A program made the position numbers and the translations under genes. Positions 1 to 64,000 of a DNA stretch of 64,000 nt are shown one piece after another. The DNA is from Bradymonadia bacterium. GTDB taxonomy: Bacteria > Myxococcota_A > Bradymonadia > UBA7976 > UBA1532. The DNA is taken from contig JBKAGE010000037.1 in the NCBI GenBank assembly GCA_046290225.1, positions 64,001-128,000 of the forward strand, in the 5' to 3' direction. Numbering within the stretch: the first letter of the stretch is position 1; each line of letters opens with the position of its first letter. Under the pieces are notes generated by a model. The model saw only the letters and a list, made by a program, of their open reading frames with translations. It made no database searches and was not told where the DNA came from.

Positions 1-758
1 GTGTAGCTCACCGAGCCTGCGGTGGGCAGACACACAAGAGGCTCGAAGAGCAGCATGTCGAGGGTGAAGCCAGTCTCGATCTCCGGAGTGGCGATGGTGC
101 CCATGCCATCGAAGGTCACGCCAGTCTCGGGCACCCGGGCGATGGCCACGTCTTCGAGGGTGAGATCGATGGACAGCTGGTCCGAGGTGTAGCTCAAATC
201 CGAGTTCACGATGAAGCTGGGCTCTTCGCCCCCCTGGAGGCTCAAGGCAACGTTGCCGTTGAAGCTCTGCGCGTTGACGTCGAAATCCTCGAGGCCCAGG
301 TTGAAGGTCACCGACTCCCCTTCAGTGGAGGCGCCGAGACTCACCGTGCCATCGACGTTGACCTCCTGGGCGCCGAGCACACAGCTGTCGAGTTCGAGGC
401 TGAGCGTGGCGTCGCCCCAACTCAATGACGCGCAGCCCACATTCACCTCTTGCGCCTCGATGATGGCGCGCACGTGCTCACGCAGGGCCTGCAGCCTCTC
501 CCGAATGGGTCGGTCATCCGCCCCGCGCATTCTGTCTGCGCTCTGTGCGTCGACGAGGCTGCTCGCAGCGTTCTGCGCGCTCAAGCCGTCGATCATCCCC
601 CGCATCATGGCGGACTCTTGAGTGCTGATGGCGATCTCCTCACCGGGCGCGCTCGCCTCCGGCGCTTCGGTGGGATCAGAGGTGGTGTCTTCGCCGCAGC
701 CAGTCAGGGCGAAGGGCAACACACAGCTCAGCATCAGGGTCTTGTAGGTGAAGTTCAT
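1..758 (-). CDS. Lipoprotein of unknown function (3' end runs off the window)
   Basis: Manual translation from ATG 758 (GGAGAG upstream): MNFTYKTLMLSCVLPFALTGCGEDTT..., lipobox LTGC, open to base 1. Absent from the ORF track because it has no stop in the window. Confidence 0.8.
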   Translation of the reverse strand, partial: MNFTYKTLMLSCVLPFALTGCGEDTTSDPTEAPEASAPGEEIAISTQESAMMRGMIDGLSAQNAASSLVDAQSADRMRGADDRPIRERLQALREHVRAIIEAQEVNVGCASLSWGDATLSLELDSCVLGAQEVNVDGTVSLGASTEGESVTFNLGLEDFDVNAQSFNGNVALSLQGGEEPSFIVNSDLSYTSDQLSIDLTLEDVAIARVPETGVTFDGMGTIATPEIETGFTLDMLLFEPLVCLPTAGSVSY

Positions 759-882
759 CGTACGTCTCTCCGTGGCCGTGGTCTCAGTCGGTTCTGAAAT
801 CACGGTAGAGGACGTAGCTTACGGTTCTCTTAAGGGGGGTGACTTGGCGTGTCGAGCGCCTCGACAAAGAGGCATCGACCTT

Positions 883-1209
883 TCACGGCAAGGCGACCTG
901 AAGCTCCACGTGGGTCACGCACTTCGGCGGCGGGTTGCCCTCCGTGGGCACTGTGCACCACGGATCGTCGATGGGCGAAACTTCAGCGATCTCTCCGAGG
1001 CGCATACAGCGCCACGCGCCCCCTTCGGGCAGGCCACTGTGACTGCCGCCGCCGAACTGGAACACCAGCACGTGGGGCTCGTCGTCGACGTTGCGGCCGA
1101 GAATGTGTGGCGCGCACAGGCGCTCGAGGCCCTGATACACCATGCGCACTGAGGTGCGCCCCTTGATGGCGTCGGCGAGTGTCGCCCGAATCGAAGTATC
1201 TGCAGACAT
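883..1209 (-). CDS. Small stand-alone WYL-like domain protein
   Basis: Pattern Y.G.ERLCAPHILG...LVFQFGGGS.SGLP...WRC.RL..I resembles WYL domains; GGAGG RBS upstream. Confidence 0.6.
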   Translation of the reverse strand: MSADTSIRATLADAIKGRTSVRMVYQGLERLCAPHILGRNVDDEPHVLVFQFGGGSHSGLPEGGAWRCMRLGEIAEVSPIDDPWCTVPTEGNPPPKCVTHVELQVALP

Positions 1210-1242
1210 CGTCCACCTCCAGTTTCAGCAATCTCTACCGCA

Positions 1243-2163
1243 TCAACGGGCGCTGGCGCCCTCGACGAAGGGGTTGGTGTTCCCCTGAACCGCTCGAACC
1301 TTCGCCGCCCAGGCCCGCTCGGCCCGGGTCGGCGGATCTTTCTTGTGCCACGACAGCATCATGCGTCGGGTCGAGGCGTCGAGGATACCCCGGTTCGGAT
1401 ATGCCCAGTCCATGTACAGATAGGTTCGGGCGATGTCACCGCGGATCGACGCCTTGGGCTCGACCTGCTTGTTGTCGATCTCCACGTCGCAGCGGCCGTA
1501 CTCCCGCTTCTCACCGGGGATCTCGGCCATGACATAGTTCGAGCGGTTCCCGTTCACCTCGCCGATGGCCGGCCGCAGGTTGTAGAGGTCGGCCTCCATA
1601 CGCTGGAACAGACCGCTGACCTCGCCGACACACTTCCTGCCCTTGAACTTCTTGCGGCGCTTGTAACAACGCTCGTGGCCCTCGGTCCACGCTTTGAACG
1701 TACGCCCGAAGGCCGAGGCGGGCACCACGTGCTCCCACTCGATGCGGGCTGCGCGCTCGGGATCTTTGCGCACCGTGTAGCCACACGAGGCGTGGTCCAC
1801 CTTCTTGCCGGTGTAGGTGCAGCCACAATAGAAGGTCTTCTCGGCGCCCTTGAAGATGTTCGGCAGCTTCTTCTTGGCGGCGCCGAAGGTGCGCACAGTG
1901 TTGTTGCCCCGTTTGGGGTACTCGAGCTTGGGCAGGGTGAACTGACCCATACCTGCGGCCTTCGCCGGATCAGGGCCCGTGAGGGCGTCGTTGGTGGTGG
2001 CTGCGGCCACAGGAGCTTTGGGCGGAGCCTTCGAGCCCCCCTTCTTCTGCTCGGTGTACTTTTGCCAGATCAAGAAGCCGGCGACGGCGATGATGATGAG
2101 GGCCTGAATCCACTTCTGGTTCAAGGTGACCTGCTCCTGCGCACGTGATGTCGCCCGTATCAT
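1243..2163 (-). CDS. endA: Endonuclease I (EndA/Vvn/Dns family) with N-terminal membrane anchor
   Basis: Motifs FYCGC, RIEWEHVVPAS, EADLYNLRPAIGEVNGNRSN, RGDIARTYLYM and GNTNPFV. Start uncertain (2124-2214). Confidence 0.88.
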   Translation of the reverse strand: MIRATSRAQEQVTLNQKWIQALIIIAVAGFLIWQKYTEQKKGGSKAPPKAPVAAATTNDALTGPDPAKAAGMGQFTLPKLEYPKRGNNTVRTFGAAKKKLPNIFKGAEKTFYCGCTYTGKKVDHASCGYTVRKDPERAARIEWEHVVPASAFGRTFKAWTEGHERCYKRRKKFKGRKCVGEVSGLFQRMEADLYNLRPAIGEVNGNRSNYVMAEIPGEKREYGRCDVEIDNKQVEPKASIRGDIARTYLYMDWAYPNRGILDASTRRMMLSWHKKDPPTRAERAWAAKVRAVQGNTNPFVEGASAR

Positions 2164-2221
2164 ATGCGACTTTTCGCCCCTCGACGCCGCAGACTGCCCT
2201 TTGATTTGATACAACCCTCAC

Positions 2222-3256
2222 ATGACCGATCGCGCCGCCCACATCCTCGAGCGCAAGGTGCGCTATCACCGCACCGATTTGAGCGCATCTGGCATGGAGT
2301 CCCGCCTGCGTCGCGAGCGTCGGCTGCTCAATGGCCACATCGACACGCTCAGAGATCTTCAGGGGCAGAACGCCGAGGTGCAGCACGCCCTCGACGAAGA
2401 GATGTCGCGGCTGAAGAGCCTCTCCACCCAGGTCGCCGAGATCGGCGATCGCGCCCAGGAGAGCTTCTGGAGCCGGTTCAGGGAGACGCTCTCTTTTCTA
2501 CCTGGCCTCGAAGCCCCCAGCGAAGAGCTGCGATCCGTCGAGGCGATGCTGCGCGAGCAGTACGCTCACAGCCTGCGCCGGTTGAGAGAGGCGGCGGACT
2601 TCGCCGATCGGCTCGAAGCGGGAGAGCAGGATCTCTACGACGAGATCGAGCGCCTCGGTCAGGAGATCATCAAGGCCTCTGAAGATGCCGAGCAGGCTCA
2701 AGGCCAGGTCGCCGAGCTCGATGTCTTGATCGACGAGCTGACGGCGCGGCTGTCCGACTGCTCACCCGGCAGTCGCGACGCGCGTCTGATCGAAGCGCGC
2801 ATCGATCGCGCCCGCCGTCAGAGTACCGAACACGAGGGCCGCCGTCGGCTCTATCAGAGCACTGGCGCGCGCCTGGCCACGATGAAGCGCACCACCACGG
2901 GACTCGCCGACACGCTTGGCCAGCTGCGCAGCGACATCAGCACCTATGTGCATCACGCCAGCGTACGCCTCGACACGGTGGCGAATCAGATCAACGCCAT
3001 CGGCGCCGCCGCCGACGCCGGCGTCGTGGTGCAGGATCTCGTGCGGGCCCTCGACGGCATGAACGCCGCTCTCCACGAGGCCACGGCCTTTGTCATTCAA
3101 ACCCAGCAGTACTTTCGCGCCCACGTCGACACGCTGGTGGCCGATCTCGACGCCAAGGCCCACGAGGAGCAGGCGCTGCTCGCTCAAGCGGCGGCCTACA
3201 ACCAGGCCATGGACGAGATCAGGGAGATCGAGCACCGCAAGGGGCGCACCCTGTGA
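2222..3256 (+). CDS. Coiled-coil protein of unknown function
   Basis: 344 aa, helical heptad-rich (E/R/L/A), typical codon usage. Confidence 0.75.
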   Translation: MTDRAAHILERKVRYHRTDLSASGMESRLRRERRLLNGHIDTLRDLQGQNAEVQHALDEEMSRLKSLSTQVAEIGDRAQESFWSRFRETLSFLPGLEAPSEELRSVEAMLREQYAHSLRRLREAADFADRLEAGEQDLYDEIERLGQEIIKASEDAEQAQGQVAELDVLIDELTARLSDCSPGSRDARLIEARIDRARRQSTEHEGRRRLYQSTGARLATMKRTTTGLADTLGQLRSDISTYVHHASVRLDTVANQINAIGAAADAGVVVQDLVRALDGMNAALHEATAFVIQTQQYFRAHVDTLVADLDAKAHEEQALLAQAAAYNQAMDEIREIEHRKGRTL

Positions 3257-3280
3257 GCGCCACATCGTGAGCATCCCATC

Positions 3281-4243
3281 GTGAAGACCATCGATCTCGA
3301 CGTATCCCGACAGCGTGATTACCTGGCCCTGGCCACCGCCCTGGTGAAGGGGGGACGCGTGAGCCTGCAGTGGCCTCCGCTGCGGCCCATCGCCAACGCC
3401 CTCGCCGCCATGGGGCCTGACCTGCATCACGGGGCCTACCCCACCCTGCAGGTCGATCTGAACACTGGCCTGCCCACATGGCGGGAGTGGCAGCGAGTGA
3501 GCACCGACCATGAGATGGCCGCTGAGACACTCGCCGGGCTCGGTGATCCCGCAGAGCTCGAGCGCCGTGGTCACGGCGCGGCAGAAGGCTCGGTGCATCA
3601 TCGACGATGGAACCGCTATCGCTATCTGAAGGCCCTGAGCACAGCCCCAGCGCCCCCCAGCGATCGCCTCGATGTTCAGCTGAGGCGCATCGAAGGCGAA
3701 GCCACCTCGGTGGCGCTGCAGATGGACAAGTTCGATGCAGGGGGTCTCTTCGTGCGCATGTCGGTCGAGCTGCGAGAGATCTCGGGCACCGAGCACATCA
3801 TCCGCGAGGGCGAAGAAGTGATGCTCTCCGAGCAGCTGCGCAGCATGCTCTATCGCGCCTCGGGCCTCACCGCAGAGACCACCCACCTGCTGCTCTCCGC
3901 TCAGGGTGACCTGCACGTGGAGCGCGTAGTCCGAGCGGTGGTGGGGCCGCTCTCGCTGCCTGATCTGAACGATTCAGGTGCGCAGCTCGACTCAGGGCAC
4001 CTGGCGCTGAGCCTCGACATGACCGCCTTCGACTTGTCGGCAGATCGCCACAACGATCCCGAGCGGGTGGACGAGCAGCTCGACGATGATCGCCGAGGGG
4101 CGCGACGCCGCTTGGGCTACCGTGTCTTCACTGACCGACGCTTCGTCGCCACCGCGGACGCCGCCACTGCGGTGAAGACCCGCTGCGCCGAGGCGGGCAC
4201 TCGGAACACAGTGCGGACCATCCGCCTGAGGAAAACTTTGTGA
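3281..4243 (+). CDS. Hypothetical protein, probably co-transcribed with the coiled-coil gene
   Basis: 320 aa ORF 24 nt downstream on the same strand. Confidence 0.7.
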   Translation: MKTIDLDVSRQRDYLALATALVKGGRVSLQWPPLRPIANALAAMGPDLHHGAYPTLQVDLNTGLPTWREWQRVSTDHEMAAETLAGLGDPAELERRGHGAAEGSVHHRRWNRYRYLKALSTAPAPPSDRLDVQLRRIEGEATSVALQMDKFDAGGLFVRMSVELREISGTEHIIREGEEVMLSEQLRSMLYRASGLTAETTHLLLSAQGDLHVERVVRAVVGPLSLPDLNDSGAQLDSGHLALSLDMTAFDLSADRHNDPERVDEQLDDDRRGARRRLGYRVFTDRRFVATADAATAVKTRCAEAGTRNTVRTIRLRKTL

Positions 4244-4281
4244 GGCACACACCGTGAAGATGAGTCTGCCGCAGACTCTGA

Positions 4282-5292
4282 TCACTTGCCCAACTTCTGC
4301 CGCGCCTCTGCCCGCATGGGATCGTGGTAGGTGCGCTGGTAGTAGAAGAAGCTGGTGACGCTGGCATCGCCGATGGCGAAGGTGAACTGCTCGCGAGCGC
4401 CACCGGCCCAGCCTTCGTAGTCGATGGGCAACATGTCGACCACAGTGGAGACAGAGTAGCCCGGTGCGATGCGCGCCGGGTTGGCGTCCGCAGGCATGCC
4501 TTTGGCATTGGGCATGGCATGGGCCTGCCCAAGGTGCACATAGAGCAAGCTCTCGTCCCACAAGATCTCGCCGCCCTTCTCCAACAGCGCCGGCACCGTC
4601 ACGATCTCCTTGGAGGTGTTGGTCACGGTGATCTTGAACTTGCCGTCGCCGAAGGGGTTGCTCCACTTCACATCTTGCTCTGGGGCCACCTGCTCCACGT
4701 CGATCTGCACATGGGGCCCGACCCGCAGTGAACGGCGTCCGACGATGGGGGCCTTCACCGAGCCATCTTTGAGCACCCAGCCCACAGGCTCTGCGCTGGC
4801 TCGGGTGGCGCGGGCGACGTTCTCCTTCGTGGGTTGGGCGATGCCCCTGATGGACCAGCTCACTGGGGGCGCGTTGTGCTCTTTGAGCTTGAGGGTCTGC
4901 ACGTTCCGGTTGATGCCCAGCAACACCGAGTCGCCCACCCTGGGGATCTCGGCTTCGAAGATGGTGTGCAGATAGACCGGCTCGGTGGCGCCTGGGTGCC
5001 GACCCTTAATGTGCTGTGTCACGTCGATGTTGAGGGCCACGACGTGCTGCGCCGGGTAGCTCTCCAACACGTCGTGGGTGACGATCTTGGCGATCCTGGC
5101 CACCACAACGGTGTCCGACTGATTCATGGCCTGTGTGGTGACATATTCGACTGGAGGTGGGCTGTGCTCCAGTGCCCCTGCGACACGCTCGGGGTTTCGC
5201 TGGGCCTGGGCGCTGGCGCTCAGAGCGGCGAGGAGAGTGAGGGCGCAGGCGATCGAGTTGAGAGGCTTGGACATTTCGGGGATGCTCCGCAT
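4282..5292 (-). CDS. Secreted hypothetical protein
   Basis: Signal peptide ...ALTLLAALSASAQA; 336 aa. Confidence 0.7.
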   Translation of the reverse strand: MRSIPEMSKPLNSIACALTLLAALSASAQAQRNPERVAGALEHSPPPVEYVTTQAMNQSDTVVVARIAKIVTHDVLESYPAQHVVALNIDVTQHIKGRHPGATEPVYLHTIFEAEIPRVGDSVLLGINRNVQTLKLKEHNAPPVSWSIRGIAQPTKENVARATRASAEPVGWVLKDGSVKAPIVGRRSLRVGPHVQIDVEQVAPEQDVKWSNPFGDGKFKITVTNTSKEIVTVPALLEKGGEILWDESLLYVHLGQAHAMPNAKGMPADANPARIAPGYSVSTVVDMLPIDYEGWAGGAREQFTFAIGDASVTSFFYYQRTYHDPMRAEARQKLGK

Positions 5293-5421
5293 TCATTTCG
5301 TGTGCAGGTTGGCTGACGAAGGCTGTCACGTGCGCCTCCAGGAAAAGTTCTGACAAAAATCCTGGAAAACGCTCGGCCACACCGGACACCTGCGGTTTTC
5401 TTCTACGTACAGGGGCGACTC

Positions 5422-6228
5422 ATGACCACGCCTGGGCCACAGAGCCTCGTCGACATCGGCGCCAACCTCACCCACGAGAGCTTCAAGAGCGACCTCGACC
5501 AGGTCCTCGCCGAGGCAGAGGCTGCCGGTGTCCGGCGCCTCATCGTCACCGGCACCACGGTGGCCGACAGCGTCGAAGCTGCAGATCTCGCAGCACAGCA
5601 CCCTGGTCGGCTCTTCAGCACCGCCGGCGTGCACCCGCACTACGCCAAGGGCTGCGACGACCACACGCTCGGCCACCTGCGTACGCTCGCAGCGCGGCCC
5701 GAGGTGGTGGCCTTGGGTGAGGCGGGGCTCGACTACAACCGCGACTTCTCTCCACGACCCGTGCAACGACACTGGTGTGCGGCGCAGCTGCAGCTCGCCA
5801 CCGAGCTGAAGATGCCTGTCTTCTTGCACAGCCGGGACGCACACGCCGACATGCTCGCCCTCGTCTCCGAGCACCGTGATGGTCTCGTCGACGGTGTGGT
5901 GCACTGCTTCACGGGCACCGCCGAAGAGGCCAGGGACTGGCTCGATCTCGGCCTGCACATCGGCATCACCGGATGGATCTGCGACGAGCGTCGAGGCACC
6001 CATTTGAGAGAGGTGGTGAAGACGATCCCCCTCGATCGCCTGATGGTGGAGACGGACTGCCCCTACCTGATGCCCCGCACTCTGAGACCACGGCCCAAGA
6101 CCCGGCGCAATGTGCCGGCCCACCTGCCCCACGTCACCGAGATCCTCGCAGAGTGCATGGGGCTGCCCATAGACGAAGTTGCTCAGGGCACCACAGCCAC
6201 GGCGGAGCGTTTCTTCAGATTGGTCTGA
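5422..6228 (+). CDS. tatD: TatD-family DNase
   Basis: DIGANL, TAGVHPH, ALGEAGLDY, PVFLHSRDA, VVHCFTG and ETDCPY motifs. Confidence 0.93.
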   Translation: MTTPGPQSLVDIGANLTHESFKSDLDQVLAEAEAAGVRRLIVTGTTVADSVEAADLAAQHPGRLFSTAGVHPHYAKGCDDHTLGHLRTLAARPEVVALGEAGLDYNRDFSPRPVQRHWCAAQLQLATELKMPVFLHSRDAHADMLALVSEHRDGLVDGVVHCFTGTAEEARDWLDLGLHIGITGWICDERRGTHLREVVKTIPLDRLMVETDCPYLMPRTLRPRPKTRRNVPAHLPHVTEILAECMGLPIDEVAQGTTATAERFFRLV

Positions 6229-7599
6229 TCAGACAGCCAGACCAGGGAGAGGACCACCGGTGCCGTGCACGCCGAACTCGTTGACGTCGTCGAGGCCCAT
6301 GGCGTGCATGATCGACACCAGCACGTCGTTGTGTGGCTTGTCGAAGGTCTGCACGAACCGGCCCGTGTCGAAGTAACCACCCCCCTTACCAGCAATGACA
6401 TAGGGCATGTCGTTGTGGTTGTGGATGTGGCCGTCGCTGAGCTCGTTCGTCCAGATGAGGGTGGTGTTGTCGAGCAGGGTGCCCGTGCCTTCGGGGATCT
6501 TCTTCAGCTCGGTGATCAAGTACGCGAACTGCTCGGCATACCAGCGGTTGATGGCCACCAGAGCCCGCTCCTCCACAGTCTCCTCCGGCGCGGTGCCGTC
6601 GAAGAGGGTGTGGGAGATGGAGTGGTGCGACTGGAACACGGGCTGGGGCAAGAAGGTGAAGGGCAGATCGTTCGAGCCCTCCTGCCACATCAGCGAGGTC
6701 ACCCGGGTGATGTCGCAGGCGAGGGCCATGACGATGAGATCCATGTGCATGCGACCCACGGCGCCAAAACGATCAGGGTTGCCGTCAACGGTGAGGGCGT
6801 CGAAGTCGGCGACGTCGGGGATCTCACAGGCGCCGCCCACCGGGGGCAGTGGGATCTTCAGACGATCTTCCAGGCTCCTGATCTGCTCCAGGTGAGCCTC
6901 GAGCTTGATGCGATCACCCGCTGACAGCTGAGTCTTGATGCGATCGTAGTCCGCCTTCACCGAGTCGAGGATGGTGGCATCTCGAGGGTTGAGCCCTTCG
7001 ACGTCGCGCACGTCGAAGTCTCGAGTGAAGTCGGAGAAGAGCCGGGTCCAGGCTTGCCGGGGGTTCTGCTCGGGGGGCACGGGCAGATCGGCCCCTCGGT
7101 AGCTGATGCGGCCGAGGGGCGACGGGATGGTCTCCACGGCGAGCTCGAGAGAGGGCAGCCGTGTGGTGCGCCCCACCCGCTGAGCGATGAACTGATCGAC
7201 GCTGATGCCCCCAGCCCACTCTTTGGTCATGAGAGCGGCGGTGAGGGCCGTGGTCGTGCCCGCGGCGTGGCCGTTGTTGGTGATGCCCATCTCCATCGCC
7301 TCTCGGGCGGCCACCATGTCGGGGCCCTTGAGCACGATGAGATCTTGTTTGTGGGCCTCAAGTGGTGCCAGCACCGTCGACATCTGAAAATCGGCCCCCT
7401 CACCTGTGGGGGTCCACAAGCGCATGGGTTGCCCATTGGCGGTGTGGAAGACGATCAGACGCCTGGGGAACAGGTCTGTCTGGCCCCATGCCTTTCGCGG
7501 CAGGAGAGAGGGCAGAAAGGGCAGCCCGAGGGTCACCCCACCGAGTCCGCGGAGGAACTGACGGCGAGAAGGCATGATGGGTTTGGCGCGTCGTCTCAT
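6229..7599 (-). CDS. DUF1552-like Tat-exported protein
   Basis: SRRQFLRGLGG...LPFLPSL twin-arginine signal; SVDQFIA, ALACDITRV, EGTGTLLDNT and NELSDGHIH motifs. Confidence 0.8.
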   Translation of the reverse strand: MRRRAKPIMPSRRQFLRGLGGVTLGLPFLPSLLPRKAWGQTDLFPRRLIVFHTANGQPMRLWTPTGEGADFQMSTVLAPLEAHKQDLIVLKGPDMVAAREAMEMGITNNGHAAGTTTALTAALMTKEWAGGISVDQFIAQRVGRTTRLPSLELAVETIPSPLGRISYRGADLPVPPEQNPRQAWTRLFSDFTRDFDVRDVEGLNPRDATILDSVKADYDRIKTQLSAGDRIKLEAHLEQIRSLEDRLKIPLPPVGGACEIPDVADFDALTVDGNPDRFGAVGRMHMDLIVMALACDITRVTSLMWQEGSNDLPFTFLPQPVFQSHHSISHTLFDGTAPEETVEERALVAINRWYAEQFAYLITELKKIPEGTGTLLDNTTLIWTNELSDGHIHNHNDMPYVIAGKGGGYFDTGRFVQTFDKPHNDVLVSIMHAMGLDDVNEFGVHGTGGPLPGLAV

Positions 7600-7653
7600 G
7601 GCGGAGAGAAGGGTAGCGAATTCCCCGCCTCGACACCACGATTGTTGCCTACA

Positions 7654-8349
7654 TCAACTGACGGGTGGGTCACCCACAGGCCAGTCTTGCGACGGCTGCA
7701 ACAACAACGCACGCTGCAGTGCCTCGGAGAATCGGCGCCGTGGCCACTCTTGAGCACCGAAGCGAGCCAGATGGTCGGTGTGCACCTGACAATCGATCAG
7801 CTTGAAGCCGAAGGCCGCGAGCTGCGGCACCAACGTGGCGAAGGTGATCTTCGAAGCGTCAGGGGCCAGAGCGAACATCGACTCGCCGAAGAACACGCCC
7901 CCGAGAGTGACCCCGTAGAGGCCGCCGACCAGCCGCTCGCCCTGCCACGCCTCGGCGCTGTGGGCATACCCCGCGTGGTGCAAGGCCATATAGGCATTCA
8001 GCATGTCGTCGGTGATCCAGGTGCCCTCCTGCATCGGCCGGGGCACATCGGCGCAGGCGGTGATCACCTCGGCGAAGGCGGTGTCGTACTTGATCTCGTA
8101 CGGGGCCCGCTTGATGGCCTTGCGCAGGCTCCGACCCACATACAACTGCTCAGGCTCGAGGACCATGCGGTCAGGGGGCGCGTGCCAGATGATCGGATCC
8201 CCAGGGTTGAACCAGGGAAAAATCCCCACGCTGTAGCCTCGCAGCAGCCGCTCCACCGACAAATCACCACCGATGGCGATGACCCCGCTGGGATCAGCGA
8301 GCTCCGGATCGGGAAATCGCATCGAGTCGTCGAGCAAGAAGATGGGCAT
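7654..8349 (-). CDS. aat: Leucyl/phenylalanyl-tRNA--protein transferase
   Basis: GGDLSVERLL.GYSVGIFPW, TWI, AHSAEAW...LVGGLYGV..GGVFFGESMF and IDCQ motifs. Confidence 0.95.
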   Translation of the reverse strand: MPIFLLDDSMRFPDPELADPSGVIAIGGDLSVERLLRGYSVGIFPWFNPGDPIIWHAPPDRMVLEPEQLYVGRSLRKAIKRAPYEIKYDTAFAEVITACADVPRPMQEGTWITDDMLNAYMALHHAGYAHSAEAWQGERLVGGLYGVTLGGVFFGESMFALAPDASKITFATLVPQLAAFGFKLIDCQVHTDHLARFGAQEWPRRRFSEALQRALLLQPSQDWPVGDPPVS

Positions 8350-8355
8350 GAGGCG

Positions 8356-8955
8356 TTACCCTCCTCTGCCGTGGGCCAGCTGAGGCCGAGACCACTCCTC
8401 GGCGGTGATGGCATAAATTTCGTGATCCGCCCACTCGCCATCGATGAAGAGGAACCGCGCCGCGAGCCCTTCACGGCGCAGACCACACCGCCGGGCCAGA
8501 GCGAGGCTGGCCACGTTGTGGGGTCGTATGGCCGCTTGGGCCCGGTGCAGCCCCATAGATCCGAAGGCCACTCCCAGGGCCAGACTCAAGGCCTCCGACA
8601 TGAGCCCGCGCCCGGCGTACTCCACATCGATCCAGTACCCCAACGCGGCGTTCTGGAACACGCTGCGCACCACCTCGGTGAACGTGACCCTGCCGATGAA
8701 GCGATCTGTTCGTCGATCAGCCACCACCAGCGCGTAGGCCTGATCGTTGCGCCACTGGTTGCGCTGGTGCCTGATTTGGGCTTTACAGCCCCGCAGGTGA
8801 TCGTCCTCCGGTGCCATCATCGGGATCCACGGGCCCAGGAACTCGCGGGATCTGTGCCGTACGGCGAGCACGTCGCCGGCGTCGGTGACTCGGGGGGCCC
8901 GCAGGGTGATGCGATCGCCGTGCAGACAGAATGTGAGGGGCAGACGGTTCTTCAC
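8356..8955 (-). CDS. RimJ/RimL-family GNAT N-acetyltransferase
   Basis: FQNAALGYWI...GRGLMSEAL, LHRAQAAIRPHN.AS and EGLA..FLFIDGEWADH motifs. Confidence 0.88.
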   Translation of the reverse strand: MKNRLPLTFCLHGDRITLRAPRVTDAGDVLAVRHRSREFLGPWIPMMAPEDDHLRGCKAQIRHQRNQWRNDQAYALVVADRRTDRFIGRVTFTEVVRSVFQNAALGYWIDVEYAGRGLMSEALSLALGVAFGSMGLHRAQAAIRPHNVASLALARRCGLRREGLAARFLFIDGEWADHEIYAITAEEWSRPQLAHGRGG

Positions 8956-9013
8956 GGGGAGATTATGCGGTGGGCAGCGACCGGGAATCTACGTTCCTCA
9001 TCTTGAAGCGGTC

Positions 9014-9886
9014 ATGATCGACGCCACAGACATCTTGTACGGGGCCCTGCCAGCGGCCGCATTCGCCGGTGTGGTGGCCGTGGGGGTCACCGTCGCCATC
9101 GAGCGATTCGGCGGCCGGGTGGGCGGTTTGCTGGGCACGCTGCCCACCACGATCGTCCCCGCGAGCGTGGGCATCTTCAGCGAGGCCCAGAGCGCTGAGG
9201 CCTTCGTGAGGGCCATGGACGCGGTGCCTGCAGGTATGTGGCTCAACGCGATGTTCTTGTGGCTCTGGCGCGTGGTCCCCCAACGGCTGCCCGACGGTGC
9301 CCTGGGCACGCGCCTCGCCTGGATGTCGGCCATCTCCCTCGGCGCCTGGCTCACCGCTGCGGTGGCGCTGGTGTACGGCAGCGGCGCCCTCGTGGATGCC
9401 GGGATCGACACACTGTGGCTCAGTCTCGGTGGCTTCGGGTTGCTCGTCGGCGTGGGCCTGGCGGCCTGTCGCGGGCTCAAGCCCACCCCCAAGGGCAGCC
9501 GCCCGGTGCCCATCACCGCACTGATCCTGCGGGGGCTCTTCGCCGCCAGCAGCATTGGGGCCGCGGTCTGGGTGGCAGCAGTGGGGGGCGAGGTCGCCGC
9601 AGGGGTGGTCTCAGTGTTCCCCGCCATCTTCCTCACCACGATGGTGGCCCTGTGGCTGGCCCAGGGTGAGGCCGTTCCTGCTGGAGCCGTGGGCCCCATG
9701 ATGCTCGGCGCCTCAAGCGTCGCCGGGTTCGCCCTCTATGCGCGGTGGCTGATCCCCGAGCTGGGCCCCTGGGGCGGCACGCCCATCGCCTGGGTGCTCG
9801 CCGCCCTCACCACCACATTGCCCGCCAGCGCCTGGCTCGCTCGACAGGCCCGCCGCAGCCTCGACGCAGCCGAGGCTGTGCACTGA
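9014..9886 (+). CDS. Multi-pass membrane protein with two internal repeats
   Basis: About 9-10 hydrophobic segments; GGLLGTLPTT and AGVVSVFPAI half-repeats. Start placed at ATG 9014. Confidence 0.75.
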   Translation: MIDATDILYGALPAAAFAGVVAVGVTVAIERFGGRVGGLLGTLPTTIVPASVGIFSEAQSAEAFVRAMDAVPAGMWLNAMFLWLWRVVPQRLPDGALGTRLAWMSAISLGAWLTAAVALVYGSGALVDAGIDTLWLSLGGFGLLVGVGLAACRGLKPTPKGSRPVPITALILRGLFAASSIGAAVWVAAVGGEVAAGVVSVFPAIFLTTMVALWLAQGEAVPAGAVGPMMLGASSVAGFALYARWLIPELGPWGGTPIAWVLAALTTTLPASAWLARQARRSLDAAEAVH

Positions 9887-11107
9887 GAAGGCGCCGCCGC
9901 CGGCCCAACCGGTGACCTCGGTTACCCCGGTTGAGTCCTCGCCCGCCACGATCCCGCTCAGCCGGGGCAGGATGTGCGTCTCCCATTGCGGCCCCTGCTC
10001 CATGATCACCCAACGTCGGCCCATCTTGTGGGCCACCGCCGCCGTGGTGCCCGAGCCACCAAAGGCGTCGAGCACCCAGTCACCTGGGGCTGTCGCCAGC
10101 TCCAGCAGAGACATCAAGAGGCGCTCGGGCTTCTTCCCTGCTCTGAACGGCACACCACCCTCATGACGGCAGTTGCCGAAGGCCCGGGCCATGTCGATCA
10201 AGTTCGATACGGGCCGTACACGCCCCACGTGCTCACCCTGCTCGAGGGCATGGCGGACCGCCTCGGGCACCCCCTGAAAATAGCGCCCTCGCACAGCCCC
10301 TTGCCGTCGAGGCCCCGCGAAGACTCGCCACGGCAGCCCGTCCTCCCCGATGCCCTCTACACGGTAGACAGCACCCAGACCGTCGAGCGCCACCCGGCCC
10401 ATGAGGTGATCGCGAAAGAACCGCCCTGACGAGTTGCCGTCGAGCACGGCCCCCGACGCCCAAACCTCTTTCAGGCCATCGATCCCCGGCGGTCCTCGGC
10501 GAGCGTGGTGATCTTCAGGACGAAAGATCTGCACCCGCCGCCCGCCGAGCTCGATCTCTGCCGAGGGGGCCGACCACTCGAAGCGCCAGACGAACCGAGA
10601 CAGATCATAGGGCTCTTGAGGGCGATAGAGGCGGGGGCTCTGCACCCCATACCCGTGCACGTGCTCGATCAGATTGTGGAAAGGCCGGTCTTCAGTGAGG
10701 GTCTTCTGTGGTGATCTCACCTGCACATAGAGCGTGACGAGGTGATGCTGACGGCCGAACACCTCGTCCATCAGCACCTTGAGGTAGGCGCTCTCGGCGT
10801 CGTCGATGTGGGCCCACACGACTGCATCAGGGGCCAGCAACGGCACCAATGCCTCGAGGCAGTCCCGCATCTCCGCCCGCCAGACCTCCGAGTCGAGATC
10901 GTCATCGTAGTGTGCTCGCCGAACTCTGCCGTTGTACGGCGGATCGAGATAGGCACACTTCACCCGACCTGCCAGAGGCCCACGGGCGAGGGCCCGCATG
11001 CTCGCCACGCAGTCCCCCACCATCAGCCGGCCTGTGGGCGCCCCCTCGCCCACCTGCGCCACCGATGGCCCCCAGCCTGCATCTTCAGTGCTCGCGTCCA
11101 TGCCCAC
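9713..11107 (-). CDS. Orphan N6/N4 DNA methyltransferase, beta class (type III Mod-like)
   Basis: YLDPPYN catalytic motif N-terminal; KKPERLL and VLDAFGGSGTTAAVAHKMGRRW SAM-binding motif C-terminal; no res gene nearby. Confidence 0.88.
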   Translation of the reverse strand: MGMDASTEDAGWGPSVAQVGEGAPTGRLMVGDCVASMRALARGPLAGRVKCAYLDPPYNGRVRRAHYDDDLDSEVWRAEMRDCLEALVPLLAPDAVVWAHIDDAESAYLKVLMDEVFGRQHHLVTLYVQVRSPQKTLTEDRPFHNLIEHVHGYGVQSPRLYRPQEPYDLSRFVWRFEWSAPSAEIELGGRRVQIFRPEDHHARRGPPGIDGLKEVWASGAVLDGNSSGRFFRDHLMGRVALDGLGAVYRVEGIGEDGLPWRVFAGPRRQGAVRGRYFQGVPEAVRHALEQGEHVGRVRPVSNLIDMARAFGNCRHEGGVPFRAGKKPERLLMSLLELATAPGDWVLDAFGGSGTTAAVAHKMGRRWVIMEQGPQWETHILPRLSGIVAGEDSTGVTEVTGWAGGGAFSVHSLGCVEAAAGLSSEPGAGGQCGGEGGEHPGDGRAAPGAQLGDQPPRIEGEPGDA

Positions 11108-11164
11108 ACGATGGTACAGGCTCAGCGAGCAAGCCAGTTCTCACCTCTGGAGCCCCAGTCAGGC

Positions 11165-11196
11165 TCACAGTTGGCGTCACAGTTGGAGTCACAGTG
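11165..11196 (+). repeat. 12-bp direct repeat TCACAGTTGG(C/A)G, about 2.6 copies
   Basis: tcacagttggcg tcacagttggag tcacagtg between the divergent MTase and nth starts. Confidence 0.8.
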
Positions 11197-11850
11197 AAGC
11201 GCGCCGAAAAAGCGAACCGCATCATCAGCATCCTCGATGAGCTCTTCCCCGAGACCCCCATCCCTCTCGATCACGACGATCCGTACACCTTGTTGGTGGC
11301 GGTGCTGCTCAGCGCTCAGAGCACCGACAAGAAGGTGAACGAGATCACCCCAGCCCTCTTCGCTCGAGCGCGTACCCCCGCAGAGATGGCCGCCCTCGAC
11401 ACCGACGAGATCATCGAGCTGATCAGACAGATCGGTCTGGCACCGACCAAAGGCAAGAACATCAAAGCGCTCAGCGAGATGCTCCTCGAGCGACACGACG
11501 GCGAGGTCCCTCAGAGTCTGGAGGCGCTCGAGGCCCTGCCCGGCGTGGGGCACAAGACCGCCTCGGTGGTGATGAGTCAGGCCTTCGGGGTGCCTGCCTT
11601 CCCAGTGGACACCCACATCCACCGTCTCGCTGCCCGCTGGGGGCTCTCGAACGGCAGCAACGTGGTAAAGACCGAGGCCGACCTCAAGAAGCTGTTTCCC
11701 AAAGCGCGCTGGAACAGCCTTCACCTGCAAATCATCTTCTTCGGCAGGGCCCATTGCCCCGCTCGCGGGCACAACTTGTTGGAATGCCCCATCTGCAGCT
11801 GGGCCGCGACGAAGAAGAGGATCCGCCAGGAGATGGGCCCCGTGATTTGA
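11194..11850 (+). CDS. nth: Endonuclease III
   Basis: LLVAVLLSAQSTDKKVN, HhH motif LPGVGHKTA, FPVDTHIHR, C-terminal Cys cluster; GTG start 11194. Confidence 0.93.
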   Translation: MKRAEKANRIISILDELFPETPIPLDHDDPYTLLVAVLLSAQSTDKKVNEITPALFARARTPAEMAALDTDEIIELIRQIGLAPTKGKNIKALSEMLLERHDGEVPQSLEALEALPGVGHKTASVVMSQAFGVPAFPVDTHIHRLAARWGLSNGSNVVKTEADLKKLFPKARWNSLHLQIIFFGRAHCPARGHNLLECPICSWAATKKRIRQEMGPVI

Positions 11851-11915
11851 TTCCGCGCTATAACAAGCGTCGGCACACGCCATTGTTCAACTCACAACGG
11901 CACTCAAAGGCAGAC

Positions 11916-12740
11916 ATGACCGTGACACAACGGCTGATCTCCCCACTTCTCCTCGGCGCACTCGCGCTTCTCCCTGCGTGCAAGGGCGACGCGCCCACGC
12001 CACCCGCTGGCGCTCAGAAGAGCGCCAAGGGTGCTCAGAAGGGCACCCCGGCGGTGCCCAACCTGGGCAAGCCCGGTGACGGCTTCGACCTGCCCAAGAT
12101 GCGGTCCAGCCTCGACGGCACCTGGATCATCAACCCCCAGTGGGGTCAGCGCATCGACGTGTGGCACCTCGACGGCAGCAAGGCGAAGCTGCTGCGTGGG
12201 GCTCTGGAGCGCGAGGTGGACGCGCTGGTCGACCTGCACGCCCCCTGTCGGATCCGCTTCACCACCAAGGGGGTCAAAGGCGGACCAGACTTCAGCTGGA
12301 CACGTAACTTCGTGCTCGAAGAGGGCAAATTGTTCGCAGGCCAGGCAGCTACGGGCTTGATCCAGGGCGATCGCACCATCGTCTGCGGGCGCCAGGGCAC
12401 CTTCATCAAGCAAGGCGATCAATGCGCCTATCACCCGATGCTCAAGCCCGGGGCCAAAAAGAACGCCAAGGTCCCTGCACCTGTGGCCGCGAAGTGCAGC
12501 CTCGAGGGTCAGTCCTTCGAGGCCCAGGCAGGCAAGGTGAAGGCGAAGCTCACCCGCCGCGGCGAGATCCTGGTGGCAGACGCGGTCCGACCTCTGGAGA
12601 AGATGCCGAGCTTCGAGGCTGCGAAGACGCGCTTCAGGCAAGCAAGCATGCGCCGACCCGGTGAAGCCCTGGAGCCGATCAAGGGCAGGGTGGAAGACAT
12701 GAAGCCGCCGACCCCCGCACCGAGCAGTCAACCGCAATGA
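11916..12740 (+). CDS. Lipoprotein of unknown function
   Basis: MTVTQRLISPLLLGALALLPAC lipobox; basic, with several Cys. Confidence 0.72.
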   Translation: MTVTQRLISPLLLGALALLPACKGDAPTPPAGAQKSAKGAQKGTPAVPNLGKPGDGFDLPKMRSSLDGTWIINPQWGQRIDVWHLDGSKAKLLRGALEREVDALVDLHAPCRIRFTTKGVKGGPDFSWTRNFVLEEGKLFAGQAATGLIQGDRTIVCGRQGTFIKQGDQCAYHPMLKPGAKKNAKVPAPVAAKCSLEGQSFEAQAGKVKAKLTRRGEILVADAVRPLEKMPSFEAAKTRFRQASMRRPGEALEPIKGRVEDMKPPTPAPSSQPQ

Positions 12741-12892
12741 CGGCCATTCTTCGGGCCATCTGAGCACCCCCGATACATCGTCAGTTGCAGGTGCCCTTCC
12801 GCCGAATCGTCGGAGCACATCTAAAAAAGCTGACAGCGCCCTTCGTGTCCACTAGACACATACTATCGTTCACACACGAAGAGAGCATCCTC

Positions 12893-13249
12893 ATGCGCAT
12901 CCTCGTCGCTGGCGCTGTCGGTTGGACTGATCGCGAAGTCATTCATCGTGAGCTGAGTTGTTGCCCTGAGGCCACCCACATCATCACGGGTGATGCTCCG
13001 GGGGCTGACGCCCTCGCCGAAGAGGTGGGGCAAGGCCTCGGCTTCAGCGTGCAGCGGATGCACAAAAACAAGAAGGATTATGAGCGGTATGGCCGCGGCG
13101 CATGGAAAGGGCTCAATGAGCGCATGCTGGCTCAAGGGCCTGATCGAGTGCTCATTTTCCACCCGGCCATCGAGAAGAGCCGCGGCAGCAAGCACATGGG
13201 CAAGATCGCAGAAGCAGCGGGGGTAGAGGTGCAGGTGTTCAGCGGCTGA
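12893..13249 (+). CDS. SLOG-superfamily protein (DUF2493/YspA-like)
   Basis: MRILVAG, IITGDAPGADALAE, NERML, VLIFH and SRGSKHM motifs; convergent with the tRNA array. Confidence 0.8.
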   Translation: MRILVAGAVGWTDREVIHRELSCCPEATHIITGDAPGADALAEEVGQGLGFSVQRMHKNKKDYERYGRGAWKGLNERMLAQGPDRVLIFHPAIEKSRGSKHMGKIAEAAGVEVQVFSG

Positions 13250-13269
13250 TCACCTGCACCTCTACGTCG

Positions 13270-13353
13270 TACCGGAGGTCGGAGTCGAACCGACAAGGCC
13301 ATCACAGCCAACCTGGTTTGAGCAGGCCGCGTTTACCATTTCGCCACTCCGGC
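13270..13353 (-). tRNA. tRNA-Leu(CAA), class II
   Basis: Acceptor GCCGGAG/CTCCGGT, A73; anticodon arm GCCTG-CTCAAAC-CAGGT; long V arm; T arm GTCGG-TTCGACT-CCGAC. Confidence 0.93.
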
Positions 13354-13406
13354 AAAAGACACCTCGCCTCTCTGAGAGAGACGAGGCGCCCCGCCCCTGA
13401 TCGTGC

Positions 13407-13467
13407 ACGCCATGGATGAGGCTCGAACTGACACAGCCAGATCGTGCTCTGCACTCGCCACGGCGCA
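13407..13467 (-). pseudogene. Possible degenerate tRNA remnant (acceptor plus T-arm-like)
   Basis: GCCGTGG...CCATGGC outer stem and imperfect GTCAG-TTCGAGC-CTCAT arm; no anticodon arm. Confidence 0.35.
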
Positions 13468-13471
13468 TATG

Positions 13472-13558
13472 CGGAAGAGGAGGGAGTCGAACCCCCAAGG
13501 CTTTTCACAGCTCGACCGGGTTCAAACCGGCTGCCGTCACCTGTCGGCTTGCTCTTCC
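13472..13558 (-). tRNA. tRNA-Ser(UGA), class II
   Basis: Acceptor GGAAGAG/CTCTTCC, G73; GCCGG-TTTGAAC-CCGGT; T loop TTCGACT; C at position 8. Confidence 0.92.
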
Positions 13559-13585
13559 AGTTGGGCTACGGTGCTCCGGCTTTTG

Positions 13586-13756
13586 GCTCCGGTGCTCCGG
13601 CCTCATCGCCCGCCATCAGGGCGGCGATCTGGCGCCCAGATGCGGCGCTCCGATCCTCGACGTAGCCTCTGGCTACGCCTGCGGTCGGAACACCACATCT
13701 GAACACCACCTCACCACCCTGCTGACGAGCGCTGCGACCTCCGCACCTCCGCGTGC
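13586..13756 (-). repeat. Structured hairpin repeat, copy A
   Basis: Minus strand reads CGGAGG...long G.T-rich hairpin...CCGCAGGCGTAGCCAGAGGCTACGTCGAGG...GCCGGAGCACCGGAGC; motifs shared with copies B and C. Confidence 0.85.
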
Positions 13757-13832
13757 CCGGCCTGATGTTGGCTCCAGTTTTGTGTTGCTGGAGCCCACGT
13801 TAATCTGGGCCCGTGGACCCTTTGGCTTGTCG

Positions 13833-13917
13833 TGGATGGGGAGGGAATCGAACCCCCGGGGTGCGTACGCACGGCGGGACTACAAGCCGCCCCGGCCCCC
13901 TACCGGTCTACCCATCC
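13833..13917 (-). tRNA. tRNA-Tyr(GUA), class II, atypical (C31.C39 mismatch, G37)
   Basis: Acceptor GGATGGG/CCCATCC, A73; GCGGC-TTGTAGT-CCCGC; V arm GTGCGTACGCAC; T loop TTCGATT. Confidence 0.82.
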
Positions 13918-14016
13918 AAAAATGTTCGCCCACAGGGGCTCGGCAGCTCGTCGATGGGTGAGCACCGCGCATGTGCACTCGATCACCAACCAGACGCTGA
14001 GCCCCTGGGCAAAATG

Positions 14017-14101
14017 TGGACAGGGAGGGAGTCGAACCCACGGGGTGCGTACGCACAGCGGATTTACAGTCCGCTCCGGCCCCCCACCGGACTACCTGTC
14101 C
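14017..14101 (-). tRNA. tRNA-Tyr(GUA), class II
   Basis: Acceptor GGACAGG/CCTGTCC, A73; GCGGA-CTGTAAA-TCCGC; V arm GTGCGTACGCAC; one U.U mismatch in the T stem. Confidence 0.88.
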
Positions 14102-14149
14102 AAAAGGCGCTCATTCACAGGGGTCGAATGACCCCACTCGAACCCAAAG

Positions 14150-14326
14150 CACATATGTACTTGCCCCGCGGAGGCTCTGGGGCTCGGTGGCTGGCCGGTG
14201 AGTGAGTGTGCAGTCGTGGTGGCAAAAGCGCAGGCGTGGCCGGAGGCCCCGTCGAGCATTTTGACGCCGCGAAAGTACGCTCAATCGCCGGCCAGACGCC
14301 GGGCCCCAGAGCCGGAGCGCCGGAGC
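14150..14326 (+). repeat. Structured hairpin repeat, copy B
   Basis: CACATATGTACTTGCCCCGCGGAGGC...hairpin...GCGCAGGCGTGGCCGGAGGCCCCGTCGAGC...GCCGGAGCGCCGGAGC. Confidence 0.85.
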
Positions 14327-14334
14327 AAAAAGTG

Positions 14335-14422
14335 CGGAGGCGGAGGGATTCGAACCCCCACGACCCTTGCGGGCCCTACCAAGGTAGCAACCTGGCCTCT
14401 TCACCAATTTGAGTACGCCTCC
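14335..14422 (-). tRNA. tRNA-Ser(GCU), class II
   Basis: Acceptor GGAGGCG/CGCCTCC, G73; CCAGG-TTGCTAC-CTTGG; V arm GGCCC-GCAA-GGGTC. Confidence 0.93.
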
Positions 14423-14449
14423 ACACAAGGCTGAGCTGTCACGCATCAG

Positions 14450-14534
14450 TGCCGCGAGCCGGATTCGAACCGGCACGACCAAAGGCGGTCCCCGGGCTCT
14501 CAACCCGGTGTGTCTTCCGTTCCACCACCACGGC
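14450..14534 (-). tRNA. tRNA-Leu(GAG), class II
   Basis: Acceptor GCCGTGG/TCGCGGC, A73; CCGGG-TTGAGAG-CCCGG; V arm GACC..GGTC; GCCGG-TTCGAAT-CCGGC. Confidence 0.92.
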
Positions 14535-14543
14535 AAAAATCAG

Positions 14544-14630
14544 CGGAAGAGGAGGGAGTCGAACCCCCAAGGCCCTTTCGAGCTCACCCGTATTCGAAAC
14601 GGGCGCCATCACCCATTGGCTTGCTCTTCC
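14544..14630 (-). tRNA. tRNA-Ser(CGA), class II
   Basis: Acceptor GGAAGAG/CTCTTCC, G73; CCCGT-TTCGAAT-ACGGG; close paralog of Ser(UGA); C8. Confidence 0.92.
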
Positions 14631-14663
14631 GTATGGCTCCAGAGCTTCAGCCATGGAGCACTG

Positions 14664-14748
14664 TGGACAAGGAGAGAGTCGAACTCCCGAGGTGCGTACG
14701 CACGACGCGTTTACAGCGCGCTCCGGTCCCCTACCGGCCTACCTGTCC
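14664..14748 (-). tRNA. tRNA-Tyr(GUA), class II
   Basis: Acceptor GGACAGG/CTTGTCC, A73; GCGCG-CTGTAAA-CGCGT; V arm GTGCGTACGCAC. Confidence 0.88.
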
Positions 14749-14756
14749 TCAAAATG

Positions 14757-14845
14757 CGGAAGCGGCGGGAGTCGAACCCGCAGTGCCTTTCACGGCACAC
14801 CTGTTTTCCGGACAGGCGCGGCGAACCGATATCCGCCTCGCTTCC
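14757..14845 (-). tRNA. tRNA-Ser(GGA), class II, atypical (A8, C33)
   Basis: Acceptor GGAAGCG/CGCTTCC, G73; CCTGT-CCGGAAA-ACAGG; V arm GTGCC-GTGAAA-GGCAC; all stems perfectly paired. Confidence 0.87.
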
Positions 14846-14983
14846 AAACATCACACACATGTATCCCACCAGCATGCCGACGCAATACAACCATCTCATC
14901 AACACGCAACATGAAGACGCGATACACACGTGTATCAAACGGCACGCACCTACCATCGCCGCCAGAGATCAGAAGTCAGGAAG

Positions 14984-15067
14984 TGCCCGGGGTGAGATTC
15001 GAACTCACACGTCCTCACGGACACCGGCTTCTGAGGCCGGCGCGTCTACCAGTTCCGCCACCCGGGC
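14984..15067 (-). tRNA. tRNA-Leu(CAG), class II; first gene of the array
   Basis: Acceptor GCCCGGG/CCCGGGC, A73; CCGGC-CTCAGAA-GCCGG; V arm GTCC-GTGA-GGAC. Confidence 0.95.
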
Positions 15068-15174
15068 ATATGGATCCCCAGCGACGATGGCAGGCACGGC
15101 ACATCGTGAGCACACACCCACAATGCTTTTATTTTCTAAGGCTTATGTGCCCTCACGAGCATCAACCGAGGCAC

Positions 15175-15209
15175 AAAAAAAGCCCCTCGGCAGATGCCTG
15201 AGGGGCTTT
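15175..15209 (-). terminator. Intrinsic terminator (attenuator) upstream of the tRNA array
   Basis: AAAGCCCCTC-AGGCATCTGCC-GAGGGGC followed by T7. Confidence 0.92.
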
Positions 15210-15247
15210 CGTGCGAAGACCGGCAGGCCTCAGCTCGAACTCCCCTC
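15200..15247 (-). promoter_or_regulatory. Antiterminator hairpin overlapping the leader stop codon and the terminator 5' arm
   Basis: GAGGGGAGTTCGAGCTGAGGCC-TGCC-GGTCTTCGCACGAAAGCCCCTC: 18 of 22 positions pair (2 are G.U), sequestering the terminator's AAAGCCCCTC arm. Confidence 0.82.
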
Positions 15248-15337
15248 GAGGGCACTCAGAAGCAACGACGCGCAATAAGACAGGCGCAAGTCGAGGCTTG
15301 AGAGGCGAGAGTTGGAGGTGTTCGAGATGAAGTGCAT
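15230..15337 (-). CDS. Ser/Leu/Tyr-rich leader peptide, 35 aa (MHFISNTSNSRLSSLDLRLSYCASLLLSALEGSSS)
   Basis: AAGGGA RBS 8 nt before the ATG; 11 Ser, 8 Leu and 1 Tyr codons; lies between the promoter and terminator; below the ORF-track size cut-off. Confidence 0.85.
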   Translation of the reverse strand: MHFISNTSNSRLSSLDLRLSYCASLLLSALEGSSS

Positions 15338-15365
15338 GAGAACTATCCCTTGTTGAGTGACTCGA

Positions 15366-15394
15366 AAGGTAGCGGCATAGTCTGACTGTGTCAA
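15366..15394 (-). promoter_or_regulatory. Sigma70-type promoter of the leader/tRNA operon
   Basis: TTGACA-N17-TACCTT with an A/T-rich UP-like tract upstream; predicted start ~15359. Confidence 0.85.
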
Positions 15395-15477
15395 AGACAT
15401 TTTTCACATGACAGTCATTTTTCTATTTCGGCCCACTCTGAGCACACCGACAGTCAGCCACTCGGGCTGTAGTATCC

Positions 15478-15996
15478 TCAGGGGACCCATATCTCCTCCC
15501 GGATCGCCCAGCGCTCGTGATCACGCCATGCACCATCCAAAAAGAGGTAGCTCTTGGAGTAGCCCTCACGCTCGAAGCCCACCCGCTTCACGAGCTGAAT
15601 CGATCGCATGTTCTCGGGCCGGATGTTGGCCTCAAGACGGTGCAAGCCGATGCGAGAAAACGCCCACTCCAGACAGCTGTGCATCCCCTCCTCCATCTTC
15701 CCTGAACCCGCATGGGGCAAGAAGGCGCCGTAACCCATGTACGCGCTGCGGAACAGGCCCATGGAGATCTGGCTGAGGTTGAACACCCCCGCGGGCTCCC
15801 CTGAGGCCTGATCGATCAACACAAGAGTGCGAAAGGCATCGCTCTGCCGATCGATGAGCAGCTGGAACGCCTCTACCGTACGCGCCGTAGAAAACCAGGG
15901 CCCGTGCAGGGAGACACTGGCCTGCGCCGCCGCGATGAACGCCATCTCGTCTTCAGGCACCAATGGTCGGAGTAGAGTTCTTGCGCTCGAGATCAA
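15478..15996 (-). CDS. RimJ/RimL-family GNAT N-acetyltransferase (second paralog)
   Basis: FRSAYMGY...GSGKMEEG, LHRLEANIRPENMRS and GFEREGYSKSYL.LDGAWRDH; TTG start 15996 after GGAGG. Confidence 0.88.
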   Translation of the reverse strand: MISSARTLLRPLVPEDEMAFIAAAQASVSLHGPWFSTARTVEAFQLLIDRQSDAFRTLVLIDQASGEPAGVFNLSQISMGLFRSAYMGYGAFLPHAGSGKMEEGMHSCLEWAFSRIGLHRLEANIRPENMRSIQLVKRVGFEREGYSKSYLFLDGAWRDHERWAIREEIWVP

Positions 15997-16118
15997 ATCT
16001 GCACCTCCTCGTGCGGTGTTCGCGACATATTCTATGCGCAATTGCGATGTCCTCCCCTTGCTCTTGATGCACGCCTGAGGCACAACCGTTCTCTTGAACA
16101 TCGCCCCCAGGAGCCCCC

Positions 16119-17141
16119 ATGAACGCCCCCGAGATTCGACATGACTGGACCCGTGGCGAGATCAGGGCCCTCTTCGATCTGCCCTTCAACGATCTGCTCT
16201 TTCGGGCTCAGAGCGCCCACCGGCGCCACTTCGATCCCAACCGGGTACAGCTGAGCACCCTGCTCAGCATCAAGACCGGCTCTTGCCCCGAAGACTGCGC
16301 CTACTGCCCTCAGAGCGCGCGGTACGACACCGGCCTCGAGTCCGAGCGGCTGATGCCTCTCGAAGAGGTGCTCCAGCGGGCCCAGGCGGCCAAGGATGCA
16401 GGGGCCACGCGGTTCTGCATGGGGGCCGCCTGGCGCAACCCCAAGGATCGAGACCTCGACAAGGTCTGCGACATGGTCGTCGGTGTGCGTAAGCTCGGGC
16501 TCGAGACCTGCGTCACTCTGGGCATGCTCAAAGAGACACAGGCGAGACGCCTCAAAGAGGCAGGCCTGGACTACTACAACCACAACATCGACACCGATCC
16601 CGAGATGTACGGTGACATCATCACCACCCGCACCTTTCAGGATCGACTCGACACCCTTGAGCACGTGCGCGAAGCGGGCATGAAGGTGTGTTGCGGCGGC
16701 ATCGTGGGTATGGGCGAGAGCCGCGATCAGCGCGCGGGCATGCTGCTCACCCTGGCCAACATGCCCAGCCACCCCGAGAGCGTGCCCATCAACATGCTGG
16801 TTCAGGTCGAGGGCACTCCGCTGCACGGATCCGACAGCCTCGATCCACTGGAGTTCATCCGCACCATCGCCGTGGCGCGTATCCTGATGCCTCGATCGAG
16901 GGTCCGGCTCTCCGCTGGCCGTCGCCAGATGGACGACAGCACTCAGGCCTTGTGCTTCTTCGCCGGCGCAAACTCCATCTTCTATGGCGATCAGCTGCTC
17001 ACCACGGGCAACCCCGACGTGATCCGTGATCAGACCCTCCTCACCCGCCTGGGCATCGAAGCCGACGGCATGCCCACCGATGATGTAGAGCCGCCCACCT
17101 CAGTACACCCCGGCCACTGCCCCATCGAGGACCTGCCTTGA
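16119..17141 (+). CDS. bioB: Biotin synthase
   Basis: [17 protein letters not shown] radical-SAM motif, [25 protein letters not shown]. Confidence 0.97.
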
Positions 17142-18412
17142 GCGATGGCTCGAGCTGGCTCGACGGCCCCGGCCGTCATCTCTGGCGCCCTTACACGCAG
17201 ATGCTCACCGAGTTGGCCCCCTTGAAGGCCGTGGCCACCGAGGGCGTGTACATCGAGCTCGAAGACGGGCGCCGACTCGTCGACGGGACCTCGTCGTGGT
17301 GGACGGCCTGTCACGGCTACAACCACCCCTACATCCGTGAGCGCGTCATCGAGCAGCTGCACGCGATGCCTCACGTGATGTTCGGTGGGCTCTACCACGC
17401 CCCCGCCCTCGAGCTGGCCACACGCCTCGCACAGCTGCTCCCCGGAGATCTCGCCCACGCGTTCTTTGCCGAGTCAGGCTCGGTCTCGGTGGAAGTGGCC
17501 ATGAAGATGGCGGCGCAGTTCTGGCTCAACCAGGGTCAGCGTCGTACGCGCTTCGTGAGCTTCCTCGGGGGCTATCACGGCGACACCCTGGCCACCATGA
17601 GCGTGTGTGATCCCGAAGAAGGCATGCACGGCATGTTCAAAGGGCTGCTCGCAGATCAGCTCGTGATCCCGTTGCCTGTGGATGACGCCTCTCGAGCTGA
17701 CTTCGTCGGCACGCTTAAGCGTCACCGACACGAGGTGGCTGCGGTCATCATGGAGCCCCTGATGCAGGGCGCCGGTGGCATGCGATTGCACAGCCCGGAG
17801 ACACTCGCCTTCATCCGAGAGGCCTGCACCGCCCACGATGTGCTCTTGATCCTCGACGAGATCGCCACGGGCTTCGGCCGCACGGGCACTCTCTTCGCCT
17901 GCGAGCAGGCTGATGTGATCCCCGACATCATCACCCTCTCCAAGGCGCTCACCGGCGGCACCCTGCCCCTCTCGGCGGCGGTGGCCTCCACCCGCATCTT
18001 CGAGGGCTTCCTCAGCGAGGATCCGCTCAAAGCGCTGATGCACGGCCCCACCTATATGGCCAACCCCATGGGCTGCACCGCAGCTCTGGCCAGCCTCGAT
18101 CTGTTCGAGCGCGAGCCCCGCATCGCCCAGGTGAAAGCCATCGAGTCCCAGCTCGCCTCTGGCCTCACCTCCCTCGCCGATCTCGATCACGTCGTCGATG
18201 TCCGGGTGCTCGGCGCGATGGGCGCGGTCCAGCTCAAAAAGGGCCCCAAAGGCCTGCCCCTCGACGCCATGCGCCAGGCCTTCGCCGATCGCGGTGTGTG
18301 GGTGAGGCCCTTCGGCGACGTGGTCTACCTGATGCCCCCCTTCATCATCGAAACACCACAACTCGAGCTCCTCATCGAGGCCGTAAAAGACGTCGTCACC
18401 ACCTTCAGATAA
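17138..18412 (+). CDS. bioA: Adenosylmethionine-8-amino-7-oxononanoate aminotransferase
   Basis: [33 protein letters not shown] and SKALTGG; overlaps the bioB stop. Confidence 0.96.
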
Positions 18413-18474
18413 GAAGCCCTAAAAAGACCCCTCTCCCTCACCCACAAAGCCAAAAGCCCCACAAAGCCATAACC

Positions 18475-18669
18475 CACCTATGCACGTGCCCCACGGAGGC
18501 GCGGAGGTGGCGGCAGTCGTCGTGAGCGTGGTGAGTTCGCGTGCAGATGTGGTGGGGAAAGCGCAGGCGCAGCGAAGGCTTCTGCCAGCGCTGCGTCGAG
18601 CATTTACCCGCCGCAGCTGTGCGTGAAATCGCCGCGCTCACGACGGCTGACGCCGCCGGAGCGCCGGAG
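18475..18669 (+). repeat. Structured hairpin repeat, copy C
   Basis: CACCTATGCACGTGCCCCACGGAGGC...~50-bp G.T-rich stem...GCGCAGGCGCAGCG...CGCTGCGTCGAGC...GCCGGAGCGCCGGAG; between convergent genes. Confidence 0.87.
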
Positions 18670-18670
18670 T

Positions 18671-20797
18671 TCAGGGTGCCCCGTCGCGCTCGTCGGCATC
18701 CTCGGGGGAGTCACAGCCGGGATCGTTGGGGAAGTCGATCAGACCATCGCGATCGTTGTCGTCACCATCGTCACAGGGGGGCAGCACCTCGGTGAACTCC
18801 ATGGTGAACGTGTAGTTGCCCCCCTCGCCGAAGCGGGTGTCGAGGTAGATGAAGTAGCCTCCCGGCTCGAGGCGGCGCAGAGACACGCGGCCGCGCTCGG
18901 TCATGCCCGAGTCACCGCGATCGCACTGCAGCTCGCTCGCCACGCTCGTGCACTCCGAGCGGACGTACACCACCGTGCTGATCTCCGTCTCGGGGTGATC
19001 AGTGTCGATGATGATCTCCGACTGGTAGCGCACATCGTTCTCGAAGTAGTACACCCGCTCTGGGGCATTCACCCCACCGCAGCTGCCTCGGAAGTCGTTC
19101 GACGCCCCTTCCTCTTCGAGCGTGGTGCCGCTCACCGTCAGGATGTTGCTGTTGCGGGGCAGGAAGAGCTGCTCCACCTGCACGTCGGCACCGCACACAT
19201 CCGTCTCATCGCTGTCAGCGGCGTTGAAGCAGCCCACATCGTCAGGGTAGTCCGTCAGGCCGTCTTCGTCGTCGTCCATCCCGTTGCCGCAGATGGGGGC
19301 CGGATCAGGCGTCGTCTCGTCGCGATCAGAGGGCTGCTCACAGCCCGGATCGTTCGGGTAATCAGCGAGACCATCCTCGTCGTCGTCCACCCCGTTGAGG
19401 CACTGAGCGAGAGGCGTCTCGTCCACCCGGAGCTCCACCGGACCACCGGCACCAGCGACACCGTCGATGTAGACGAGCAGCTCACCCTGAGGGGGATCGG
19501 GGATCGTCAGCGTGTTGCCGATGGCCACCGCGTTCTGGTTCTCGCGCACACAGGCGATCTCCGCCAGGGGCTCGAGACAGTTCGTCAGGCGCACGTAAAT
19601 CGTCGTGGGCACCAGCGTACCCGGGTTGTCCGTGGTGATCGTCAGGGCCTCAACCGGATGATCGAGGAGGTAGGACACCACCAGCTCGGGGCTGCCGTTG
19701 CCGCCGCACGTGCCTTGCGACTCGAAGAGACCGCGGCTCGTGTCGATGGTCACCGTCTCGCCGTCATCGAGGCGGGGCGGATCGTAGAAGTCACCGCAGC
19801 TGCCGCGCTCGCTCGTGTCGCCAGAAGACGTGCAGCCCTCATCGTCGGGGTAGTCGACGCGGCCGTCGACGTCGTTGTCGCGGCCATCAGAGCACTCAGT
19901 GGGACGACTGGGATCAGCCTCGTCGCGATCACCCACGCCAGCACAGCCTGGATCGTTCGGGTAATCGACGAAGCCATCACCGTCATCGTCCATCCCGTTG
20001 CCACAGGCAGGGGGTGACGCCGGATCATCCTCGTCGTCGTCACCGGCGGCAGCGCAGCCCGGCTCCGCGGGGAAGTCGATCACCCCATCGCCGTCATTGT
20101 CGATGACGTCGTTGCATGCCGGCCGCTCATCAGGATCAGCCTCGGTCATGTCGGCAGGGTTGGTGCAGCCCGGATCCTCGAGATCGATACGACCATCAGA
20201 GTCGTTGTCGAGGGTGTCGGTGCACTGAGGCTGCTGGAGCTCGTTCTCCTCAGTCTCGTCCTGCCGGGAGCTGCAGCCGGGATCGTTGGGGAAGTCGGTG
20301 AGACCATCGAGATCGTTGTCGAGGCCGTCATCACACGCCGGGGGAGGCGGCGGATCGAACTCGTCCGGATCCCCCTCGCTGCTGCAGCCGGGATCCTCAA
20401 GATCGACCAGACCGTCACCGTCGTTGTCTTCGCCGTCGTTGCAGGCCACCTCGACGGGCATGCCACCGCCAGCGCCGGCCTCGCCGCCGCCAGCGCCCGC
20501 CTGACCACCGCCAGCGCCCGCCTGACCACCACCGGCACCGGCCTGACCACCGCCAGCCCCGCCGATCATGCGGCCCATGTCGGGCTCACCGCCGCTCGAG
20601 TCCTCGCTGTCACAGGCAGCGAGCCACCCGGTGGCAGCCATCAAGACCAGCAGGCGACGCAGTCGTCGACCCTTTGCCAAATGTCCCGCCTTCGAATGCC
20701 CCGTTTCCGAATACTCTGACACGTACCACTCCCATACTTGAGGCCGTCTGGCCTTATACAACTGACACCAGGACGTTACCAGCATGTCGGGGTTCAT
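18671..20797 (-). CDS. Cys/Asp-rich repeat surface lipoprotein
   Basis: Lipobox WLAAC, (GAGGGQA)n linker, about 9 C.DG.DND.DG..D.P.DPGC repeats interleaved with two beta-rich domains; true start probably near 20680. Confidence 0.85.
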   Translation of the reverse strand: MNPDMLVTSWCQLYKARRPQVWEWYVSEYSETGHSKAGHLAKGRRLRRLLVLMAATGWLAACDSEDSSGGEPDMGRMIGGAGGGQAGAGGGQAGAGGGQAGAGGGEAGAGGGMPVEVACNDGEDNDGDGLVDLEDPGCSSEGDPDEFDPPPPPACDDGLDNDLDGLTDFPNDPGCSSRQDETEENELQQPQCTDTLDNDSDGRIDLEDPGCTNPADMTEADPDERPACNDVIDNDGDGVIDFPAEPGCAAAGDDDEDDPASPPACGNGMDDDGDGFVDYPNDPGCAGVGDRDEADPSRPTECSDGRDNDVDGRVDYPDDEGCTSSGDTSERGSCGDFYDPPRLDDGETVTIDTSRGLFESQGTCGGNGSPELVVSYLLDHPVEALTITTDNPGTLVPTTIYVRLTNCLEPLAEIACVRENQNAVAIGNTLTIPDPPQGELLVYIDGVAGAGGPVELRVDETPLAQCLNGVDDDEDGLADYPNDPGCEQPSDRDETTPDPAPICGNGMDDDEDGLTDYPDDVGCFNAADSDETDVCGADVQVEQLFLPRNSNILTVSGTTLEEEGASNDFRGSCGGVNAPERVYYFENDVRYQSEIIIDTDHPETEISTVVYVRSECTSVASELQCDRGDSGMTERGRVSLRRLEPGGYFIYLDTRFGEGGNYTFTMEFTEVLPPCDDGDDNDRDGLIDFPNDPGCDSPEDADERDGAP

Positions 20798-20871
20798 CGC
20801 ACCCGGTCACAGGGCAATCGCACGTAGATGTGCCTTGCGTCATATCGCGAATCAGGTGTCTGATTCAGCCC

Positions 20872-21291
20872 ATGTCACCCTGGACCTCCACAACGTCTGC
20901 ACGTATGTGGTGTGCCCTCTGGCTCCTGGCCGGCGTAGGGCTGCCCGCATGTGAGAGCACCGCCTTCGACCTGTCCGAGAGCACGTCGACCAACTTGACG
21001 TTCTCACCCGCCTTCATGGAAGGCCCCAATCAGGAGATCGAGGTCGAGGCCACCTTCGACGGGGTGGCTGATCCGGAGAGCGTAGAAGGTGATCTGCCCA
21101 CGTGGTCGCTCGACGCCACCACCCATCCCGACCTCACAGTGCTCTCGTGGTCTTTCGTCTCCAACTTCAAGGTGAAGCTCAGGCTCAGTCGCAGCGCTGG
21201 CATTTCTCCCGGCGGTCACCCCATCACCTTGAAGATCGAGAACCATTTCGGCACCTTCGTCGCTCAAGGCGAGTTCTTCGTGTTTCCGTAG
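20872..21291 (+). CDS. Small lipoprotein, Ig-like beta fold
   Basis: LWLLAGVGLPAC lipobox; start uncertain. Confidence 0.65.
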   Translation: MSPWTSTTSARMWCALWLLAGVGLPACESTAFDLSESTSTNLTFSPAFMEGPNQEIEVEATFDGVADPESVEGDLPTWSLDATTHPDLTVLSWSFVSNFKVKLRLSRSAGISPGGHPITLKIENHFGTFVAQGEFFVFP

Positions 21292-21298
21292 GTGCTGG

Positions 21299-22156
21299 TT
21301 GTTTTGTCGCGCGCTGATCTGTGGTGGCTTGTGGGCCACGTCGCTCCATGCCTCTCCGGCGGTAGCTGAAACGTCTGCGCTCACGGAGGCACGGGCCTGT
21401 TACGATCAGCTCGACTACCAATGCGCCGAAGCCCGACTCGCTGAAGCCCTCGGGGGCCAGTTGAAGGCAGCCGCTCGCCTCGAAGCGCTCAACCTCCAGG
21501 CCCTGGTCTACACAGCATATCGCGATGACGTGAGCGCTCGCCGCGCCGTCCGGGCCATCTATGCCCTCGCCCCGGACCATGTACCCGCCGACGATCTCCC
21601 GCCCAGCCTGCTCGCCCTTTTCGAAGAGCTCCGCCCGCCTCCACCTGCGCCTGTAGAGCCACCTCCACCCCCTACCCCCCCGACTGTGCATCTACAAGGG
21701 GGCGGCAACACCGTGTTGCTCACCGGGCGGGACGCAGCACGGTGGAGTCGCGGACTCGGAGGTGAATTGGAGGCGGGGGCCTTCTGGCCCGATCTCGACA
21801 CGAGCCTCAGCATCAGCTTCGGGGTGAGCGATCACCTACCCCGTCAGCTCGTCGACGAGGGCATGGTCTGGCTCTATGGTGGGATCACGCTGAAACGTCA
21901 CGTGCACATCGGCAACTTCGAAGTGAGCGGCGGCCTCACAGTGGGCGCAGGCCGGGTGAGCATCAACGGCGCGCTCCAGGATGATCAGTATTGGGGTGGG
22001 CTGGTGTTGCTGCCGCTCACAGCGAAGAGCCCTCGATGGATGGGTGTGGGGCTCTATGTGCGCACTGCGCCAGGGCTGTTCACCACGCCGGACGGCGGGC
22101 GCCTTGCGGGCTCGTGGTTGCTGCCCTTCTCTGCCGGTCTCGACTACCGCCTGTGA
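21299..22156 (+). CDS. Secreted TPR-like, Pro-linker, probable outer-membrane beta-barrel protein
   Basis: Signal peptide, helical N-domain, PPPPAPVEPPPPP linker, C-terminal AGLDYRL barrel signature. Confidence 0.7.
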   Translation: MFCRALICGGLWATSLHASPAVAETSALTEARACYDQLDYQCAEARLAEALGGQLKAAARLEALNLQALVYTAYRDDVSARRAVRAIYALAPDHVPADDLPPSLLALFEELRPPPPAPVEPPPPPTPPTVHLQGGGNTVLLTGRDAARWSRGLGGELEAGAFWPDLDTSLSISFGVSDHLPRQLVDEGMVWLYGGITLKRHVHIGNFEVSGGLTVGAGRVSINGALQDDQYWGGLVLLPLTAKSPRWMGVGLYVRTAPGLFTTPDGGRLAGSWLLPFSAGLDYRL

Positions 22157-22169
22157 AGGAGACCGGCAT

Positions 22170-24641
22170 CTACAGGTGCTCTGCGCTCGCCGGCTGACTC
22201 CGCATCACGTGATGGGCTTCACGATATACGGTCTGTGTATCGGTGAGGCGCGTAATGAGCTGGGTGAGGCGGTTGGCCACTTCGGCGACCTCTTGTGAGG
22301 TCATCATGACCTCCTGGGCCTGCTCGAGGTTCTGACGGGCCACGCTCTCTACATGCTCGATGTCGTTCATGACGCCGAGGGCATCATGGGCAGCAGAGAG
22401 TGCCTGCTCAGAAGACTGGGCGACATCGGTGCTGACGGTGCGAATCTGATTGGCCACGGCGTTGGTCTCGTCGTTGGCCTGATTGATCTGCGAGACCACA
22501 GTGGACGCTGATTGGCTCTGAGCCTCCACGGAGTCGGCGATCTGAGCCACAGCGGAGCCCATCTGCTCGGTGGTGTGGGTGATGGCCTCGATGATGGTCA
22601 CCGTATGGTTCGCCTCGTCGACCACACCCGAGACCTTGTCTCGAATGTCTTCCACCGCATTGGCGGTTTGATCAGCAAGCTCCTTGACCTCTTCCGCCAC
22701 CACAGCGAAGCCCTTCCCTGCGTCACCGGCCCGTGCGGCCTCGATGGTGGCGTTGAGGGCGAGCATGCGGGTCTTGTTGGAGACCTGCTCGATCATGGTG
22801 AGGATGCCAGAGATGGAGTCGATGGCAGAGCTGAGCTGACTGACGTTGGTCTTGGCAGCGGTGCTCTGGTCGAGGGCCTCTTCGATGACGCTTCTGACCT
22901 GAGCGGTGGTGTCCTGGATGCTGTGAATCTCGTGCTCGATGGTCTGCACCCCGCTCGTCGCCTGATGCACCGCACCCGCCAGGCTCCCCGAACGCTCTGC
23001 GATCAATGTCGCACTGTGCTTCGCCGAATCCAGAGAGCCTGCAGCCTGGCCTGAAGCCTCGTTTGCTGAAGACGCTCGTCCCTTCGCACGGCTCGCTTCG
23101 TTCACCGCCGCTTCGGATTGCTCCGACAGGCTCTGAGAGACCCGAGACATTTTTTCTGCTGATGCGCTGAGCAATTGCCCTTCTCGAGCCACAGTGCGGA
23201 CGAGGTGCTCGATGTTGTCCATGACGCGGTTGAAGACAAAGCCCAGCTCGCCGGCTTCGTCGTTGCTGTCCTCCGACAAGCGCGTGCTGATGTCGCCCTG
23301 GCCGTAGGAGAGCTCGGTCATGCGCTTGAGCAGGTGACCCGTACCCAGCGTCGCCCCGTGCTCCACTTGGTTGAGACCGGCGAGCTCGTCCTCCGTGGAC
23401 ACGCGCATCCGCTCCACGAAGACGTCGAAGGCCTTGAACACCACATACCCGAGACCGAAAGCCCACACGAAGGCCAACAGAGCCCCACCAGCCTGCACAG
23501 CGATCTGCTCGAAGCGACCGCCGGCTGCGAGCTGATCAGCGGGGGCGAAGATGCCCACGGCGATGGTGCCCCAGAGGCCACCCATACCGTGTACGGGCAC
23601 AGCACCCACAGCGTCGTCGAGCTTGAACTTACGCTCGAGCAACTCAGCCCCGTAGTACGCCACCAGGCCGCCCACAGTACCGATCACCATGGCAGAGGGG
23701 ATCGACACCACGTTGCACCCGGCGGTGATGCCCACGAGGCCGCCGAGCAGTCCGTTGATCGATCGGTCCGGTCGGTAGTGCCCGTCCTCGAACCGGCCGA
23801 GGATCATGCACACAGAGCCACCAAAGGCACCGGCGATGAGGGTGTTGGCCACGATGGGCGAGAAGCTGCCGTCGCCGACAGTCGTAGAGCCGCCGTTGAA
23901 GCCGATCCAGCCGATCCAGAGGATGAGGGCACCCATGGTGGCGAGGACGGAGCTGTGGCCGTGAATGCGCACGGGGTTGCCCTCTTCGTCGAAGCGACCA
24001 ACACGAGGGCCGAGGATGACAACCATGGCGAGGGCGACCCAGCCACCGACGCTGTGCACCACCGTGGAGCCTGCGAAGTCGAGGAAGCCGATGTCAGCCA
24101 GCCAGGCCGTGTTGTTGCTGTCGAGCAGGTTGCCCCACGCCCAGTGGCCAAAAAGCGGATAGATGAGCACCGAGACCACCACCGAGACCACCAGGTAGCC
24201 ACCGAACTTCATGCGCTCTGCCACAGCACCTGACACGATGGTTGCTGCAGTTCCGCAGAACACTGCCTGGAACATGAAGAATGTGAAGCCCCACTCATCC
24301 ATACCATCGAGGGCGAAGAACTTGCCTTCGATGCCCAGGATGCCGCCGGCGCTGCTGCCGAACATGAACATGAAGCCCACGAGACAGAACATGACCACCG
24401 ACAACAACATGTCGGCGATGTTCTTCTGCGCCACGTTGATGGCGTTCTTCGACCGCACCATCCCTGCTTCGATGAACAGGAACCCGCACTGCATCAGGAA
24501 CACCAGCGCTGCGGACACCATCGTCCACACGTGATTGAGGTTTGTTTGTACTGTCTCTACGCTCGTCCCTTCAGCCATTGCGGGCGAGGCAAGCCCCACA
24601 CCCACCAATGTCAGGACGACTGTACTCCACCACTTCCCCAT
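22170..24641 (-). CDS. Ammonium transporter (Amt) fused to HAMP and methyl-accepting chemotaxis signalling domains
   Basis: N-half: MQCGF...[48 protein letters not shown]-half: [33 protein letters not shown]. Confidence 0.93.
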
Positions 24642-24895
24642 GGCTTTGCTCCTCGAAGATCAAGCCGGACACACACCGATGATTGCCCTGTCCTTCGGCA
24701 CGATCTGTGACACAAACAAGCCATCGGGCAGGCACAGCTCAACATTCAAAAAGCATTAAAGATATAGAACCAACCCCCGGGTCGTCAGATACCCCCCTCC
24801 ACTCAAACGTGCACGGGGGCATCGCGTCGCTGACTCTGACATGCAAGCAAATGTACTCTGGGGCGGGATCTCGAAGATGAGGCAGCTGGGACTCG

Positions 24896-25141
24896 CTATC
24901 GACCCTGATTCAGCCTGCGCTCGAACTTCAAGCGCTCTGCGAGGACAGAGACGATCACTGCCCGTACCCCGCGAGTGTCGAGGCCCCTCAACGCGTTGAG
25001 CAAAGGGCCATCAGTGTACTGCAATCCCAACGCGGCGATGCCTGCAGGACCCACAGGGCACGGCAGCTGATCGTGATGTAAGGCTTTGAGCACTGTCTTC
25101 AAGGCTTCGGTGCTGACCTCGGTGAGCCCCTGGTTGACCAT
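24896..25141 (-). CDS. Small hypothetical protein
   Basis: 81 aa, AAAGGA RBS, follows the permease on the same strand. Confidence 0.65.
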   Translation of the reverse strand: MVNQGLTEVSTEALKTVLKALHHDQLPCPVGPAGIAALGLQYTDGPLLNALRGLDTRGVRAVIVSVLAERLKFERRLNQGR

Positions 25142-25179
25142 GATGCGTCCTTTCGTGTGATGCAGGTGAAGCCACCTGC

Positions 25180-26559
25180 TCAGAAGCTGCCTGTCATGCT
25201 CCCCAGGGCCACCACCACTGCAGTGGCGACAAAGGGGAACGCCACCGCCACCATGAAGATGTCGAGGTAGGATTTACGGTGGGTGAGCCCGCAGATGGCC
25301 AGCAGAGTCACCACGGCGCCGTTGTGTGGCAGCGTGTCGAGGCCACCACAGGCAAGGGTGGCCACGCGGTGGAGCAACTCAGGTGACAGGTCGGTGGCCT
25401 GAGCCATCTGCAAGTAGGTGCTGCCGAGGGCTTCGAGGGCGATGCTCAGCCCACCCGAGGCAGAGCCCGTGACACCGGCGAGCAGGTTCACGGAAATGGC
25501 CTCGGAGATGAGCGGGTTGCCTGGGGCGATGCCCATGACGGTCTCTTTGATGAGCGCAAAAGAGGCCAGCGTGGCGATGGTCTTGCCAAAGCCCACCTCA
25601 GAGGCTGTGTTCAAGATGGGCAGAAGGCTGTCCTTGGTGCCCTGGTTCAAAGAAAACGTGGGCTTCTCGAGCCAGCGCCACACCAGCACGAAGAGCAACG
25701 CCGTCGACACTGCCATGGCACCGATGAGGGCCCAGAGGCCCTTCACCTTGTCCAGGGAAGTGGCGCCGTACATGGCCTCGCCCAAATAGCTGGCATCCAT
25801 CTCGGGCAGAATCACCCTGCTGAGCACGTAGTTGAGGACCACGACGACGATGAGCGGGGCCACGGCGAGGACCATGGGCGGCCTCGGGGCCTCGCTGGAC
25901 TCGAGCAGCTCGGCATCACCATACCCTTCACCGGCAGCCTGAGCCTTACGGGCCCGGCTCTTGAGCCACCACAGCCCTGCCCCGAGCATGATCACGCCAG
26001 CGATGAGGCCCAGGCCTGGCGCGGCGAAGGCGTCGGTGCCGAAGTAGGGCATGGGAATGGTGTTCTGAATCGCCGGCGTGCCTGGGAGAGCGGTCATGGT
26101 GAAGGTGAACGAGCCCAGGGCGATGGACCCGGGGATCAAACGTTTGGGCACCTGAGCGCTCTGAAACAACGACACGGCGATGGGGTAGATGGCGAAGGCC
26201 ACGACGAAGAGGCTGACCCCACCATAGGTGAGCAATCCGCAGGCGAGCACCACAGCGGTGATGGCGTTGTTGGGGCCAAGCAGCTTCGCCAGCTTGAGCC
26301 CGATGGTGGTGGCGGCCCCCGAGTCGGCCATGACCTTGCCGAAGATGGCGCCGAGCATGAACACGGGGAAGTACTTGAGCAGATAGCCGCCGAGGGCAGG
26401 CATGAACACCTGAGTGTACGTGGCCAGGAGCGGCACGCCCTCGTGAAACAGGCATGCGAGCAAGGCGAGTGCCGGAGCGAGCACCAGGACGTTGATGCCC
26501 CGATAGGCGAGGTACATCAGCAACGTCAACGCCAACAGCGTGCCGACGAGTCCGAGCAT
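25180..26559 (-). CDS. GntP-family (ion transporter superfamily) organic-acid permease
   Basis: LTYGGVSLFVVAFA, ALPGTPAIQN, GSASGGLSIAL and DTLPHNGAV; polytopic. Confidence 0.87.
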   Translation of the reverse strand: MLGLVGTLLALTLLMYLAYRGINVLVLAPALALLACLFHEGVPLLATYTQVFMPALGGYLLKYFPVFMLGAIFGKVMADSGAATTIGLKLAKLLGPNNAITAVVLACGLLTYGGVSLFVVAFAIYPIAVSLFQSAQVPKRLIPGSIALGSFTFTMTALPGTPAIQNTIPMPYFGTDAFAAPGLGLIAGVIMLGAGLWWLKSRARKAQAAGEGYGDAELLESSEAPRPPMVLAVAPLIVVVVLNYVLSRVILPEMDASYLGEAMYGATSLDKVKGLWALIGAMAVSTALLFVLVWRWLEKPTFSLNQGTKDSLLPILNTASEVGFGKTIATLASFALIKETVMGIAPGNPLISEAISVNLLAGVTGSASGGLSIALEALGSTYLQMAQATDLSPELLHRVATLACGGLDTLPHNGAVVTLLAICGLTHRKSYLDIFMVAVAFPFVATAVVVALGSMTGSF

Positions 26560-26656
26560 GGGCCACTCCACAGTGGAGATGAGAGAGGCCCTTCCTTCTC
26601 ACATTTTCTGTTCGGTGGGCAACGGGACCCTCAGCGAGCCATGGACAAGACCATGC

Positions 26657-29221
<2,565 letters not shown>

Positions 29222-29368
29222 GAACTGTCTCGGCCTTCACCTGCCGTAGCCCCAGGGGCGGGTCGAAAAAACCACCCCTCGGAGAGCACGCCCTGGGGGC
29301 CCTACAAACCTGTCACGATGTTTGCTGAGAGGTCTGCTCAGGTACAGCTCTACACATGAGGAGATCCC

Positions 29369-29707
29369 ATGAGCGCCACAGAGACATATTCAGAACTGTC
29401 GGGCCACGGTAACGCCGCCCACCCCAGCTCGATCCCGGGCAGTGACGTCCGCACCTCGAACATGGATCTCAAGATTCAGTGGGGCCACCCCAAAGTCTGG
29501 GGGCCCATCGCCACTTCGTCTCTGATCTTGTTCCTCTGTATCAGCATCACCATGCATCTGATGGATCTGACCCGCTCGGGCTTCGGCTACCAGCTGCTGT
29601 TCATCTTGAGCAGCGCCTTCGTGGTGCCCAGCTTTGTGTGCACCGTCGGTGGGGCCATGATGCTGAAGAAGGAAAAGCGCAACGCCCTCGCCGACGTGCC
29701 TCACTGA
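29369..29707 (+). CDS. Small two-TM membrane protein
   Basis: GAGGAG RBS; two hydrophobic segments. Confidence 0.7.
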   Translation: MSATETYSELSGHGNAAHPSSIPGSDVRTSNMDLKIQWGHPKVWGPIATSSLILFLCISITMHLMDLTRSGFGYQLLFILSSAFVVPSFVCTVGGAMMLKKEKRNALADVPH

Positions 29708-29712
29708 CCAGA

Positions 29713-29751
29713 CTCACAGCTCGGGCTCACAGCTCGGGCTCACAGCTCAGG
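29713..29751 (+). repeat. 13-bp tandem repeat CTCACAGCTC(G/A)GG, 3 copies
   Basis: Directly visible between two convergent stop codons. Confidence 0.85.
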
Positions 29752-29756
29752 GCCTG

Positions 29757-31610
29757 TCACTGGTAGCCTTCTGCTTGCAGGGTGAACAGCCGGGCGTAGG
29801 TGCCGCCGACCTGCATCAACTGCACATGATCACCCTGCTCGAGCACCCGGCCTTGATCGAGCACCACGATGTGATCCGCCATCCTCACCGTGGAGAAACG
29901 GTGGGAGATCAAAATGGCCATCTTGTCGGTGGCATGTTGCCGCAGATGCTCGAACAAGCGAGATTCAGCCTCGGCATCCATGGCGCTCGTAGGCTCGTCG
30001 AGCACGAGGATGTCGGCCTCGGTGCGCATGAAGGCCCGTGACAACGCGATCTTCTGCCACTGACCCCCAGAGAGCTCCCGACCACCCTTAAACCACCTGC
30101 CCAGCTGGGTGTCGAAGCCTTCGGGCAAAGTCTCGATGAAGGGCGTGGCCTGACCACGCTCGGCGGCCTCGGCCCACCCCTCGGCATCGTCGAAACGACG
30201 CTCATCTCCGGCACCGATGTTCTCGCCTACGGTGAACTGGTAGCGCATGAAATCCTGGAACACTACGGCGACACGGTGTCTGAGGGCATCGACGCGCCAG
30301 TCTTCGATGGGCAGGCCGTCGACGAGGATCCGGCCCGAGGTCGGGGTGTAGAGCCGGGTGAGCAGTTTGATGAGGGTGGTTTTGCCCGAGCCGTTCTCAC
30401 CCACCAGCGCCAGCTTCTGGCCGGGCTTGAGGTGCAAGTTGATGTCGCTCAAGGCCCGCTCGGTGGCCCCCGGGTAGATGAAACTCACCCCCTCGAAGCG
30501 CACACCGTCACCGGGCGACGGCCCTTCAGTGAGGCCCGCCTCTTCGGTCCCGGCGGGTGCATCCTCTTCAGCGTGGTTCAGGTAGGTATAAAGCTCCGAC
30601 AGATAGAGATTGTCTTCGTACATGCCCCCCACGGCGGCGAGCAGCGCAGTGAAGGCGTTCTGACCCTGCCGAAAGACCACGAGATACATGGTCATGGCCC
30701 CGAGGGTGATGGCCCCGGCCATGGCGGTCCACGCGATCCAGGTGTAGGCCCCATAGAACGCCAGGGTACTCACCAGCCCCAGGGTGTACCCCCAGAAACT
30801 CCTGCGCAGGGTCAACGCTCGATCTTCGGCATAGAGCGACTCGAAGATGGCCCGATATCGATCGAGCAACCGGCGCCCCAGGCCATAGATCTTCACCTCT
30901 TTGGCGTAGTCCTCTCGGGCGATGACTGTCTCGAGGTAGGCCTGCTGTCGGGTCTCTGGCGCGCGCCAGCTGAAGAGCCGGAAGGCCCGACCGGCGAAGC
31001 GCGCCTCGGCGATGAAGGCCGGCAAGGCAGCGACGGCCACGATGAGCACGGCCCACCCGGAGAAGGTAAGCAGAAGCCCCGCATAGCCCACGAGGGAGAT
31101 GATGTGCTTGCCCACGTCGAGGGTCCGCCGCACCAGGCTCAACGGGCGAGACGATGCCTGGCGCCGGGCCCGGGTGAGCCGATCGTAGAACTCGGCGTCC
31201 TCGAACCGGGAGAGTTCGAGCGTGAGCGCCTTCTCGAGGATCATGACGTTGACTCGGTGGCCGAGCTGGGCCTTGAGCAAGGCATCGCACAGCCGCAACC
31301 CCCGCTGGATGCCCCGCAACACCACCACCAGACCACCCTCGAGAGCCACCCACCAAAGGGCCGCCTCGCGATCTGCAGTGAGCTGGCTCTTGGTGGCGAC
31401 GATCACCCCGTCGACGATGAGCTGCCCCACATAGGCGATGGCTGCTGGCAACAACCCTGCAGCAAAGGTGAGGGCCACCAGCACCAATGTGAGGCTGCGG
31501 TTGGTGGTCCAAACCAGAGACATGGCTCGGGCGCTGTACTGGAACACGCCAAGGGCGTGCTTCAACCCGGCGTCGGTGCCTTCTCGAGTCTGGGGCGGGT
31601 TTGGTGACAT
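29757..31610 (-). CDS. ABC exporter, fused permease/ATPase
   Basis: TM domain plus GENGSGKTT, LSGGQWQK, LVLDEPTS and ISHRFST. Confidence 0.93.
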   Translation of the reverse strand: MSPNPPQTREGTDAGLKHALGVFQYSARAMSLVWTTNRSLTLVLVALTFAAGLLPAAIAYVGQLIVDGVIVATKSQLTADREAALWWVALEGGLVVVLRGIQRGLRLCDALLKAQLGHRVNVMILEKALTLELSRFEDAEFYDRLTRARRQASSRPLSLVRRTLDVGKHIISLVGYAGLLLTFSGWAVLIVAVAALPAFIAEARFAGRAFRLFSWRAPETRQQAYLETVIAREDYAKEVKIYGLGRRLLDRYRAIFESLYAEDRALTLRRSFWGYTLGLVSTLAFYGAYTWIAWTAMAGAITLGAMTMYLVVFRQGQNAFTALLAAVGGMYEDNLYLSELYTYLNHAEEDAPAGTEEAGLTEGPSPGDGVRFEGVSFIYPGATERALSDINLHLKPGQKLALVGENGSGKTTLIKLLTRLYTPTSGRILVDGLPIEDWRVDALRHRVAVVFQDFMRYQFTVGENIGAGDERRFDDAEGWAEAAERGQATPFIETLPEGFDTQLGRWFKGGRELSGGQWQKIALSRAFMRTEADILVLDEPTSAMDAEAESRLFEHLRQHATDKMAILISHRFSTVRMADHIVVLDQGRVLEQGDHVQLMQVGGTYARLFTLQAEGYQ

Positions 31611-31678
31611 TGCTCGGGAAAGATGCCCGAGGCCTTGCCGAGGGTGCGCCTGCTCGGCTCAGACGATGGCGGATGTGC

Positions 31679-33880
31679 TCAGGGACACTCGAACGTGCCC
31701 AGACGCAGGAACAGCCCCCCTTGCCCCGGATCCGATTCTGTCCACACCACTCTCAGCAGGTCGCTGCCCGCCCCACCTGAGGGGCTGTCTGTCACGATAC
31801 GACCCACGAAAGGCGCGTTGGGGAGGGCGCTCACGATCGGCCGCTGACCCACGCTGCGCATATTGTCACCGAGCCAGCGCAAGGTCAGGAAACGCATGCC
31901 GTTCTCCAACCGTGTGAAGGCCTGGAGATCACTCGAGGCGGTTCCGAAGTGGAAGGTGGGCAGCTCCACCTCACCCGGGTTCAGGCGAGAGGTGGTGAAC
32001 GCCCAGCCCAACTCGTTGGGGGTGAGTGTATAGGTCAAGATTCGATTGAGGCCCGGGTTCCGGAAGCTCACCTGACGCGGGCCACCGGATCGGCCCCAGA
32101 GCGAGAGCGAGGACTCGGGTGTGACCTCATCACTGAAGACCACCTGGGTGATCCTCGGCGCCCTGCCCTCCATCGGCCGCCCGTAACCGTCCCGGTGGAA
32201 CACGCGCATCGTCCGTTGTGGCGCATCTTCAGCGGTGAAGTCGTGGTGGATCGTCACCAACTCGATGCGGTCATCGATCCACAACACGCCAGGGGGCGGT
32301 GTGTCTGGATCGACCCTCAGATGATCGAGGCCCATGTCTTCGATGTTGGTGGCTCCTTGCCCGGGGGTGATCGTGGTGCGGAGCATCTCTGGCCGGCCAC
32401 CCAAATCGCCGTCGAGCAACTCTCGATACTGATCCACCAGCACAAAGGCGGTCACCACGTCGAGATCGACGCCGTTGTCGTCGACAGTGGCACCGGTGGC
32501 GATAAGGTGGCGGGGGGTGCCGAAGAAGTTGTCTTCTGTGGGTAGACCTACGTCTTGGGTGCCGGGGGCCAACGTCAATGAGATCACCTGGTGGTTGTTC
32601 CCGATGATGCCATCACTCCGGACCGCGACCACCACCGCCTGCTGACCCACGACGACCACGTCTACATGGGTGAAGGCGTCACTGCCGATGATCAAACGCT
32701 GCTGTGCATCGCTCACCCCTTGGGGGGTATCGAACCAGTAGTAGAGATCACCGTCGTCGATCCATGCCACAGCGACCAGGCCATTGGCAGCGTCCACCGC
32801 CAGGGCACTCATGTCCTGGATCGGCGCTGAAGGGATCACCCGCCCTGGCGTCGGGGTCGCGTTGCCACAGCCCCGAGGACAGCCCAGCTCCGGCGCCTCG
32901 AACAGCTCATAGTAATAACCTTCGTCACACGTGTACTCGCACTGGCTCAGCCCTTCCCCGGCAACACACTCGGTGGAGGCAACGTTGAGCAGATCATTCA
33001 CTGGGCAAAGTTGCTCCGGGGGGGCTTCGTCGGGCTGGCCATCACAATCATCGTCGAGGCCATTGCACAGTTCCTCTGAGGGATCACCAGGGGTGCAGAC
33101 GTTGACCTGCTCCCTGTCGACGCACTGGATGCTGCCCGTCGCTCGACATACACCCACACCACAGGTGATCTCGACCGAGACATAGCCCTCATCGACCAGC
33201 CCGTCACAATCCTCATCCACGCCATTGCAGGTCGCGTCGACTTCGTCTTCCCCTGGCTCTTCTGCCTGCGCGTCGCACACCTGCTCTCCTTCGAGACATA
33301 TCAACTCGCCTTCAGCTCGGCACAGACCGATGCCCGCAAAACATGGCTCACCTGGAGGCACATAGTCTTCGTCGAACCGGTTGTCGCAGTCATCGTCCAG
33401 GCCATTGCACAGATCAGGCTGGCCGGCGCCAGGACATGCAGCATCGGGTATACCCACATCTGGCAGCTCAGCATCTGGTAGCTCAGCATCGGGTATACCC
33501 ACATCTGGCAGCGCCATATCAGGCACATCGGCGTCGGGCAGCAGAGCGTCAGGCGCGTCCACCCTCATGTCCGACATACCCTCATCAGGGGCTGCAGCAT
33601 CAGATGTAGCGGCATCTGGCACGTCAGAGTCCCGCAGGGGCGGGTCTTCCACCTCGGCATCCTCCGCCTGCATGGCGTCGGTGTCGGGCCCTATGTCCCC
33701 TACCCCCTCTTCCGGCAGATCAGCCGAGTCCTGCTCGCCATGGATGGGCGTGCAGATGCCCACGGAGAGCACGCAGTACTGCTCTCGCGGACACACGCTG
33801 TCATCTTCACATTGCGTCTCGAACTCCGGAGAGCAGGCCACGCATGCGAGCACATACACTATGAGGAGGAGACGTCTCAC
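31679..33880 (-). CDS. Cys-rich surface lipoprotein, paralog 1
   Basis: Lipobox CVAC; EC/QC..D..CP module; PD-rich linker; CNG.DDDCD...DE repeats; beta-rich C-domain ending LRLGTFECP. Confidence 0.85.
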   Translation of the reverse strand: MRRLLLIVYVLACVACSPEFETQCEDDSVCPREQYCVLSVGICTPIHGEQDSADLPEEGVGDIGPDTDAMQAEDAEVEDPPLRDSDVPDAATSDAAAPDEGMSDMRVDAPDALLPDADVPDMALPDVGIPDAELPDAELPDVGIPDAACPGAGQPDLCNGLDDDCDNRFDEDYVPPGEPCFAGIGLCRAEGELICLEGEQVCDAQAEEPGEDEVDATCNGVDEDCDGLVDEGYVSVEITCGVGVCRATGSIQCVDREQVNVCTPGDPSEELCNGLDDDCDGQPDEAPPEQLCPVNDLLNVASTECVAGEGLSQCEYTCDEGYYYELFEAPELGCPRGCGNATPTPGRVIPSAPIQDMSALAVDAANGLVAVAWIDDGDLYYWFDTPQGVSDAQQRLIIGSDAFTHVDVVVVGQQAVVVAVRSDGIIGNNHQVISLTLAPGTQDVGLPTEDNFFGTPRHLIATGATVDDNGVDLDVVTAFVLVDQYRELLDGDLGGRPEMLRTTITPGQGATNIEDMGLDHLRVDPDTPPPGVLWIDDRIELVTIHHDFTAEDAPQRTMRVFHRDGYGRPMEGRAPRITQVVFSDEVTPESSLSLWGRSGGPRQVSFRNPGLNRILTYTLTPNELGWAFTTSRLNPGEVELPTFHFGTASSDLQAFTRLENGMRFLTLRWLGDNMRSVGQRPIVSALPNAPFVGRIVTDSPSGGAGSDLLRVVWTESDPGQGGLFLRLGTFECP

Positions 33881-33969
33881 TGACCCTTCTTTCACCTCGT
33901 GAGAGCTTCACACTCTCAGAATCCACGCTTCCGCTCACCAGCGACACACACAGGTGCATCGCGGTTGCG

Positions 33970-33998
33970 AAAGTACGCCGACAAGGCAGTCTAATCAA
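33970..33998 (-). promoter_or_regulatory. Putative sigma70-like promoter of paralog 1
   Basis: TTGATT-N17-TACTTT. Confidence 0.5.
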
Positions 33999-34014
33999 AG
34001 GTCAGTCAGGGACA

Positions 34015-36150
34015 TCAATGACAGGTGATCTCGGCGAAGCGCAGAACAGCAGCTTCTCCAGGGGCATCAGCGCCGGGGTTGTCGTCGACCCAGACAGCCG
34101 CGAGCCGCCCACCGCCGAGTGAGGTGAGCGTACCCCAAACAGGTCCGTTTGTTTCCCCTTGGAACAACCGCGTTGCCCGACCATCCAGGCCCGGTGCATA
34201 GGCAGTGGGTTCCATGCGTTCGCGGGTGTTGTTGAACGCCATCTCCACATCGCTGAGCACCCAGAGCGAGCGGCCACCAAGCCTTTGGGCGTAGGCCACC
34301 ATCCATCGCTCACCGGTGTAGATTGGTTGCAGCCCACCGGAGATATTGATCGGGCCACGGCCCGAGTTCGAGAAGCTCCAGCTCTCACTCTCAGGATCGT
34401 AATTGAGCATGTAGAGGATCATGGGCTGGAAGCCCTCGCCGACATAGACCAGCAAACGCTCCGATGCATCACCAGGCTGCCCACCCAGTACGAGGTCGGA
34501 ATCGCTCGCATCAGGTCGCTCTGCAGGCAGAAGGATCTCATTGAACAGCCGCTCTGAGGCTGCAGGGGGACCATCGTCGGCGATCTGGATGTTGGCCACT
34601 CGATCGTAGAAGTGCAGCCACCAGACCCGGGGCTCGTCGTCATCGGAGAAACCCACACTCTGTATACGATCGCCCGAAGTCCACATGCCCATGGCCAGGG
34701 CGTTCTCGCCGAGGACCGGCATCTCGAGCTCGAGCGGCTGCACCACGGGGACGAACTGCCCTGGATTGATCAACATCTGAGCCGAGAGATTCTCTCCGTT
34801 GTCCCCCTCGGTGAGGGCATACGCCACCACATACGTCTGCGCGCCCACGTCCACGACCCCAAGGGTGAAACGTCGGATGTGCCCGGGGAAGTTCGATCGC
34901 GTGCTTCTCGTGATGTTGCCGCTCCCGTCGATCTCGTAGATCGTCAGGCGGGTGTCTCCAGTGGCGGCATTGCTGGCCAGCACACCGATGAACATCGACT
35001 GCGCATAGGCCACGACCTCTACCTGCAGGTGCCCTCTGCCCTCATCGAGGGCCACCGCCCGAACCGGAGTGATGGTGCCGTCGGCTCCACGCACCAGATA
35101 TTTCACCTGGGCGCCGTCGAGCCACGCCACCACGAACTGGTCATTCGACGAGGCCACAGCCAGGTCTCGAACGTTCTCCAGCGTCAACGGCGCCAGCACC
35201 TCGCCTCCAGCCTGCATACCAGTGAGATCACACCCTCGCTCACACCCGTCACTGTCATCGAGGAAGAGGTCGCTGTTGGGATCTGTGAACCCTTCGATGC
35301 ACGCGTAATCACACACATCTCCGCCTTCCGGGCACTCAGAGGTGGCGTTCGCCTTTGGCGCGCAAATGGGTGACTCCGGACGATCTTCATCGGAGGCACC
35401 GTCACAATCATCGTCGAGCCCGTTACACGTCTCGGGGCTCGCAGGGCCCTCGACGACTGGCAAACGAGTCACCTCGTCCAGACACGCAACAGCAGAGTCT
35501 CGACAGACCTCGACCCCCTCGACGCTGCACACCCCCAACCCGACAGTACATGACGAGCCATCGACGAAGCCCTCGTCGGCTCGACCATCGCAGTCATCAT
35601 CTCGTCCATCACATGTGGTGTCGGGCGTGGGCCCACCGACAGGACACGGAATCTCTGCGTCAGGGACCTCCATATCGGGGATCTCTGCGTCGGGCACCTG
35701 CATGTCGGGCACCTCGACATCAGGTGACATGGCGTCGGGGATCTCCATGTCGACGTCACCCATGTCTGGCATCTCGGCATCTGGCTCGCCCATGTCGGGC
35801 AACATGGCATCTGGTGGCAACGCATCATCGGAGATCTCCATATCGGGGATCTCCATGTCGGCCTCACCCATGTCCGGGCTGCCCATGTCCAGAGGACCCA
35901 TGTCTGCCGTCACCATGCTCGCGTCGTCTGGCAAGGCGGCATCATCGGTCGAGGCATCTGGCTCATCGACGCCCACCCCGAGATCGGGAGACATGATCAG
36001 CGCTGAGGTGCACAGCCCCACACGGGTCACACAGGCAGGCGCAGCAGGTGGGCAATCATTGTCGCTGCTGCACTCCGTTTCAAAGCTCGCAGTGCACCCC
36101 ACAATGCACGTACCGAGCAGCAAAAAGACTGACAGATGGCGTGTGAGCAC
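34015..36150 (-). CDS. Cys-rich surface lipoprotein, paralog 2
   Basis: Lipobox IVGC; same architecture; ends LRFAEITCH. Confidence 0.85.
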   Translation of the reverse strand: MLTRHLSVFLLLGTCIVGCTASFETECSSDNDCPPAAPACVTRVGLCTSALIMSPDLGVGVDEPDASTDDAALPDDASMVTADMGPLDMGSPDMGEADMEIPDMEISDDALPPDAMLPDMGEPDAEMPDMGDVDMEIPDAMSPDVEVPDMQVPDAEIPDMEVPDAEIPCPVGGPTPDTTCDGRDDDCDGRADEGFVDGSSCTVGLGVCSVEGVEVCRDSAVACLDEVTRLPVVEGPASPETCNGLDDDCDGASDEDRPESPICAPKANATSECPEGGDVCDYACIEGFTDPNSDLFLDDSDGCERGCDLTGMQAGGEVLAPLTLENVRDLAVASSNDQFVVAWLDGAQVKYLVRGADGTITPVRAVALDEGRGHLQVEVVAYAQSMFIGVLASNAATGDTRLTIYEIDGSGNITRSTRSNFPGHIRRFTLGVVDVGAQTYVVAYALTEGDNGENLSAQMLINPGQFVPVVQPLELEMPVLGENALAMGMWTSGDRIQSVGFSDDDEPRVWWLHFYDRVANIQIADDGPPAASERLFNEILLPAERPDASDSDLVLGGQPGDASERLLVYVGEGFQPMILYMLNYDPESESWSFSNSGRGPINISGGLQPIYTGERWMVAYAQRLGGRSLWVLSDVEMAFNNTRERMEPTAYAPGLDGRATRLFQGETNGPVWGTLTSLGGGRLAAVWVDDNPGADAPGEAAVLRFAEITCH

Positions 36151-36335
36151 TTGATCTCACTCCTAGAGGCCAGCTCGAAAGACCGTCACAACGTCGTCCT
36201 TCGGGCAGTGGCAAACGCGCAGCATCTGGAAGGACTGGACAGAGTCCTTCGACACCGCAATGCGCTCAATTGGCACAAAATCCGTATTTTGATGCAAATC
36301 GGCGAGGAGAGGGCTCAAGCTGAGGGCCTCAAACG

Positions 36336-38849
36336 CTACTCACAGATCATTTGTCCCAGACGGATCTGGCCTGTGGCGCCATTCACCGGCACATCCAAAG
36401 GCGAGGTCCACACCATCCGGAGTGTGTCGGCCCCGATGAACGCCCCGGCACTCTGGAAGTTGCTTCCAACTGTGCTGATCAAGGTCGCCACCCCAAGCTC
36501 ATCGAGATTGGGCTGCAAAAACCGAAGGTTGAGTGCAGAGACGTCTACAGTGCGCGTTGCGTAGAGCTGAATCGGCCCCACCGCGCTGCTGAAGATCTGA
36601 GGACGCCCGATGACTTCGTCTGGTCCTTGGAAGGGGCCGGCAAGGCTAATGTCTGCGTCGAACAGCCGCAGTGTGTAGAGGTGGCCGCTCTCTCCTCGGT
36701 AGGTCACGAGCGGATCCACATTTTCCTGCCCGGCAACGGACCAGATCGAGAGATCACTCGCCGGTGCCACCGACTCGAGCAGAATCTGAGTGAGCTCAGG
36801 TGGCGCCAGAACTTGCCCACCCCCACCGTCTGCATCCCGCCAGAAGTAGTTGAGGCTCGCCCCACCGATTTGAGGCGCGCCCACCGTGACGAGACGGAGC
36901 CCGACGAGGCGACCCACAAAGGCCGCCATGGGAGAGCCTGTACCCACCGGAGGGGGTACGCTCAACAACATCGGTACGAGATCTTCGGCCGTGAGCACAG
37001 GTGCAGATGCGTCGAAGCGCAGCCTCACGATGTCTGCATTGCGACCTCCAAAGTCGAAGACCTGACCGAGGACGAGTCCTTGATGATCGAGTGGCACATC
37101 TGCGTTGTTGGGATCGGCAACCTGCACCTCACCCACGGTCACCGCTGTGACGGGGGCGTTGGCCTCTGCAGAGATCGGCGCAGGCTCCGGCACGTTCGCC
37201 GTCGGAGCCCACACCTTCAATCTGCCTAGTCTATCGGCTCCACCGATCAGGTTTTCTGCAATGGCGATGACGGGCCGCGTGCCCACCATCGCCACATCGA
37301 GATCATCAAAACGACGCCCAGGCGGCGCGGAGATCGTGAAGGGCCCCAATCCACCTTCGCCGGCAACCCCGAGCCAGTACTTCAGCTCACCACCTTCGAA
37401 CCACGCCACGAGGGTCTGCTGGGCATTGCCCGTGACTCTGAGCTCGGACACGTCCGCGAGCACGACATCGCTGATCAAAGCCCCTGGGATCAGGGCGCTG
37501 GCATCGCAGCCGCGTACACACCCGCCTTCATCATCGTTGATGTACCCAGGGATGCATTGGGTGATGCACTCACCACCCACACATACTTGCTGCATGTTCG
37601 GCATGGGCACCACGTCCGCACACAGCTCGACTGCCTGCTCGTCGACACTGCCGTCACAGTCATTGTCCCGGCCATCACACACCTCGTCTTGCGGCAAGAC
37701 CACAGGTATTTCGGTGAAGCACTCCATGCCTTCGGCGTTGCAAATGGTCGTACCGCGACGGACGCAGATGCCCTCACCGATGAGGCACGGTTGATCCGCC
37801 AATTCCTCGTCTACGAGGCCATCGCAATCATTGTCCTGGTCATCACAGATCTCGTCGGTGATGTGCGCCTCTGGGGGTACGTGGGTGAGGCAAAATGCGT
37901 TCCCCTCTGCATCACAGGCGAGCACGCCTGAGTACTCACACGCCTGGACCTGCAACTGACAGGTGTCGCCGATGCCTGGGAAGCCCTCGTCGGTGCGACC
38001 GTCACAATCATTGTCCACCCCATCACACGCCTCGTTCCCGAAGGGATGTGGAGGCGGATCGAGGGGCTCGCATCGAAATGCTTCTTCCACACAGATCCGT
38101 GTGCCTTCGATCTCACATTGACCAAAGGGCGCGTCGAAACACGGACCGAAGCCGCCTTCGTCGATGACACCATCACAATCATTGTCGGCCCCGTCACATT
38201 GCTCTGGTACGGGCTCGCTGACCTCTCTGCCGTCAGCGTCACAGAACAGCGTCTCGCTGCCGTTGCAGATCCAGACGCCGCGGTACTCGCACTCTCCCAA
38301 GCCCATGACACAGGGCAGTTCGAAGCGCTCCAGCTCTTCTTCAGGGACCCGCTCACACTCAGGGGGGAACATGACCTCGGCGTCTGGCACTTCAGCGTCT
38401 GGCACTTCAGCGTCTGGCACCTCGACGTCGGGCATCATCATATCTTCGACATCACCGTCAGGCGCCCCTACATCAGGGGTCTCGGCATCGACCATGCCCT
38501 CATCAGGGGCTTCGCCATCTGAAGGCTCGCTGTCTGGTATCTCGCTGTCAGGGATCTCGCTGTCTGGCAGCTCAGCATCAGACAACGCAGCATCAAAGCC
38601 TTCAGCATCAGAGGCGTCGATCTCCACGCTGACGTCCGACGTCATGAACAGATCAGCATCCTCAGCCCTCTCGGTGTCAGCATCACCGATGCCTGACTTG
38701 AAGCGACTGCACACACCGGCCTCGATGCAAAACGGTGTATGTGACGGACAATCCTCATCAACAGCACACTCGGCCTCCACCTCGGGGGTGCACCCCGTCA
38801 ACGAGAGGCCTGCACAGGCCAGCAGCGTCAAAACCCAGCGTCTCATCAT
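36336..38849 (-). CDS. Cys-rich surface lipoprotein, paralog 3
   Basis: MMRRWV...LTGC; four CDG.DNDCDG-type repeats; ends IRLGQMICE. Confidence 0.85.
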   Translation of the reverse strand: MMRRWVLTLLACAGLSLTGCTPEVEAECAVDEDCPSHTPFCIEAGVCSRFKSGIGDADTERAEDADLFMTSDVSVEIDASDAEGFDAALSDAELPDSEIPDSEIPDSEPSDGEAPDEGMVDAETPDVGAPDGDVEDMMMPDVEVPDAEVPDAEVPDAEVMFPPECERVPEEELERFELPCVMGLGECEYRGVWICNGSETLFCDADGREVSEPVPEQCDGADNDCDGVIDEGGFGPCFDAPFGQCEIEGTRICVEEAFRCEPLDPPPHPFGNEACDGVDNDCDGRTDEGFPGIGDTCQLQVQACEYSGVLACDAEGNAFCLTHVPPEAHITDEICDDQDNDCDGLVDEELADQPCLIGEGICVRRGTTICNAEGMECFTEIPVVLPQDEVCDGRDNDCDGSVDEQAVELCADVVPMPNMQQVCVGGECITQCIPGYINDDEGGCVRGCDASALIPGALISDVVLADVSELRVTGNAQQTLVAWFEGGELKYWLGVAGEGGLGPFTISAPPGRRFDDLDVAMVGTRPVIAIAENLIGGADRLGRLKVWAPTANVPEPAPISAEANAPVTAVTVGEVQVADPNNADVPLDHQGLVLGQVFDFGGRNADIVRLRFDASAPVLTAEDLVPMLLSVPPPVGTGSPMAAFVGRLVGLRLVTVGAPQIGGASLNYFWRDADGGGGQVLAPPELTQILLESVAPASDLSIWSVAGQENVDPLVTYRGESGHLYTLRLFDADISLAGPFQGPDEVIGRPQIFSSAVGPIQLYATRTVDVSALNLRFLQPNLDELGVATLISTVGSNFQSAGAFIGADTLRMVWTSPLDVPVNGATGQIRLGQMICE

Positions 38850-38876
38850 GTTCCAGCGAGATTTAAATGCGCCGCC

Positions 38877-38905
38877 AGCGTAGTGCGCGGCGACGCACGA
38901 ATCCA
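38877..38905 (-). promoter_or_regulatory. Putative promoter of paralog 3
   Basis: TGGATT-N17-TACGCT; boxes conserved with paralog 4 while the spacer differs. Confidence 0.55.
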
Positions 38906-39023
38906 CCATGGCCCGGATCAAGCGCAGGGCAATCGACTTGCTCGGCCACCTCGTGTCACACTGTCGGGCAATCGAACCTGTCCAGGAGCTTCTCTGGTGT
39001 CACCTCGCAGCTGGCGTCTCGCC

Positions 39024-40001
39024 ATGGCACGTGGCCCCCTCACACTCTGCGTGTGCTGGCTCACCCTCGTATTCTCCATCTGCTTCACCGCCTCGGCGCT
39101 GGCTCAGACACCGAACGATCCCGGTGCGAGAGCACAGCAGCTCTACAGCGAGGGCAAGGCCTTGTACGCCGAGAAGAAGTACAAAGCCGCGGCGGAGAAA
39201 TTCGAAGCAGCCTACGCCTTCGATCCGAACCCCGTGCTGCTCTTCAACCTCGCCCGGGCGTACGAAGAAGCGGGCGAATATCAGAAGGCCACTCAGTGGT
39301 ACGAGGCCTACCTCGCTCGATACCAGGACGACAAAGACGCTGACGCAGTGCGGCACCGGATTCACCTGCTCAAGCAGCTGATCGCCCGGAACAAGCCCGG
39401 CACGCTGCACATCGTCAGCCTGCCTGCGAGCACAGCCCTGAAGTTCAACGGTGTGCCGGCCCCGGCCCCCACCAGCCCGGGGCACTGGTCACTGGCTCCC
39501 GGTGACTACACCCTCGAAGCCCTCGACGCTCAGGGTCAAGTCACGTGGCAGACCAAGGCCAAGATCGACGCCAGCGCCAAGACTGAGGTCATCTTCACCG
39601 CCACCCTCGTGGAGCCTGCGGAGCCCTGGTACAGCTCGGGCACCGGCATCGGCGCCATCAGCCTGCTCAGCGTCGGCGGCCTCGCCCTGCTCGGTGCGGC
39701 CTTCTTCGAACTGCAACAGGCTGGCGCCGAGTCGGACTACGACGATGCACAGTCTGCGCTCCGAAGCGGTGAAGGGGGCCCCGAGGCGGTGTCACGACAC
39801 GAGTCGGCCATCCTCACCGCACGAGATGACGCCGAGCGCTTCGACAGCTGGAGCAACGTCATGTGGATCGCGGGCGGGATTTGTGCCGCCGGTGGCACGG
39901 GGCTGCTGCTCTGGAGCATGAGCGACGATGCGCCTTCCACCGCCCCCTCGGGCAAGATCACTGTGGCCCCCAACGGGCTCTTCTTCACCGGCAGCTTCTG
40001 A
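39024..40001 (+). CDS. TPR plus PEGA-like secreted/membrane protein
   Basis: Signal peptide, TPR (LLFNLARAYE...A...Y..YL), beta domain, two hydrophobic segments, C-terminal GLFFTGSF. Confidence 0.82.
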   Translation: MARGPLTLCVCWLTLVFSICFTASALAQTPNDPGARAQQLYSEGKALYAEKKYKAAAEKFEAAYAFDPNPVLLFNLARAYEEAGEYQKATQWYEAYLARYQDDKDADAVRHRIHLLKQLIARNKPGTLHIVSLPASTALKFNGVPAPAPTSPGHWSLAPGDYTLEALDAQGQVTWQTKAKIDASAKTEVIFTATLVEPAEPWYSSGTGIGAISLLSVGGLALLGAAFFELQQAGAESDYDDAQSALRSGEGGPEAVSRHESAILTARDDAERFDSWSNVMWIAGGICAAGGTGLLLWSMSDDAPSTAPSGKITVAPNGLFFTGSF

Positions 40002-40030
40002 CGCCAGGCACATCCACCTGCCAGAACACG

Positions 40031-42205
40031 TCAGTCACATTGCATCTGGCCAAACCGCAAGTGGCCATCAGGCTCTCCGGGGGGCGCGTTCTCACGGCGT
40101 GCCGTCCAAATGACGTGGGCAGTGTTTCCCTCTGTGAACTTCATCTGACCCAACATGGCGCTGCCAAGCGGGCTCCGGGCCAGCTCGAGGTTGCCCACGG
40201 GGATCAGAGCATCGTCGAGCAGGTGCACAGTGAAGACATCTTCTGCAGCAGTACGCTGCACGTAGGTCTGAGCCGAGCCACCATCATATTGCAGCATCTG
40301 CACATCACCCACGAGGTTGCCGGGGCCGACGACGGGCCTGCTGATGCCCCAATCTCCATGTGAGATCTCGAAGGTCAGCAGCGTGTCGGTCACCGAGCGG
40401 TAGCTGACGATTGGGTTGAACGGCATGGCGGTGAACGGGCTCCACAACGACAACGGGCTCGCCGGCAGCTCGCTCTCGAGGAGCACATGCTCGCCCACGT
40501 GTTCGACGTTGTTCGCGACAGAGATGCCGTTCACCAACCTCAAATGAAGCTGTAGGGCATGACCGTCATCATCGAGCTCGGCGACAGAGACCACCTGAGA
40601 CTGAATCGGGCTGTTGGCGGCCACACCAGGCATCACAGGCAAGAGCGGGCGCTGAGGCGTACCCAGAGCCATGGGGCTCAACTGAGAGAGCGGGTCGAGC
40701 TCAGTGAGGAGATCGACCTCGACGACGAACGCTCCAGCAGGGGTCACGTCTCCCGGGCCCTTGAGCACAGTCACCATGACCAGAGAGGCGTTGCCACCAC
40801 CTTCTTGCCCGCCCCCGAAAATCGGGAAGAACTGTGTCGCCGTGACCCCCAGCACCGGGCCGTCGATCGGCAACGTGATGGGCACACCTGCGTGGGTGGG
40901 GTTGTTGGCCAGATAGAAGGTCAACGCGCCGGGTAGATCAGGGTCTTGCTCATTGGTTTGAGCCCCCACTACCAGCAAGTCACCGAACGTCGTCACCTCT
41001 GCCGCCACGTCAGTGAAGGCAAAGCCCGGCTCAGGTCTCAGGGGGTTGAGATTCGACGGAAGTTGTTGATTGGCCTGATGCCACTGCCAACCATGTACCG
41101 CCCCTGACTCGACCCAGGCCGCGACAGCTCTGTTGTTGTCATAGTCGAAGGCGAGCTTTTCCACGGCCTGTAGATCCACCTCACGTACCACGGTGAAGTC
41201 TGACAGCGCTTCGAGATCACACCCTCGCGTACAGCCAGCGGAACCGTCGGGCAGGAAGTAGCCAGGCACGCATTCCACAATGCACGCCGAGGCGACACAG
41301 GCATTGCGCATATTGGGTGGCGGCGGGCTCTCGTTGCAGATCTCCGATCCGTCTTCGTCGGTGTTGCCGTCACAGTCGTCATCGAGCCCGTTACAGATCT
41401 CGTCTCCGGGCACGATCGGCCCCTGCTCCACCACACATGCCCGAACCCCGTTGTTGCACTCGATGCTCCCCTCGCGCGCGCACTCTCCTAAATCGACCTC
41501 ACAGGGCTCACCGTTCAGCGCCTCGTCGCTGTTGCCGTCACAATCGTTGTCCACATTGTCGCAGATCTCAGGCCGTGGCTCTGGCGCGGCATCCTCGGAC
41601 TCACACACCAGTGTGCCCATGCCCGAGCACACCAGACGCCCTGCGTGTCTGCATGCACCGATGCCGAGCGTGCAGGGATCACCCAACATACGCAGCAACT
41701 CTTCGGACACCCCCTCACAGCTTGGTGGCTGCATATCGGGGCGCTCTGCGTCGGGCACCTCGGCATAGGGGATCTCTACATCGGGTACCTCGACATCAGG
41801 CTCGGCGGCATCTGGTATCTCGGCATCTGGCATCTCGATGGGCCCCAGATCTGGTGCGAGTGCCATGTCAGGCTCTGCCGGACGGGCATCCATGCCCCCC
41901 TGATCAGGGTCGACAGGCTCGGCGTCGATGCCTGTATCCGGCGGGGCCAGATCACGCACCTCCATGTCCAGATCACCATCAGGGGTCATCTGTCGACCGC
42001 CATCGCGGGTCAGCGCATCTTCTGGGGGGTTGACGATCTCGGCATCGGCCCCAGCGATCGTGCAGATGCCCACTTCGATCAAACAGACCGGGGTCCGCAC
42101 CGGACAATCACCGTCTGACGTGCATTCGGCCTCTACATCTGCGGTGCAGCTCGCCAGCCAGAGGGGCGAGCTGCCCAGCAATGTCAGCAACAAACGTCTC
42201 ATCAT
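40031..42205 (-). CDS. Cys-rich surface lipoprotein, paralog 4
   Basis: MMRRLL...LASC; same architecture; ends LRFGQMQCD. Confidence 0.85.
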   Translation of the reverse strand: MMRRLLLTLLGSSPLWLASCTADVEAECTSDGDCPVRTPVCLIEVGICTIAGADAEIVNPPEDALTRDGGRQMTPDGDLDMEVRDLAPPDTGIDAEPVDPDQGGMDARPAEPDMALAPDLGPIEMPDAEIPDAAEPDVEVPDVEIPYAEVPDAERPDMQPPSCEGVSEELLRMLGDPCTLGIGACRHAGRLVCSGMGTLVCESEDAAPEPRPEICDNVDNDCDGNSDEALNGEPCEVDLGECAREGSIECNNGVRACVVEQGPIVPGDEICNGLDDDCDGNTDEDGSEICNESPPPPNMRNACVASACIVECVPGYFLPDGSAGCTRGCDLEALSDFTVVREVDLQAVEKLAFDYDNNRAVAAWVESGAVHGWQWHQANQQLPSNLNPLRPEPGFAFTDVAAEVTTFGDLLVVGAQTNEQDPDLPGALTFYLANNPTHAGVPITLPIDGPVLGVTATQFFPIFGGGQEGGGNASLVMVTVLKGPGDVTPAGAFVVEVDLLTELDPLSQLSPMALGTPQRPLLPVMPGVAANSPIQSQVVSVAELDDDGHALQLHLRLVNGISVANNVEHVGEHVLLESELPASPLSLWSPFTAMPFNPIVSYRSVTDTLLTFEISHGDWGISRPVVGPGNLVGDVQMLQYDGGSAQTYVQRTAAEDVFTVHLLDDALIPVGNLELARSPLGSAMLGQMKFTEGNTAHVIWTARRENAPPGEPDGHLRFGQMQCD

Positions 42206-42232
42206 GTTCCAGTGGTGCTTCAGCCTGGCGCC

Positions 42233-42261
42233 AGAGTAGCTGCCAGCTTCGCCTGAATCCA
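42233..42261 (-). promoter_or_regulatory. Putative promoter of paralog 4
   Basis: TGGATT-N17-TACTCT. Confidence 0.55.
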
Positions 42262-42297
42262 CTCAGACCGTGTCACCCTCGAACGGGCTCGGCGCCC

Positions 42298-43593
42298 TCA
42301 GGGTGCTGGGGCTTCTGCTGGGGGCTGACCCGCGGGGCGGGGCTGCTCGGCGGGGCTCGGCGCCGCCGGCACATTGTTCGTGGGGGCATTGTTCGTGGGG
42401 GCATTGTTCGTGGGGGCAGTGTCTTTGGGCGTCTTCTCGACGGGCGGGGCCTTCGGCGCCGCCGGCTTGGTGGGCGCCAGCTCACCTGGAACCTCATCCG
42501 AGCCCGCTTCGACCTCCCGGCCACCTCCACCGTACTGCTCCCCGAGGGTCTCGATGGCCTTGAGGGTCTCCTGCACCTCGCCGAGGCGCCTCTGACGCTG
42601 TGCCTCGGTGAGACCGGTCTGGCCGCGGGCCTTCAAGTACTTGAAGTACTCGTTGTCGATGGTGAACACCGGGCGGATACGGCCCTTGAGAGAGGACTCG
42701 TAGCTCTGCAGGGTCTGATAGAAGCTGTAGAACTCAGGATCTACGTCGAAGGCCCGGGCGTAAATGCGCGCCGCAACGGCATCGCCTTCACCCTCGATCT
42801 GGCGCGCCTTGCGCTCAGCTGTGGAGCTGATCACCCGCAGGCGGTTCTTCATCTCACCGCTGATGCGCGCCTTCTGACCCAAGCCCTGAGAGCGATACTT
42901 CTCGGCGATCTTGTTTCGCTCGCTCACCATGCGCTTGTAGATGTCTGCCTGCACCTCGTCGACGTAGTTGATGCGCTTGATGCGCACATCGATGACCTCA
43001 ATGCCGTACTCGTCTCGAGCGGTCTTCTGAGCGCTGTCGGTGATCAGGCGCTGGATCGACTCGCGGCCGAACTTGATGCGGTAGAGCAGATCATCTTCGC
43101 TGTTGATGTCGTCACCCTCGGTGCCGATGCTCTGCTCTTCCAGGCGTGCGCGCTCTTCTTGAATGCGACCCACGACCCGGTTCTCGCGATCGGAGCGCAC
43201 CAGCTCGATGAGGTCGTTGTTGGTGATGATGTCTCGCACCTGGGAATCGAGCAGATCGTCAAGACGGCTCTGAGCGCCGCTGGCATCGCGGACCGACTCG
43301 AGGAACTTCAGCGGATCGACCACCCGCCAGCGGGCGGTGGTGTCCACCTCGATGTACTTCTTGTCCCGGGTGGTCACCTGGCTCTTGGAGCCGTCCCAAC
43401 GGATGTACCGTTTGTCGAAATAACGCGCGGTGTGCCACGGCATCTTGAAGTGGATGCCGGCATCGGTCTGCGTGGAGATGGGCTTGCCGAACTCCGTGAC
43501 CACCACCTGCTCGGTCTCGGTGATCACATACAGGCTCTGGCTGCCCACAACTGCGATCAGCGCCACGAGGGCGAGGGCGATGTAACGCTTCAT
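42298..43593 (-). CDS. hflC: FtsH modulator HflC with low-complexity C-terminal extension
   Basis: VVTEFGKP, GIHFKMP, DVRIKRINY, RMVSER and DPEFYSFYQTLQSY; tail includes TNN(A/V)P x3 from a 15-bp repeat at 42372-42418. Confidence 0.9.
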   Translation of the reverse strand: MKRYIALALVALIAVVGSQSLYVITETEQVVVTEFGKPISTQTDAGIHFKMPWHTARYFDKRYIRWDGSKSQVTTRDKKYIEVDTTARWRVVDPLKFLESVRDASGAQSRLDDLLDSQVRDIITNNDLIELVRSDRENRVVGRIQEERARLEEQSIGTEGDDINSEDDLLYRIKFGRESIQRLITDSAQKTARDEYGIEVIDVRIKRINYVDEVQADIYKRMVSERNKIAEKYRSQGLGQKARISGEMKNRLRVISSTAERKARQIEGEGDAVAARIYARAFDVDPEFYSFYQTLQSYESSLKGRIRPVFTIDNEYFKYLKARGQTGLTEAQRQRRLGEVQETLKAIETLGEQYGGGGREVEAGSDEVPGELAPTKPAAPKAPPVEKTPKDTAPTNNAPTNNAPTNNVPAAPSPAEQPRPAGQPPAEAPAP

Positions 43594-44654
43594 CGGGCAC
43601 CCCCCTGAGTCGCCTTGGGGCCAACGCCCTTGCCACTGAGATCGAGGAAGGGCAACAGGCCTTGCTGATCGGGATCGATCAAGATGACCTCTTCCATGCG
43701 CGGCAGTACCCGCTCCATGGTCTCGAGGTACATCCGGCGCCGGGTGACGTCGGGGGCCTTGAGATACTCCTCGTACACCCGGGTGAACTTCTGCACGTCA
43801 CCGAGGGCCTGGTTGATGCGCTGTGAGCGGTAACCCTGGGCCACCTGCACGCGCTGGAGCGCCTCACCTTCAGCTTTAGGCACCTGCTTGTTGAACTCCC
43901 GGCGGGCCTCGTCGACAAAGCGCTCTCGATCCTGCTGAGCCTTGTTGACGTCGTTGTACGCCGACTGCACCGACTGAGGCGGCTTCACGTCCCGAAGCTC
44001 CAGAGAGGTGATCTGGATGCCGGTCTCGTACTCTTCCATCTTCTTCTGCAGGTTCTTCAAAACGTCTTGCTGCAGACGAGAGCGGCCCACGGTGAGCACC
44101 TCTTCTACGGTCATGTCGCCGACGACGCTGCGCATGACCGACTCGCTCATGTCCCGCAGCGTCTTCACCGGCTCCTCGTTCTTGAAGAGGTAGTTCTGCG
44201 GGTCGACGATCTTGTACTGCACCACCCACTCGACGTCGGCGATGTTGAGATCACCAGTGAGGAGCAGGCTCTCGTCGTCGAACTCTTCGCGGCTGTAGGT
44301 GGTGCGCTTGTCGGCCCTGAGGGTGCGCAGGCCGAACTCTTCTTTGTGCACCGTCTCTGTGGCCACTCGGTGCACCTTGTCGATGCCGAAGGGCAGCTTG
44401 AAGTGGAACCCCGGAGAGACGGTGTCGTGGTACTCGCCAAAGCGCATGACCACCCCCTTCTCTTGAGGCTCGATGGAATAGCCAGAGGTGATGAGCAGCC
44501 CACCGACGATGAGGGCGGCCCCCACGACGATGGCGATGCGCACCGCCTGCTTGGGGTCGATGTTCAGCTCGGGGGGGCCAAACTGCCCACCACCACCGCC
44601 GCCGCCACCGCCGGAGCGGCGACCGCTGAACTGGTCATTGGGATCCCAGGGCAT
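43590..44654 (-). CDS. hflK: FtsH modulator HflK
   Basis: GVVMRFG, LLTGDLNIADV, YLKAPDVTRRRMYLETME. Confidence 0.93.
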   Translation of the reverse strand: MPWDPNDQFSGRRSGGGGGGGGGQFGPPELNIDPKQAVRIAIVVGAALIVGGLLITSGYSIEPQEKGVVMRFGEYHDTVSPGFHFKLPFGIDKVHRVATETVHKEEFGLRTLRADKRTTYSREEFDDESLLLTGDLNIADVEWVVQYKIVDPQNYLFKNEEPVKTLRDMSESVMRSVVGDMTVEEVLTVGRSRLQQDVLKNLQKKMEEYETGIQITSLELRDVKPPQSVQSAYNDVNKAQQDRERFVDEARREFNKQVPKAEGEALQRVQVAQGYRSQRINQALGDVQKFTRVYEEYLKAPDVTRRRMYLETMERVLPRMEEVILIDPDQQGLLPFLDLSGKGVGPKATQGGAR

Positions 44655-44916
44655 CCTGTGCTCCTTGTGCGGGTGACTGTCTCACCCACTGTCTCGAGAG
44701 CCACCCTCACTGTCTCAGACAGGTGAGACAGCAGGTGAGGTCAGCTCACCAAGTAGAAATGTTCAAGACTGACATCAATGTCAGGATTTCCGCCCCAGTG
44801 AAGCCACCACCAGGATGCCCACCCTGGTACCCCGGCCCCATCAGAGGCGCTCTCACGCTTTTTATGCCGCGTTCTGCCGCGGCGGTGTCCAACGGAATGC
44901 AACAACGCCGGCCAAA

Positions 44917-44933
44917 CTGGCACGTTTTAAGCA
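44917..44933 (+). promoter_or_regulatory. Putative sigma54 (-24/-12) promoter
   Basis: CTGGCACGTTTTAAGCA, GG-N10-GC spacing, about 47 nt upstream of ORF 44980. Confidence 0.55.
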
Positions 44934-44979
44934 TTACGTCACATTCGTTTTTCCACACATGTAGATTTGGAGCCTCACC

Positions 44980-45219
44980 ATGAACTCGAGCAACACCCCT
45001 CACCTCAGCTACTCCGACGTGCAGGCCCAGGTGGTTTCCTCTGCACTGGCGGGCCGCACGCGCACTCAAGTTGATCTCTCAGGGCCTTTAGATGCCCTGA
45101 TGCTGCCGAGGGTGCCATGGGGGCACGCTTTGGCACCCATGTGCCACCTGGCACACCTGGTGACCACGCTCGAGGTGGTGCACCCGGTCACCCTCGATCT
45201 CGAGGAGGATGCCGCGTAA
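44980..45219 (+). CDS. Small hypothetical protein
   Basis: 79 aa, GGAG RBS, downstream of the sigma54-like site. Confidence 0.5.
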   Translation: MNSSNTPHLSYSDVQAQVVSSALAGRTRTQVDLSGPLDALMLPRVPWGHALAPMCHLAHLVTTLEVVHPVTLDLEEDAA

Positions 45220-45369
45220 ACCCTTGAGGTGTCGGTGGTTTGACGGTCGAACATTCGGTTCGTAGGTGATCGGCCGGATAAAAAAATCATCGCGTTTCTC
45301 AAGTCCCCCGCCAGGGCCGCCGATGTCAAGTCATTGACAGTTCCACGGACGCACCACAGGAGGCCCATT

Positions 45370-45882
45370 ATGTTGACGTGCATCGAATGTCGCTGCTCGA
45401 TCCTGCACCGCCCACAAGAGCCCCTCGTCGAGGTGCAGCACGGTCTGTGTATTCCCTGCTTCACCAAGCGCCTCGAGTCCACCGGGCAGCGCAGCCTGTG
45501 GACGCTCTCCGACGTCGACATCGAGTTGCTGCAGCAAGATGCGCTCATCATCGACGAGCAGCTCTCGGTGGTGGGCATCAACACTCAGGCCTGTAAACGC
45601 TTCAACCTCAAGCCCGTGCGTTGTCGCGGTCGCCGCTTCGACGAGGTCCTCGAGATCCTCGACCGCCCGGAGATCGTCGAATGGTGCGAGGCCAACATCG
45701 AGAGCCGCCGCATCGAGCGTCGAGCCATGGAAGGCCTGCTCGACTTGCCAGAGGGCCCTCAATGGGCGCTGGTGATGCTCACCGTGGGCCGTGGCCGTGG
45801 CTCGGTGGTCATCGACTTCAGCTGGCATAGCCGCACTGAAGATGCTGAGCAGAATCTGCCTGCAGATGTGGTGCACATGTAA
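45370..45882 (+). CDS. Zn-ribbon (CxxC...CxxC) plus PAS-like protein
   Basis: AGGAGG RBS; CIEC...HGLCIPC; LIIDEQLSVVGINTQA PAS-like N-cap. Confidence 0.65.
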   Translation: MLTCIECRCSILHRPQEPLVEVQHGLCIPCFTKRLESTGQRSLWTLSDVDIELLQQDALIIDEQLSVVGINTQACKRFNLKPVRCRGRRFDEVLEILDRPEIVEWCEANIESRRIERRAMEGLLDLPEGPQWALVMLTVGRGRGSVVIDFSWHSRTEDAEQNLPADVVHM

Positions 45883-46021
45883 GAGACCCGCCTGCGATCT
45901 CTGCACGGTCAACTGCGGTTTCTGCCGGCTGACCATCTACTCTCTTCCCGCTCTCCCTTCCGTCCTCTCGTCATCTGCTGGTATGTGAATCCCACCGCAC
46001 ATTGCACGAGGGGTTCGTCTC

Positions 46022-47536
46022 ATGGAGCCAGCGCAGAGCCTCAACATCGCCGAGCGTTTTCTCGACGCCCGCATCGCCGAGGGTGATGGGGATCGCGTCG
46101 CCCTGAAGACCACTGGCGGTGACTTCACCTATGCTCAGGTGCACGATCTCGCGAGCCGCTATGCGACGGTGTTGCGCGATCGAGGTGTACGCCAGGAACA
46201 ACGGGTGATCATCGCGCTCCCCGACGGCGCGGACTTCGTGGGCGCTTTCTTCGGCACCCTGAAGCTGGGGGCGGTGGTGGTGATGGTGAACCCGCACCAG
46301 CCCGCCGATGCCATCTTCGATGTGTGCGATCGCGCCCGAGCACAGGTGTGCGTGCTCTCAGCGGGTACGCTGCCCCACGGCGATACACCCTGGCCCGCCC
46401 GCTGGCTCGAGGTGGGTCACCCTGCAGACGACGAAGCCCTGGCCGGCGCCAGTCCCATGACGCAGACAGTGCCCACGCACCGCGACGATCCGGCGATCTG
46501 GCTGTTCTCCGGAGGCACGACGGGGCGGCCGAAGGCGGTGGTCCAGAGCCACGCCTCCTTCGCGTACACCACGGCCCGCTATGGACACGAGGTGCTGGGC
46601 TATGATCGCGATGACGTGGTGCTCTCGGTGCCCAAGCTCTACTTCGGCTACGCCACGGGGGCCAACCTGCTGTTCCCCTTCTCGGTGGGTGCCACCTCGG
46701 TGCTGTTCTCGGAGCGCTGCACGGTCGATACGCTCTTCGCCATGATCGAGCGCTTCTCGCCGACGATCCTGATCAACGTGCCCACCATGGTGAACCACAT
46801 GGTGAACGCCCCGGAAGCGCCCGACATGGCCTCGCTCCGGCTGTCGACCTCTGCCGGTGAGGCGCTGTCGCCCACCCTGCACGGCCGCTGGCGAGAGCGC
46901 TTTGGAGTGCCCCTCGTCGACGGCCTGGGTACGGCGGAGATGTGGCACATCTTCTTGTCCAACCGCCCCGACAAAGTACAGCCCGGCACGCTGGGCTGGC
47001 CGGTACCAGGCTTCGAGATCGAGCTGCGCGATCCCGAAGGGCGTCCAGTGTCTCAAGGCGAGGTGGGACGCATGTGGGTGAAGGGTGGTGCCCGCGCCAT
47101 CGGATACTGGCAGAACGCCGAGGCTGATCGTGAAGCCTTCGTCGGGCCCTGGTACGCCTCGCAGGACATGTTGTGCCAAAACGCCGACGGCAGCTTCACC
47201 TACTGTGGCCGCGGTGACGACATGCTCAAGGTGTCGGGCCGCTGGGTCTCTCCTCGAGAGGTGGAAGACTCTCTGCTGAGGCACCCGATGGTGAAAGAGG
47301 CTGCGGTGGTGGGGGTGGCCGACGCCGCAGGCCTGGTGAAGCCCTGGGCCTTCATCTTGCCCGCCGAGGGCCTGCCTGCGCACGAAGCTGAAGCGGCGAA
47401 GGCCTTGCAAGATCACGTGAAGTCCGATCTCGAGCCTTACAAGTACCCCCGGCAGGTGCGCTTCATGGCGGATCTGCCCCGCACGCACCTGGGCAAGGTG
47501 AGCCGGGGGGCTCTCAAAAAGATGGCCCACGGCTGA
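46022..47536 (+). CDS. Benzoate-CoA ligase family acyl-CoA synthetase
   Basis: FSGGTTGRPKAV, PKLYFGYATG, SAGEAL, DGLGTAEMWHIF and GRGDDMLKVSG. Confidence 0.87.
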   Translation: MEPAQSLNIAERFLDARIAEGDGDRVALKTTGGDFTYAQVHDLASRYATVLRDRGVRQEQRVIIALPDGADFVGAFFGTLKLGAVVVMVNPHQPADAIFDVCDRARAQVCVLSAGTLPHGDTPWPARWLEVGHPADDEALAGASPMTQTVPTHRDDPAIWLFSGGTTGRPKAVVQSHASFAYTTARYGHEVLGYDRDDVVLSVPKLYFGYATGANLLFPFSVGATSVLFSERCTVDTLFAMIERFSPTILINVPTMVNHMVNAPEAPDMASLRLSTSAGEALSPTLHGRWRERFGVPLVDGLGTAEMWHIFLSNRPDKVQPGTLGWPVPGFEIELRDPEGRPVSQGEVGRMWVKGGARAIGYWQNAEADREAFVGPWYASQDMLCQNADGSFTYCGRGDDMLKVSGRWVSPREVEDSLLRHPMVKEAAVVGVADAAGLVKPWAFILPAEGLPAHEAEAAKALQDHVKSDLEPYKYPRQVRFMADLPRTHLGKVSRGALKKMAHG

Positions 47537-47614
47537 GAGGTCATCGAAAAAACCTGTCAGACTTCTCGAAGGCTCGGCGAACCCCCTGATGAACCACACA
47601 TCAGGAGATTCTTC

Positions 47615-48604
47615 ATGCGCCACGCCACTCGACTCCCCCTCGCTTTCTGTGCTCTCTTCGCCCTCGGCGGCTCTGGCTGCAGCATCTTCTACGACGTCGA
47701 AGAGAGCGCCGGGGTCACCAAAACCATCTTCGACGACACCCTGCCTTCATCTCTCAGCGAGGTCTTTGAAGAGTGCACCGAGCCTCTGATCATCGAAGGG
47801 GGCATCGACGAGATCGACATGCTCGGCAGCTGCACCATCCACGACACCGACAGCGCCGGCGCTGACGCCGTGGTCATGAGCCTCGCGCTCAACGGCCCCA
47901 TCGACCTCGGCGCCTCTATCCCTCGCCGTCTGTACACCGGCACCGAGACCATCGACGGGTTCTCGTGGCCCATGCAGAACTGTGAGGTGGACTTCGACTT
48001 CACCGTGCGCCTCGACAAGCTGAAGATGTACAACCTCGACAGCGCATGGACCAACCACGGCGGCGATCCAGCGCTGTGGATCGACTTCGACTTCAATCGC
48101 TGGGCTGACGTGGTGGAGTTCAAGGTCGAGCACACCGTCGACTGCCCCAGCCGTATCAACGAAGGCATCTTGCGGGGCCTCTTCAACGTGGCCATCCCCA
48201 GCGGATGGCGGCAGATGGAGATCGACGGCCTCGATCTCGACATCTGGGTGGAGCTGTACGACGCCGGTGACGAGGTGGGGGCCGAGCTCGCCCTCGACAT
48301 CGATCTCACCGAGCTCGACACCGACACCTACTTGTCCGATCTGCCCATCTCCGACGAGGTCATCCTCGGCGCATTGGGCTTCAGCCTGAGCAACATCGAA
48401 GACGAGATAGAAGATCAACTGTACGACGCACTCGCGAGCCTGCCCGGCGAGGTGGCCGATCTGATCAATGGGGAACTGCCCGACGGGCACACGGTGTGCT
48501 CGGTGAGCCAGTCTGGTGGTGAGCTCACCGTCACCACCGACGACCCCGGGATCATGGCCTGTGCTCGGGTTCGGACCTGGACGCCTGACCGTATGATCAG
48601 GTGA
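47615..48604 (+). CDS. Acidic lipoprotein of unknown function
   Basis: AGGAG RBS, GGSGC lipobox. Confidence 0.72.
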   Translation: MRHATRLPLAFCALFALGGSGCSIFYDVEESAGVTKTIFDDTLPSSLSEVFEECTEPLIIEGGIDEIDMLGSCTIHDTDSAGADAVVMSLALNGPIDLGASIPRRLYTGTETIDGFSWPMQNCEVDFDFTVRLDKLKMYNLDSAWTNHGGDPALWIDFDFNRWADVVEFKVEHTVDCPSRINEGILRGLFNVAIPSGWRQMEIDGLDLDIWVELYDAGDEVGAELALDIDLTELDTDTYLSDLPISDEVILGALGFSLSNIEDEIEDQLYDALASLPGEVADLINGELPDGHTVCSVSQSGGELTVTTDDPGIMACARVRTWTPDRMIR

Positions 48605-48645
48605 TGGCTGAAAGCTGAGCGCGGAGTCGCTATACTGCCGCGCCC

Positions 48646-51216
48646 ATGTCGAAGCACCATCCCAGCACCGCGACCCCCTCACGCCATGGCGCTCCGCTCG
48701 CCCTGATGGTGTTGTGCGTCGCGGCGTTGTGTGCTGTGGCGTCGAGTGCGTGCTCCCCCCGCAATGTGGGCCGGCCTGACGCCATCGAGCCAACAGGGCC
48801 TGCAACGCACGGTACAGAGCAGCAAAACTCGACAGCTTCGGAGTCTTCGGAGCCTGCTGACTCCGGGCTCTTCGAACTGGGGCTGTCGATCTGGCGGTTT
48901 CTGGTCAACCCTCCACTCCCGCCTACCCCCGACATTGAAGTGAAGACGTTCGATCCCGAGCAGGTGAGCCCTGTCTTCGCTGGTGACGATGTGCCCCCGT
49001 CTGCCCAGGCGGGTTGGGCTGCCTTCGAACGCGGCCAGTGGAAGATCGCCCGCGCTGAGCTGCAGACCTTCGTCGACGCCGAGGGTGAGCACGCTTTGGC
49101 CCCCTGGGCCCATTACCTGTTGGGCTGGCTGTACGATCGGGCGGCGAAAGCGCGCCTCGCCATGACACATTACGTGAAGGCGGCTGAAGGGCTGCCTGAG
49201 CTGGCCACCATGGCCCGTGCCCGTGGTGCTCAGGCGGCGGTGCGCGCCGGGCGTCTCGAGCAGGCCCTCGAACTGCTCGACCAGCTGCCTGCGGAGGGCC
49301 GCTTCGCTCAACAGGCATTGTCTCTGCGCTCCAGGGTGCTCCAACGGCAAGGGCATCACCGTGCAGCCCTCGACGCCTTGCAACAATGGCTGGCCACAGG
49401 CCCCCGCAAGAGCGCTCGTCTCAAAGGCTTGCTGCGTCAGGCCACCCTCCTCGGGCACCTCGGCGATCGGCGGGCACAGGCCCAGGCGCTGCACGCGCTG
49501 TGGCGTCGACACCCTGATCACAGCGTCGGCGATCAGGCACGCGTGCAGCTCAAGCAGCTCAAATCGAAGATGAGCACCAAAGACTGGCGGGCGCTCGGCC
49601 CCGGCCTGGGCTTCTCCGGCGCCGCCTCCGTGATCCGGGAGGGCTGGCGCAACCTGCAGCGGGACTACGCCCGACGCATTCAGCGCGACGTCGGCCGGCT
49701 CTTACGCAAAACCGGTCGCCGCGGCGGCCTCACGGCAGGCGATCCGCTCTGGTGCGACGGGTGGTGGCTCATGGCCCACGCCCACAAACTGCGCCGCATG
49801 CGCCCCGAGCAAACCCAGGCGTGGCGTACCTTCATCGAAGAGTGTGCTGCTGATCCCCGACAGGGCGAGGCCCGCTTCGCCCTCGGGCGTGCCCTCTGGA
49901 ACAGCGATGACGACGATGGCGCTCTGGCCATCTTCGAAGCCCTGTGGCGCGAGCACCCGCAAGCCGCCCAGGCCGACGACGCGCTGCTCAACGCCGCCAT
50001 CATCCACCACCGAAGCGATCGGCCCGAAGAAAGCCGCCAGAGAGTGCTGGCTCTCGTTCAGGCCTACCCCTCAGGTGATAAGGCCAGCGACGCCCACTGG
50101 ATGCGCATGAGCGATCTGCTCGCTCAGGGGGCCTGGGCTCAGGCAGCTCATTATGCCGCCGAGGTTCAACAGCAAGGGCAGGCCTTCGCCCGGGCGCCCC
50201 TCACCCGCAACCGCATGCAGTATTTCCAGACCAGGGCCCTCGAGCTGATGGGGCGCGCCGATCTCGCCATAGAAGGCTACCAGGCCGTGGTCCGCAACGA
50301 GCCCATGGGCTACTACGCCCTGCTTGCTCTGAACCGCATGCGGGCGCTGCAACCCGAAGACTTCGATGACATGTACCAGGCGCTCGTGCACAGCACCGGC
50401 GCCGGTGTGGCACACCTGACCCTGCCGAGCCGCCCGTGGATGCAGGACGAAGCCTTCGGCGCTGCCATGGCGTTGATGCGCGTCGGCCTCATGACCGAAG
50501 CGCGACGCGCCTTCACATGGCTGCGGCGTCACTATCAGGCTGGCGACGAGCTGAAGTGGCTCGCAGCGCAGTTCTTCGAGCATGCCGGTGCCGAAGGTCA
50601 TGCTCGGGACATCCACGCCCACGAGGTGCGCTCCGTCGCCGGTGGCTGGCCCACGGGCGATCTCAAGGCCCGGTTCAGCGCCGCCTTCCCACAGCCCTTC
50701 GAAAAAGACGTGAGCACCTGGAGCGAGCAGCGCGATCTCTCCACCCCTCTGCTCTACGCCATCATGCGAGTGGAGTCGGGCTTCAACCCTCGAGTGGTCT
50801 CGTGGGCCAAAGCATGTGGCTTGATGCAGATGCTCGTGCCCACAGCCAGGCGCCTCGCCCGGGACGACGGCGTCAAGCGGTGGAACCGCATCGGCTGTGG
50901 CAGCCTCAAGCGGCCGAGCCTGGCCATCCGCCTCGGCAGCCGGTTCCTCAGCTGGCTCATGCAGAAGAACCAGGATCACCCCGCCCTCGCCGCTGCGGGC
51001 TATCACGCCGGCCAGGGCAACGTGAACAAGTGGCTGCGTCGTGCCGGGCATCTGCCCTTCGACGTCTGGGCCGAGCAGGCCCCCTTCCCCCGTACTCGGC
51101 GATACATTCGCCGGGTGCTCACCACCATGTGGACTTATCAGTGGCTGCGGGCTGAAGAGGGTGTATCTCCTCTGATTCACCTGCCCATGCACCTCGATAC
51201 CCTCGCTACGCGATAG
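48646..51216 (+). CDS. Slt70-like lytic transglycosylase with TPR repeats (lipoprotein)
   Basis: AIMRVESGFNP..VSWAKACGLMQ, AGYHAGQGNV; long TPR-like N-region. Confidence 0.88.
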   Translation: MSKHHPSTATPSRHGAPLALMVLCVAALCAVASSACSPRNVGRPDAIEPTGPATHGTEQQNSTASESSEPADSGLFELGLSIWRFLVNPPLPPTPDIEVKTFDPEQVSPVFAGDDVPPSAQAGWAAFERGQWKIARAELQTFVDAEGEHALAPWAHYLLGWLYDRAAKARLAMTHYVKAAEGLPELATMARARGAQAAVRAGRLEQALELLDQLPAEGRFAQQALSLRSRVLQRQGHHRAALDALQQWLATGPRKSARLKGLLRQATLLGHLGDRRAQAQALHALWRRHPDHSVGDQARVQLKQLKSKMSTKDWRALGPGLGFSGAASVIREGWRNLQRDYARRIQRDVGRLLRKTGRRGGLTAGDPLWCDGWWLMAHAHKLRRMRPEQTQAWRTFIEECAADPRQGEARFALGRALWNSDDDDGALAIFEALWREHPQAAQADDALLNAAIIHHRSDRPEESRQRVLALVQAYPSGDKASDAHWMRMSDLLAQGAWAQAAHYAAEVQQQGQAFARAPLTRNRMQYFQTRALELMGRADLAIEGYQAVVRNEPMGYYALLALNRMRALQPEDFDDMYQALVHSTGAGVAHLTLPSRPWMQDEAFGAAMALMRVGLMTEARRAFTWLRRHYQAGDELKWLAAQFFEHAGAEGHARDIHAHEVRSVAGGWPTGDLKARFSAAFPQPFEKDVSTWSEQRDLSTPLLYAIMRVESGFNPRVVSWAKACGLMQMLVPTARRLARDDGVKRWNRIGCGSLKRPSLAIRLGSRFLSWLMQKNQDHPALAAAGYHAGQGNVNKWLRRAGHLPFDVWAEQAPFPRTRRYIRRVLTTMWTYQWLRAEEGVSPLIHLPMHLDTLATR

Positions 51217-51233
51217 TGCGTCACTCAGAGGCC

Positions 51234-52928
51234 ATGCTCACCACGATCACCATTCGCAACTTCGCCATCATCGAGCGGACCGAGCTGGAGTTCGGCGCCG
51301 GACTCACCGTCATCACCGGTGAAACCGGCGCCGGCAAGTCGATCTTGATCGACGCCCTCAACCTCGTGCTCGGGGGCCGCGCCTCCACTGAGGTCATCCG
51401 TTCGGGTGAAGACAAGGCCAGCGTCGAGGCGGTCTTCGACGTGACCCGGGCCGCCGATCTCAGAGGTCGGCTCGACGCCTACGGCATCGAGACCGGCGCC
51501 GAGCTGCTGGTACGCCGCGTGCTCTCTCGCAGCGGCCGTCACCGGGTGTATCTCAACGGCACTCTCGCCACGGTGAACATGCTCGCCGAGATCGCCGGCG
51601 GCCTCGTCGATATCTCCGGGCAGCACGAACACTACAGTTTGCTGCGCACCGATTTTCACCTCGACCTGCTCGATCGCGTGGCGGGCCTCGACACCAAACG
51701 CGCGGCAGTGGCCAAAGCCCACGCCGCCATCGCCAGCATCGACCGCGAGCTCGCCGACATCGAAGGGCAGGAGCGCACCCGCCTCGAGCGCGAGGAGTTC
51801 CTGAAGTTTCAGCTCAGAGAGCTCGAAGACGCCCGCCTGGACGATCCGAACGAGGAAGAAGAGCTCGAGCAGGAGGCCATCCGGCTGGGCAATGCCGAGC
51901 GGCTGCGTCAGGAAGCCCTCGATGCCGAGGCCGCCCTCTACACCGTGGACGGCTCTGCAGTCGAGCGCCTGGAGATGGCCGTACGGGCAGCACAGGCCCT
52001 CGGCGAGCTCGATGCAGATCTCAAACCCCTCGCCGACGATCTGCACAGCGCCCTGGCCATTGCTGAAGAGGCCGCCCGCACCCTCGGTCAATATGCCCAT
52101 CAAATCTCGGGTGACCCACAGCGGCTCGACGAGATCCACAGCCGCCTCGCCCTCTTCGCTCGCCTGCGTCGCCGCTTCGGCGCCGATCTCACCGAGGTGA
52201 TCGCCCGGCGAGACGCCATGCGGGCCGAACTCTCATCTCTCGGGGGGATGGACGCCCGCATCGCCGAGCTCAAGGCCAAACGCGCTGACGCCGGCGCCGC
52301 TCTGGTCCGCACCGCCAAAGCGCTCACCGACGCCCGTAAGGCCGGCGCCGCGTGGCTCTCCGAGGCCGTCGCTGGCGAGCTCGCCGACTTGGGCATGCCC
52401 CGCGCCATCTCTCAGGTGGCCATCGAGCCTCTGGAGCGAGGCCTCGAGTTCGACGGGCGCTTCTTCAGCCCCCGGGGGGCCGACAAGGTCGAGCTGCGCT
52501 TCAGCGCCAACCCCGGCTCACCCCCTCAGCCTTTGTCGAAGATCGCATCTGGAGGCGAGTTGTCGCGGTTCATGCTCGCCGTCAAGCGCATCATCGCGGA
52601 GCGAGATCCAGTGCCCACCTATGTCTTCGACGAAGTGGACAGTGGCGTTGGTGGGCCCACCGCTGTAGCCATCGGCCGCAAGCTCAAGGCGGTGAGTGTC
52701 AGGCGCCAGGCTTTGTGCATCACGCACTTGCCTCAGATCGCCGCGCTCGCCGATCGACATCTGCACGTGAGCAAGAACATCGAGGGCGATCAGACCACCA
52801 GCGAAGTCACCGAGCTCGATCGCAATGGTCGAATCGAAGAGCTCGCGCGTATGTTGGGGGGGACGGCGATCACGGGCACGACCCGGGCCCACGCCGAAGA
52901 GATGCTGCACCAGGGCGGCGCAGCCTGA
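51234..52928 (+). CDS. recN: DNA repair protein RecN
   Basis: TGETGAGKS, KIASGGELSR, VFDEVDSGVGG, CITHLPQIAA. Confidence 0.96.
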   Translation: MLTTITIRNFAIIERTELEFGAGLTVITGETGAGKSILIDALNLVLGGRASTEVIRSGEDKASVEAVFDVTRAADLRGRLDAYGIETGAELLVRRVLSRSGRHRVYLNGTLATVNMLAEIAGGLVDISGQHEHYSLLRTDFHLDLLDRVAGLDTKRAAVAKAHAAIASIDRELADIEGQERTRLEREEFLKFQLRELEDARLDDPNEEEELEQEAIRLGNAERLRQEALDAEAALYTVDGSAVERLEMAVRAAQALGELDADLKPLADDLHSALAIAEEAARTLGQYAHQISGDPQRLDEIHSRLALFARLRRRFGADLTEVIARRDAMRAELSSLGGMDARIAELKAKRADAGAALVRTAKALTDARKAGAAWLSEAVAGELADLGMPRAISQVAIEPLERGLEFDGRFFSPRGADKVELRFSANPGSPPQPLSKIASGGELSRFMLAVKRIIAERDPVPTYVFDEVDSGVGGPTAVAIGRKLKAVSVRRQALCITHLPQIAALADRHLHVSKNIEGDQTTSEVTELDRNGRIEELARMLGGTAITGTTRAHAEEMLHQGGAA

Positions 52929-52935
52929 GGCGCGT

Positions 52936-53874
52936 TCAGAAGAGCAGCAGCTCACCCGCTTCTGGGGTCTCACTGTCGTCGAAGAGCGTCTCGCCCATGC
53001 GGGCGCCGATCTCAGTGTGCACTTCTTTGGCGATGGCCCAGTCATCGGGCCGCTCACCAAGAGCCTCAGCCACCTCTCGCTGAAGCTCAACGAAGAGTGT
53101 GTCGATGCGCATCAGGCGCTGAGCCACGGGATCTTGAAACTGCAAATGGGAGATCGCCTTATGAGAGGCAGTCACGATCTCAGCGCCGTGGCTCTCACCG
53201 ATCTCCATCGTCTGCTGTGTCAGGTCTTCGAGCATGTCCACCCCCTGATCCATCTGCTCGACGAGGGCCTGAAAATCTCGAGAGAAGCTCTCAGTCTGCT
53301 CACTGAGCACCTCCCCTTGCTCGATGCACACTGGCAGCGCGCCGAGCAATCCCTCAGCGAGACGGGCGACCTCAGTGTTCGCCTCGGAGACTCTGGCGCT
53401 CATGCGCTGCATCTCAGCAGCGATGACCTCGAAGGCAGCCCCTTGCTCACCCAGACGTTGAGACTCGATCTGGGCATTGAGCGACAAAATTCGAGATGAG
53501 CTCGCCAAGGCTCGGATCGCCTCGCCGATGCGCAAGATCCCCTTCGACTGAGCCTCAGCGTCGATGAGCGCTTTGCTCTGGCGGTCTTGTGCCGATCGCA
53601 CATTCACCATGAAGTCCGTGATCATCTCGTGCTGTTGGCGTGCGACGCGGTGTAGGGCGCTGCGGCCGTCCTCGTCTTGCAAGGCTGAGATGGCTACCCG
53701 CGTCATCTCGATTTGAGAGCTCGCCGTCTCGACGATCTCGTGCACCGCTGTGCCGGTGTTGATGACCTCTGCCTCTGTCGTCTGATTCGCCTCAGAGATC
53801 ACCGACTGAATGGCATCTCGGACGCGCTCGAGCGTGGTCTTGACCACCTCTGCTTTGTGGGCGCTCACGTCCAT
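52936..53874 (-). CDS. Soluble truncated MCP-like signalling protein
   Basis: ILSLNAQIESQRLGEQGAAFEVIAAEM hairpin-tip-like motif; LQFQD...QRL; no TM segment. Confidence 0.75.
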   Translation of the reverse strand: MDVSAHKAEVVKTTLERVRDAIQSVISEANQTTEAEVINTGTAVHEIVETASSQIEMTRVAISALQDEDGRSALHRVARQQHEMITDFMVNVRSAQDRQSKALIDAEAQSKGILRIGEAIRALASSSRILSLNAQIESQRLGEQGAAFEVIAAEMQRMSARVSEANTEVARLAEGLLGALPVCIEQGEVLSEQTESFSRDFQALVEQMDQGVDMLEDLTQQTMEIGESHGAEIVTASHKAISHLQFQDPVAQRLMRIDTLFVELQREVAEALGERPDDWAIAKEVHTEIGARMGETLFDDSETPEAGELLLF

Positions 53875-53902
53875 CTCCTTTTTCGGAAACCGGTTGGCGT
53901 TC

Positions 53903-54277
53903 TCAGGCGGCGGTCAATTTCCGGGCCGCAGCGACGAGCTGGTCGGCCTTGAAAGGTTTCACGATCCACCCCTTGGCACCGGCGGCCTTGGCCCGCTTGA
54001 TCAGCGCTGGCTGCCCTTCGGTCGTGAGCATGATTACGGGTAACTGAGGCCGTTGCCCTCCGCCCTTGACCCGCTCCAACATCTCCAAGCCATTCATACG
54101 TGGCATGTTGACATCACAGATCACCATAGAGATGTCGGTCTGACGCTCTATAGTCTCTGCCCCCTCCTGACCATCAACAGCTTCCAACACCTGGAAGCCA
54201 ACCTGACGCAACGCAAGGGAGACTTGCTGACGCACAGTGGCAGAGTCGTCGACGATGAGAATACGCTTACCAGACAC
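53903..54277 (-). CDS. cheY: CheY-like single-domain response regulator
   Basis: LIVDDS, ICDVNMPRMNG, MLTTE, GWIVKPF. Confidence 0.9.
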   Translation of the reverse strand: MSGKRILIVDDSATVRQQVSLALRQVGFQVLEAVDGQEGAETIERQTDISMVICDVNMPRMNGLEMLERVKGGGQRPQLPVIMLTTEGQPALIKRAKAAGAKGWIVKPFKADQLVAAARKLTAA

Positions 54278-54668
54278 GTTCGCTCCTCCATCAAGTCAAG
54301 CGCATGTTGCGATGACTCATCTTGAATCACCGTCTGTTCAGTGCAGGCCTGATTGTTCACGTACAATGTGGTTCGGACATCTTTACCAAATACTGAAGCC
54401 TGAGAACTCCGGCGATCTCACTTGACCCAGGCATCTTGACTCTGCAGGGCTTCCCCAAAGTTGTCCCCCTCCATACCCACAGTAAAACCCCAACCTTTTC
54501 AATCCAGTACCCAGTGTCCTTCTCATCCAGCCCTTAGGGGTCCGGCATGACCCCCCCTCAATTGTACTTGAGTTCTGACCCCCAACGCGCCGTACCCCCC
54601 CCTGTCTTTGTGAGCACTGGCGAGACGATGTCGATGAAACCAAACCACACGCACAAGGGGAACAAGTC

Positions 54669-55406
54669 GTGAGCCACCAGACTCCACGACCACAGACCTC
54701 ATGGCTGAGGCGGTGCATGCTGCTCTTGACCATGATGATGCTGGTCGTGCCTGCGCAAGCGCTGGCAGAATCAACGCTCTACGTGTTCCTGCCGAGCAAC
54801 GTTCGGCCCAAGAAGCTCGAGAAGCTTCTCTCCGAGCACATGCCTGGGGTCACGGTGGTGGCCTTTGGGCGGGTCAAAGACTTCGAGAAGACTCTGGCCT
54901 CGACGCCACCAGATGCCATTCTCACTGTAAGTCCCATGGTGGACGCCGTGGGGATGAAGGCCAGCCTGCTCGGCACCCGTGGGGGGACTGACTCCGAGCC
55001 GCTCTTCCTCATCGCCGTGGGCCAGGTAGCAGATCAAAGCGCCCTGGAGGGTAAGACCGTGGGCATGGTCGATCTGCTTGGGCGCAAACGCATGAAGAAG
55101 CTGGTGGCCAAATTGCTCAACCTCGGCAAGCCCAAGGTGAAACGGGTGACCAAGCCTGCCGACTTGTTGCCTCTCTTGCAGTTCGAAGCGGCTGATTTGC
55201 TGCTGGTGCCCGAAGGGTATGTCGCTGAGCTCAAGAGTGGCACGGAGCTCGACCTCAAGACCAAAGGCCTGGGCGCAGCCCGCATCGGCCTACCCGCTCT
55301 TGCCCTTCGGGAGGGTGGCAATGGCGGTGGTCTCGTCGACGCGATCAAGAAACTGCCCAAGACCGTGAACTCCAAATTGGGGGTGGAATCATGGAAAGCA
55401 AAATGA
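54669..55406 (+). CDS. Periplasmic binding-protein-like protein
   Basis: Signal peptide ...VPAQALA; alpha/beta pattern; ATGA coupling to the next gene. Confidence 0.65.
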   Translation: MSHQTPRPQTSWLRRCMLLLTMMMLVVPAQALAESTLYVFLPSNVRPKKLEKLLSEHMPGVTVVAFGRVKDFEKTLASTPPDAILTVSPMVDAVGMKASLLGTRGGTDSEPLFLIAVGQVADQSALEGKTVGMVDLLGRKRMKKLVAKLLNLGKPKVKRVTKPADLLPLLQFEAADLLLVPEGYVAELKSGTELDLKTKGLGAARIGLPALALREGGNGGGLVDAIKKLPKTVNSKLGVESWKAK

Positions 55407-56416
55407 TGGCCCACCACGTGAAAACGCTGTTGTTGATTTCTGTGTGTGTGCTCCTGGCCAGCTGTGGTGGCCAGAAAGCCAAACAGAACGAGGGCATCAC
55501 CTTTGTCGACCCGCCGCGTCGGGAGGGCACTGAGGCTGTGCTGGTCATGTTGCCCGCGAACTCAGCCTCCGCTGAGGTGCGTCAGGGCCTGCTGGAGTCC
55601 GTAGGCGAGGAATACGACATCGTCACCCGCGTCGTCGGCGGCAAAGTCACTGCTGACGACATCAACACAGCGATGACTGAGGTGTCTCCTGCAGCAGTGG
55701 TCTTGCTGAACAACGCCACCATCAAGGCGTACAAAGCCTGGCAGAAAACTCAGGGTGACGACAAAGAGTTTCCCCCTGCCATGTTGCTGATGGCCTCCTA
55801 CCTCAAAGAATTTGCCGGAGACGTGCAAGCAGCCACGGGGATCGTCTATGAGATTCCCAGCGTCAGCATCTTCTCCAACCTGCGCAAGCTGGTGAAGCAC
55901 GAGGTCAAACGCGTCGGTGTACTGCATCGACCCAACCTGAAGACCTTCATCGAAGGGCAACAGAAGCTCGCAGCCATCGAGAAGTTCGAACTCGTGGCCG
56001 TGGAGATGCCCGCTGATCCGGACGCTCGGGAAGTTCGCCGGGCAGTCCGCCGACTCTCTAAGGAAGTTGACGCATTGTGGGTGCTCAATGACAACGGCCT
56101 GCTCACCTCCAAGATGCTCACGAAGGCTTGGGTGCCGGGCCTGAGGCGCAACACTCTGCCCGTGGTGGTGGGGGTCAAGGCCCTCGTGGCCGAGCAGGCT
56201 GTCCTCGGCACCTTCGCCGTGCTGCCCGATCACATGGAGATGGGCCTGCAGGCCGGGAACATGCTGCTGGAGATCGCCGACGAAGACTGGACCACTGAAG
56301 GGGGCTTTGAGCAACCCATCGCTGTAAAGACGGTCATGCACGTTGGCTTCGCTCGGGATCACCTGGGTCTCATCGAGGATCGCAAAGACCGGATCAACGT
56401 GCTCGTAGGTCAGTGA
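55403..56416 (+). CDS. ABC substrate-binding-like lipoprotein
   Basis: LASC lipobox; VKRVGVLH, VDALWVLND, MGLQAG. Confidence 0.72.
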   Translation: MMAHHVKTLLLISVCVLLASCGGQKAKQNEGITFVDPPRREGTEAVLVMLPANSASAEVRQGLLESVGEEYDIVTRVVGGKVTADDINTAMTEVSPAAVVLLNNATIKAYKAWQKTQGDDKEFPPAMLLMASYLKEFAGDVQAATGIVYEIPSVSIFSNLRKLVKHEVKRVGVLHRPNLKTFIEGQQKLAAIEKFELVAVEMPADPDAREVRRAVRRLSKEVDALWVLNDNGLLTSKMLTKAWVPGLRRNTLPVVVGVKALVAEQAVLGTFAVLPDHMEMGLQAGNMLLEIADEDWTTEGGFEQPIAVKTVMHVGFARDHLGLIEDRKDRINVLVGQ

Positions 56417-56697
56417 ATCACTGACCACCGCCCCACCTCATCACTCCCCCACCACACAAGATTGATGTCATTGAGCATAGATGACTATTGCTCATACACC
56501 CCGTTCCTCCCCAAACGCTCATCAAAGACTCAGCTTCTATATTTTGTGGGTACCCACCGTCCCACCCATAGAGTGCCCACCAGAATCACCCGAAGGCTAA
56601 CTGAGACCACACACAGGTCCGTCACGTTTTGTCCCAGCACACAGTGCCGGGTGACCGCTCTCTGAGAGAGCCAAAACTCCTCATGGGGAGATACGAC

Positions 56698-58131
56698 ATG
56701 CACGCATTCAAGAAGATCACAGCCGTTTCCCTTGCCCTGAGCATCGCAGGTGTCACCGGCTGCGGCGGAGACGAAGAGCAGGCCAGCGCAGGCACTTCGT
56801 TCAAATACCAGAGCGTCACCGGCAAGTGCCAGGTCCTCGCCGAGGGCGACGTCTACATGGGCATCGCCGTCTCCGTAGGTGGTGACGTCTGGCCCGTAGC
56901 CGAGTTCATCGACATCGCCAACCTCGCCGTCACTGAGATCAACAACCAGGGCGGCCTCGGCGACAAGGGGCAGCTCGGGGCGATCCTCTGCGACACTGAG
57001 TGCCTGCCCGAAACCGGCACCGCCGTCTTCGACGAGCTGCTCGACGCCAAGAACAGCAACGGCATCGACGTTCCCCTCATCGTGGGCCCCTCGTGCAGCT
57101 ACGTCGCTGTGGAGGTCATCGACAAGGCCAAGGCCGCCAACGTCGCGGTCATCGGCTCGAGCACCGAGAGCACCGAGCTGACCAGCTTCGACGATGGTGA
57201 CTACTACTTCCGCTCGATCGCCTCGAGCGCTCAGCTGGGCACCGCCCAGGGGGCGTACCTGGCCTCGGAGCAGCAGCTCGACAAGCTGGCGGTGCTCTAC
57301 CCCGTGGACGCCTGGGGCCCCGGCATGGCCTTCGAGACCTCGAACAAGTTCGCCGAGGTCACCGTGGCGCAGGGCTGCGAGGCCGGCACCAGCGATGTCA
57401 CCGGCGACGGCGAGGATGACGTGCTCAGCATGAACTGCCCCACTGAGATTCAGCTGCTGCCCTACCGCTACCTCGACGAAGACAACACCACCCCGGAGTT
57501 CGACGGCGCCGCCATCGCCGCCGCCCTCGACAACTTCACCACCGAGGGTCAAAACGTCGGCGTGTTCCTCATCGGCTACGAGGCTGACACCTTCATCGCC
57601 AGCCTGCTCAGCGAGATCAACCGCCAGGAGTGGAGCAACGGCGCGCCCTATGTCGAGCTGACCAACACCATGACCACCGAGTTCTGGAACATCGTCGGCG
57701 ACTCTGATCTGCTCGAGGGCATCGGTGGCATCACCGCCAAGGCGCCCGACTCTGCCGCAGCGCAGCACTTCGCAGAGGCGATCCTCGCCGCCACCGGCAG
57801 CGAGGTGCAGAACTACTGGGGCAACCTGTACGACGCCATCTACCTCGGCGCCGCCGCCATGGCCATCGCCCCCGACGCCACCAACGGCCCCGGCGTGCGC
57901 GACAGTCTGCGCAAGACCGGCACCGGCACCAAGGTGTCCGTGGGTGACTGGGCCGGCATCCTCGCCGCCGCTCAGGCCGACGGCCAGGTGGACATCGACG
58001 GCGCAACGGGCCCCCAGGACTTCGACGCCAACGGTGACGTGTCGTCACTGTTCACCCACCAGCGATTCAACAGCTCCGGTCAGTATGAGACCAGCGGCTG
58101 CTGGCTCGGCGACGGCACGCCCTGCGAATAA
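56698..58131 (+). CDS. Branched-chain-amino-acid-type (LivJ-like) binding lipoprotein
   Basis: VTGC lipobox; LAVTEINNQGG, IVGPSCS, YFRSIAS, YDAIYL, GATGPQDFDANGD. Confidence 0.85.
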   Translation: MHAFKKITAVSLALSIAGVTGCGGDEEQASAGTSFKYQSVTGKCQVLAEGDVYMGIAVSVGGDVWPVAEFIDIANLAVTEINNQGGLGDKGQLGAILCDTECLPETGTAVFDELLDAKNSNGIDVPLIVGPSCSYVAVEVIDKAKAANVAVIGSSTESTELTSFDDGDYYFRSIASSAQLGTAQGAYLASEQQLDKLAVLYPVDAWGPGMAFETSNKFAEVTVAQGCEAGTSDVTGDGEDDVLSMNCPTEIQLLPYRYLDEDNTTPEFDGAAIAAALDNFTTEGQNVGVFLIGYEADTFIASLLSEINRQEWSNGAPYVELTNTMTTEFWNIVGDSDLLEGIGGITAKAPDSAAAQHFAEAILAATGSEVQNYWGNLYDAIYLGAAAMAIAPDATNGPGVRDSLRKTGTGTKVSVGDWAGILAAAQADGQVDIDGATGPQDFDANGDVSSLFTHQRFNSSGQYETSGCWLGDGTPCE

Positions 58132-58204
58132 GGTTAACTCGGTCCTTCCTCAAGCCGATGCCCCGGGGGGGGCTGGCGTTGTCAAGATACAGGAATCGAT
58201 ATCC

Positions 58205-60526
58205 ATGATGTTGTTCACACGCCCCACCCTCGCCAAGGTGTTTGCCAAGGCACCTGCCAAGGTACTTGTCACAGCATTGGCGCTGAGCTGCGCCTCTGCA
58301 CCTGGGCAAGCCTCTGCAGAGGAAGACGAGCTCGACCTCGCCGCACTGCTGAACCTCAACGTGGTGGTCGCCGCCACAGGTAAAGCACAGTCGGTACGCG
58401 ACGCGCCGGCGATCATCTCCAGTATCAATGGTGATGAGATTCGCGCCGCCGGGTACCGCACCGTGGGCGAGGCTCTTCGCAACATCCCCGGGCTCTCGGT
58501 CATCGAAGATCACGTCAACACCAACGTCGGTGTGCGCGGGTTCTTCTCGAACAGCGACTCGGCAAACGACATCATCAAGGTGATGATCAACAGCCAGCCG
58601 GTGGCCTTCAGGCCCACGTCGAGCAACTACCTGGGCTTCGATCTGATCCCCATCGAGGCGGTGCAACGCATCGAGGTGATCCGTGGCCCCGCCTCAGCCC
58701 TCTATGGCGCCAACGCCTACCTCGGCGTGGTGAACGTGGTGACCAAGACCGGGGCCGACATCAGCAAGTCTGGCATCGGTGGTGAGGCGAAGGCCGAAGC
58801 CTTCATCGCCCAAAACGACGAAGAGACGACGTTCAACCAGAGCGGCAGCTTCGTCGTGGGCGGCACTCTGGGCAAAGCCAAGCTGATGCTCTCAGGTACG
58901 CTGCTCAGCGCAGATCGCTCTGGATTGGCGCTCCCTGATCCGCCCGCTTCCCCAGGCTGGGGCAACACCCGAGCCCAAGAGGCGTTCCGAGCAGCGGCGC
59001 CAAGCGAGAACGACACCGCGGTGGAGGCCTCGGTGTACGGTCTCGGCAGCCTTGAGCTCGACGGTGTGGGCACGCTCACCCTGGACACTCACTTCCAATA
59101 CCGGGACAAAGGCGGCGAGTTCCTCGGTGACACGGCCCTCACCCACGGGACCCGCATTGCTGAATCCAACCTCTTCGCCCGGCTGCAGTTCCAGTCGACC
59201 CGCCCCAAGAAGGGCGTGGGCTTCTACTGGGACGCCACGCTGAGCTACGCCCGGAGCGGCCCTCTCGAGGCCGATGTCATCATCGATGAGAGCAGCCCCG
59301 ACATCGATTTGGAGCGCAACTTCGGCGGTCAAGCCATCGGCGGCGTGCTCGAGCTCAACTATGGCTTCTCGGAAGACACGATCCTCACGGTGGGCTTCGA
59401 CATCGACCACGACATGGAAGATTTGCTCACCATCGAAGAGGTCGACGGCAACGGCGTGGTGAACGAGAAAGATGGCTACGGCGATCGAGACTTCACCAAC
59501 ATTGCCGGATACAGCCAGCTGATCCTGGGCCTCGCCGAGGGGCTCTCGCTCACCGCAGGCGCTCGCTTCGATCACAACAGCGCCATTGTCTGTAACAAGG
59601 ACGACGACTGGGACTGCTTCGGCAGCCAGACCACCGACGTGGCGGCGTCGACGAGCGGCAATGGTGAAGGCGAAGAGACTGACGGTGGCATGCTCCAGAT
59701 GTCGAGCAGGCTGGCGGTGGTCTACAACAACGAGGACTACGGCTTCTACACCAAGGTGGCCTATGGGTCGTCGTACAAGGCGCCGACGCCCTATCAGCTT
59801 TACCACGAGCGCGTGACCCGCAAGGGCACCATCGGTGAGCCCAGCCTCACGCCCCAGACCGCGGACACCTTCGAGGGTGTCGCGGGCTACGACATCACTG
59901 ATGACCTGACGATCACCCTTGGCGGGTTCCTGCTCGAGGCCAGCAACCTCGTGGTGTCGTTCCAGGGGGCCAACGTGGGCATCGAGAGTCGCAACGCAGA
60001 CGCGAGCTCCATGGGCATCGAGAGCGGGCTCACGTACAGCCCCGATCGCGATCTGGTGGTGAAGCTCAACGCCAGCTACCTGCTCAACGCCGAGATCGAG
60101 GCGAAGAAGCGCGCCGCGGAGACCGACACGAGCTTCGCCCTCAAACCCTTCGGTAAGGGTGCCGTGGATGCAGGCCGATACCCGGATCTCATGGCCAACC
60201 TGCACGTGGCTTACACGATGCCTACGGCGCACCTGCGCATCGGCGGCAACCTGAACTATGTCGGCGGCCGAAACGCCTCTTTGCTCAACAACATGGTGTT
60301 CAACGCCCGCGATCTCAACGACACATACACCCTTGATCCTTACATGCTCGCCCGGCTGAACCTCAGCACCACGGGGCTCTACCTCTTCACCGATGAGGCC
60401 GAGACCCAAATCAGCTTGATGTTCATGGGCACAGTGCTCGGAGACGAGGTCGGAGCGGGCTTCGGCGGCGTCGACGTACCTGGTTTGGGACCGCAAGTCT
60501 TCTTGAAGATCAACCAAGCCTTCTAA
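58205..60526 (+). CDS. TonB-dependent outer-membrane receptor
   Basis: Plug motifs DAPAIIS, EALRNIPG and RIEVIRGPASALYGANAYLGVVNVVTK; C-terminal Phe. Confidence 0.92.
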   Translation: MMLFTRPTLAKVFAKAPAKVLVTALALSCASAPGQASAEEDELDLAALLNLNVVVAATGKAQSVRDAPAIISSINGDEIRAAGYRTVGEALRNIPGLSVIEDHVNTNVGVRGFFSNSDSANDIIKVMINSQPVAFRPTSSNYLGFDLIPIEAVQRIEVIRGPASALYGANAYLGVVNVVTKTGADISKSGIGGEAKAEAFIAQNDEETTFNQSGSFVVGGTLGKAKLMLSGTLLSADRSGLALPDPPASPGWGNTRAQEAFRAAAPSENDTAVEASVYGLGSLELDGVGTLTLDTHFQYRDKGGEFLGDTALTHGTRIAESNLFARLQFQSTRPKKGVGFYWDATLSYARSGPLEADVIIDESSPDIDLERNFGGQAIGGVLELNYGFSEDTILTVGFDIDHDMEDLLTIEEVDGNGVVNEKDGYGDRDFTNIAGYSQLILGLAEGLSLTAGARFDHNSAIVCNKDDDWDCFGSQTTDVAASTSGNGEGEETDGGMLQMSSRLAVVYNNEDYGFYTKVAYGSSYKAPTPYQLYHERVTRKGTIGEPSLTPQTADTFEGVAGYDITDDLTITLGGFLLEASNLVVSFQGANVGIESRNADASSMGIESGLTYSPDRDLVVKLNASYLLNAEIEAKKRAAETDTSFALKPFGKGAVDAGRYPDLMANLHVAYTMPTAHLRIGGNLNYVGGRNASLLNNMVFNARDLNDTYTLDPYMLARLNLSTTGLYLFTDEAETQISLMFMGTVLGDEVGAGFGGVDVPGLGPQVFLKINQAF

Positions 60527-60602
60527 GGCAGACCCGCCTCCTCAACTCATCTCTTCAATCACTCGAATCTATAGATAGCTCCACTTGCTCTGAGGCGTTC
60601 TC

Positions 60603-62993
60603 ATGACTGCTGTCAAAACTAGTCTGAAGTCCAAGCTGATCCGTAGCACCACTGTCACCCTGACTGTGGTGGGCTTACTGACTCTGGTCTCGGTGGCATG
60701 GCTGCAGTATCGCGGCGCCGAGTCTCACCAGAAAGATGTCGAGTCCTACATCAAGGAAGGCATCGACAAGAAGGGGCAGGTGCTCGCCAGCAACCACGCG
60801 CTGGCGCTGCAGGGTCTCTTCGAGGACAACGCCTTCTCCGCGGTTCAAGAGCTCATCTCGAAAACAGTGGGCGATGATGCCGATCTCGCCTATGGCCTGG
60901 TGCTCGACGAGAACATGAAGCCGTGGATCTTCGCCGAGAACCAGTCAGGCAAGCTGATCAAGGCCGACAAGGCCAAGGCCGGTAAAGCCCTCGGCACGCT
61001 CGGTATCTCCGAAGAGATGCTCGAGGCAGAAAAGGGCGTCACCGCCCGCAAGGTCATGTTCAACGGAGAAGAGATCTACGAGTTCTCGGCCCACATCATC
61101 GTCGATGAGGAAGATCTCGGCTCGCTCCGATATGGCTTGTCCACCCGACGCATGCAGCAGGCTGTGGCTTCGGCAGCAGAGGCGTCGCAGTCGGCGCTGA
61201 TTCAGGCCCTGGCGATCTTGTCGGGCATCTGCTTGCTGGGGATCATCGGTGGGGTGCTCAACACCCGACGCACGGCACAGAACATCACTGGCCCGCTCAA
61301 CGCCCTCACCGAAGCAGCCCACGCCATCGCCGAGGGTGATCGCAGCCGCTCGGTCCAGATCTCCAGCGGCGACGAGCTCGAGGTCCTCGGCGGCACGTTC
61401 AACCAGATGGTGGCCGATCTCAACGCCTCGTATGCCGAGCTCGAAGAGATGAATGCTGGCCTCGAGCAGATGGTGGAAGAGCGCACTCGGGACCTCAAGC
61501 AGAAGACCGACGATGTGGTGGCCATGCTGCAGAACATTCAGCAGGGCCTCTTCACGGTGCTGCCGGGCATGGAGATTCACCCGGAGTATTCAGCCCACCT
61601 CGAGAGCATCCTTGGTACAGCTCAGATCGCAGGCCGCTCGCTGCACGATGTGTTGTTCATCGCCACCGATTTGGGCTCCGACGCCATCAACAGCGCCGAG
61701 GTGGCCCTGGGCTGCACCCTCGGTGAAGACGCCATGATGTTCGAGTGGAACAACCACTTGCTGCCCACGGTCTTCCACTATGAGACGTCCGATGGTCGCG
61801 ACTTGATCCTCGAGGCAGACTGGAACCCCATTGTGGAAGAGGACGATACCCTCAGCCGCCTGATGGTGTCTCTCCGCGACGTGACCGAAATTCGTCGCTT
61901 GCAGGCGGAAGGCGCAGCCCAAGAGCGCCAGTTGGCCATCGTGGGTCAGCTGCTGGCCATGAAGCCCGGTGAGTTCGAGCGCTTCTACGACAACAGCTCT
62001 GCCTTCATCGCCCGTAACCGCGAGCTGGTGGCCGTGAACGAGCGCCCTGGTGACGAGGTGATCACCGAGCTGTTCCGCAACATGCACACGGTGAAGGGCA
62101 ACGCCCGCTTCATGGGTCTGAAGTTCCTCAACGATCTCGTCCACGAGGCTGAGGAAGACTACGATCGCTTCCGTCAGGATGCCGAGGCGGAGTGGTCCTC
62201 CGAAGCGCTCATCACCCGCCTCGACGGTGTGCAGAAGGCCCTCGACGAGTACCGCGATGTACAAAATGAGAAGCTCGGCGGTCGCAGCGCATCTTCTGAT
62301 GGTGGCGCGATCCAGAGCGCTCTCGAGGGGCTGCTTGAGCAGGTGCGTTCGGGGGCCGAGTTCTCGAACGAGGCGCTGATTTCGCGTCTCGAGGCTGTGG
62401 GCCGCGCCGGTGAGGTGGAGACCCTCGGCTCGATTCTGGAGAACACGGTGGAGGGCCTCGCGGAGATCGCCGAGGCCTTGAACAAGCCCACCCCGGAGGT
62501 GGTGATCGAGCCTGCGGACATCGAGGTGCCCGCAGAGCTGGCCCCCACCTTGAGAGATGTCTTCAACCACATGCTCCGCAACGCTGTGGATCATGGCATC
62601 GAGAAGCCCGATGATCGCACCCACGCAGGCAAGGATCCTCAAGGGCGCATCACCTTGCAGGTGGACGCGAGCGAAGGCGAGCTGGTGGTGGAGATCTTCG
62701 ACGACGGTCGGGGGCTCAACCTGATGGCCCTCGGCGCTGCTCACGAGGCGCTGCACACCGCCGCCGGCAAAGAAGCCCCTGCACACCCCGCGGACGAAGA
62801 GCTCGCCCGGGTGATCTTCGCCTCTGGGGTGTCGACGGCAAAGACGGTGACCGATATTTCTGGTCGTGGCGTAGGCATGGAGGCGGTGAAGGCCTTCCTG
62901 CAATCGAAGGGTGGAGATGTGGAAGTGCGCTTCCGCGGCCCTCGTCAGGGTGCTTACCGCCCCTTCGCCCTGGTGATGCGCCACCCGATCTGA
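60603..62993 (+). CDS. Membrane-bound CheA-like kinase (2TM-HAMP-PAS-like-Hpt-HATPase, no CheW domain)
   Basis: LFRNMHTVKGNA (Hpt), HMLRNAVDHGIE, DDGRGL, GVSTAKTVTDISGRGVGM; the protein ends right after the ATPase domain. Confidence 0.88.
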   Translation: MTAVKTSLKSKLIRSTTVTLTVVGLLTLVSVAWLQYRGAESHQKDVESYIKEGIDKKGQVLASNHALALQGLFEDNAFSAVQELISKTVGDDADLAYGLVLDENMKPWIFAENQSGKLIKADKAKAGKALGTLGISEEMLEAEKGVTARKVMFNGEEIYEFSAHIIVDEEDLGSLRYGLSTRRMQQAVASAAEASQSALIQALAILSGICLLGIIGGVLNTRRTAQNITGPLNALTEAAHAIAEGDRSRSVQISSGDELEVLGGTFNQMVADLNASYAELEEMNAGLEQMVEERTRDLKQKTDDVVAMLQNIQQGLFTVLPGMEIHPEYSAHLESILGTAQIAGRSLHDVLFIATDLGSDAINSAEVALGCTLGEDAMMFEWNNHLLPTVFHYETSDGRDLILEADWNPIVEEDDTLSRLMVSLRDVTEIRRLQAEGAAQERQLAIVGQLLAMKPGEFERFYDNSSAFIARNRELVAVNERPGDEVITELFRNMHTVKGNARFMGLKFLNDLVHEAEEDYDRFRQDAEAEWSSEALITRLDGVQKALDEYRDVQNEKLGGRSASSDGGAIQSALEGLLEQVRSGAEFSNEALISRLEAVGRAGEVETLGSILENTVEGLAEIAEALNKPTPEVVIEPADIEVPAELAPTLRDVFNHMLRNAVDHGIEKPDDRTHAGKDPQGRITLQVDASEGELVVEIFDDGRGLNLMALGAAHEALHTAAGKEAPAHPADEELARVIFASGVSTAKTVTDISGRGVGMEAVKAFLQSKGGDVEVRFRGPRQGAYRPFALVMRHPI

Positions 62994-63006
62994 GCGGCCC
63001 CTGCCA

Positions 63007-63852
63007 TCACTCTTTCGCCACGGCAGCTTGCCTCACTCCATAATCCGCATCACATCGCAGCTGATGGACCAGGGCGTCGTCGAGATACTTCCGCTCGAGC
63101 ACGGCCTTGCGCACCCTGACGTCCTCGTCACGGGCCAGACGGCTCAAGACCCCACGGGGCAGGTTGGGGTTTCGGGCCACGATGCATCTCAACTCTACGT
63201 GCCTGGACTCCGAGAGCGCGTCGAGGAGATGTCCGGGGGCGTTGGCATTGCCTGCCACCTGACGTTCGAGGCCATAGGCGTTCACCAGGTGCTCGAGCAG
63301 CCACTGCTCCGATCGCCGCTCGGCGAAGATCCGCCGCTCATGGGTGCTGACGAAGTTGAGCATGTGCCGCCACACGAAGGGTGAGAGATCGATCTCGCGA
63401 AACCAGCTCTGATGGTAGAGGTGCATGCTGGCCATGCCATTGACCTTGCGATTCTGCATCCACGTGGACAACTTCACGTTCTGAAGACACAGCAAGATGA
63501 CGTGCAGCTCGGTGAGCCTGGCGTCGGCGTCGCGGACATCAGGCCAGCCCATCTGCTCAGCGACAGCATCCACGTGCTTTGCCAGACCGAGCAGACACCC
63601 ATAGGTCATCGGAAACGGCCACTGCGGCTCGGCGAGCTTGAAGAACTTCAAGGCGGGGTTGGCCGCCACCCCCTCGGCCTGCTCGGGCAACAACGCCACG
63701 AGCAGGCCCCATGGAGCGTTGGGGTGCCGGGCGATGAGATCTCTGACCTTCCGGGCGCCGCGCCGATCAGTGTTGATGCTGCGGTTGATCTCCCGCAGTC
63801 GCGCTCCGGTGGTCTCCACATTTCGAAGCTCTTCTTCGAATGGCAATGCCAT
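63007..63852 (-). CDS. Leucine-rich-repeat-variant (LRV/HEAT-like) protein
   Basis: Repeats IARHPNAP, VAANPAL, VAGNANAP, VARNPNLP..VLSRLARDED. Confidence 0.75.
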   Translation of the reverse strand: MALPFEEELRNVETTGARLREINRSINTDRRGARKVRDLIARHPNAPWGLLVALLPEQAEGVAANPALKFFKLAEPQWPFPMTYGCLLGLAKHVDAVAEQMGWPDVRDADARLTELHVILLCLQNVKLSTWMQNRKVNGMASMHLYHQSWFREIDLSPFVWRHMLNFVSTHERRIFAERRSEQWLLEHLVNAYGLERQVAGNANAPGHLLDALSESRHVELRCIVARNPNLPRGVLSRLARDEDVRVRKAVLERKYLDDALVHQLRCDADYGVRQAAVAKE

Positions 63853-64000
63853 CAGCCGTGCTCCACATTGCGCAGCAGCCTGATCAGGCGGCGGGTCTCA
63901 CCGCGGATCGGCTGGGTGTACGCCCGCATCATGGCCTGACGTTCCGGGCTCAGCGTGGGATCGGCAAGCACGTCGAGGTTGGCGTTGAGCTGCTTTACGA
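63852..64000 (-). CDS. 3' end of an unidentified CDS (partial)
   Basis: Frame ...VKQLNANLDVLADPTLSPERQAMMRAYTQPIRGETRRLIRLLRNVEHG*, with TGATG overlap onto the LRV gene start. Confidence 0.6.
   Translation of the reverse strand, partial: VKQLNANLDVLADPTLSPERQAMMRAYTQPIRGETRRLIRLLRNVEHG

What the first reader, a model, noticed from the sequence alone, without database searches (positions are those of the whole stretch)
13270..15394. Leader-peptide attenuator controlling a class II (Ser/Leu/Tyr) tRNA operon: candidate inducible backup-tRNA system
SEEN on the minus strand, in order: TTGACA-N17-TACCTT promoter; RBS and a 35-codon ORF (15337-15230) in which 20 codons are Ser/Leu/Tyr; an 18/22-bp antiterminator (15247-15200) whose 5' arm is the last five codons plus stop; an overlapping GC-rich terminator with U7 (15209-15175); then 10 tRNA genes for exactly those three amino acids. 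A weaker competing hairpin (CUUCU-GAG-UGCC-CUC-G-AGGGG, 15262-15242) could be the pause/anti-antiterminator. KNOWN: this is the geometry of trp/his/ilv/pheST-type attenuators, which normally control biosynthetic or synthetase genes; the stress-induced trn operon of Anabaena PCC 7120 is instead controlled by a repressor (TrcR). INFERRED: smooth translation to the stop masks the antiterminator and the array stays off, while stalling at Ser/Leu/Tyr codons up to about codon 26 allows read-through and resupplies tRNA. The likely trigger is loss or damage of long-V-arm tRNAs rather than simple starvation. I know of no described tRNA array governed this way, but could not search. Caveat: stalling at Ser33-35 would favour termination.
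Basis: partly seen in the sequence, partly recalled or inferred. Interest (0 to 1): 0.95.

Follow-up and report, generated by a model that had tools for sequence, protein, structure and literature searches.

The report
Leader-peptide switch gating spare tRNA genes
A tiny translated test gene written mostly in serine, leucine and tyrosine codons sits, with a stop/go RNA hairpin switch, in front of a block of spare Ser/Leu/Tyr tRNA genes, and the same bacterium has matching switches before its other spare tRNA blocks, so it probably makes each block only when ribosomes read those codons slowly.

Summary
On the minus strand lie a TTGACA-N17-TACCTT site, a 35-codon ORF (11 Ser, 8 Leu, 1 Tyr), an antiterminator/terminator pair with U7, then ten long-variable-arm tRNA genes. 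One of these is a defective Tyr-like copy.

The genome holds about twice the tRNA genes of its relatives. Three more accessory arrays (Val/Arg/Lys/Ile; Gln/Glu/Asp/Phe; Thr/Gly/Ala) each have a leader ORF rich in their own amino acids. All four share one architecture: a G-rich stretch 4-19 nt before the stop pairs with the terminator's 5' arm. A fifth copy precedes a second EF-Tu gene. An unbiased scan for this architecture recovered the four leaders and the classical trp leader (WWWW, before trpEGD).

Three other genomes of the phylum carry single giant arrays behind longer leaders that contain all 20 amino acids.

Best reading (0.75): a ribosome-stalling attenuator that matches tRNA supply to decoding demand. 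The class-II-damage trigger is not supported; this array is one module of a partitioned second tRNA set.

There are no expression data. Equilibrium folding alone does not show the switch. Eight literature searches found no published account. This scan's earlier unchecked notes describe similar devices on other DNA, mostly phages.

The parts
15389..15394 (-). -35-like hexamer TTGACA
   Evidence: Read. It is the only TTGAC..N17..TA site on this strand in 13200-15420. The same arrangement precedes the other modules.
15366..15371 (-). -10-like hexamer TACCTT, 17 nt after the -35
   Evidence: Read. It matches TATAAT at 3 of 6 positions and is not listed by the scan.
15346..15351 (-). Shine-Dalgarno-like AAGGGA, 8 nt before the ATG
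   Evidence: Read.
15230..15337 (-). Leader ORF of 35 codons plus stop: MHFISNTSNSRLSSLDLRLSYCASLLLSALEGSSS
   Evidence: S/L/Y make up 20 of 34 codons after the start. This frame has the highest share of the six frames (20 against at most 11).
15242..15251 (-). Segment 2, the antiterminator 5' arm CCUCGAGGGG, 10-19 nt before the stop codon
   Evidence: It is masked in the model once the ribosomal A site reaches about codon 27 or later.
15208..15239 (-). Spacer hairpin straddling the stop codon, enclosed by the antiterminator
15182..15206 (-). Terminator hairpin GCCCCUCAGGC-AUCU-GCCGAGGGGC. Its 5' arm (15205-15197) is segment 3 and pairs with segment 2.
   Evidence: -19.0 to -25.3 kcal/mol.
15175..15181 (-). 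U7 tract
   Evidence: Read and seen.
14983..15067 (-). tRNA-Leu(CAG), starting 107 nt after the U tract
14756..14845 (-). tRNA-Ser(GGA). Its anticodon loop CCGGAAA has C where U33 is usual.
14663..14748 (-). tRNA-Tyr(GTA)
14543..14630 (-). tRNA-Ser(CGA)
14449..14534 (-). tRNA-Leu(GAG)
14334..14422 (-). tRNA-Ser(GCT)
14016..14101 (-). tRNA-Tyr(GTA), second copy
13832..13917 (-). Tyr-like paralogue with an aberrant anticodon stem-loop. ARAGORN calls it Thr-TGT. It is probably defective.
   Evidence: It is not matched by RF00005.
13471..13558 (-). tRNA-Ser(TGA)
13269..13353 (-). tRNA-Leu(CAA), the last gene of the array
13215..13262 (-). Long inverted repeat directly after the last tRNA. It is the likely 3' boundary of the unit and has no U tract.
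   Evidence: Read.

Best explanation
This is a ribosome-mediated (leader-peptide) transcription attenuator that gates an accessory operon of Ser, Leu and Tyr tRNA genes.

Proposed mechanism. Transcription starts about 22 nt before a 35-codon leader ORF. If ribosomes read the leader smoothly and reach its last codons or the stop, they cover a G-rich stretch (segment 2, 10-19 nt before the stop). The GC-rich terminator then forms and transcription ends at U7. If a ribosome stalls further upstream, at one of the 13 Ser/Leu/Tyr codons among codons 2-25, segment 2 stays free. It pairs with the terminator's 5' arm before the 3' arm is made, and RNA polymerase runs on into the ten tRNA genes. The extra tRNAs relieve the stall, so the loop regulates itself.

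The array is one module of a second, divergent tRNA set. That set is split into amino-acid-specific operons, each with its own matched leader.

Shown: the sequence parts, the matching, the shared architecture and the duplicate housekeeping set. Inferred: translation of the leader, the kinetic switch, co-transcription of the array, and the natural trigger (shortage of decoding-competent Ser/Leu/Tyr tRNA).
For: 1. Backup status. The genome has 96 tRNA genes by ARAGORN and 90 by RF00005, against 44-57 by RF00005 in 5 of 5 same-family genomes examined. Every anticodon of this array also occurs elsewhere in the genome. The array copies are only 57-81% identical to those copies.

2. Internal replication. 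Three other accessory arrays (C20 V/R/K/I; C42 Q/E/D/F; C79 T/G/A) each have a promoter-like site, an SD, a leader ORF and a terminator.

3. Matching. Own-set shares are 20/34, 17/31, 24/57 and 20/34. Every off-diagonal value is 11 or less, so the own set is the row maximum in 4 of 4 leaders. At codon level the result is the same.

4. Background. The number of the 52,252 small ORFs reaching each share is 6 (SLY), 1 (QEDF), 2 (VRKI) and 1,260 (TGA).

5. Frame specificity. The SD/ATG frame has the highest share of the six frames in 4 of 4 leaders.

6. Shared architecture in 4 of 4 leaders. G-rich segment 2 lies 4-19 nt before the stop and pairs with the terminator 5' arm around a spacer hairpin. 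The antiterminator is -31 to -35 kcal/mol and the terminator -16 to -26. The T-run lies 48-60 nt after the stop.

7. Ribosome masking. In transcripts ending at the terminator loop, the modelled pairing probability of segment 3 falls from about 0.8 to 0.4-0.6 once the A site passes about codon 27.

8. Unbiased scan. From 1,211 terminator-like hairpins the scan gave 46 candidates. The only 4 loci with a tRNA within 600 nt downstream are these leaders. The scan also picked the classical trp leader (SWWWWISS) before trpE-trpG-trpD, so this organism uses such attenuators.

9. Housekeeping tRNA loci inspected have promoters directly upstream and no ORF-plus-terminator module.

10. Comparison within the phylum. 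Single giant arrays in G203, G175 and G173 (35-37 and at least 27 tRNAs) sit behind leaders of 100, 108 and 61 codons that contain all 20 amino acids. In G175 and G173 the segment-2/terminator design is the same. All 20 amino acids occur in 101 of 16,120 random ORFs of 50-70 codons.

11. Weak evidence. A marine-metagenome contig of 192 nt differs inside the ORF at two sites, both third positions of Leu codons.
Against: - No expression data exist: no RNA run holds the locus.
- With the full leader at equilibrium, the terminator is predicted (P at least 0.74) at 32 of 35 ribosome positions and without any ribosome. The switch therefore rests on a kinetic argument that was not simulated.
- In the truncated model the antiterminator also forms with no ribosome (0.82). 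Untranslated transcripts might then read through.
- 7 of the last 10 leader codons are Ser/Leu, where stalling would favour termination.
- The -10 hexamer is weak.
- Covering all 7 Ser/Leu anticodons is not rare given genomic codon usage (P about 0.25).
- The T/G/A leader's enrichment is modest (1,260 of 52,252).
- Matching is not universal in the module family. The copy before the EF-Tu paralogue is S/L/Y-rich (18/38) although its product is not amino-acid-specific. G286's leader before an 8-tRNA array is not enriched (26/59 against a background of 0.38). G286's second copy precedes Tad pilus genes.
- No orthologous leader was found in other genomes, so no covariation test was possible.
Confidence: 0.75

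Rival explanations
1. Same device, different signal. It reports amino-acid starvation (uncharged tRNA) for Ser, Leu or Tyr rather than a shortage of tRNA molecules, as in classical biosynthetic attenuators.
For: The sensing step, slow decoding of cognate codons, cannot tell the two apart. The same genome uses a classical trp leader.
Against: The gated genes are tRNAs, and more tRNA does not cure a lack of amino acid. Each leader groups amino acids by the content of its array, not by biosynthetic pathway.
Confidence: 0.2
2. A codon-independent sensor of general translation stress, such as ribosome-targeting antibiotics. Any slowing of the leader's translation opens the array, like the stress induction of the Anabaena L-array.
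For: The L-array of Anabaena 7120 is induced more than 100-fold by ribosome-targeting antibiotics of any class (PMC8421152; abstract and sections 18 and 27 read). The giant arrays of G203, G175 and G173 have all-20-amino-acid leaders. G286 has a copy before non-tRNA genes.
Against: It gives no reason for four leaders in one genome to be skewed each to its own array's amino acids, in the correct frame.
Confidence: 0.12
3. One reading: the module responds specifically to loss or damage of long-variable-arm (class II) tRNAs.
For: The array holds only class II tRNAs. A second S/L/Y-rich leader gates the EF-Tu paralogue, and its promoter region aligns with this one.
Against: Parallel modules exist for V/R/K/I, Q/E/D/F and T/G/A, so the grouping needs no class II logic. 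Nothing in the sequence points to a class II-specific nuclease.
Confidence: 0.1
4. Not a switch. The ORF is untranslated or fortuitous, and the hairpin is an ordinary terminator of the upstream acetyltransferase gene, with the array transcribed from elsewhere.
For: The GNAT gene (15478-16101) is on the same strand. The -10 is weak. Equilibrium folding favours the terminator.
Against: The same ORF-plus-terminator build recurs at four other loci with different neighbours. Composition matches in 4 of 4 arrays and only in the SD/ATG frame. No other TTGAC-type site lies before or inside the array.
Confidence: 0.04

Closest known systems
Classical leader-peptide transcription attenuators of amino-acid operons (trpL, hisL, leuL, thrL, ilvL, pheL) and of pheST (named from my own knowledge; papers on them appear in the listings)
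   Same: A promoter, a short translated ORF rich in regulatory codons, mutually exclusive antiterminator and terminator hairpins, and a U tract. The ribosome's position decides the outcome. The same genome has such a trp leader before trpEGD.
   Different: The gated genes are tRNA genes, not biosynthetic or synthetase genes. The leader is trivalent for amino acids unrelated in biosynthesis. The product is the very molecule whose shortage is sensed. Several paralogous-looking modules divide a whole tRNA set.
Long supernumerary tRNA arrays (L-arrays) and the inducible trn operon of Anabaena sp. PCC 7120 (PMC8421152, abstract and sections 18 and 27 read; TrcR repressor paper PMC10272220, search listing only)
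   Same: A silent or inducible extra tRNA subset beside a housekeeping subset. It adds isodecoder redundancy rather than new anticodons. Distribution among relatives is patchy.
   Different: In Anabaena, control is exerted at the promoter through direct repeats and a repressor. That paper's main text has no occurrence of leader, attenuat or terminator. Here the set is split into 7-11-gene operons, each behind a leader-peptide attenuator.
T-box riboswitches
   Same: A terminator/antiterminator decision that reports tRNA status.
   Different: T-boxes bind uncharged tRNA directly, have no ORF and control synthetase or amino-acid genes. No T-box match was found in 12500-16200 at E up to 1.
Antibiotic- or stall-sensing leader ORFs (erm leaders; the topAI uORF, PMC12121999, search listing only)
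   Same: A stalled ribosome on a short ORF remodels downstream RNA.
   Different: Those sense drugs through the nascent peptide or general stalling. Here the codon content mirrors the gated tRNAs.

Membership tests
Ribosome-mediated leader-peptide transcription attenuator | Short ORF with ribosome-binding site and start codon in the 5' leader of the transcript | tested here: met
   AAGGGA lies 8 nt before ATG 15337, followed by 35 codons. This is sequence evidence only; translation was not measured.
Ribosome-mediated leader-peptide transcription attenuator | Regulatory codons enriched for the amino acid(s) tied to the controlled genes | tested here: met
   20 of 34 codons are Ser/Leu/Tyr. Only 6 of 52,252 background ORFs reach this share. 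The own set is the maximum in 4 of 4 leaders, and only in the SD/ATG frame.
Ribosome-mediated leader-peptide transcription attenuator | Intrinsic terminator between the leader ORF and the controlled genes | tested here: met
   Hairpin 15206-15182 plus U7, at -19 to -25 kcal/mol. The simple scan missed it because of a bulged stem.
Ribosome-mediated leader-peptide transcription attenuator | Alternative antiterminator that uses the terminator's 5' arm and is blocked by a ribosome at the end of the ORF | tested here: met
   15251-15242 pairs with 15205-15197, at -32.9 kcal/mol with the enclosed hairpin. Pairing falls when the footprint covers it. The full-length equilibrium model still favours the terminator.
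Ribosome-mediated leader-peptide transcription attenuator | Read-through changes with translation of the leader in vivo | not testable with these tools
   No RNA run holds the locus.
Ribosome-mediated leader-peptide transcription attenuator | Controlled genes are amino-acid biosynthesis, transport or synthetase genes (all described cases I know of) | tested here: not met
   The controlled genes are ten tRNA genes. It is therefore filed as a new variant, not an ordinary member.
L-array (long supernumerary tRNA array, PMC8421152) | Supernumerary to a housekeeping set, adding redundancy rather than new anticodons | tested here: met
   All 8 distinct anticodons of this array recur elsewhere. G000 has 90 RF00005 matches against 44-57 in 5 relatives.
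L-array (long supernumerary tRNA array, PMC8421152) | One long array (up to 43 genes) of mixed amino acids | tested here: not met
   There are 10 genes for three amino acids, and the extra set is split over at least four operons. Unsplit arrays of 35-37 genes occur in G203 and G175.
L-array (long supernumerary tRNA array, PMC8421152) | Foreign origin with patchy distribution | tested here: inconclusive
   No second set was found in 5 of 5 same-family genomes examined. Only 12 of 31 array tRNAs are closer to foreign L-array tRNAs than to the genome's own housekeeping copies.
T-box riboswitch | Match to the T-box RNA family | tested here: not met
   No such match in the Rfam scan of 12500-16200 at E up to 1.

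The most novel reading that the evidence does not exclude
The genome carries an attenuator-gated accessory translation kit. It consists of a second, sequence-divergent tRNA set split into amino-acid-specific modules, plus a divergent EF-Tu. Each module is switched on by ribosome stalling at its own codons. The kit would serve as an insurance or immunity layer against tRNA-cutting or tRNA-inactivating toxins and phage-induced tRNA loss. The divergent bodies and anticodon loops of the spare tRNAs (23 of 33 loops differ from the housekeeping copy) would then let them escape what destroyed the housekeeping pool.
Probability: 0.2. Interest if true: 0.92.

Novelty: new variant of a known kind. Interest (0 to 1): 0.85.

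Why it matters
How bacteria adjust the supply of individual tRNAs is largely open. The 2021 L-array paper states that mechanisms of differential tRNA gene regulation remain largely unknown (PMC8421152, section 27). A leader ORF written in the codons of the tRNAs it gates would be a direct supply-and-demand feedback on decoding, built from a textbook mechanism and pointed at a new target.

This genome offers unusually clean evidence for that idea. It has four differently composed leaders for four differently composed arrays, a fifth copy on a second EF-Tu, and a classical trp leader as an internal control. It also suggests how long tRNA arrays, known to respond to translation stress, can sense that stress without a protein regulator.

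The idea can be tested with simple reporter fusions and defined tRNA pools.

Tried and rejected
- Expression: no RNA holder was listed for 13000-16200. The four DNA runs laid are marine metagenome contigs with fragmentary cover.
- Orthologous leaders: BLAST of leader plus first tRNA against 40 relatives hit only single tRNA-Leu genes.
- Synteny through the upstream GNAT gene: 561 relatives were found, but the best were only 41-50% identical and from other phyla, so they were useless for synteny.
- Phage records: only single-tRNA matches, and 0 of 58 records cover at least 80% of the array.
- Exact pattern from the array's Tyr variable arm: 0 viral hits. The one metagenome hit is a chance match in coding DNA with no tRNA.
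- BLAST of the five leader regions against the own genome, and so against each other: only self hits. Paralogy rests on shared architecture and short motifs only.
- Equilibrium ribosome-masking model on the full leader: the terminator wins almost everywhere. It was kept as evidence against, not as a test passed.
- Codon-level claims: coverage of all anticodons has P about 0.25, and the excess of rare Ser codons has P about 0.056. Neither is used as evidence.
- A fifth tRNA candidate at C42:38123-38236 has a C/P/H/M-rich ORF. It was downgraded because there is no U tract, a protein gene lies inside, and only tRNA-Pro passes Rfam.
- Encoded CCA: no difference between array and housekeeping genes.
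- Origin from the Myxococcota L-arrays: tRNA identities are ambiguous, with 12 of 31 closer.
- Literature: eight full-text searches found no paper describing a leader-peptide attenuator on tRNA genes. Supplements of PMC8421152 were not opened and may list Myxococcota L-arrays.


Full report
WHAT IS THERE

The window is G000:C37:64001-128000. On the minus strand, one search shows, in order:
- TTGACA (15394-15389), a 17-nt spacer, and TACCTT (15371-15366);
- AAGGGA 8 nt before an ATG;
- a 35-codon ORF (15337-15230) reading MHFISNTSNSRLSSLDLRLSYCASLLLSALEGSSS, with 11 Ser, 8 Leu and 1 Tyr;
- a GC-rich hairpin (15206-15182) followed by seven T (15181-15175);
- after a further 107 nt, ten tRNA genes down to 13269.

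The simple consensus scan lists no promoter and does not list this terminator. The -10 hexamer matches at only 3 of 6 positions, and the terminator stem has a bulged A. RNAfold gives -19.0 kcal/mol for the core hairpin. The 211-nt leader folds better than 200 of 200 shuffles.

Nine of the ten tRNAs match RF00005 in the whole-genome search. The tenth (13832-13917) is called Thr-TGT by ARAGORN. It is in fact a copy of the array's Tyr(GTA) gene with a C.C mismatch closing the anticodon loop, and is probably defective.

THE ARRAY IS A SPARE SET

ARAGORN finds 96 tRNA genes in the 8.58-Mb genome. RF00005 finds 90, against 44-57 in the five same-family genomes examined with the same search.

Every anticodon of this array has another copy elsewhere: four Ser genes next to serS on C35, scattered Leu genes, and Tyr in the tuf-type cluster on C78. 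The array copies are only 57-81% identical to those copies. In this array 7 of 9 differ from them in the anticodon loop outside the anticodon. Across all arrays the figure is 23 of 33.

The neighbouring genes are ordinary: a GNAT acetyltransferase, bioB, bioA, nth, a DNA methylase and a SLOG-like gene. Nothing phage-like was seen.

THE DECISIVE RESULT: INTERNAL REPLICATION

The second tRNA set lies in several arrays sorted by amino acid:
- C20 (probably continuing on C24): Val/Arg/Lys/Ile;
- C42: Gln/Glu/Asp/Phe;
- C79: Thr/Gly/Ala;
- this one: Ser/Leu/Tyr.

Rfam confirms 9 of 9 (+2 of 2 on C24), 5 of 7, and 7 of 7 of their genes at gathering score.

Each array is preceded by a TTGAC-N17-TA site, an SD-like motif, a short ORF and a terminator. 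The leader peptides are:
- MYVQNTIVNVRLKRRVKSVRRLRVIRVRREGGGTF;
- MFCFFDTDVLECALFQQEQERFEQDIEGGNLA;
- (GTG start) FFYTTHIIDVAALSATRRTDAFEATAGLCVEGPSDAGNAQASWLRAGKGIGLIGGVTP.

The share of each leader made of its own array's amino acids is 20/34, 17/31, 24/57 and 20/34. Every cross value is 11 or less, and the picture is the same at codon-anticodon level.

Among 52,252 ATG/GTG ORFs of 25-70 codons in the genome, the number reaching each share is 6 (SLY), 1 (QEDF), 2 (VRKI) and 1,260 (TGA). The six for SLY are poly-Ser runs with no T-run behind them. The leader itself is not in that set, because its frame stays open upstream to an ATG at 15400, before the promoter.

The signal is frame-specific. 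In 4 of 4 leaders the SD/ATG frame has the highest share of all six frames.

Housekeeping tRNA loci inspected alongside have promoters directly upstream and no such module.

ONE ARCHITECTURE

In all four leaders a G-rich stretch (CCUCGAGGGG, GAGGGGGGG, GGAGGGGU..., GGAGGUGG) lies 4-19 nt before the stop codon. It pairs with the 5' arm of the terminator and encloses a hairpin that straddles the stop. This composite is -31 to -35 kcal/mol, against -16 to -26 for the terminators. The T-run lies 48-60 nt after the stop.

A fifth copy, with the same build, precedes a second EF-Tu gene (C57:43020-44210). That gene is 68% identical to an EF-Tu embedded in a relative's tRNA array, against 56% for the housekeeping tuf. 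Its leader, MYRRFSTLVDQCLCASQLLSVSLLSSSDLLLDPEGGGLG, is again Ser/Leu/Tyr-rich (18/38). Its promoter region aligns with the one in the window.

A scan that knew nothing of tRNAs started from 1,211 terminator-like hairpins. It kept cases with a short ORF ending 12-45 nt upstream whose last 22 nt can pair with the terminator's 5' arm, which gave 46 candidates. The only four loci with a tRNA within 600 nt downstream are the four leaders. The scan also returned MNTLLTHADVIEAASKGSWWWWISSEGVRVSG upstream of trpE-trpG-trpD. The organism thus uses textbook leader-peptide attenuation, and the tRNA leaders are built the same way. The scan missed the EF-Tu copy.

HOW IT MOST LIKELY WORKS

I assumed a footprint of -15 to +12 nt around the A-site codon; this is my assumption from general knowledge.

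In transcripts that end at the terminator loop, the terminator's 5' arm is paired upstream with probability about 0.8 while the ribosome sits at codons 2-26. That falls to 0.4-0.6 from about codon 27 to the stop. The other three leaders behave alike.

So a ribosome that reaches the end of the ORF blocks the antiterminator and the terminator forms. A ribosome held up earlier, where 13 of codons 2-25 are Ser/Leu/Tyr, leaves the antiterminator free and polymerase reads on.

This is inference. With the full leader at equilibrium the terminator wins at 32 of 35 positions. As in other attenuators, the decision would therefore have to be kinetic.

Two points remain awkward. First, 7 of the last 10 codons are Ser/Leu. 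Second, the model also forms the antiterminator with no ribosome at all.

No other TTGAC-type site lies between the terminator and the array or inside it. That is only a pattern argument for co-transcription.

RELATIVES

No orthologous leader was found.

In a sample of 400 genomes of the phylum, three carry single giant tRNA arrays whose Ser tRNAs resemble ours at 78-82%: G203 and G175, of one genus, and G173. Only two candidates per genome were scored in that search.

Each of these arrays is headed by a promoter-like site, a longer ORF (100, 108 and 61 codons) containing all 20 amino acids, and a terminator. In G175 and G173 the segment-2 design is the same. My anchor for G203 was mistyped, so that fold is void. 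All 20 amino acids occur in 101 of 16,120 random ORFs of 50-70 codons and in 383 of 5,352 of 95-115 codons.

The ribosome-binding region of G175's leader shares CTCTGGAGCCC with the T/G/A leader of this genome.

So whole arrays go with all-amino-acid leaders, and sorted sub-arrays go with sorted leaders.

The rule is not absolute. G286 has one copy before an eight-tRNA array whose leader is not enriched (26/59 against a background mean of 0.38). It has another copy before Tad pilus genes. Whether this genome's arrays descend from such a giant array is unresolved, since 12 of 31 tRNAs are closer to the foreign arrays than to the genome's own housekeeping genes.

TRIGGER

Slow decoding could come from a lack of tRNA molecules or from a lack of amino acids, and sequence cannot tell these apart. 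Gating tRNA genes, and grouping amino acids by array rather than by pathway, favours tRNA supply. General translation stress, which induces the Anabaena L-array (PMC8421152), would also open such a switch, but it does not explain the matching.

WHAT IS KNOWN

The closest published systems are:
- classical attenuators, which use the same mechanism on other targets;
- L-arrays, which involve the same kind of spare tRNAs but are controlled through promoter repeats and a repressor. The Anabaena paper's text contains no occurrence of leader, attenuat or terminator.

Eight full-text searches found no account of a leader-peptide attenuator on tRNA genes.

Earlier notes of this scan (unchecked AI notes) report the same idea on other DNA, mostly large phages and a few bacteria, including Leu/Ser/Tyr blocks and all-amino-acid leaders. 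I did not test those sequences. My evidence here is independent of them.

LIMITS

There is no RNA evidence and no covariation test. The promoter was read by eye. Other limits are the modest enrichment of the T/G/A leader, codon-level sampling that is not significant, and the exceptions listed above.

Weak supporting detail: a 192-nt metagenome contig differs in the ORF at 15281 and 15248, both third positions of Leu codons. By the structure, the latter falls on the unpaired bulge of segment 2.

VERDICT

The core interpretation is well supported by sequence logic and replication, but unmeasured. It is a new variant of a known mechanism, of high interest.

Noticed in passing
G000:C57:43020-44700 (locus L131), outside the window: A second EF-Tu gene, closer to the EF-Tu embedded in a relative's tRNA array (68%) than the housekeeping tuf is (56%). 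It has its own promoter, a 39-codon Ser/Leu-rich leader, the G-rich segment, a spacer hairpin and a terminator, 249 nt before its ATG.
   Followed up: yes
G000:C79:226969 region (locus L130 2718-2816, minus strand): A classical trp leader peptide with four tandem Trp codons (SWWWWISS) and a terminator, upstream of trpE-trpG-trpD. It was found by the architecture scan.
   Followed up: yes
G000:C34:374632-375086 (locus L123 333-787): Three tRNA genes that match RF00005 end to end (47-52 bits) but are 107-116 nt long. Each carries an insertion of about 35-45 nt in the anticodon region with a shared sequence. They are preceded by a sigma-54-like TGGCACG-N4-CTGCT site and followed by two tRNA-Pro genes. 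ARAGORN does not call them.
   Followed up: partly
G000:C44:41225-41498 (locus L124): An accessory Asn/His tRNA pair, preceded by a sigma-54-like TGGCACGCCCTCTGCT site instead of a leader module. This suggests a second mode of control for spare tRNAs.
   Followed up: no
window 14102-14333 and 13559-13831: The two long spacers inside the array hold copies of a dispersed repeat of about 170 nt. There are 17 and 24 BLAST hits genome-wide at 68-82% identity, several at contig ends, including C20 and C24, where the V/R/K/I array is broken.
   Followed up: partly
window 13832-13917: A Tyr(GTA)-like tRNA copy with a C.C mismatch at the loop-closing pair, giving a nominal 9-nt anticodon loop and G at position 37. 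It is either a pseudogene or an odd decoder.
   Followed up: partly
window 14756-14845: The array's tRNA-Ser(GGA) has the anticodon loop CCGGAAA, with C at the position of the nearly universal U33.
   Followed up: no
loci L114 (G203), L115 (G175), L116 (G173): The giant tRNA arrays of other genomes in the phylum embed protein genes. G203 has an EF-Tu paralogue (pfam) and G175 a near-identical ORF, read by eye. G173 has a Ro60/TROVE-vWA protein (pfam) and an ORF that looks like an HNH nuclease, also read by eye. Several array 'Leu' genes there are only 75-76 nt long.
   Followed up: partly
locus L122 (G286:C1:2490000-2501000): A copy of the leader-plus-terminator module, 81% identical over 156 nt to the one heading G286's tRNA array, sits upstream of TadG/TadE-like pilus genes. 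No tRNA lies in 11 kb.
   Followed up: partly
G000:C42:38123-39797 (locus L125): A Cys/Pro/His/Met-rich 37-codon ORF and a hairpin without a U tract. They are followed by tRNA-like pieces called only by ARAGORN, an inosine-uridine nucleoside hydrolase gene, and a solid tRNA-Pro(GGG).
   Followed up: partly
window 15140-15068 and 14960-14850; also C42 and the loci of G175, G203 and G286 just after their terminators: AT-richer stretches with repeated TGTGTAT / ATACAC / TGCATTG-type motifs lie between the terminator and the first tRNA. They could be a processing site or a protein-binding site.
   Followed up: no
G000:C14:27995-28067: A 73-nt tRNA with anticodon CTA (ARAGORN labels it Pyl; RF00005 gives 65 bits). 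This is a candidate amber-reading tRNA.
   Followed up: no
window 13215-13262: A 15-bp perfect inverted repeat directly after the last tRNA, overlapping the end of the convergent SLOG-like ORF (12785-13249).
   Followed up: no

Follow-up and report, generated by a model that had tools for sequence, protein, structure and literature searches.

A spare operon of serine, leucine and tyrosine tRNA genes in a Bradymonadia bacterium is likely under ribosome-mediated transcription attenuation, with a probability of about 0.8 as judged from sequence and folding models. The region ahead of the tRNA genes resembles known attenuators in having an ORF with a ribosome-binding site, cognate codons, a terminator and a predicted, mutually exclusive antiterminator that overlaps the leader end, all within a compact control region of about 220 nt. 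The operon lies on the minus strand of the 64,000-nt stretch of DNA analysed here (the window). It belongs to a near-complete spare tRNA set in six parts, and the other five parts hold short-arm tRNAs.

The Ser/Leu/Tyr Array

ARAGORN finds ten tRNA genes on the minus strand at 13269-15067, which are the complete tRNA content of the window, and all ten are matched by Rfam. The genes are 84-89 nt long, have long variable arms throughout and comprise four Ser, three Leu and three Tyr tRNAs, one Tyr gene being degenerate. The discriminator is G73 in Ser and A73 in Leu and Tyr. In the direction of transcription, tRNA-Leu(CAG) (14984..15067), which carries A37 in contrast to the G37 of its housekeeping copy, is followed by tRNA-Ser(GGA) (14757..14845) with C33 in place of U33 and a long D stem, tRNA-Tyr(GUA) (14664..14748), tRNA-Ser(CGA) (14544..14630), tRNA-Leu(GAG) (14450..14534), again with A37 for the G37 of the housekeeping copy, tRNA-Ser(GCU) (14335..14422) and a second tRNA-Tyr(GUA) (14017..14101). 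A Tyr(GUA)-like gene with an altered anticodon loop (13833..13917), tRNA-Ser(UGA) (13472..13558) and the final gene, tRNA-Leu(CAA) (13270..13353), complete the array; Ser(CGA) and Ser(UGA) are of the long-array type. ARAGORN labels the gene at 13833-13917 Thr(UGU). Aligned with the Tyr gene at 14017-14101, to which its identity is 82%, it reads Tyr(GUA) and has G37, U38 and an unpaired position 31-39 in that register. The array is nine firm tRNA genes and one degenerate gene. An earlier, sequence-only reading of this DNA had given the same order, anticodons, lengths and identity elements, with the degenerate Tyr gene as the one exception. It had also found neither class I tRNA genes nor an integrase nearby, and this holds: ARAGORN finds only the ten genes in the window, and none of the eight matches to the tyrosine integrase family PF00589 in the genome lies on this contig or on any other contig with an array.

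All ten genes have C74 and none encodes CCA, as had been pointed out before. Neither this nor the proposed dependence on a CCA-adding enzyme sets the array apart, though. Among housekeeping tRNA genes, 9/47 encode CCA, 34/47 have C74 but no CCA, and CCA is missing from 9 of the 10 Ser/Leu/Tyr genes, while CCA is encoded by 9/38 accessory genes (five doubtful ARAGORN calls are excluded from these counts and six genes at other loci are tallied separately). Because the absence of CCA is genome-wide, it is uninformative as to the array and was rejected as a special trait; dependence on CCA addition would be common to most tRNAs of this genome. The genome holds two genes of the PolyA_pol family, which covers both CCA-adding and poly(A) activity.

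A Spare tRNA Set Divided Into Blocks

Whether canonical Ser, Leu and Tyr genes exist elsewhere is answered by the 96 tRNA genes that ARAGORN lists in the genome. Four Ser, five Leu and one Tyr housekeeping genes sit on other contigs or loci, so that the array is supernumerary and its interpretation as a housekeeping cluster can be rejected. Further spare blocks encode Arg/Lys/Val/Ile (nine genes at the end of contig C20, with a probable continuation in two Arg genes on C24), Asp/Glu/Phe/Gln (seven genes on C42), Ala/Gly/Thr (seven genes on C79), Cys, Pro and a Met-like tRNA, whose genes lie around one for a nucleoside hydrolase (C42), Trp (C77) and Asn/His (C44).

The array tRNAs share 62-81% identity with the closest long-arm tRNA of the housekeeping set. 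Identity of Ser(UGA) and Ser(CGA) to long-array tRNAs of other genomes is 80-82%, the latter having themselves been fetched with a motif from these genes, and the two Ser tRNAs group with arrays of other phyla in a tree that is short and uses comparison arrays fetched by the same motif. The anticodon loop differs from that of the housekeeping isoacceptor in 8/10 genes of the window and in 25/36 of the accessory set, counts for which no null was computed. A37 replaces G37 in Leu(CAG), Leu(GAG), Arg(CCG) and Arg(ACG); given what is known of TrmD, these tRNAs presumably escape G37 methylation. With ten genes in the window and the set split over several contigs, the array falls below the definition of an L-array, which asks for at least 20 genes in one array (PMC4758250). 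The spare set probably derives from a long array gained by horizontal transfer and later split into blocks, and each leader would then have adapted to its own block.

A Leader ORF Matched to the Array

Upstream of the array, a regex scan identifies a predicted sigma70-like promoter with the -35 hexamer TTGACA (15389..15394) and, 17 nt past it, the -10 hexamer TACCTT (15366..15371). A stricter promoter scan of the window does not list this promoter; -35 boxes similar to TTGACA precede the leaders of other blocks. The Shine-Dalgarno-like motif AAGGGA (15346..15351) lies 8 nt ahead of the ATG of a leader ORF of 35 amino acids (P0001, MHFISNTSNSRLSSLDLRLSYCASLLLSALEGSSS; 15230..15337), all of these elements being on the minus strand. 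The ORF has no match in Pfam or NCBIfam. The 34 codons after Met include 11 for Ser, 8 for Leu and 1 for Tyr, and this share of 20/34 has a binomial p of ~5e-8 against the amino-acid frequencies of the genome. In frame, the Ser/Leu/Tyr fraction is 0.59, compared to 0.21 and 0.32 out of frame, and 0/5000 base shuffles reach it. The frame and shuffle controls reject a pyrimidine-rich composition as the source of the Ser/Leu richness. At the level of single codons, the occurrence of all six Ser codons does not reach significance (p 0.10), and a match of the leader to the isoacceptors of the array is unsupported, as the missing TTA and CTA make up only 1.2% of Leu codons.

Leaders with cognate codons also precede the blocks for Arg/Lys/Val/Ile (C20:1499-1606, 20/34 cognate), Asp/Glu/Phe/Gln (C42:93743-93841, 17/31), Ala/Gly/Thr (C79:73494-73673, 24/58), Cys/Met/Pro (C42:38124-38237, 14/36 plus 5 His) and Trp (C77:152301-152381, 2/25, as Trp-Trp). 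No His tRNA gene was found in the Cys/Met/Pro block despite the five His codons. When the six leaders and blocks are paired in all 720 ways and scored by binomial p, the true pairing is the best. One blind rule applied to 44 tRNA loci recovers cognate-enriched leaders with a Shine-Dalgarno motif at five spare blocks and at 0/32 housekeeping loci; it misses the Cys/Met/Pro and Asn/His blocks. The genome contains 135 terminator-like sites, 35 of which are preceded by a short ORF. The Ser/Leu/Tyr richness of the leader is reached at only one of the 135, the array's own, and the scores of the Asp/Glu/Phe/Gln and Ala/Gly/Thr leaders are likewise reached only by their own sites. The Trp leader is less distinctive, its score being reached by 8 of the 135 sites and its shuffle p being 0.11. 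The C20 site was removed from the 135-site set by the terminator prefilter and was recovered by the blind rule on the 44 loci.

The same design precedes two further genes of this genome, asnB, whose leader contains Asn-Asn, and a gene for an RNA ligase of the DRB0094 family, whose leader covers 18 amino acids and shows a clean modelled switch. An RNA ligase behind such a leader fits a purpose in tRNA damage.

The Predicted Terminator/Antiterminator Switch

The leader is followed on the minus strand by a predicted intrinsic terminator (15175..15210), a GC-rich hairpin with CCCCUC in its 5' arm and seven U behind it. The hairpin has a folding energy of -26.5 kcal/mol (z -5.2, 0/200 shuffles), and a simple terminator scan of the window does not list it. 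According to folding, GAGGGG in the last codons of the leader (15242-15247, codons 31-32) pairs with CCCCUC and forms the core of a predicted antiterminator 5' strand (15233..15255, minus strand). Only 5/1000 synonymous recodings of the leader match this pairing. Recodings are as good in 12/1000 cases for C42a, 32/1000 for C79, 194/1000 for C77 and 866/1000 for C20; C77 and C20, whose antiterminators do not outperform recoded versions, are weak members in this respect.

For the model of the switch, the ribosome was assumed to cover the RNA up to 9 nt beyond the A site. Stalls at codons 2-25, which contain 13 of the 20 cognate codons, leave the 5' arm of the terminator sequestered at ~0.8, compared to 0.0 with the ribosome at the stop codon. 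The modelled switch is non-monotonic, falling to 0.1 at codons 29-30 and rising back to 0.7 at codons 32-33. Once the full hairpin is transcribed, the model favours the antiterminator for a stall at codon 25 (-40.6 kcal/mol) and the terminator for a ribosome at the stop codon (-22.8). In the naked RNA the terminator folds and the leader's end is paired upstream, which resembles the four-segment plan of the trp attenuator. Near the stop codon, modelled sequestration falls likewise in the four sister units that have a U tract. The Cys/Met/Pro block has a matched leader and neither a U-tract nor a clear terminator. Five promoter-leader-terminator units are dispersed over the genome, intact and diverged in sequence, with their codons matched. 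Swapping antiterminators among the blocks discriminates weakly, the own pair being best or tied in 3/5.

The attenuation mechanism suggested by these models would run as follows. A ribosome that reaches the stop codon would cover the 3' end of the leader, so that the terminator forms and transcription ends ~110 nt ahead of the first tRNA. A ribosome stalled on any of the 13 Ser/Leu/Tyr codons within codons 2-25 would leave the antiterminator strand free to pair with the 5' arm of the terminator, and the polymerase would read through into the tRNA genes.

Related Arrays in Other Genomes

Relatives yielded no orthologous locus in which conservation of this leader could be read directly. BLAST against 40 of them returns single-tRNA matches and no array-length match, and the array motifs occur in 0/112 genomes of the class. 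In the phylum, 4/400 genomes contain the motifs; two of these (G260 and G236) hold real arrays and the other two are chance matches. A motif search in the family of G260 yields nothing new beyond two 2-mismatch matches. In both genomes, whole arrays lie behind a G-rich strand and a C-rich arm as in the genome studied here; the switch was modelled for G236, where EF-Tu and HNH genes follow the array.

A scan with a Ser motif gave 120 loci among the matches listed (of ~300), mostly from Planctomycetota and 80 of them with long flanks. Among 122 loci, 73 clusters contain two or more tRNAs and have 350 nt of upstream sequence, and a strict rule finds a leader and terminator in 42 and none in 31, some of the latter being inner pieces of longer arrays. 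For an alignment, five near-duplicates and five atypical leaders were removed by hand, and 32 of the 42 remained, nearly all planctomycete. The terminator is 96.9% paired in these leaders with 41 double changes (0/500 shuffles), and the antiterminator, reaching across the stop codon in planctomycete leaders, is 81.2% paired with 21 double changes (0/500 shuffles), its last three pairs being weak. Slid controls are 32-56% paired, and kinship can inflate the covariation counts. This covariation belongs to planctomycete analogues and not to the array's own leader.

Small arrays with a matched leader encode Ser/Leu (L117 and L125), Ser/His/Cys (L095), Pro/Asn/Ser (L119 and L058), Ser/Ala/Arg (L090), Ser/Leu/Ala/Arg (L171) and a block of nine amino acids (L188, from the genome of L125; shuffle p of the leader 0.09). 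Only 4 of 40320 pairings of these eight leaders score as well as the true one, in a sample that was chosen for having a leader and includes kin that are not independent. A further locus with Ser/Phe/Leu genes (L209) has a Leu/Ser-rich leader but lacks a modelled switch. No leader was found for the small arrays L056, L062, L075, L101, L111 and L129, and seven viral loci with the Ser motif show no clear matched leader. In a sample of 52, leader diversity increases with array breadth (rho 0.54).

Trigger and Alternative Explanations

Because extra tRNA cannot cure an amino-acid shortage, the useful trigger of the switch is most likely the loss or damage of cognate tRNAs, a preference that we hold with modest confidence. 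At about even odds, we further propose a complete modular backup of decoding, in which six operons each have their own ribosome test track. The loss of one tRNA class to a toxin or an immune nuclease would then induce only the matching, differently built replacements, and the pan-codon leader would induce the RNA ligase for repair.

The leaders might instead act as sensors of general translation stress, for example from ribosome-targeting antibiotics, so that all blocks open together and codon content is minor. Translation inhibitors do induce the long array of Anabaena (PMC8421152), leaders of broad composition precede whole arrays and the RNA ligase, and a stall at any of codons 2-25 yields the same modelled fold. 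Since such a sensor leaves unexplained both the match of each leader to its own block and the reduced leaders that go with reduced arrays, we regard it as improbable in this exclusive form; general stress sensing can hold alongside attenuation. No likelier is a silent array, the decaying cargo of an old mobile element whose leader and terminator no longer switch. The apparently patchy distribution would fit, as would the repeats inserted in the spacers and odd tRNAs such as Ser(GGA) with C33 and the altered third Tyr, whereas the five intact, codon-matched units, the intact acceptor stems and discriminators and the array contigs free of tyrosine integrases argue against decay.

The sequence-only reading had taken structure as the organiser of the array and proposed insurance for long-variable-arm tRNAs against a nuclease, toxin or processing defect that strikes this class specifically. 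It was right that the array is not a housekeeping cluster and that the block is exactly coextensive with the long-arm class, which for one named triple among 20 amino acids has a chance of 1 in 1140 by simple arithmetic. The recurrence of Ser plus Leu blocks with Ser/Leu-rich leaders (L117, L125 and L209) and the altered anticodon loops in the window are also in its favour. However, the organiser that is seen is a codon-matched leader with a terminator, five sister blocks cover short-arm tRNAs, and other small arrays combine Ser with Pro/Asn, His/Cys or Ala/Arg. The suggested co-occurrence with a Schlafen-like tRNase has in its favour that the genome has one Schlafen AlbA_2 gene, but this gene is on another contig, and a family scan of four flanking ORFs found no nuclease gene and no link of the flanking GNAT, SLOG-like, BioB and Nth-like genes to the array. 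Moreover, the two bacterial Schlafens compared are described as cutting tRNA-Lys and others, or T-loops broadly, and are thus not long-arm specific (PMC13056530, PMC13462974). We consider long-arm insurance the least likely of these explanations. That Ser, Leu and Tyr share a block may be due to a weak point common to the long-arm tRNAs, or to their origin from similar genes.

Comparison With Known Systems and Implications

Attenuation of the spare operon would resemble that of amino-acid and aminoacyl-tRNA synthetase operons, where leaders of the trpL, leuL, thrL and ilvL type are likewise short, rich in cognate codons and followed by competing helices; ilvL also shares the multivalent sensing of the array leader (PMC5314783, PMC8079986). 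In contrast to these classical systems, the controlled genes here are tRNAs, so that the output is the sensed molecule, and six parallel units tile 18 amino acids. T-box riboswitches similarly report tRNA charging by conditional termination, but do so by direct binding of uncharged tRNA and independently of translation (PMC5314783), whereas the array design uses a leader ORF. An Rfam search of 12700-15600 with E up to 1 finds no T-box or leader family.

L-arrays and the Anabaena trn operon likewise provide a spare, divergent and apparently patchy set beside the housekeeping tRNAs, and they share a link to RNA ligase and to translation stress as well as related Ser tRNAs (PMC8421152, PMC10272220). 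The Anabaena operon is described as controlled by the DNA-binding repressor TrcR, which acts at direct repeats that cover the -10 box, in contrast to the leader-headed, small amino-acid blocks found here, and the words 'attenuat' and 'leader' do not occur in the main texts of these two papers. Phage tRNAs that evade anticodon nucleases are also spare tRNAs with changed anticodon loops (PMC10264068), comparable to the 25/36 altered accessory loops. Unlike them, the array is chromosomal, with no integrase on its contig, and its nuclease resistance is putative. In a search of article listings, mostly outside subscription journals, we found no publication on leader-peptide attenuation of tRNA genes.

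What turns on the silent supernumerary tRNA arrays of many bacteria, and why they are kept, has so far been explained in one cyanobacterium. A codon-matched attenuator would link a failure in decoding, by direct feedback, to the production of precisely those tRNAs that are missing, and it could be put to use as a codon-specific sensor for damage to tRNA. Many planctomycetes, named isolates (L083 and L123) among them, have the related design, which suggests that it occurs widely. If modular backup decoding is true, the composition of each leader would report which tRNAs come under joint attack in nature.

tRNA genes outside the array

With the Asn and His tRNAs of contig C44 (G000:C44:41225-41498 (+), L180), the spare set of the source genome G000 reaches all 20 amino acids. 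These genes are without a leader and have upstream the same sigma54-like promoter motif as a locus of tRNA-like RNAs (G000:C34:374600-376000 (+), L181:2133-3158). At the latter, three tRNA-like RNAs, whose anticodon arms carry a conserved insert, are accompanied by two Pro tRNAs and followed by a TROVE-domain gene. The tRNA-like RNAs are Y-RNA-like, and comparison with Rfam gave no Y RNA family match.

The leader of the Cys/Met/Pro block (G000:C42:38124-39797 (+), L176) has many His, Met, Cys and Pro codons and precedes an atypical Cys tRNA, a nucleoside hydrolase gene, a Met-like tRNA that escaped both ARAGORN and Rfam, and a Pro tRNA. Neither a His tRNA gene nor a U tract was found in this block. 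Arg(GCG) and Ile(GAU) of the spare set lie at G000:C20:400-901 (-). No second Ile(GAU) gene was found in the assembly; the housekeeping one is probably encoded in unassembled rRNA operons.

A tRNA with a CUA anticodon is encoded on contig C14 (G000:C14:27995-28900 (-), L182:2495-3450). Here, a promoter is followed by an 8-codon ORF with TAG as its stop and by two ORFs (142 and 92 aa) without a match in Pfam/NCBIfam, the second of which seems to us reminiscent of peptidyl-tRNA hydrolase 2. The locus is possibly an amber-suppressor operon.

Surroundings of the arrays

Two spacers of the window's array contain copies (14168-14326 and 13582-13753) of a roughly 160-nt repeat also present on several other contigs (69-81% identity). 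A small SLOG (YAcAr)-like ORF (window 12785-13249 (+); Pfam score below the cut-off) is convergent with the array's end. In another genome, G236, an additional EF-Tu gene and a gene for an HNH nuclease come after the whole tRNA array, which contains several tRNA-like repeats (L199:1851-3026 and 272-916 (-)).

Leaders of protein-coding genes

Upstream of asparagine synthase B, a leader encoding Asn-Asn and a terminator (G000:C82:227878-227967 (-), L204) form a candidate Asn attenuator. At G000:C34:31199-31357 (-) (L203:5700-5858 and 4408-5496), the terminator/antiterminator design of the spare tRNA blocks also precedes a DRB0094-family RNA ligase, whose leader ORF encodes 18 different amino acids and is a candidate general sensor of tRNA damage.

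What the first reader, a model, noticed from the sequence alone, without database searches (positions are those of the whole stretch)
15230..15337. Leader codon set mirrors the array's decoding set
SEEN: the leader uses all six Ser codons (UCG x3, UCU x2, AGC x2, AGU x2, UCC, UCA), four Leu codons (CUC x3, UUG x2, CUG x2, CUU) and Tyr UAU. All 8 anticodon types in the array have a cognate codon. The two absent Leu codons (CUA, UUA) are those needing tRNA-Leu(UAG)/(UAA), which the array lacks. INFERRED: the peptide is an isoacceptor-by-isoacceptor sensor, unlike the single-amino-acid runs of biosynthetic attenuators. Caveats: CUA/UUA are rare in GC-rich genomes anyway, and Tyr is represented only once.
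Basis: partly seen in the sequence, partly recalled or inferred. Interest (0 to 1): 0.8.

Follow-up and report, generated by a model that had tools for sequence, protein, structure and literature searches.

The report
Leader-peptide switch on spare tRNAs
A tiny translated test gene, written mostly in leucine, serine and tyrosine codons, sits in a stop-or-go RNA switch in front of this bacterium's spare leucine, serine and tyrosine tRNA genes, and five other spare tRNA blocks in the same genome have their own matching test genes, so the cell probably makes each spare tRNA set only when ribosomes stumble on those codons.

Summary
The codon counts are exactly right, and the Ser/Leu/Tyr enrichment is real (20 of 34 codons, p 4e-8; 2 of 28,429 short ORFs reach it). 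The 'codon mirror' is not: full Ser coverage and missing CUA/UUA are what chance gives. What is really there is a classical-type transcription attenuator (promoter, SD, leader, antiterminator, terminator) gating a 10-gene array of divergent, spare long-arm tRNAs. Folding gives three states: terminator with no ribosome, antiterminator with a stall at codons 5-24, terminator past codon 28. The same genome splits a second tRNA set (18 amino acids) into six blocks. Each block's leader is enriched only for its own amino acids. Other genomes split the set differently and the leaders follow (31 outside loci, permutation p<1e-5), including planctomycete long arrays with a covarying switch. Matching is by amino acid, only weakly by isoacceptor. 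Most likely a feedback sensor of slow decoding or tRNA loss; nothing was shown experimentally. No paper found in nine searches. This scan noted the same idea before on other DNA (474 notes, mostly phages; some marked in doubt, one bacterial case upheld).

The parts
15366..15394 (-). sigma70-type promoter, TTGACA-17-TACCTT (inferred)
   Evidence: similar boxes with 16-17 nt spacers stand before all 6 leaders of this genome; missed by the stricter scan
15346..15351 (-). Shine-Dalgarno-like AAGGGA, 8 nt before the ATG
15230..15337 (-). 35-codon leader ORF, 20 of 34 codons Ser/Leu/Tyr; predicted sensing window codons about 5-25, which holds a codon for all 8 anticodon types
15310..15326 (-). approximate protector segment (codons about 5-10) that pairs with the antiterminator segment when no ribosome is loaded
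   Evidence: P(terminator) 0.99-1.0 without ribosome
15242..15247 (-). antiterminator segment GAGGGG (codons 31-32), pairs with 15205-15200 of the terminator 5' arm
15175..15207 (-). intrinsic terminator: GC-rich hairpin (arms 15207-15200 and 15188-15181) and seven U, 22 nt after the stop codon
   Evidence: (z -4.3 for 15150-15345)
14983..15067 (-). tRNA-Leu(CAG), first gene of the array
14756..14845 (-). tRNA-Ser(GGA), atypical D arm
14663..14748 (-). tRNA-Tyr(GUA), atypical
14543..14630 (-). tRNA-Ser(CGA), long-array type
14449..14534 (-). tRNA-Leu(GAG)
14334..14422 (-). tRNA-Ser(GCU)
14016..14101 (-). tRNA-Tyr(GUA), second copy
13832..13917 (-). third Tyr-like paralogue, probably degenerate (ARAGORN calls Thr(UGU))
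13471..13558 (-). tRNA-Ser(UGA), long-array type
13269..13353 (-). tRNA-Leu(CAA), last gene of the array

Best explanation
A ribosome-coupled transcription attenuator whose output is the tRNAs it tests. RNA polymerase starts about 20 nt before the leader and a ribosome follows. If the Leu/Ser/Tyr codons are decoded normally, the ribosome passes codon 28, covers the GAGGGG segment, the terminator forms and transcription stops about 108 nt before the first tRNA. If the ribosome lingers at codons 5-24 because working Leu/Ser/Tyr tRNA is short, GAGGGG pairs with the terminator's 5' arm and the ten spare tRNAs are made; they then speed the leader up and shut the array off (negative feedback). Untranslated, a protector helix leaves the terminator on. 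The genome has six such modules covering 18 amino acids. Shown: the anatomy, the amino-acid match, the in-silico three-state fold, replication. Inferred: translation of the leader, attenuation in vivo, activity of the tRNAs, and the trigger. Loss or inactivation of the housekeeping tRNAs is the trigger I favour, since extra tRNA does not cure amino-acid starvation.
For: Leader x array matrix in G000 is diagonal for 6 of 6 leaders: LSY 20/34 p 4e-8, DEFQ 17/31 p 2e-5, RKVI 20/34 p 1e-6, ATG 24/58 p 1e-2, CMP 14/36 p 2e-6, W 2/25 p 0.05; all 30 off-diagonal p at least 0.19. A composition-blind rule (terminator plus ORF stop 10-45 nt upstream) hits 5 of 47 tRNA loci of G000, all spare ones, and 2 of 111 single tRNAs against 21 of 60 arrays of 4-12 genes and 17 of 35 longer ones. 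Permutation of leaders against array sets: sum z 56 vs permuted maximum 32 in 100,000 for 31 loci outside G000; 34.5 vs 27.7 for the 17 not cut at the 3' end; 14.9 vs 13.5 for 12 planctomycete-type loci. G073 and G414 use other partitions (NCGFAT; S; CRW; FQLM; YGV plus KIA) and their leaders follow. Window fold: P(terminator) 0.99 without ribosome, 5' arm held upstream 0.67-0.82 at codons 5-24, terminator 1.0 from codon 28; 0 of 3 codon shuffles switch. All five G000 leaders with a terminator pair their last codons with the 5' arm (P 0.66-0.94). In 24 planctomycete-type loci the antiterminator starts at the stop codon: 83% of cells paired vs 26-44% when slid, covariation score reached by 3 of 500 shuffles. 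The genome has a full housekeeping set elsewhere; the array tRNAs are 56-77% identical to it.
Against: No expression data: no RNA holder was listed. The equilibrium switch appeared in only 23 of 47 leaders, against 23 of 160 shuffles (criteria differed slightly between calls). It was missed for 3 of the 5 G000 modules tested, and for the other Leu/Ser/Tyr leader L031. ORF-to-5'-arm pairing over all 46 leaders was not above shuffles (Wilcoxon p 0.34), because the planctomycete type pairs after the stop. For the planctomycete antiterminator, cells with double changes were reached by 36 of 500 shuffles and only 2 pairs covary. The blind rule picked the wrong frame at the Ala/Thr/Gly array (z -0.8; the GUG-start leader was picked by eye) and missed the Cys/Met/Pro array, which has no U tract. 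8 of 36 scored loci had z below 0. Many arrays, including most of the viral ones, had no leader by the rule. The G414 His/Asn/Asp/Pro/Glu/Leu array has a terminator but no matched leader call. Kin are not independent. Earlier notes of the same claim on phages were marked in doubt for reasons I could not see.
Confidence: 0.83

Rival explanations
1. Strict isoacceptor mirror: the leader's codon set is tuned to match the array's anticodons one by one and to leave out codons the array cannot read.
For: All 20 cognate codons of this leader are readable by the array. Its cognate codons are far from the genome's preferred ones (CAI-like 0.40 vs 0.87 for its other codons). Four G000 leaders cover 30 of 32 anticodons vs 25.9 under gene usage (p 0.012). 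Over 21 leaders 343 of 430 codons are readable vs 328 permuted (p 0.011).
Against: Against non-coding or uniform usage the coverage is ordinary (p 0.24-0.31). G000 alone shows no excess (p 0.88). 87 of 430 cognate codons are unreadable, e.g. GCA x3 and CCA/CCG in G000, CUA/CUG/UCC in G073. A CUA variant is seen in one low-depth contig. The 2x2 test (odds ratio 4.4) is confounded by codon rarity.
Confidence: 0.12
2. A general translation-stress sensor (like the whiB7 or toiL uORFs): any ribosome slowing, by antibiotics for example, opens the arrays, and the amino-acid match only sets sensitivity.
For: In the fold any stall at codons 5-24 antiterminates, whatever its cause. The Anabaena long array is induced by ribosome-targeting antibiotics (PMC8421152, parts 3-4 read). 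Complete long arrays have leaders of mixed composition.
Against: A general sensor needs no six separate, mutually exclusive compositions that re-sort with array content in other genomes. This reading is compatible with the best explanation as a second input.
Confidence: 0.15
3. An amino-acid starvation response: the leader senses uncharged tRNA as in biosynthetic operons, and the divergent tRNAs serve a role other than topping up decoding (altered charging competition, signalling, decoys).
For: Starvation for Ser, Leu or Tyr would stall this leader as in trpL or thrL (established mechanism, recalled). The tRNAs have odd D arms and one looks degenerate.
Against: No biosynthetic or synthetase gene lies in the operon. 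The groupings follow no shared pathway and differ between genomes. Discriminator bases fit normal charging (Leu A73, Ser G73, Tyr A73).
Confidence: 0.12
4. Chance ORF in front of a plain silencing terminator; the composition comes from RNA structure or low complexity.
For: The last five codons are constrained by pairing; Ser and Leu are six-codon amino acids.
Against: 2 of 28,429 short ORFs match the composition and both are poly-Ser runs; six-fold internal and 31-locus external matching; both variant positions in the ORF are synonymous third positions (weak).
Confidence: 0.02

Closest known systems
Multivalent leader-peptide transcription attenuators of enterobacteria (ilvGMEDA, ilvBN, thrL) and the pheM leader of pheST (recalled; pheL seen only as a search listing, PMC3082878)
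   Same: Short translated leader with control codons for several amino acids; protector, antiterminator and terminator; read-through when the ribosome stalls; charged tRNA is the signal.
   Different: The controlled genes are the tRNAs that read the control codons, not enzymes or a synthetase. Control codons fill the leader instead of forming a run. One genome runs six modules in parallel over 18 amino acids.
Long tRNA arrays (L-arrays), Anabaena trn operon (PMC8421152: term search and parts 3-4 of 10 read; PMC10272220: term search passages read)
   Same: Supernumerary, divergent tRNAs beside a full housekeeping set; patchy spread; the same atypical tRNA-Ser family stands in planctomycete and actinomycete long arrays; proposed role in translational stress.
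   Different: trn is one 26-gene operon repressed at the promoter by TrcR; neither paper contains 'leader' or 'attenuat'. Here the set is split by amino acid and gated after initiation.
Stress-sensing uORF attenuators (whiB7, toiL-topAI, mycobacterial polycysteine ORFs; search listings and abstract starts only)
   Same: uORF translation controls read-through into stress genes.
   Different: They control protein genes; no matching of codons to downstream tRNAs.
T-box riboswitch (recalled)
   Same: Senses tRNA supply through a terminator/antiterminator switch.
   Different: Binds tRNA directly with no translated leader; Rfam found no T-box or leader family in 12700-16200.

Membership tests
Leader-peptide transcription attenuator | Short ORF with ribosome-binding site between promoter and controlled genes | tested here: met
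Leader-peptide transcription attenuator | Control codons matched to the function of the downstream genes | tested here: met
Leader-peptide transcription attenuator | Intrinsic terminator with a mutually exclusive antiterminator overlapping the ORF end | tested here: met
   in silico; covariation in the planctomycete type
Leader-peptide transcription attenuator | Switch depends on ribosome position; terminator forms when untranslated | tested here: met
   equilibrium simulation for this leader; seen in 23 of 47 leaders overall
Leader-peptide transcription attenuator | Leader translated and read-through regulated in vivo; polymerase pause site | not testable with these tools
   no RNA run listed
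Amino-acid biosynthetic or synthetase operon attenuator | Downstream genes are enzymes or synthetases for the control amino acid | tested here: not met
   downstream are ten tRNA genes; the flanks are a SLOG-family ORF on the other strand and a GNAT gene upstream
L-array (long tRNA array) | Supernumerary, divergent tRNAs with patchy distribution | tested here: met
   similar Ser/Tyr segment in 1 of 85 other class genomes; motif in 1 of 400 other phylum genomes, and that hit had no tRNA
L-array (long tRNA array) | One long array with most amino acids | tested here: not met
   six blocks of 1-11 genes on separate contigs or loci
L-array (Anabaena type) | TrcR repressor site over the -10 box | not tested
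   no TrcR search run; a different shared promoter motif was noted post hoc
T-box riboswitch | Rfam T-box stem I and antiterminator bulge | tested here: not met
Arrest peptides (TnaC/SecM type) | Conserved nascent-peptide arrest motif | tested here: inconclusive
   leaders of G000, G073 and G414 share no peptide motif beyond Gly-Gly or Glu-Gly dictated by pairing; planctomycete leaders often end in Leu/Met-Arg-Leu, unexplained

The most novel reading that the evidence does not exclude
A cell-wide tRNA surveillance panel: a horizontally acquired second tRNA set, cut into amino-acid modules, each switched on by its own leader when toxins, anticodon nucleases or the cell's own antiphage defences destroy or block that group of housekeeping tRNAs, and supplying sequence-divergent replacements that escape the attack. 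Leaders would co-evolve with array content each time an array is split, and this would be the usual control of spare tRNA arrays outside cyanobacteria.
Probability: 0.45. Interest if true: 0.9.

Novelty: new variant of a known kind. Interest (0 to 1): 0.78.

Why it matters
How the supernumerary tRNA arrays of bacteria and phages are controlled, and what they are for, is open; only the Anabaena repressor is described in the papers I found. A leader that lists the amino acids of the tRNAs behind it gives a direct hypothesis (supply on demand, by feedback on decoding speed) and a way to read from sequence what each array responds to. It extends attenuation to tRNA genes as the controlled product. 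It is testable in a cultured strain: the Zavarzinella formosa array L042 has a leader with 86% cognate codons for a 10-amino-acid set. The modules are also ready-made in-vivo sensors of tRNA-group availability.

Tried and rejected
Exact codon mirror: rejected. Rfam: only tRNA hits and sub-threshold sX4/plastid matches. The promoter/terminator scan missed both elements because its patterns are strict. Pfam: no family for the leader. BLAST of the array against 40 relatives hit only single tRNAs; 19 loci examined held one tRNA each. The motif hit in G389 had no tRNA. The Gln/Asp/Glu query over 300 phylum genomes returned only housekeeping Lys-Glu pairs without leaders. Sequencing runs: no RNA holder listed; three DNA runs with small shares were laid and cover the locus only in pieces. 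No RtcB, synthetase or toxin gene among 26 ORFs scanned beside the other arrays. ARAGORN's Thr(UGU) was re-read as Tyr-like and handled so. L095 duplicates L031 and was left out; 39 metagenome loci of 626 nt or less (L218-L256) were left out; clusters with under 400 nt upstream were dropped (62 of 316). The 21 leaders of the codon tests were chosen by me from those with small arrays and a visible match, so those tests are not blind. Literature: nine searches found no description of leader-peptide attenuation of tRNA genes; subscription journals are mostly not covered and no supplements were read.

Full report
Observation. It lies 163 nt upstream of ten same-strand tRNA genes, all long-variable-arm types: Leu CAG, GAG, CAA; Ser GGA, CGA, GCU, UGA; Tyr GUA twice; and a third Tyr-like gene that ARAGORN calls Thr. 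Ser+Leu+Tyr make 20 of 34 codons after the start, against 5.7 expected (p 4.4e-8); 2 of 28,429 short ORFs in the genome reach that fraction, both poly-Ser runs. The finer claim fails: all six Ser codons in 11 draws has p 0.09-0.36, no CUA/UUA in 8 Leu has p 0.68-0.92 under realistic usage, and covering 8 of 8 anticodons has p 0.24-0.64.

Anatomy. Upstream are TTGACA-17-TACCTT (15394-15366) and an SD-like AAGGGA 8 nt before the ATG. A GC-rich hairpin with seven U starts 22 nt after the stop (15207-15175). Sliding a ribosome footprint along the transcript gives three states. Without a ribosome the early leader pairs with the leader end and the terminator forms (P 0.99-1.0). With the A site at codons 5-24, GAGGGG (codons 31-32) captures the terminator's 5' arm (P 0.67-0.82 with the 3' arm present, 0.86 before it is made). 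From codon 28 the terminator forms (P 1.0). None of three codon shuffles switched. This is equilibrium folding, not kinetics.

The same genome. G000 (8.58 Mb, 64% GC) has a full housekeeping tRNA set and further divergent tRNAs in separate blocks; the window's are 56-77% identical to their housekeeping counterparts. Five other blocks have their own leader: Asp/Glu/Phe/Gln (17 of 31 cognate), Arg/Lys/Val/Ile (20 of 34; the array runs off contig C20 and two more Arg genes start C24), Ala/Thr/Gly (GUG start, 24 of 58), Cys/Met/Pro (GUG start, 14 of 36; the CAU tRNA scores below the Rfam cut-off) and a lone Trp (Trp-Trp). Every leader is enriched only for its own set; all 30 off-diagonal tests have p of at least 0.19. 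All six have a TTG-type -35 box and a TA-type -10 box 16-17 nt apart. A composition-blind rule hits 5 of 47 tRNA loci, all spare ones. It picks the wrong frame at Ala/Thr/Gly and misses Cys/Met/Pro, which lacks a U tract; those two leaders were picked by eye. Together the six blocks cover 18 amino acids; spare His and Asn genes sit elsewhere behind a sigma54-like site.

Other genomes. The arrays are rare among kin: 1 of 85 other class genomes, no true hit among 400 phylum genomes by motif. That one genome, G073, has a Leu/Ser/Tyr array with an unrelated Ser/Leu/Tyr-rich leader (21 of 35) and terminator, and an Asn/Cys/Gly/Phe/Ala/Thr array with two tandem leader-terminator units (0.74 and 0.80 cognate). 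G414 splits its set differently: Ser x5 with a poly-Ser leader; Cys/Arg/Trp; Phe/Gln/Leu/Met; Tyr/Gly/Val with a leader also rich in Lys/Ile/Ala, whose tRNAs start another contig (joins inferred from contig ends). Of 254 clusters with at least 400 nt upstream, 46 met the rule: 2 of 111 singles, 6 of 48 with 2-3 genes, 21 of 60 with 4-12, 17 of 35 longer. For the 36 with at most 12 amino-acid types, own-set enrichment summed to z 74 against a permuted maximum of 36; without G000, 56 against 32 (n 31); none of 100,000 permutations reached the observed value. Eight of the 36 had negative z, and kin are not independent. The motif search selected arrays holding one tRNA-Ser family, so the sample is biased.

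Two switch layouts. In 16 of 46 leaders, including all five G000 leaders with a terminator, the last codons pair with the terminator arm. In 24 mostly planctomycete loci the antiterminator begins at the stop codon itself: 83% of cells paired against 26-44% for slid partners, covariation score reached by 3 of 500 shuffles, though only two pairs change on both sides; the terminator is 94% paired, 0 of 500. Against this, the ribosome-sliding test switched in only 23 of 47 leaders versus 23 of 160 shuffles, and ORF pairing over all 46 was not above shuffles (p 0.34).

Amino acid or isoacceptor? Over 21 hand-chosen leaders 343 of 430 cognate codons are readable by their array, versus 328 after shuffling synonymous codons among leaders (p 0.011; 373 vs 355 with superwobble, p 0.0008); in G000 84 of 91 versus 85. 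The G073 Leu/Ser/Tyr leader uses CUA, CUG and UCC without called tRNAs for them. One contig of depth 2.9 from a near-identical strain changes Leu codons 19 and 30 synonymously, the first to CUA (may be error). Leaders use a broad, unoptimised codon mix, which samples most isoacceptors, but they do not mirror the array.

Mechanism. The best reading is feedback attenuation: slow decoding of a codon group lets polymerase through into the tRNAs that read it. What slows decoding in nature is inferred. More tRNA does not cure starvation, the spare tRNAs are divergent, and the Anabaena array helps survival under translational stress (PMC8421152, parts 3-4 read), so loss or blocking of housekeeping tRNAs is my preferred trigger; antibiotics and starvation would also stall the leader. 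No expression data were available.

Relation to the known. It works like the multivalent attenuators of ilvGMEDA or thrL (recalled) and meets the sequence-testable features of that class, but controls tRNA genes. The tRNAs belong with long-array tRNAs, whose only described control that I found is the TrcR repressor (PMC10272220, passages); neither paper mentions leaders or attenuation, nor does the irregular-tRNA paper PMC5389517 (passages). Nine searches found no account of this control; closed journals and supplements were not seen. This scan has noted the idea before: 474 notes in at least 382 genomes, mostly phages, several marked in doubt and one bacterial Leu/Tyr/Ser case upheld. I formed the reading before looking, and these notes are not evidence. 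What this locus adds is a six-module internal control in one bacterial genome, re-sorted partitions in two more, a blind cross-locus test, and a negative result for the strict codon mirror.

Verdict. Real feature; new variant of a known kind; attenuator reading 0.83; interest 0.78.

Noticed in passing
L029:4632-5660 (G000:C34:374632-375658, +): Behind a sigma54-like site: three tRNA-like genes with an enlarged anticodon arm carrying a shared motif that also recurs outside tRNA bodies, two atypical tRNA-Pro genes, then a 589-aa TROVE-domain gene. May be Ro60/Y-RNA-related; not resolved.
   Followed up: partly
L028:3995-4900 (G000:C14:27995-28900, -): A 73-nt tRNA with anticodon CUA (amber-suppressor-like) at the end of a small operon whose first gene ends in UAG and whose second resembles a peptidyl-tRNA hydrolase by eye.
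   Followed up: no
window 15389-15456 and the five other leader promoters: An ACAGTCA/TGACTGT-like motif lies in or beside the promoter of 5 of 6 modules (three copies here, one inverted pair) against 0.07 per 200 nt genome-wide (motif defined post hoc). Possible shared repressor, a second layer of control.
   Followed up: partly
L026:4124-4237 (G000:C42:38124, +): The Cys/Met/Pro leader also has five His codons, yet no His tRNA was found in that block, which has a nucleoside-hydrolase gene inside and no U-tract terminator.
   Followed up: no
L025:4100-4500 (G000:C44:41225-41498, +): Atypical tRNA-Asn and tRNA-His behind a sigma54-like site with no leader-terminator: the two amino acids missing from the attenuated modules.
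   Followed up: partly
L099 (G073:C658), about 650 and 350 nt upstream of the array: Two complete leader-terminator units in tandem before one array, both matched to it.
   Followed up: partly
window 13575-13760 and 14170-14330: Copies of a dispersed palindromic repeat of about 160-180 nt inside the array; BLAST shows further copies on C36, C38, C47, C75, C82.
   Followed up: no
G000 tRNA-Arg(GCG) at C20:480-555 and many long arrays: Spare sets carry Arg(GCG), and some Ile(UAU) or Gly(ACC), anticodons rare in bacterial housekeeping sets (rarity recalled).
   Followed up: no
L041, L045, L047, L051, L052, L057, L060, L069: In Rubrivirga/Rhodothermales-type genomes the atypical tRNA-Ser(UGA) stands alone with no leader or terminator found; it may have become a housekeeping gene there.
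   Followed up: no
window 15478-18412: Upstream neighbours are a GNAT acetyltransferase gene on the same strand and a divergent bioB-bioA pair; downstream a SLOG-family ORF converges on the array. No link to the array seen.
   Followed up: partly
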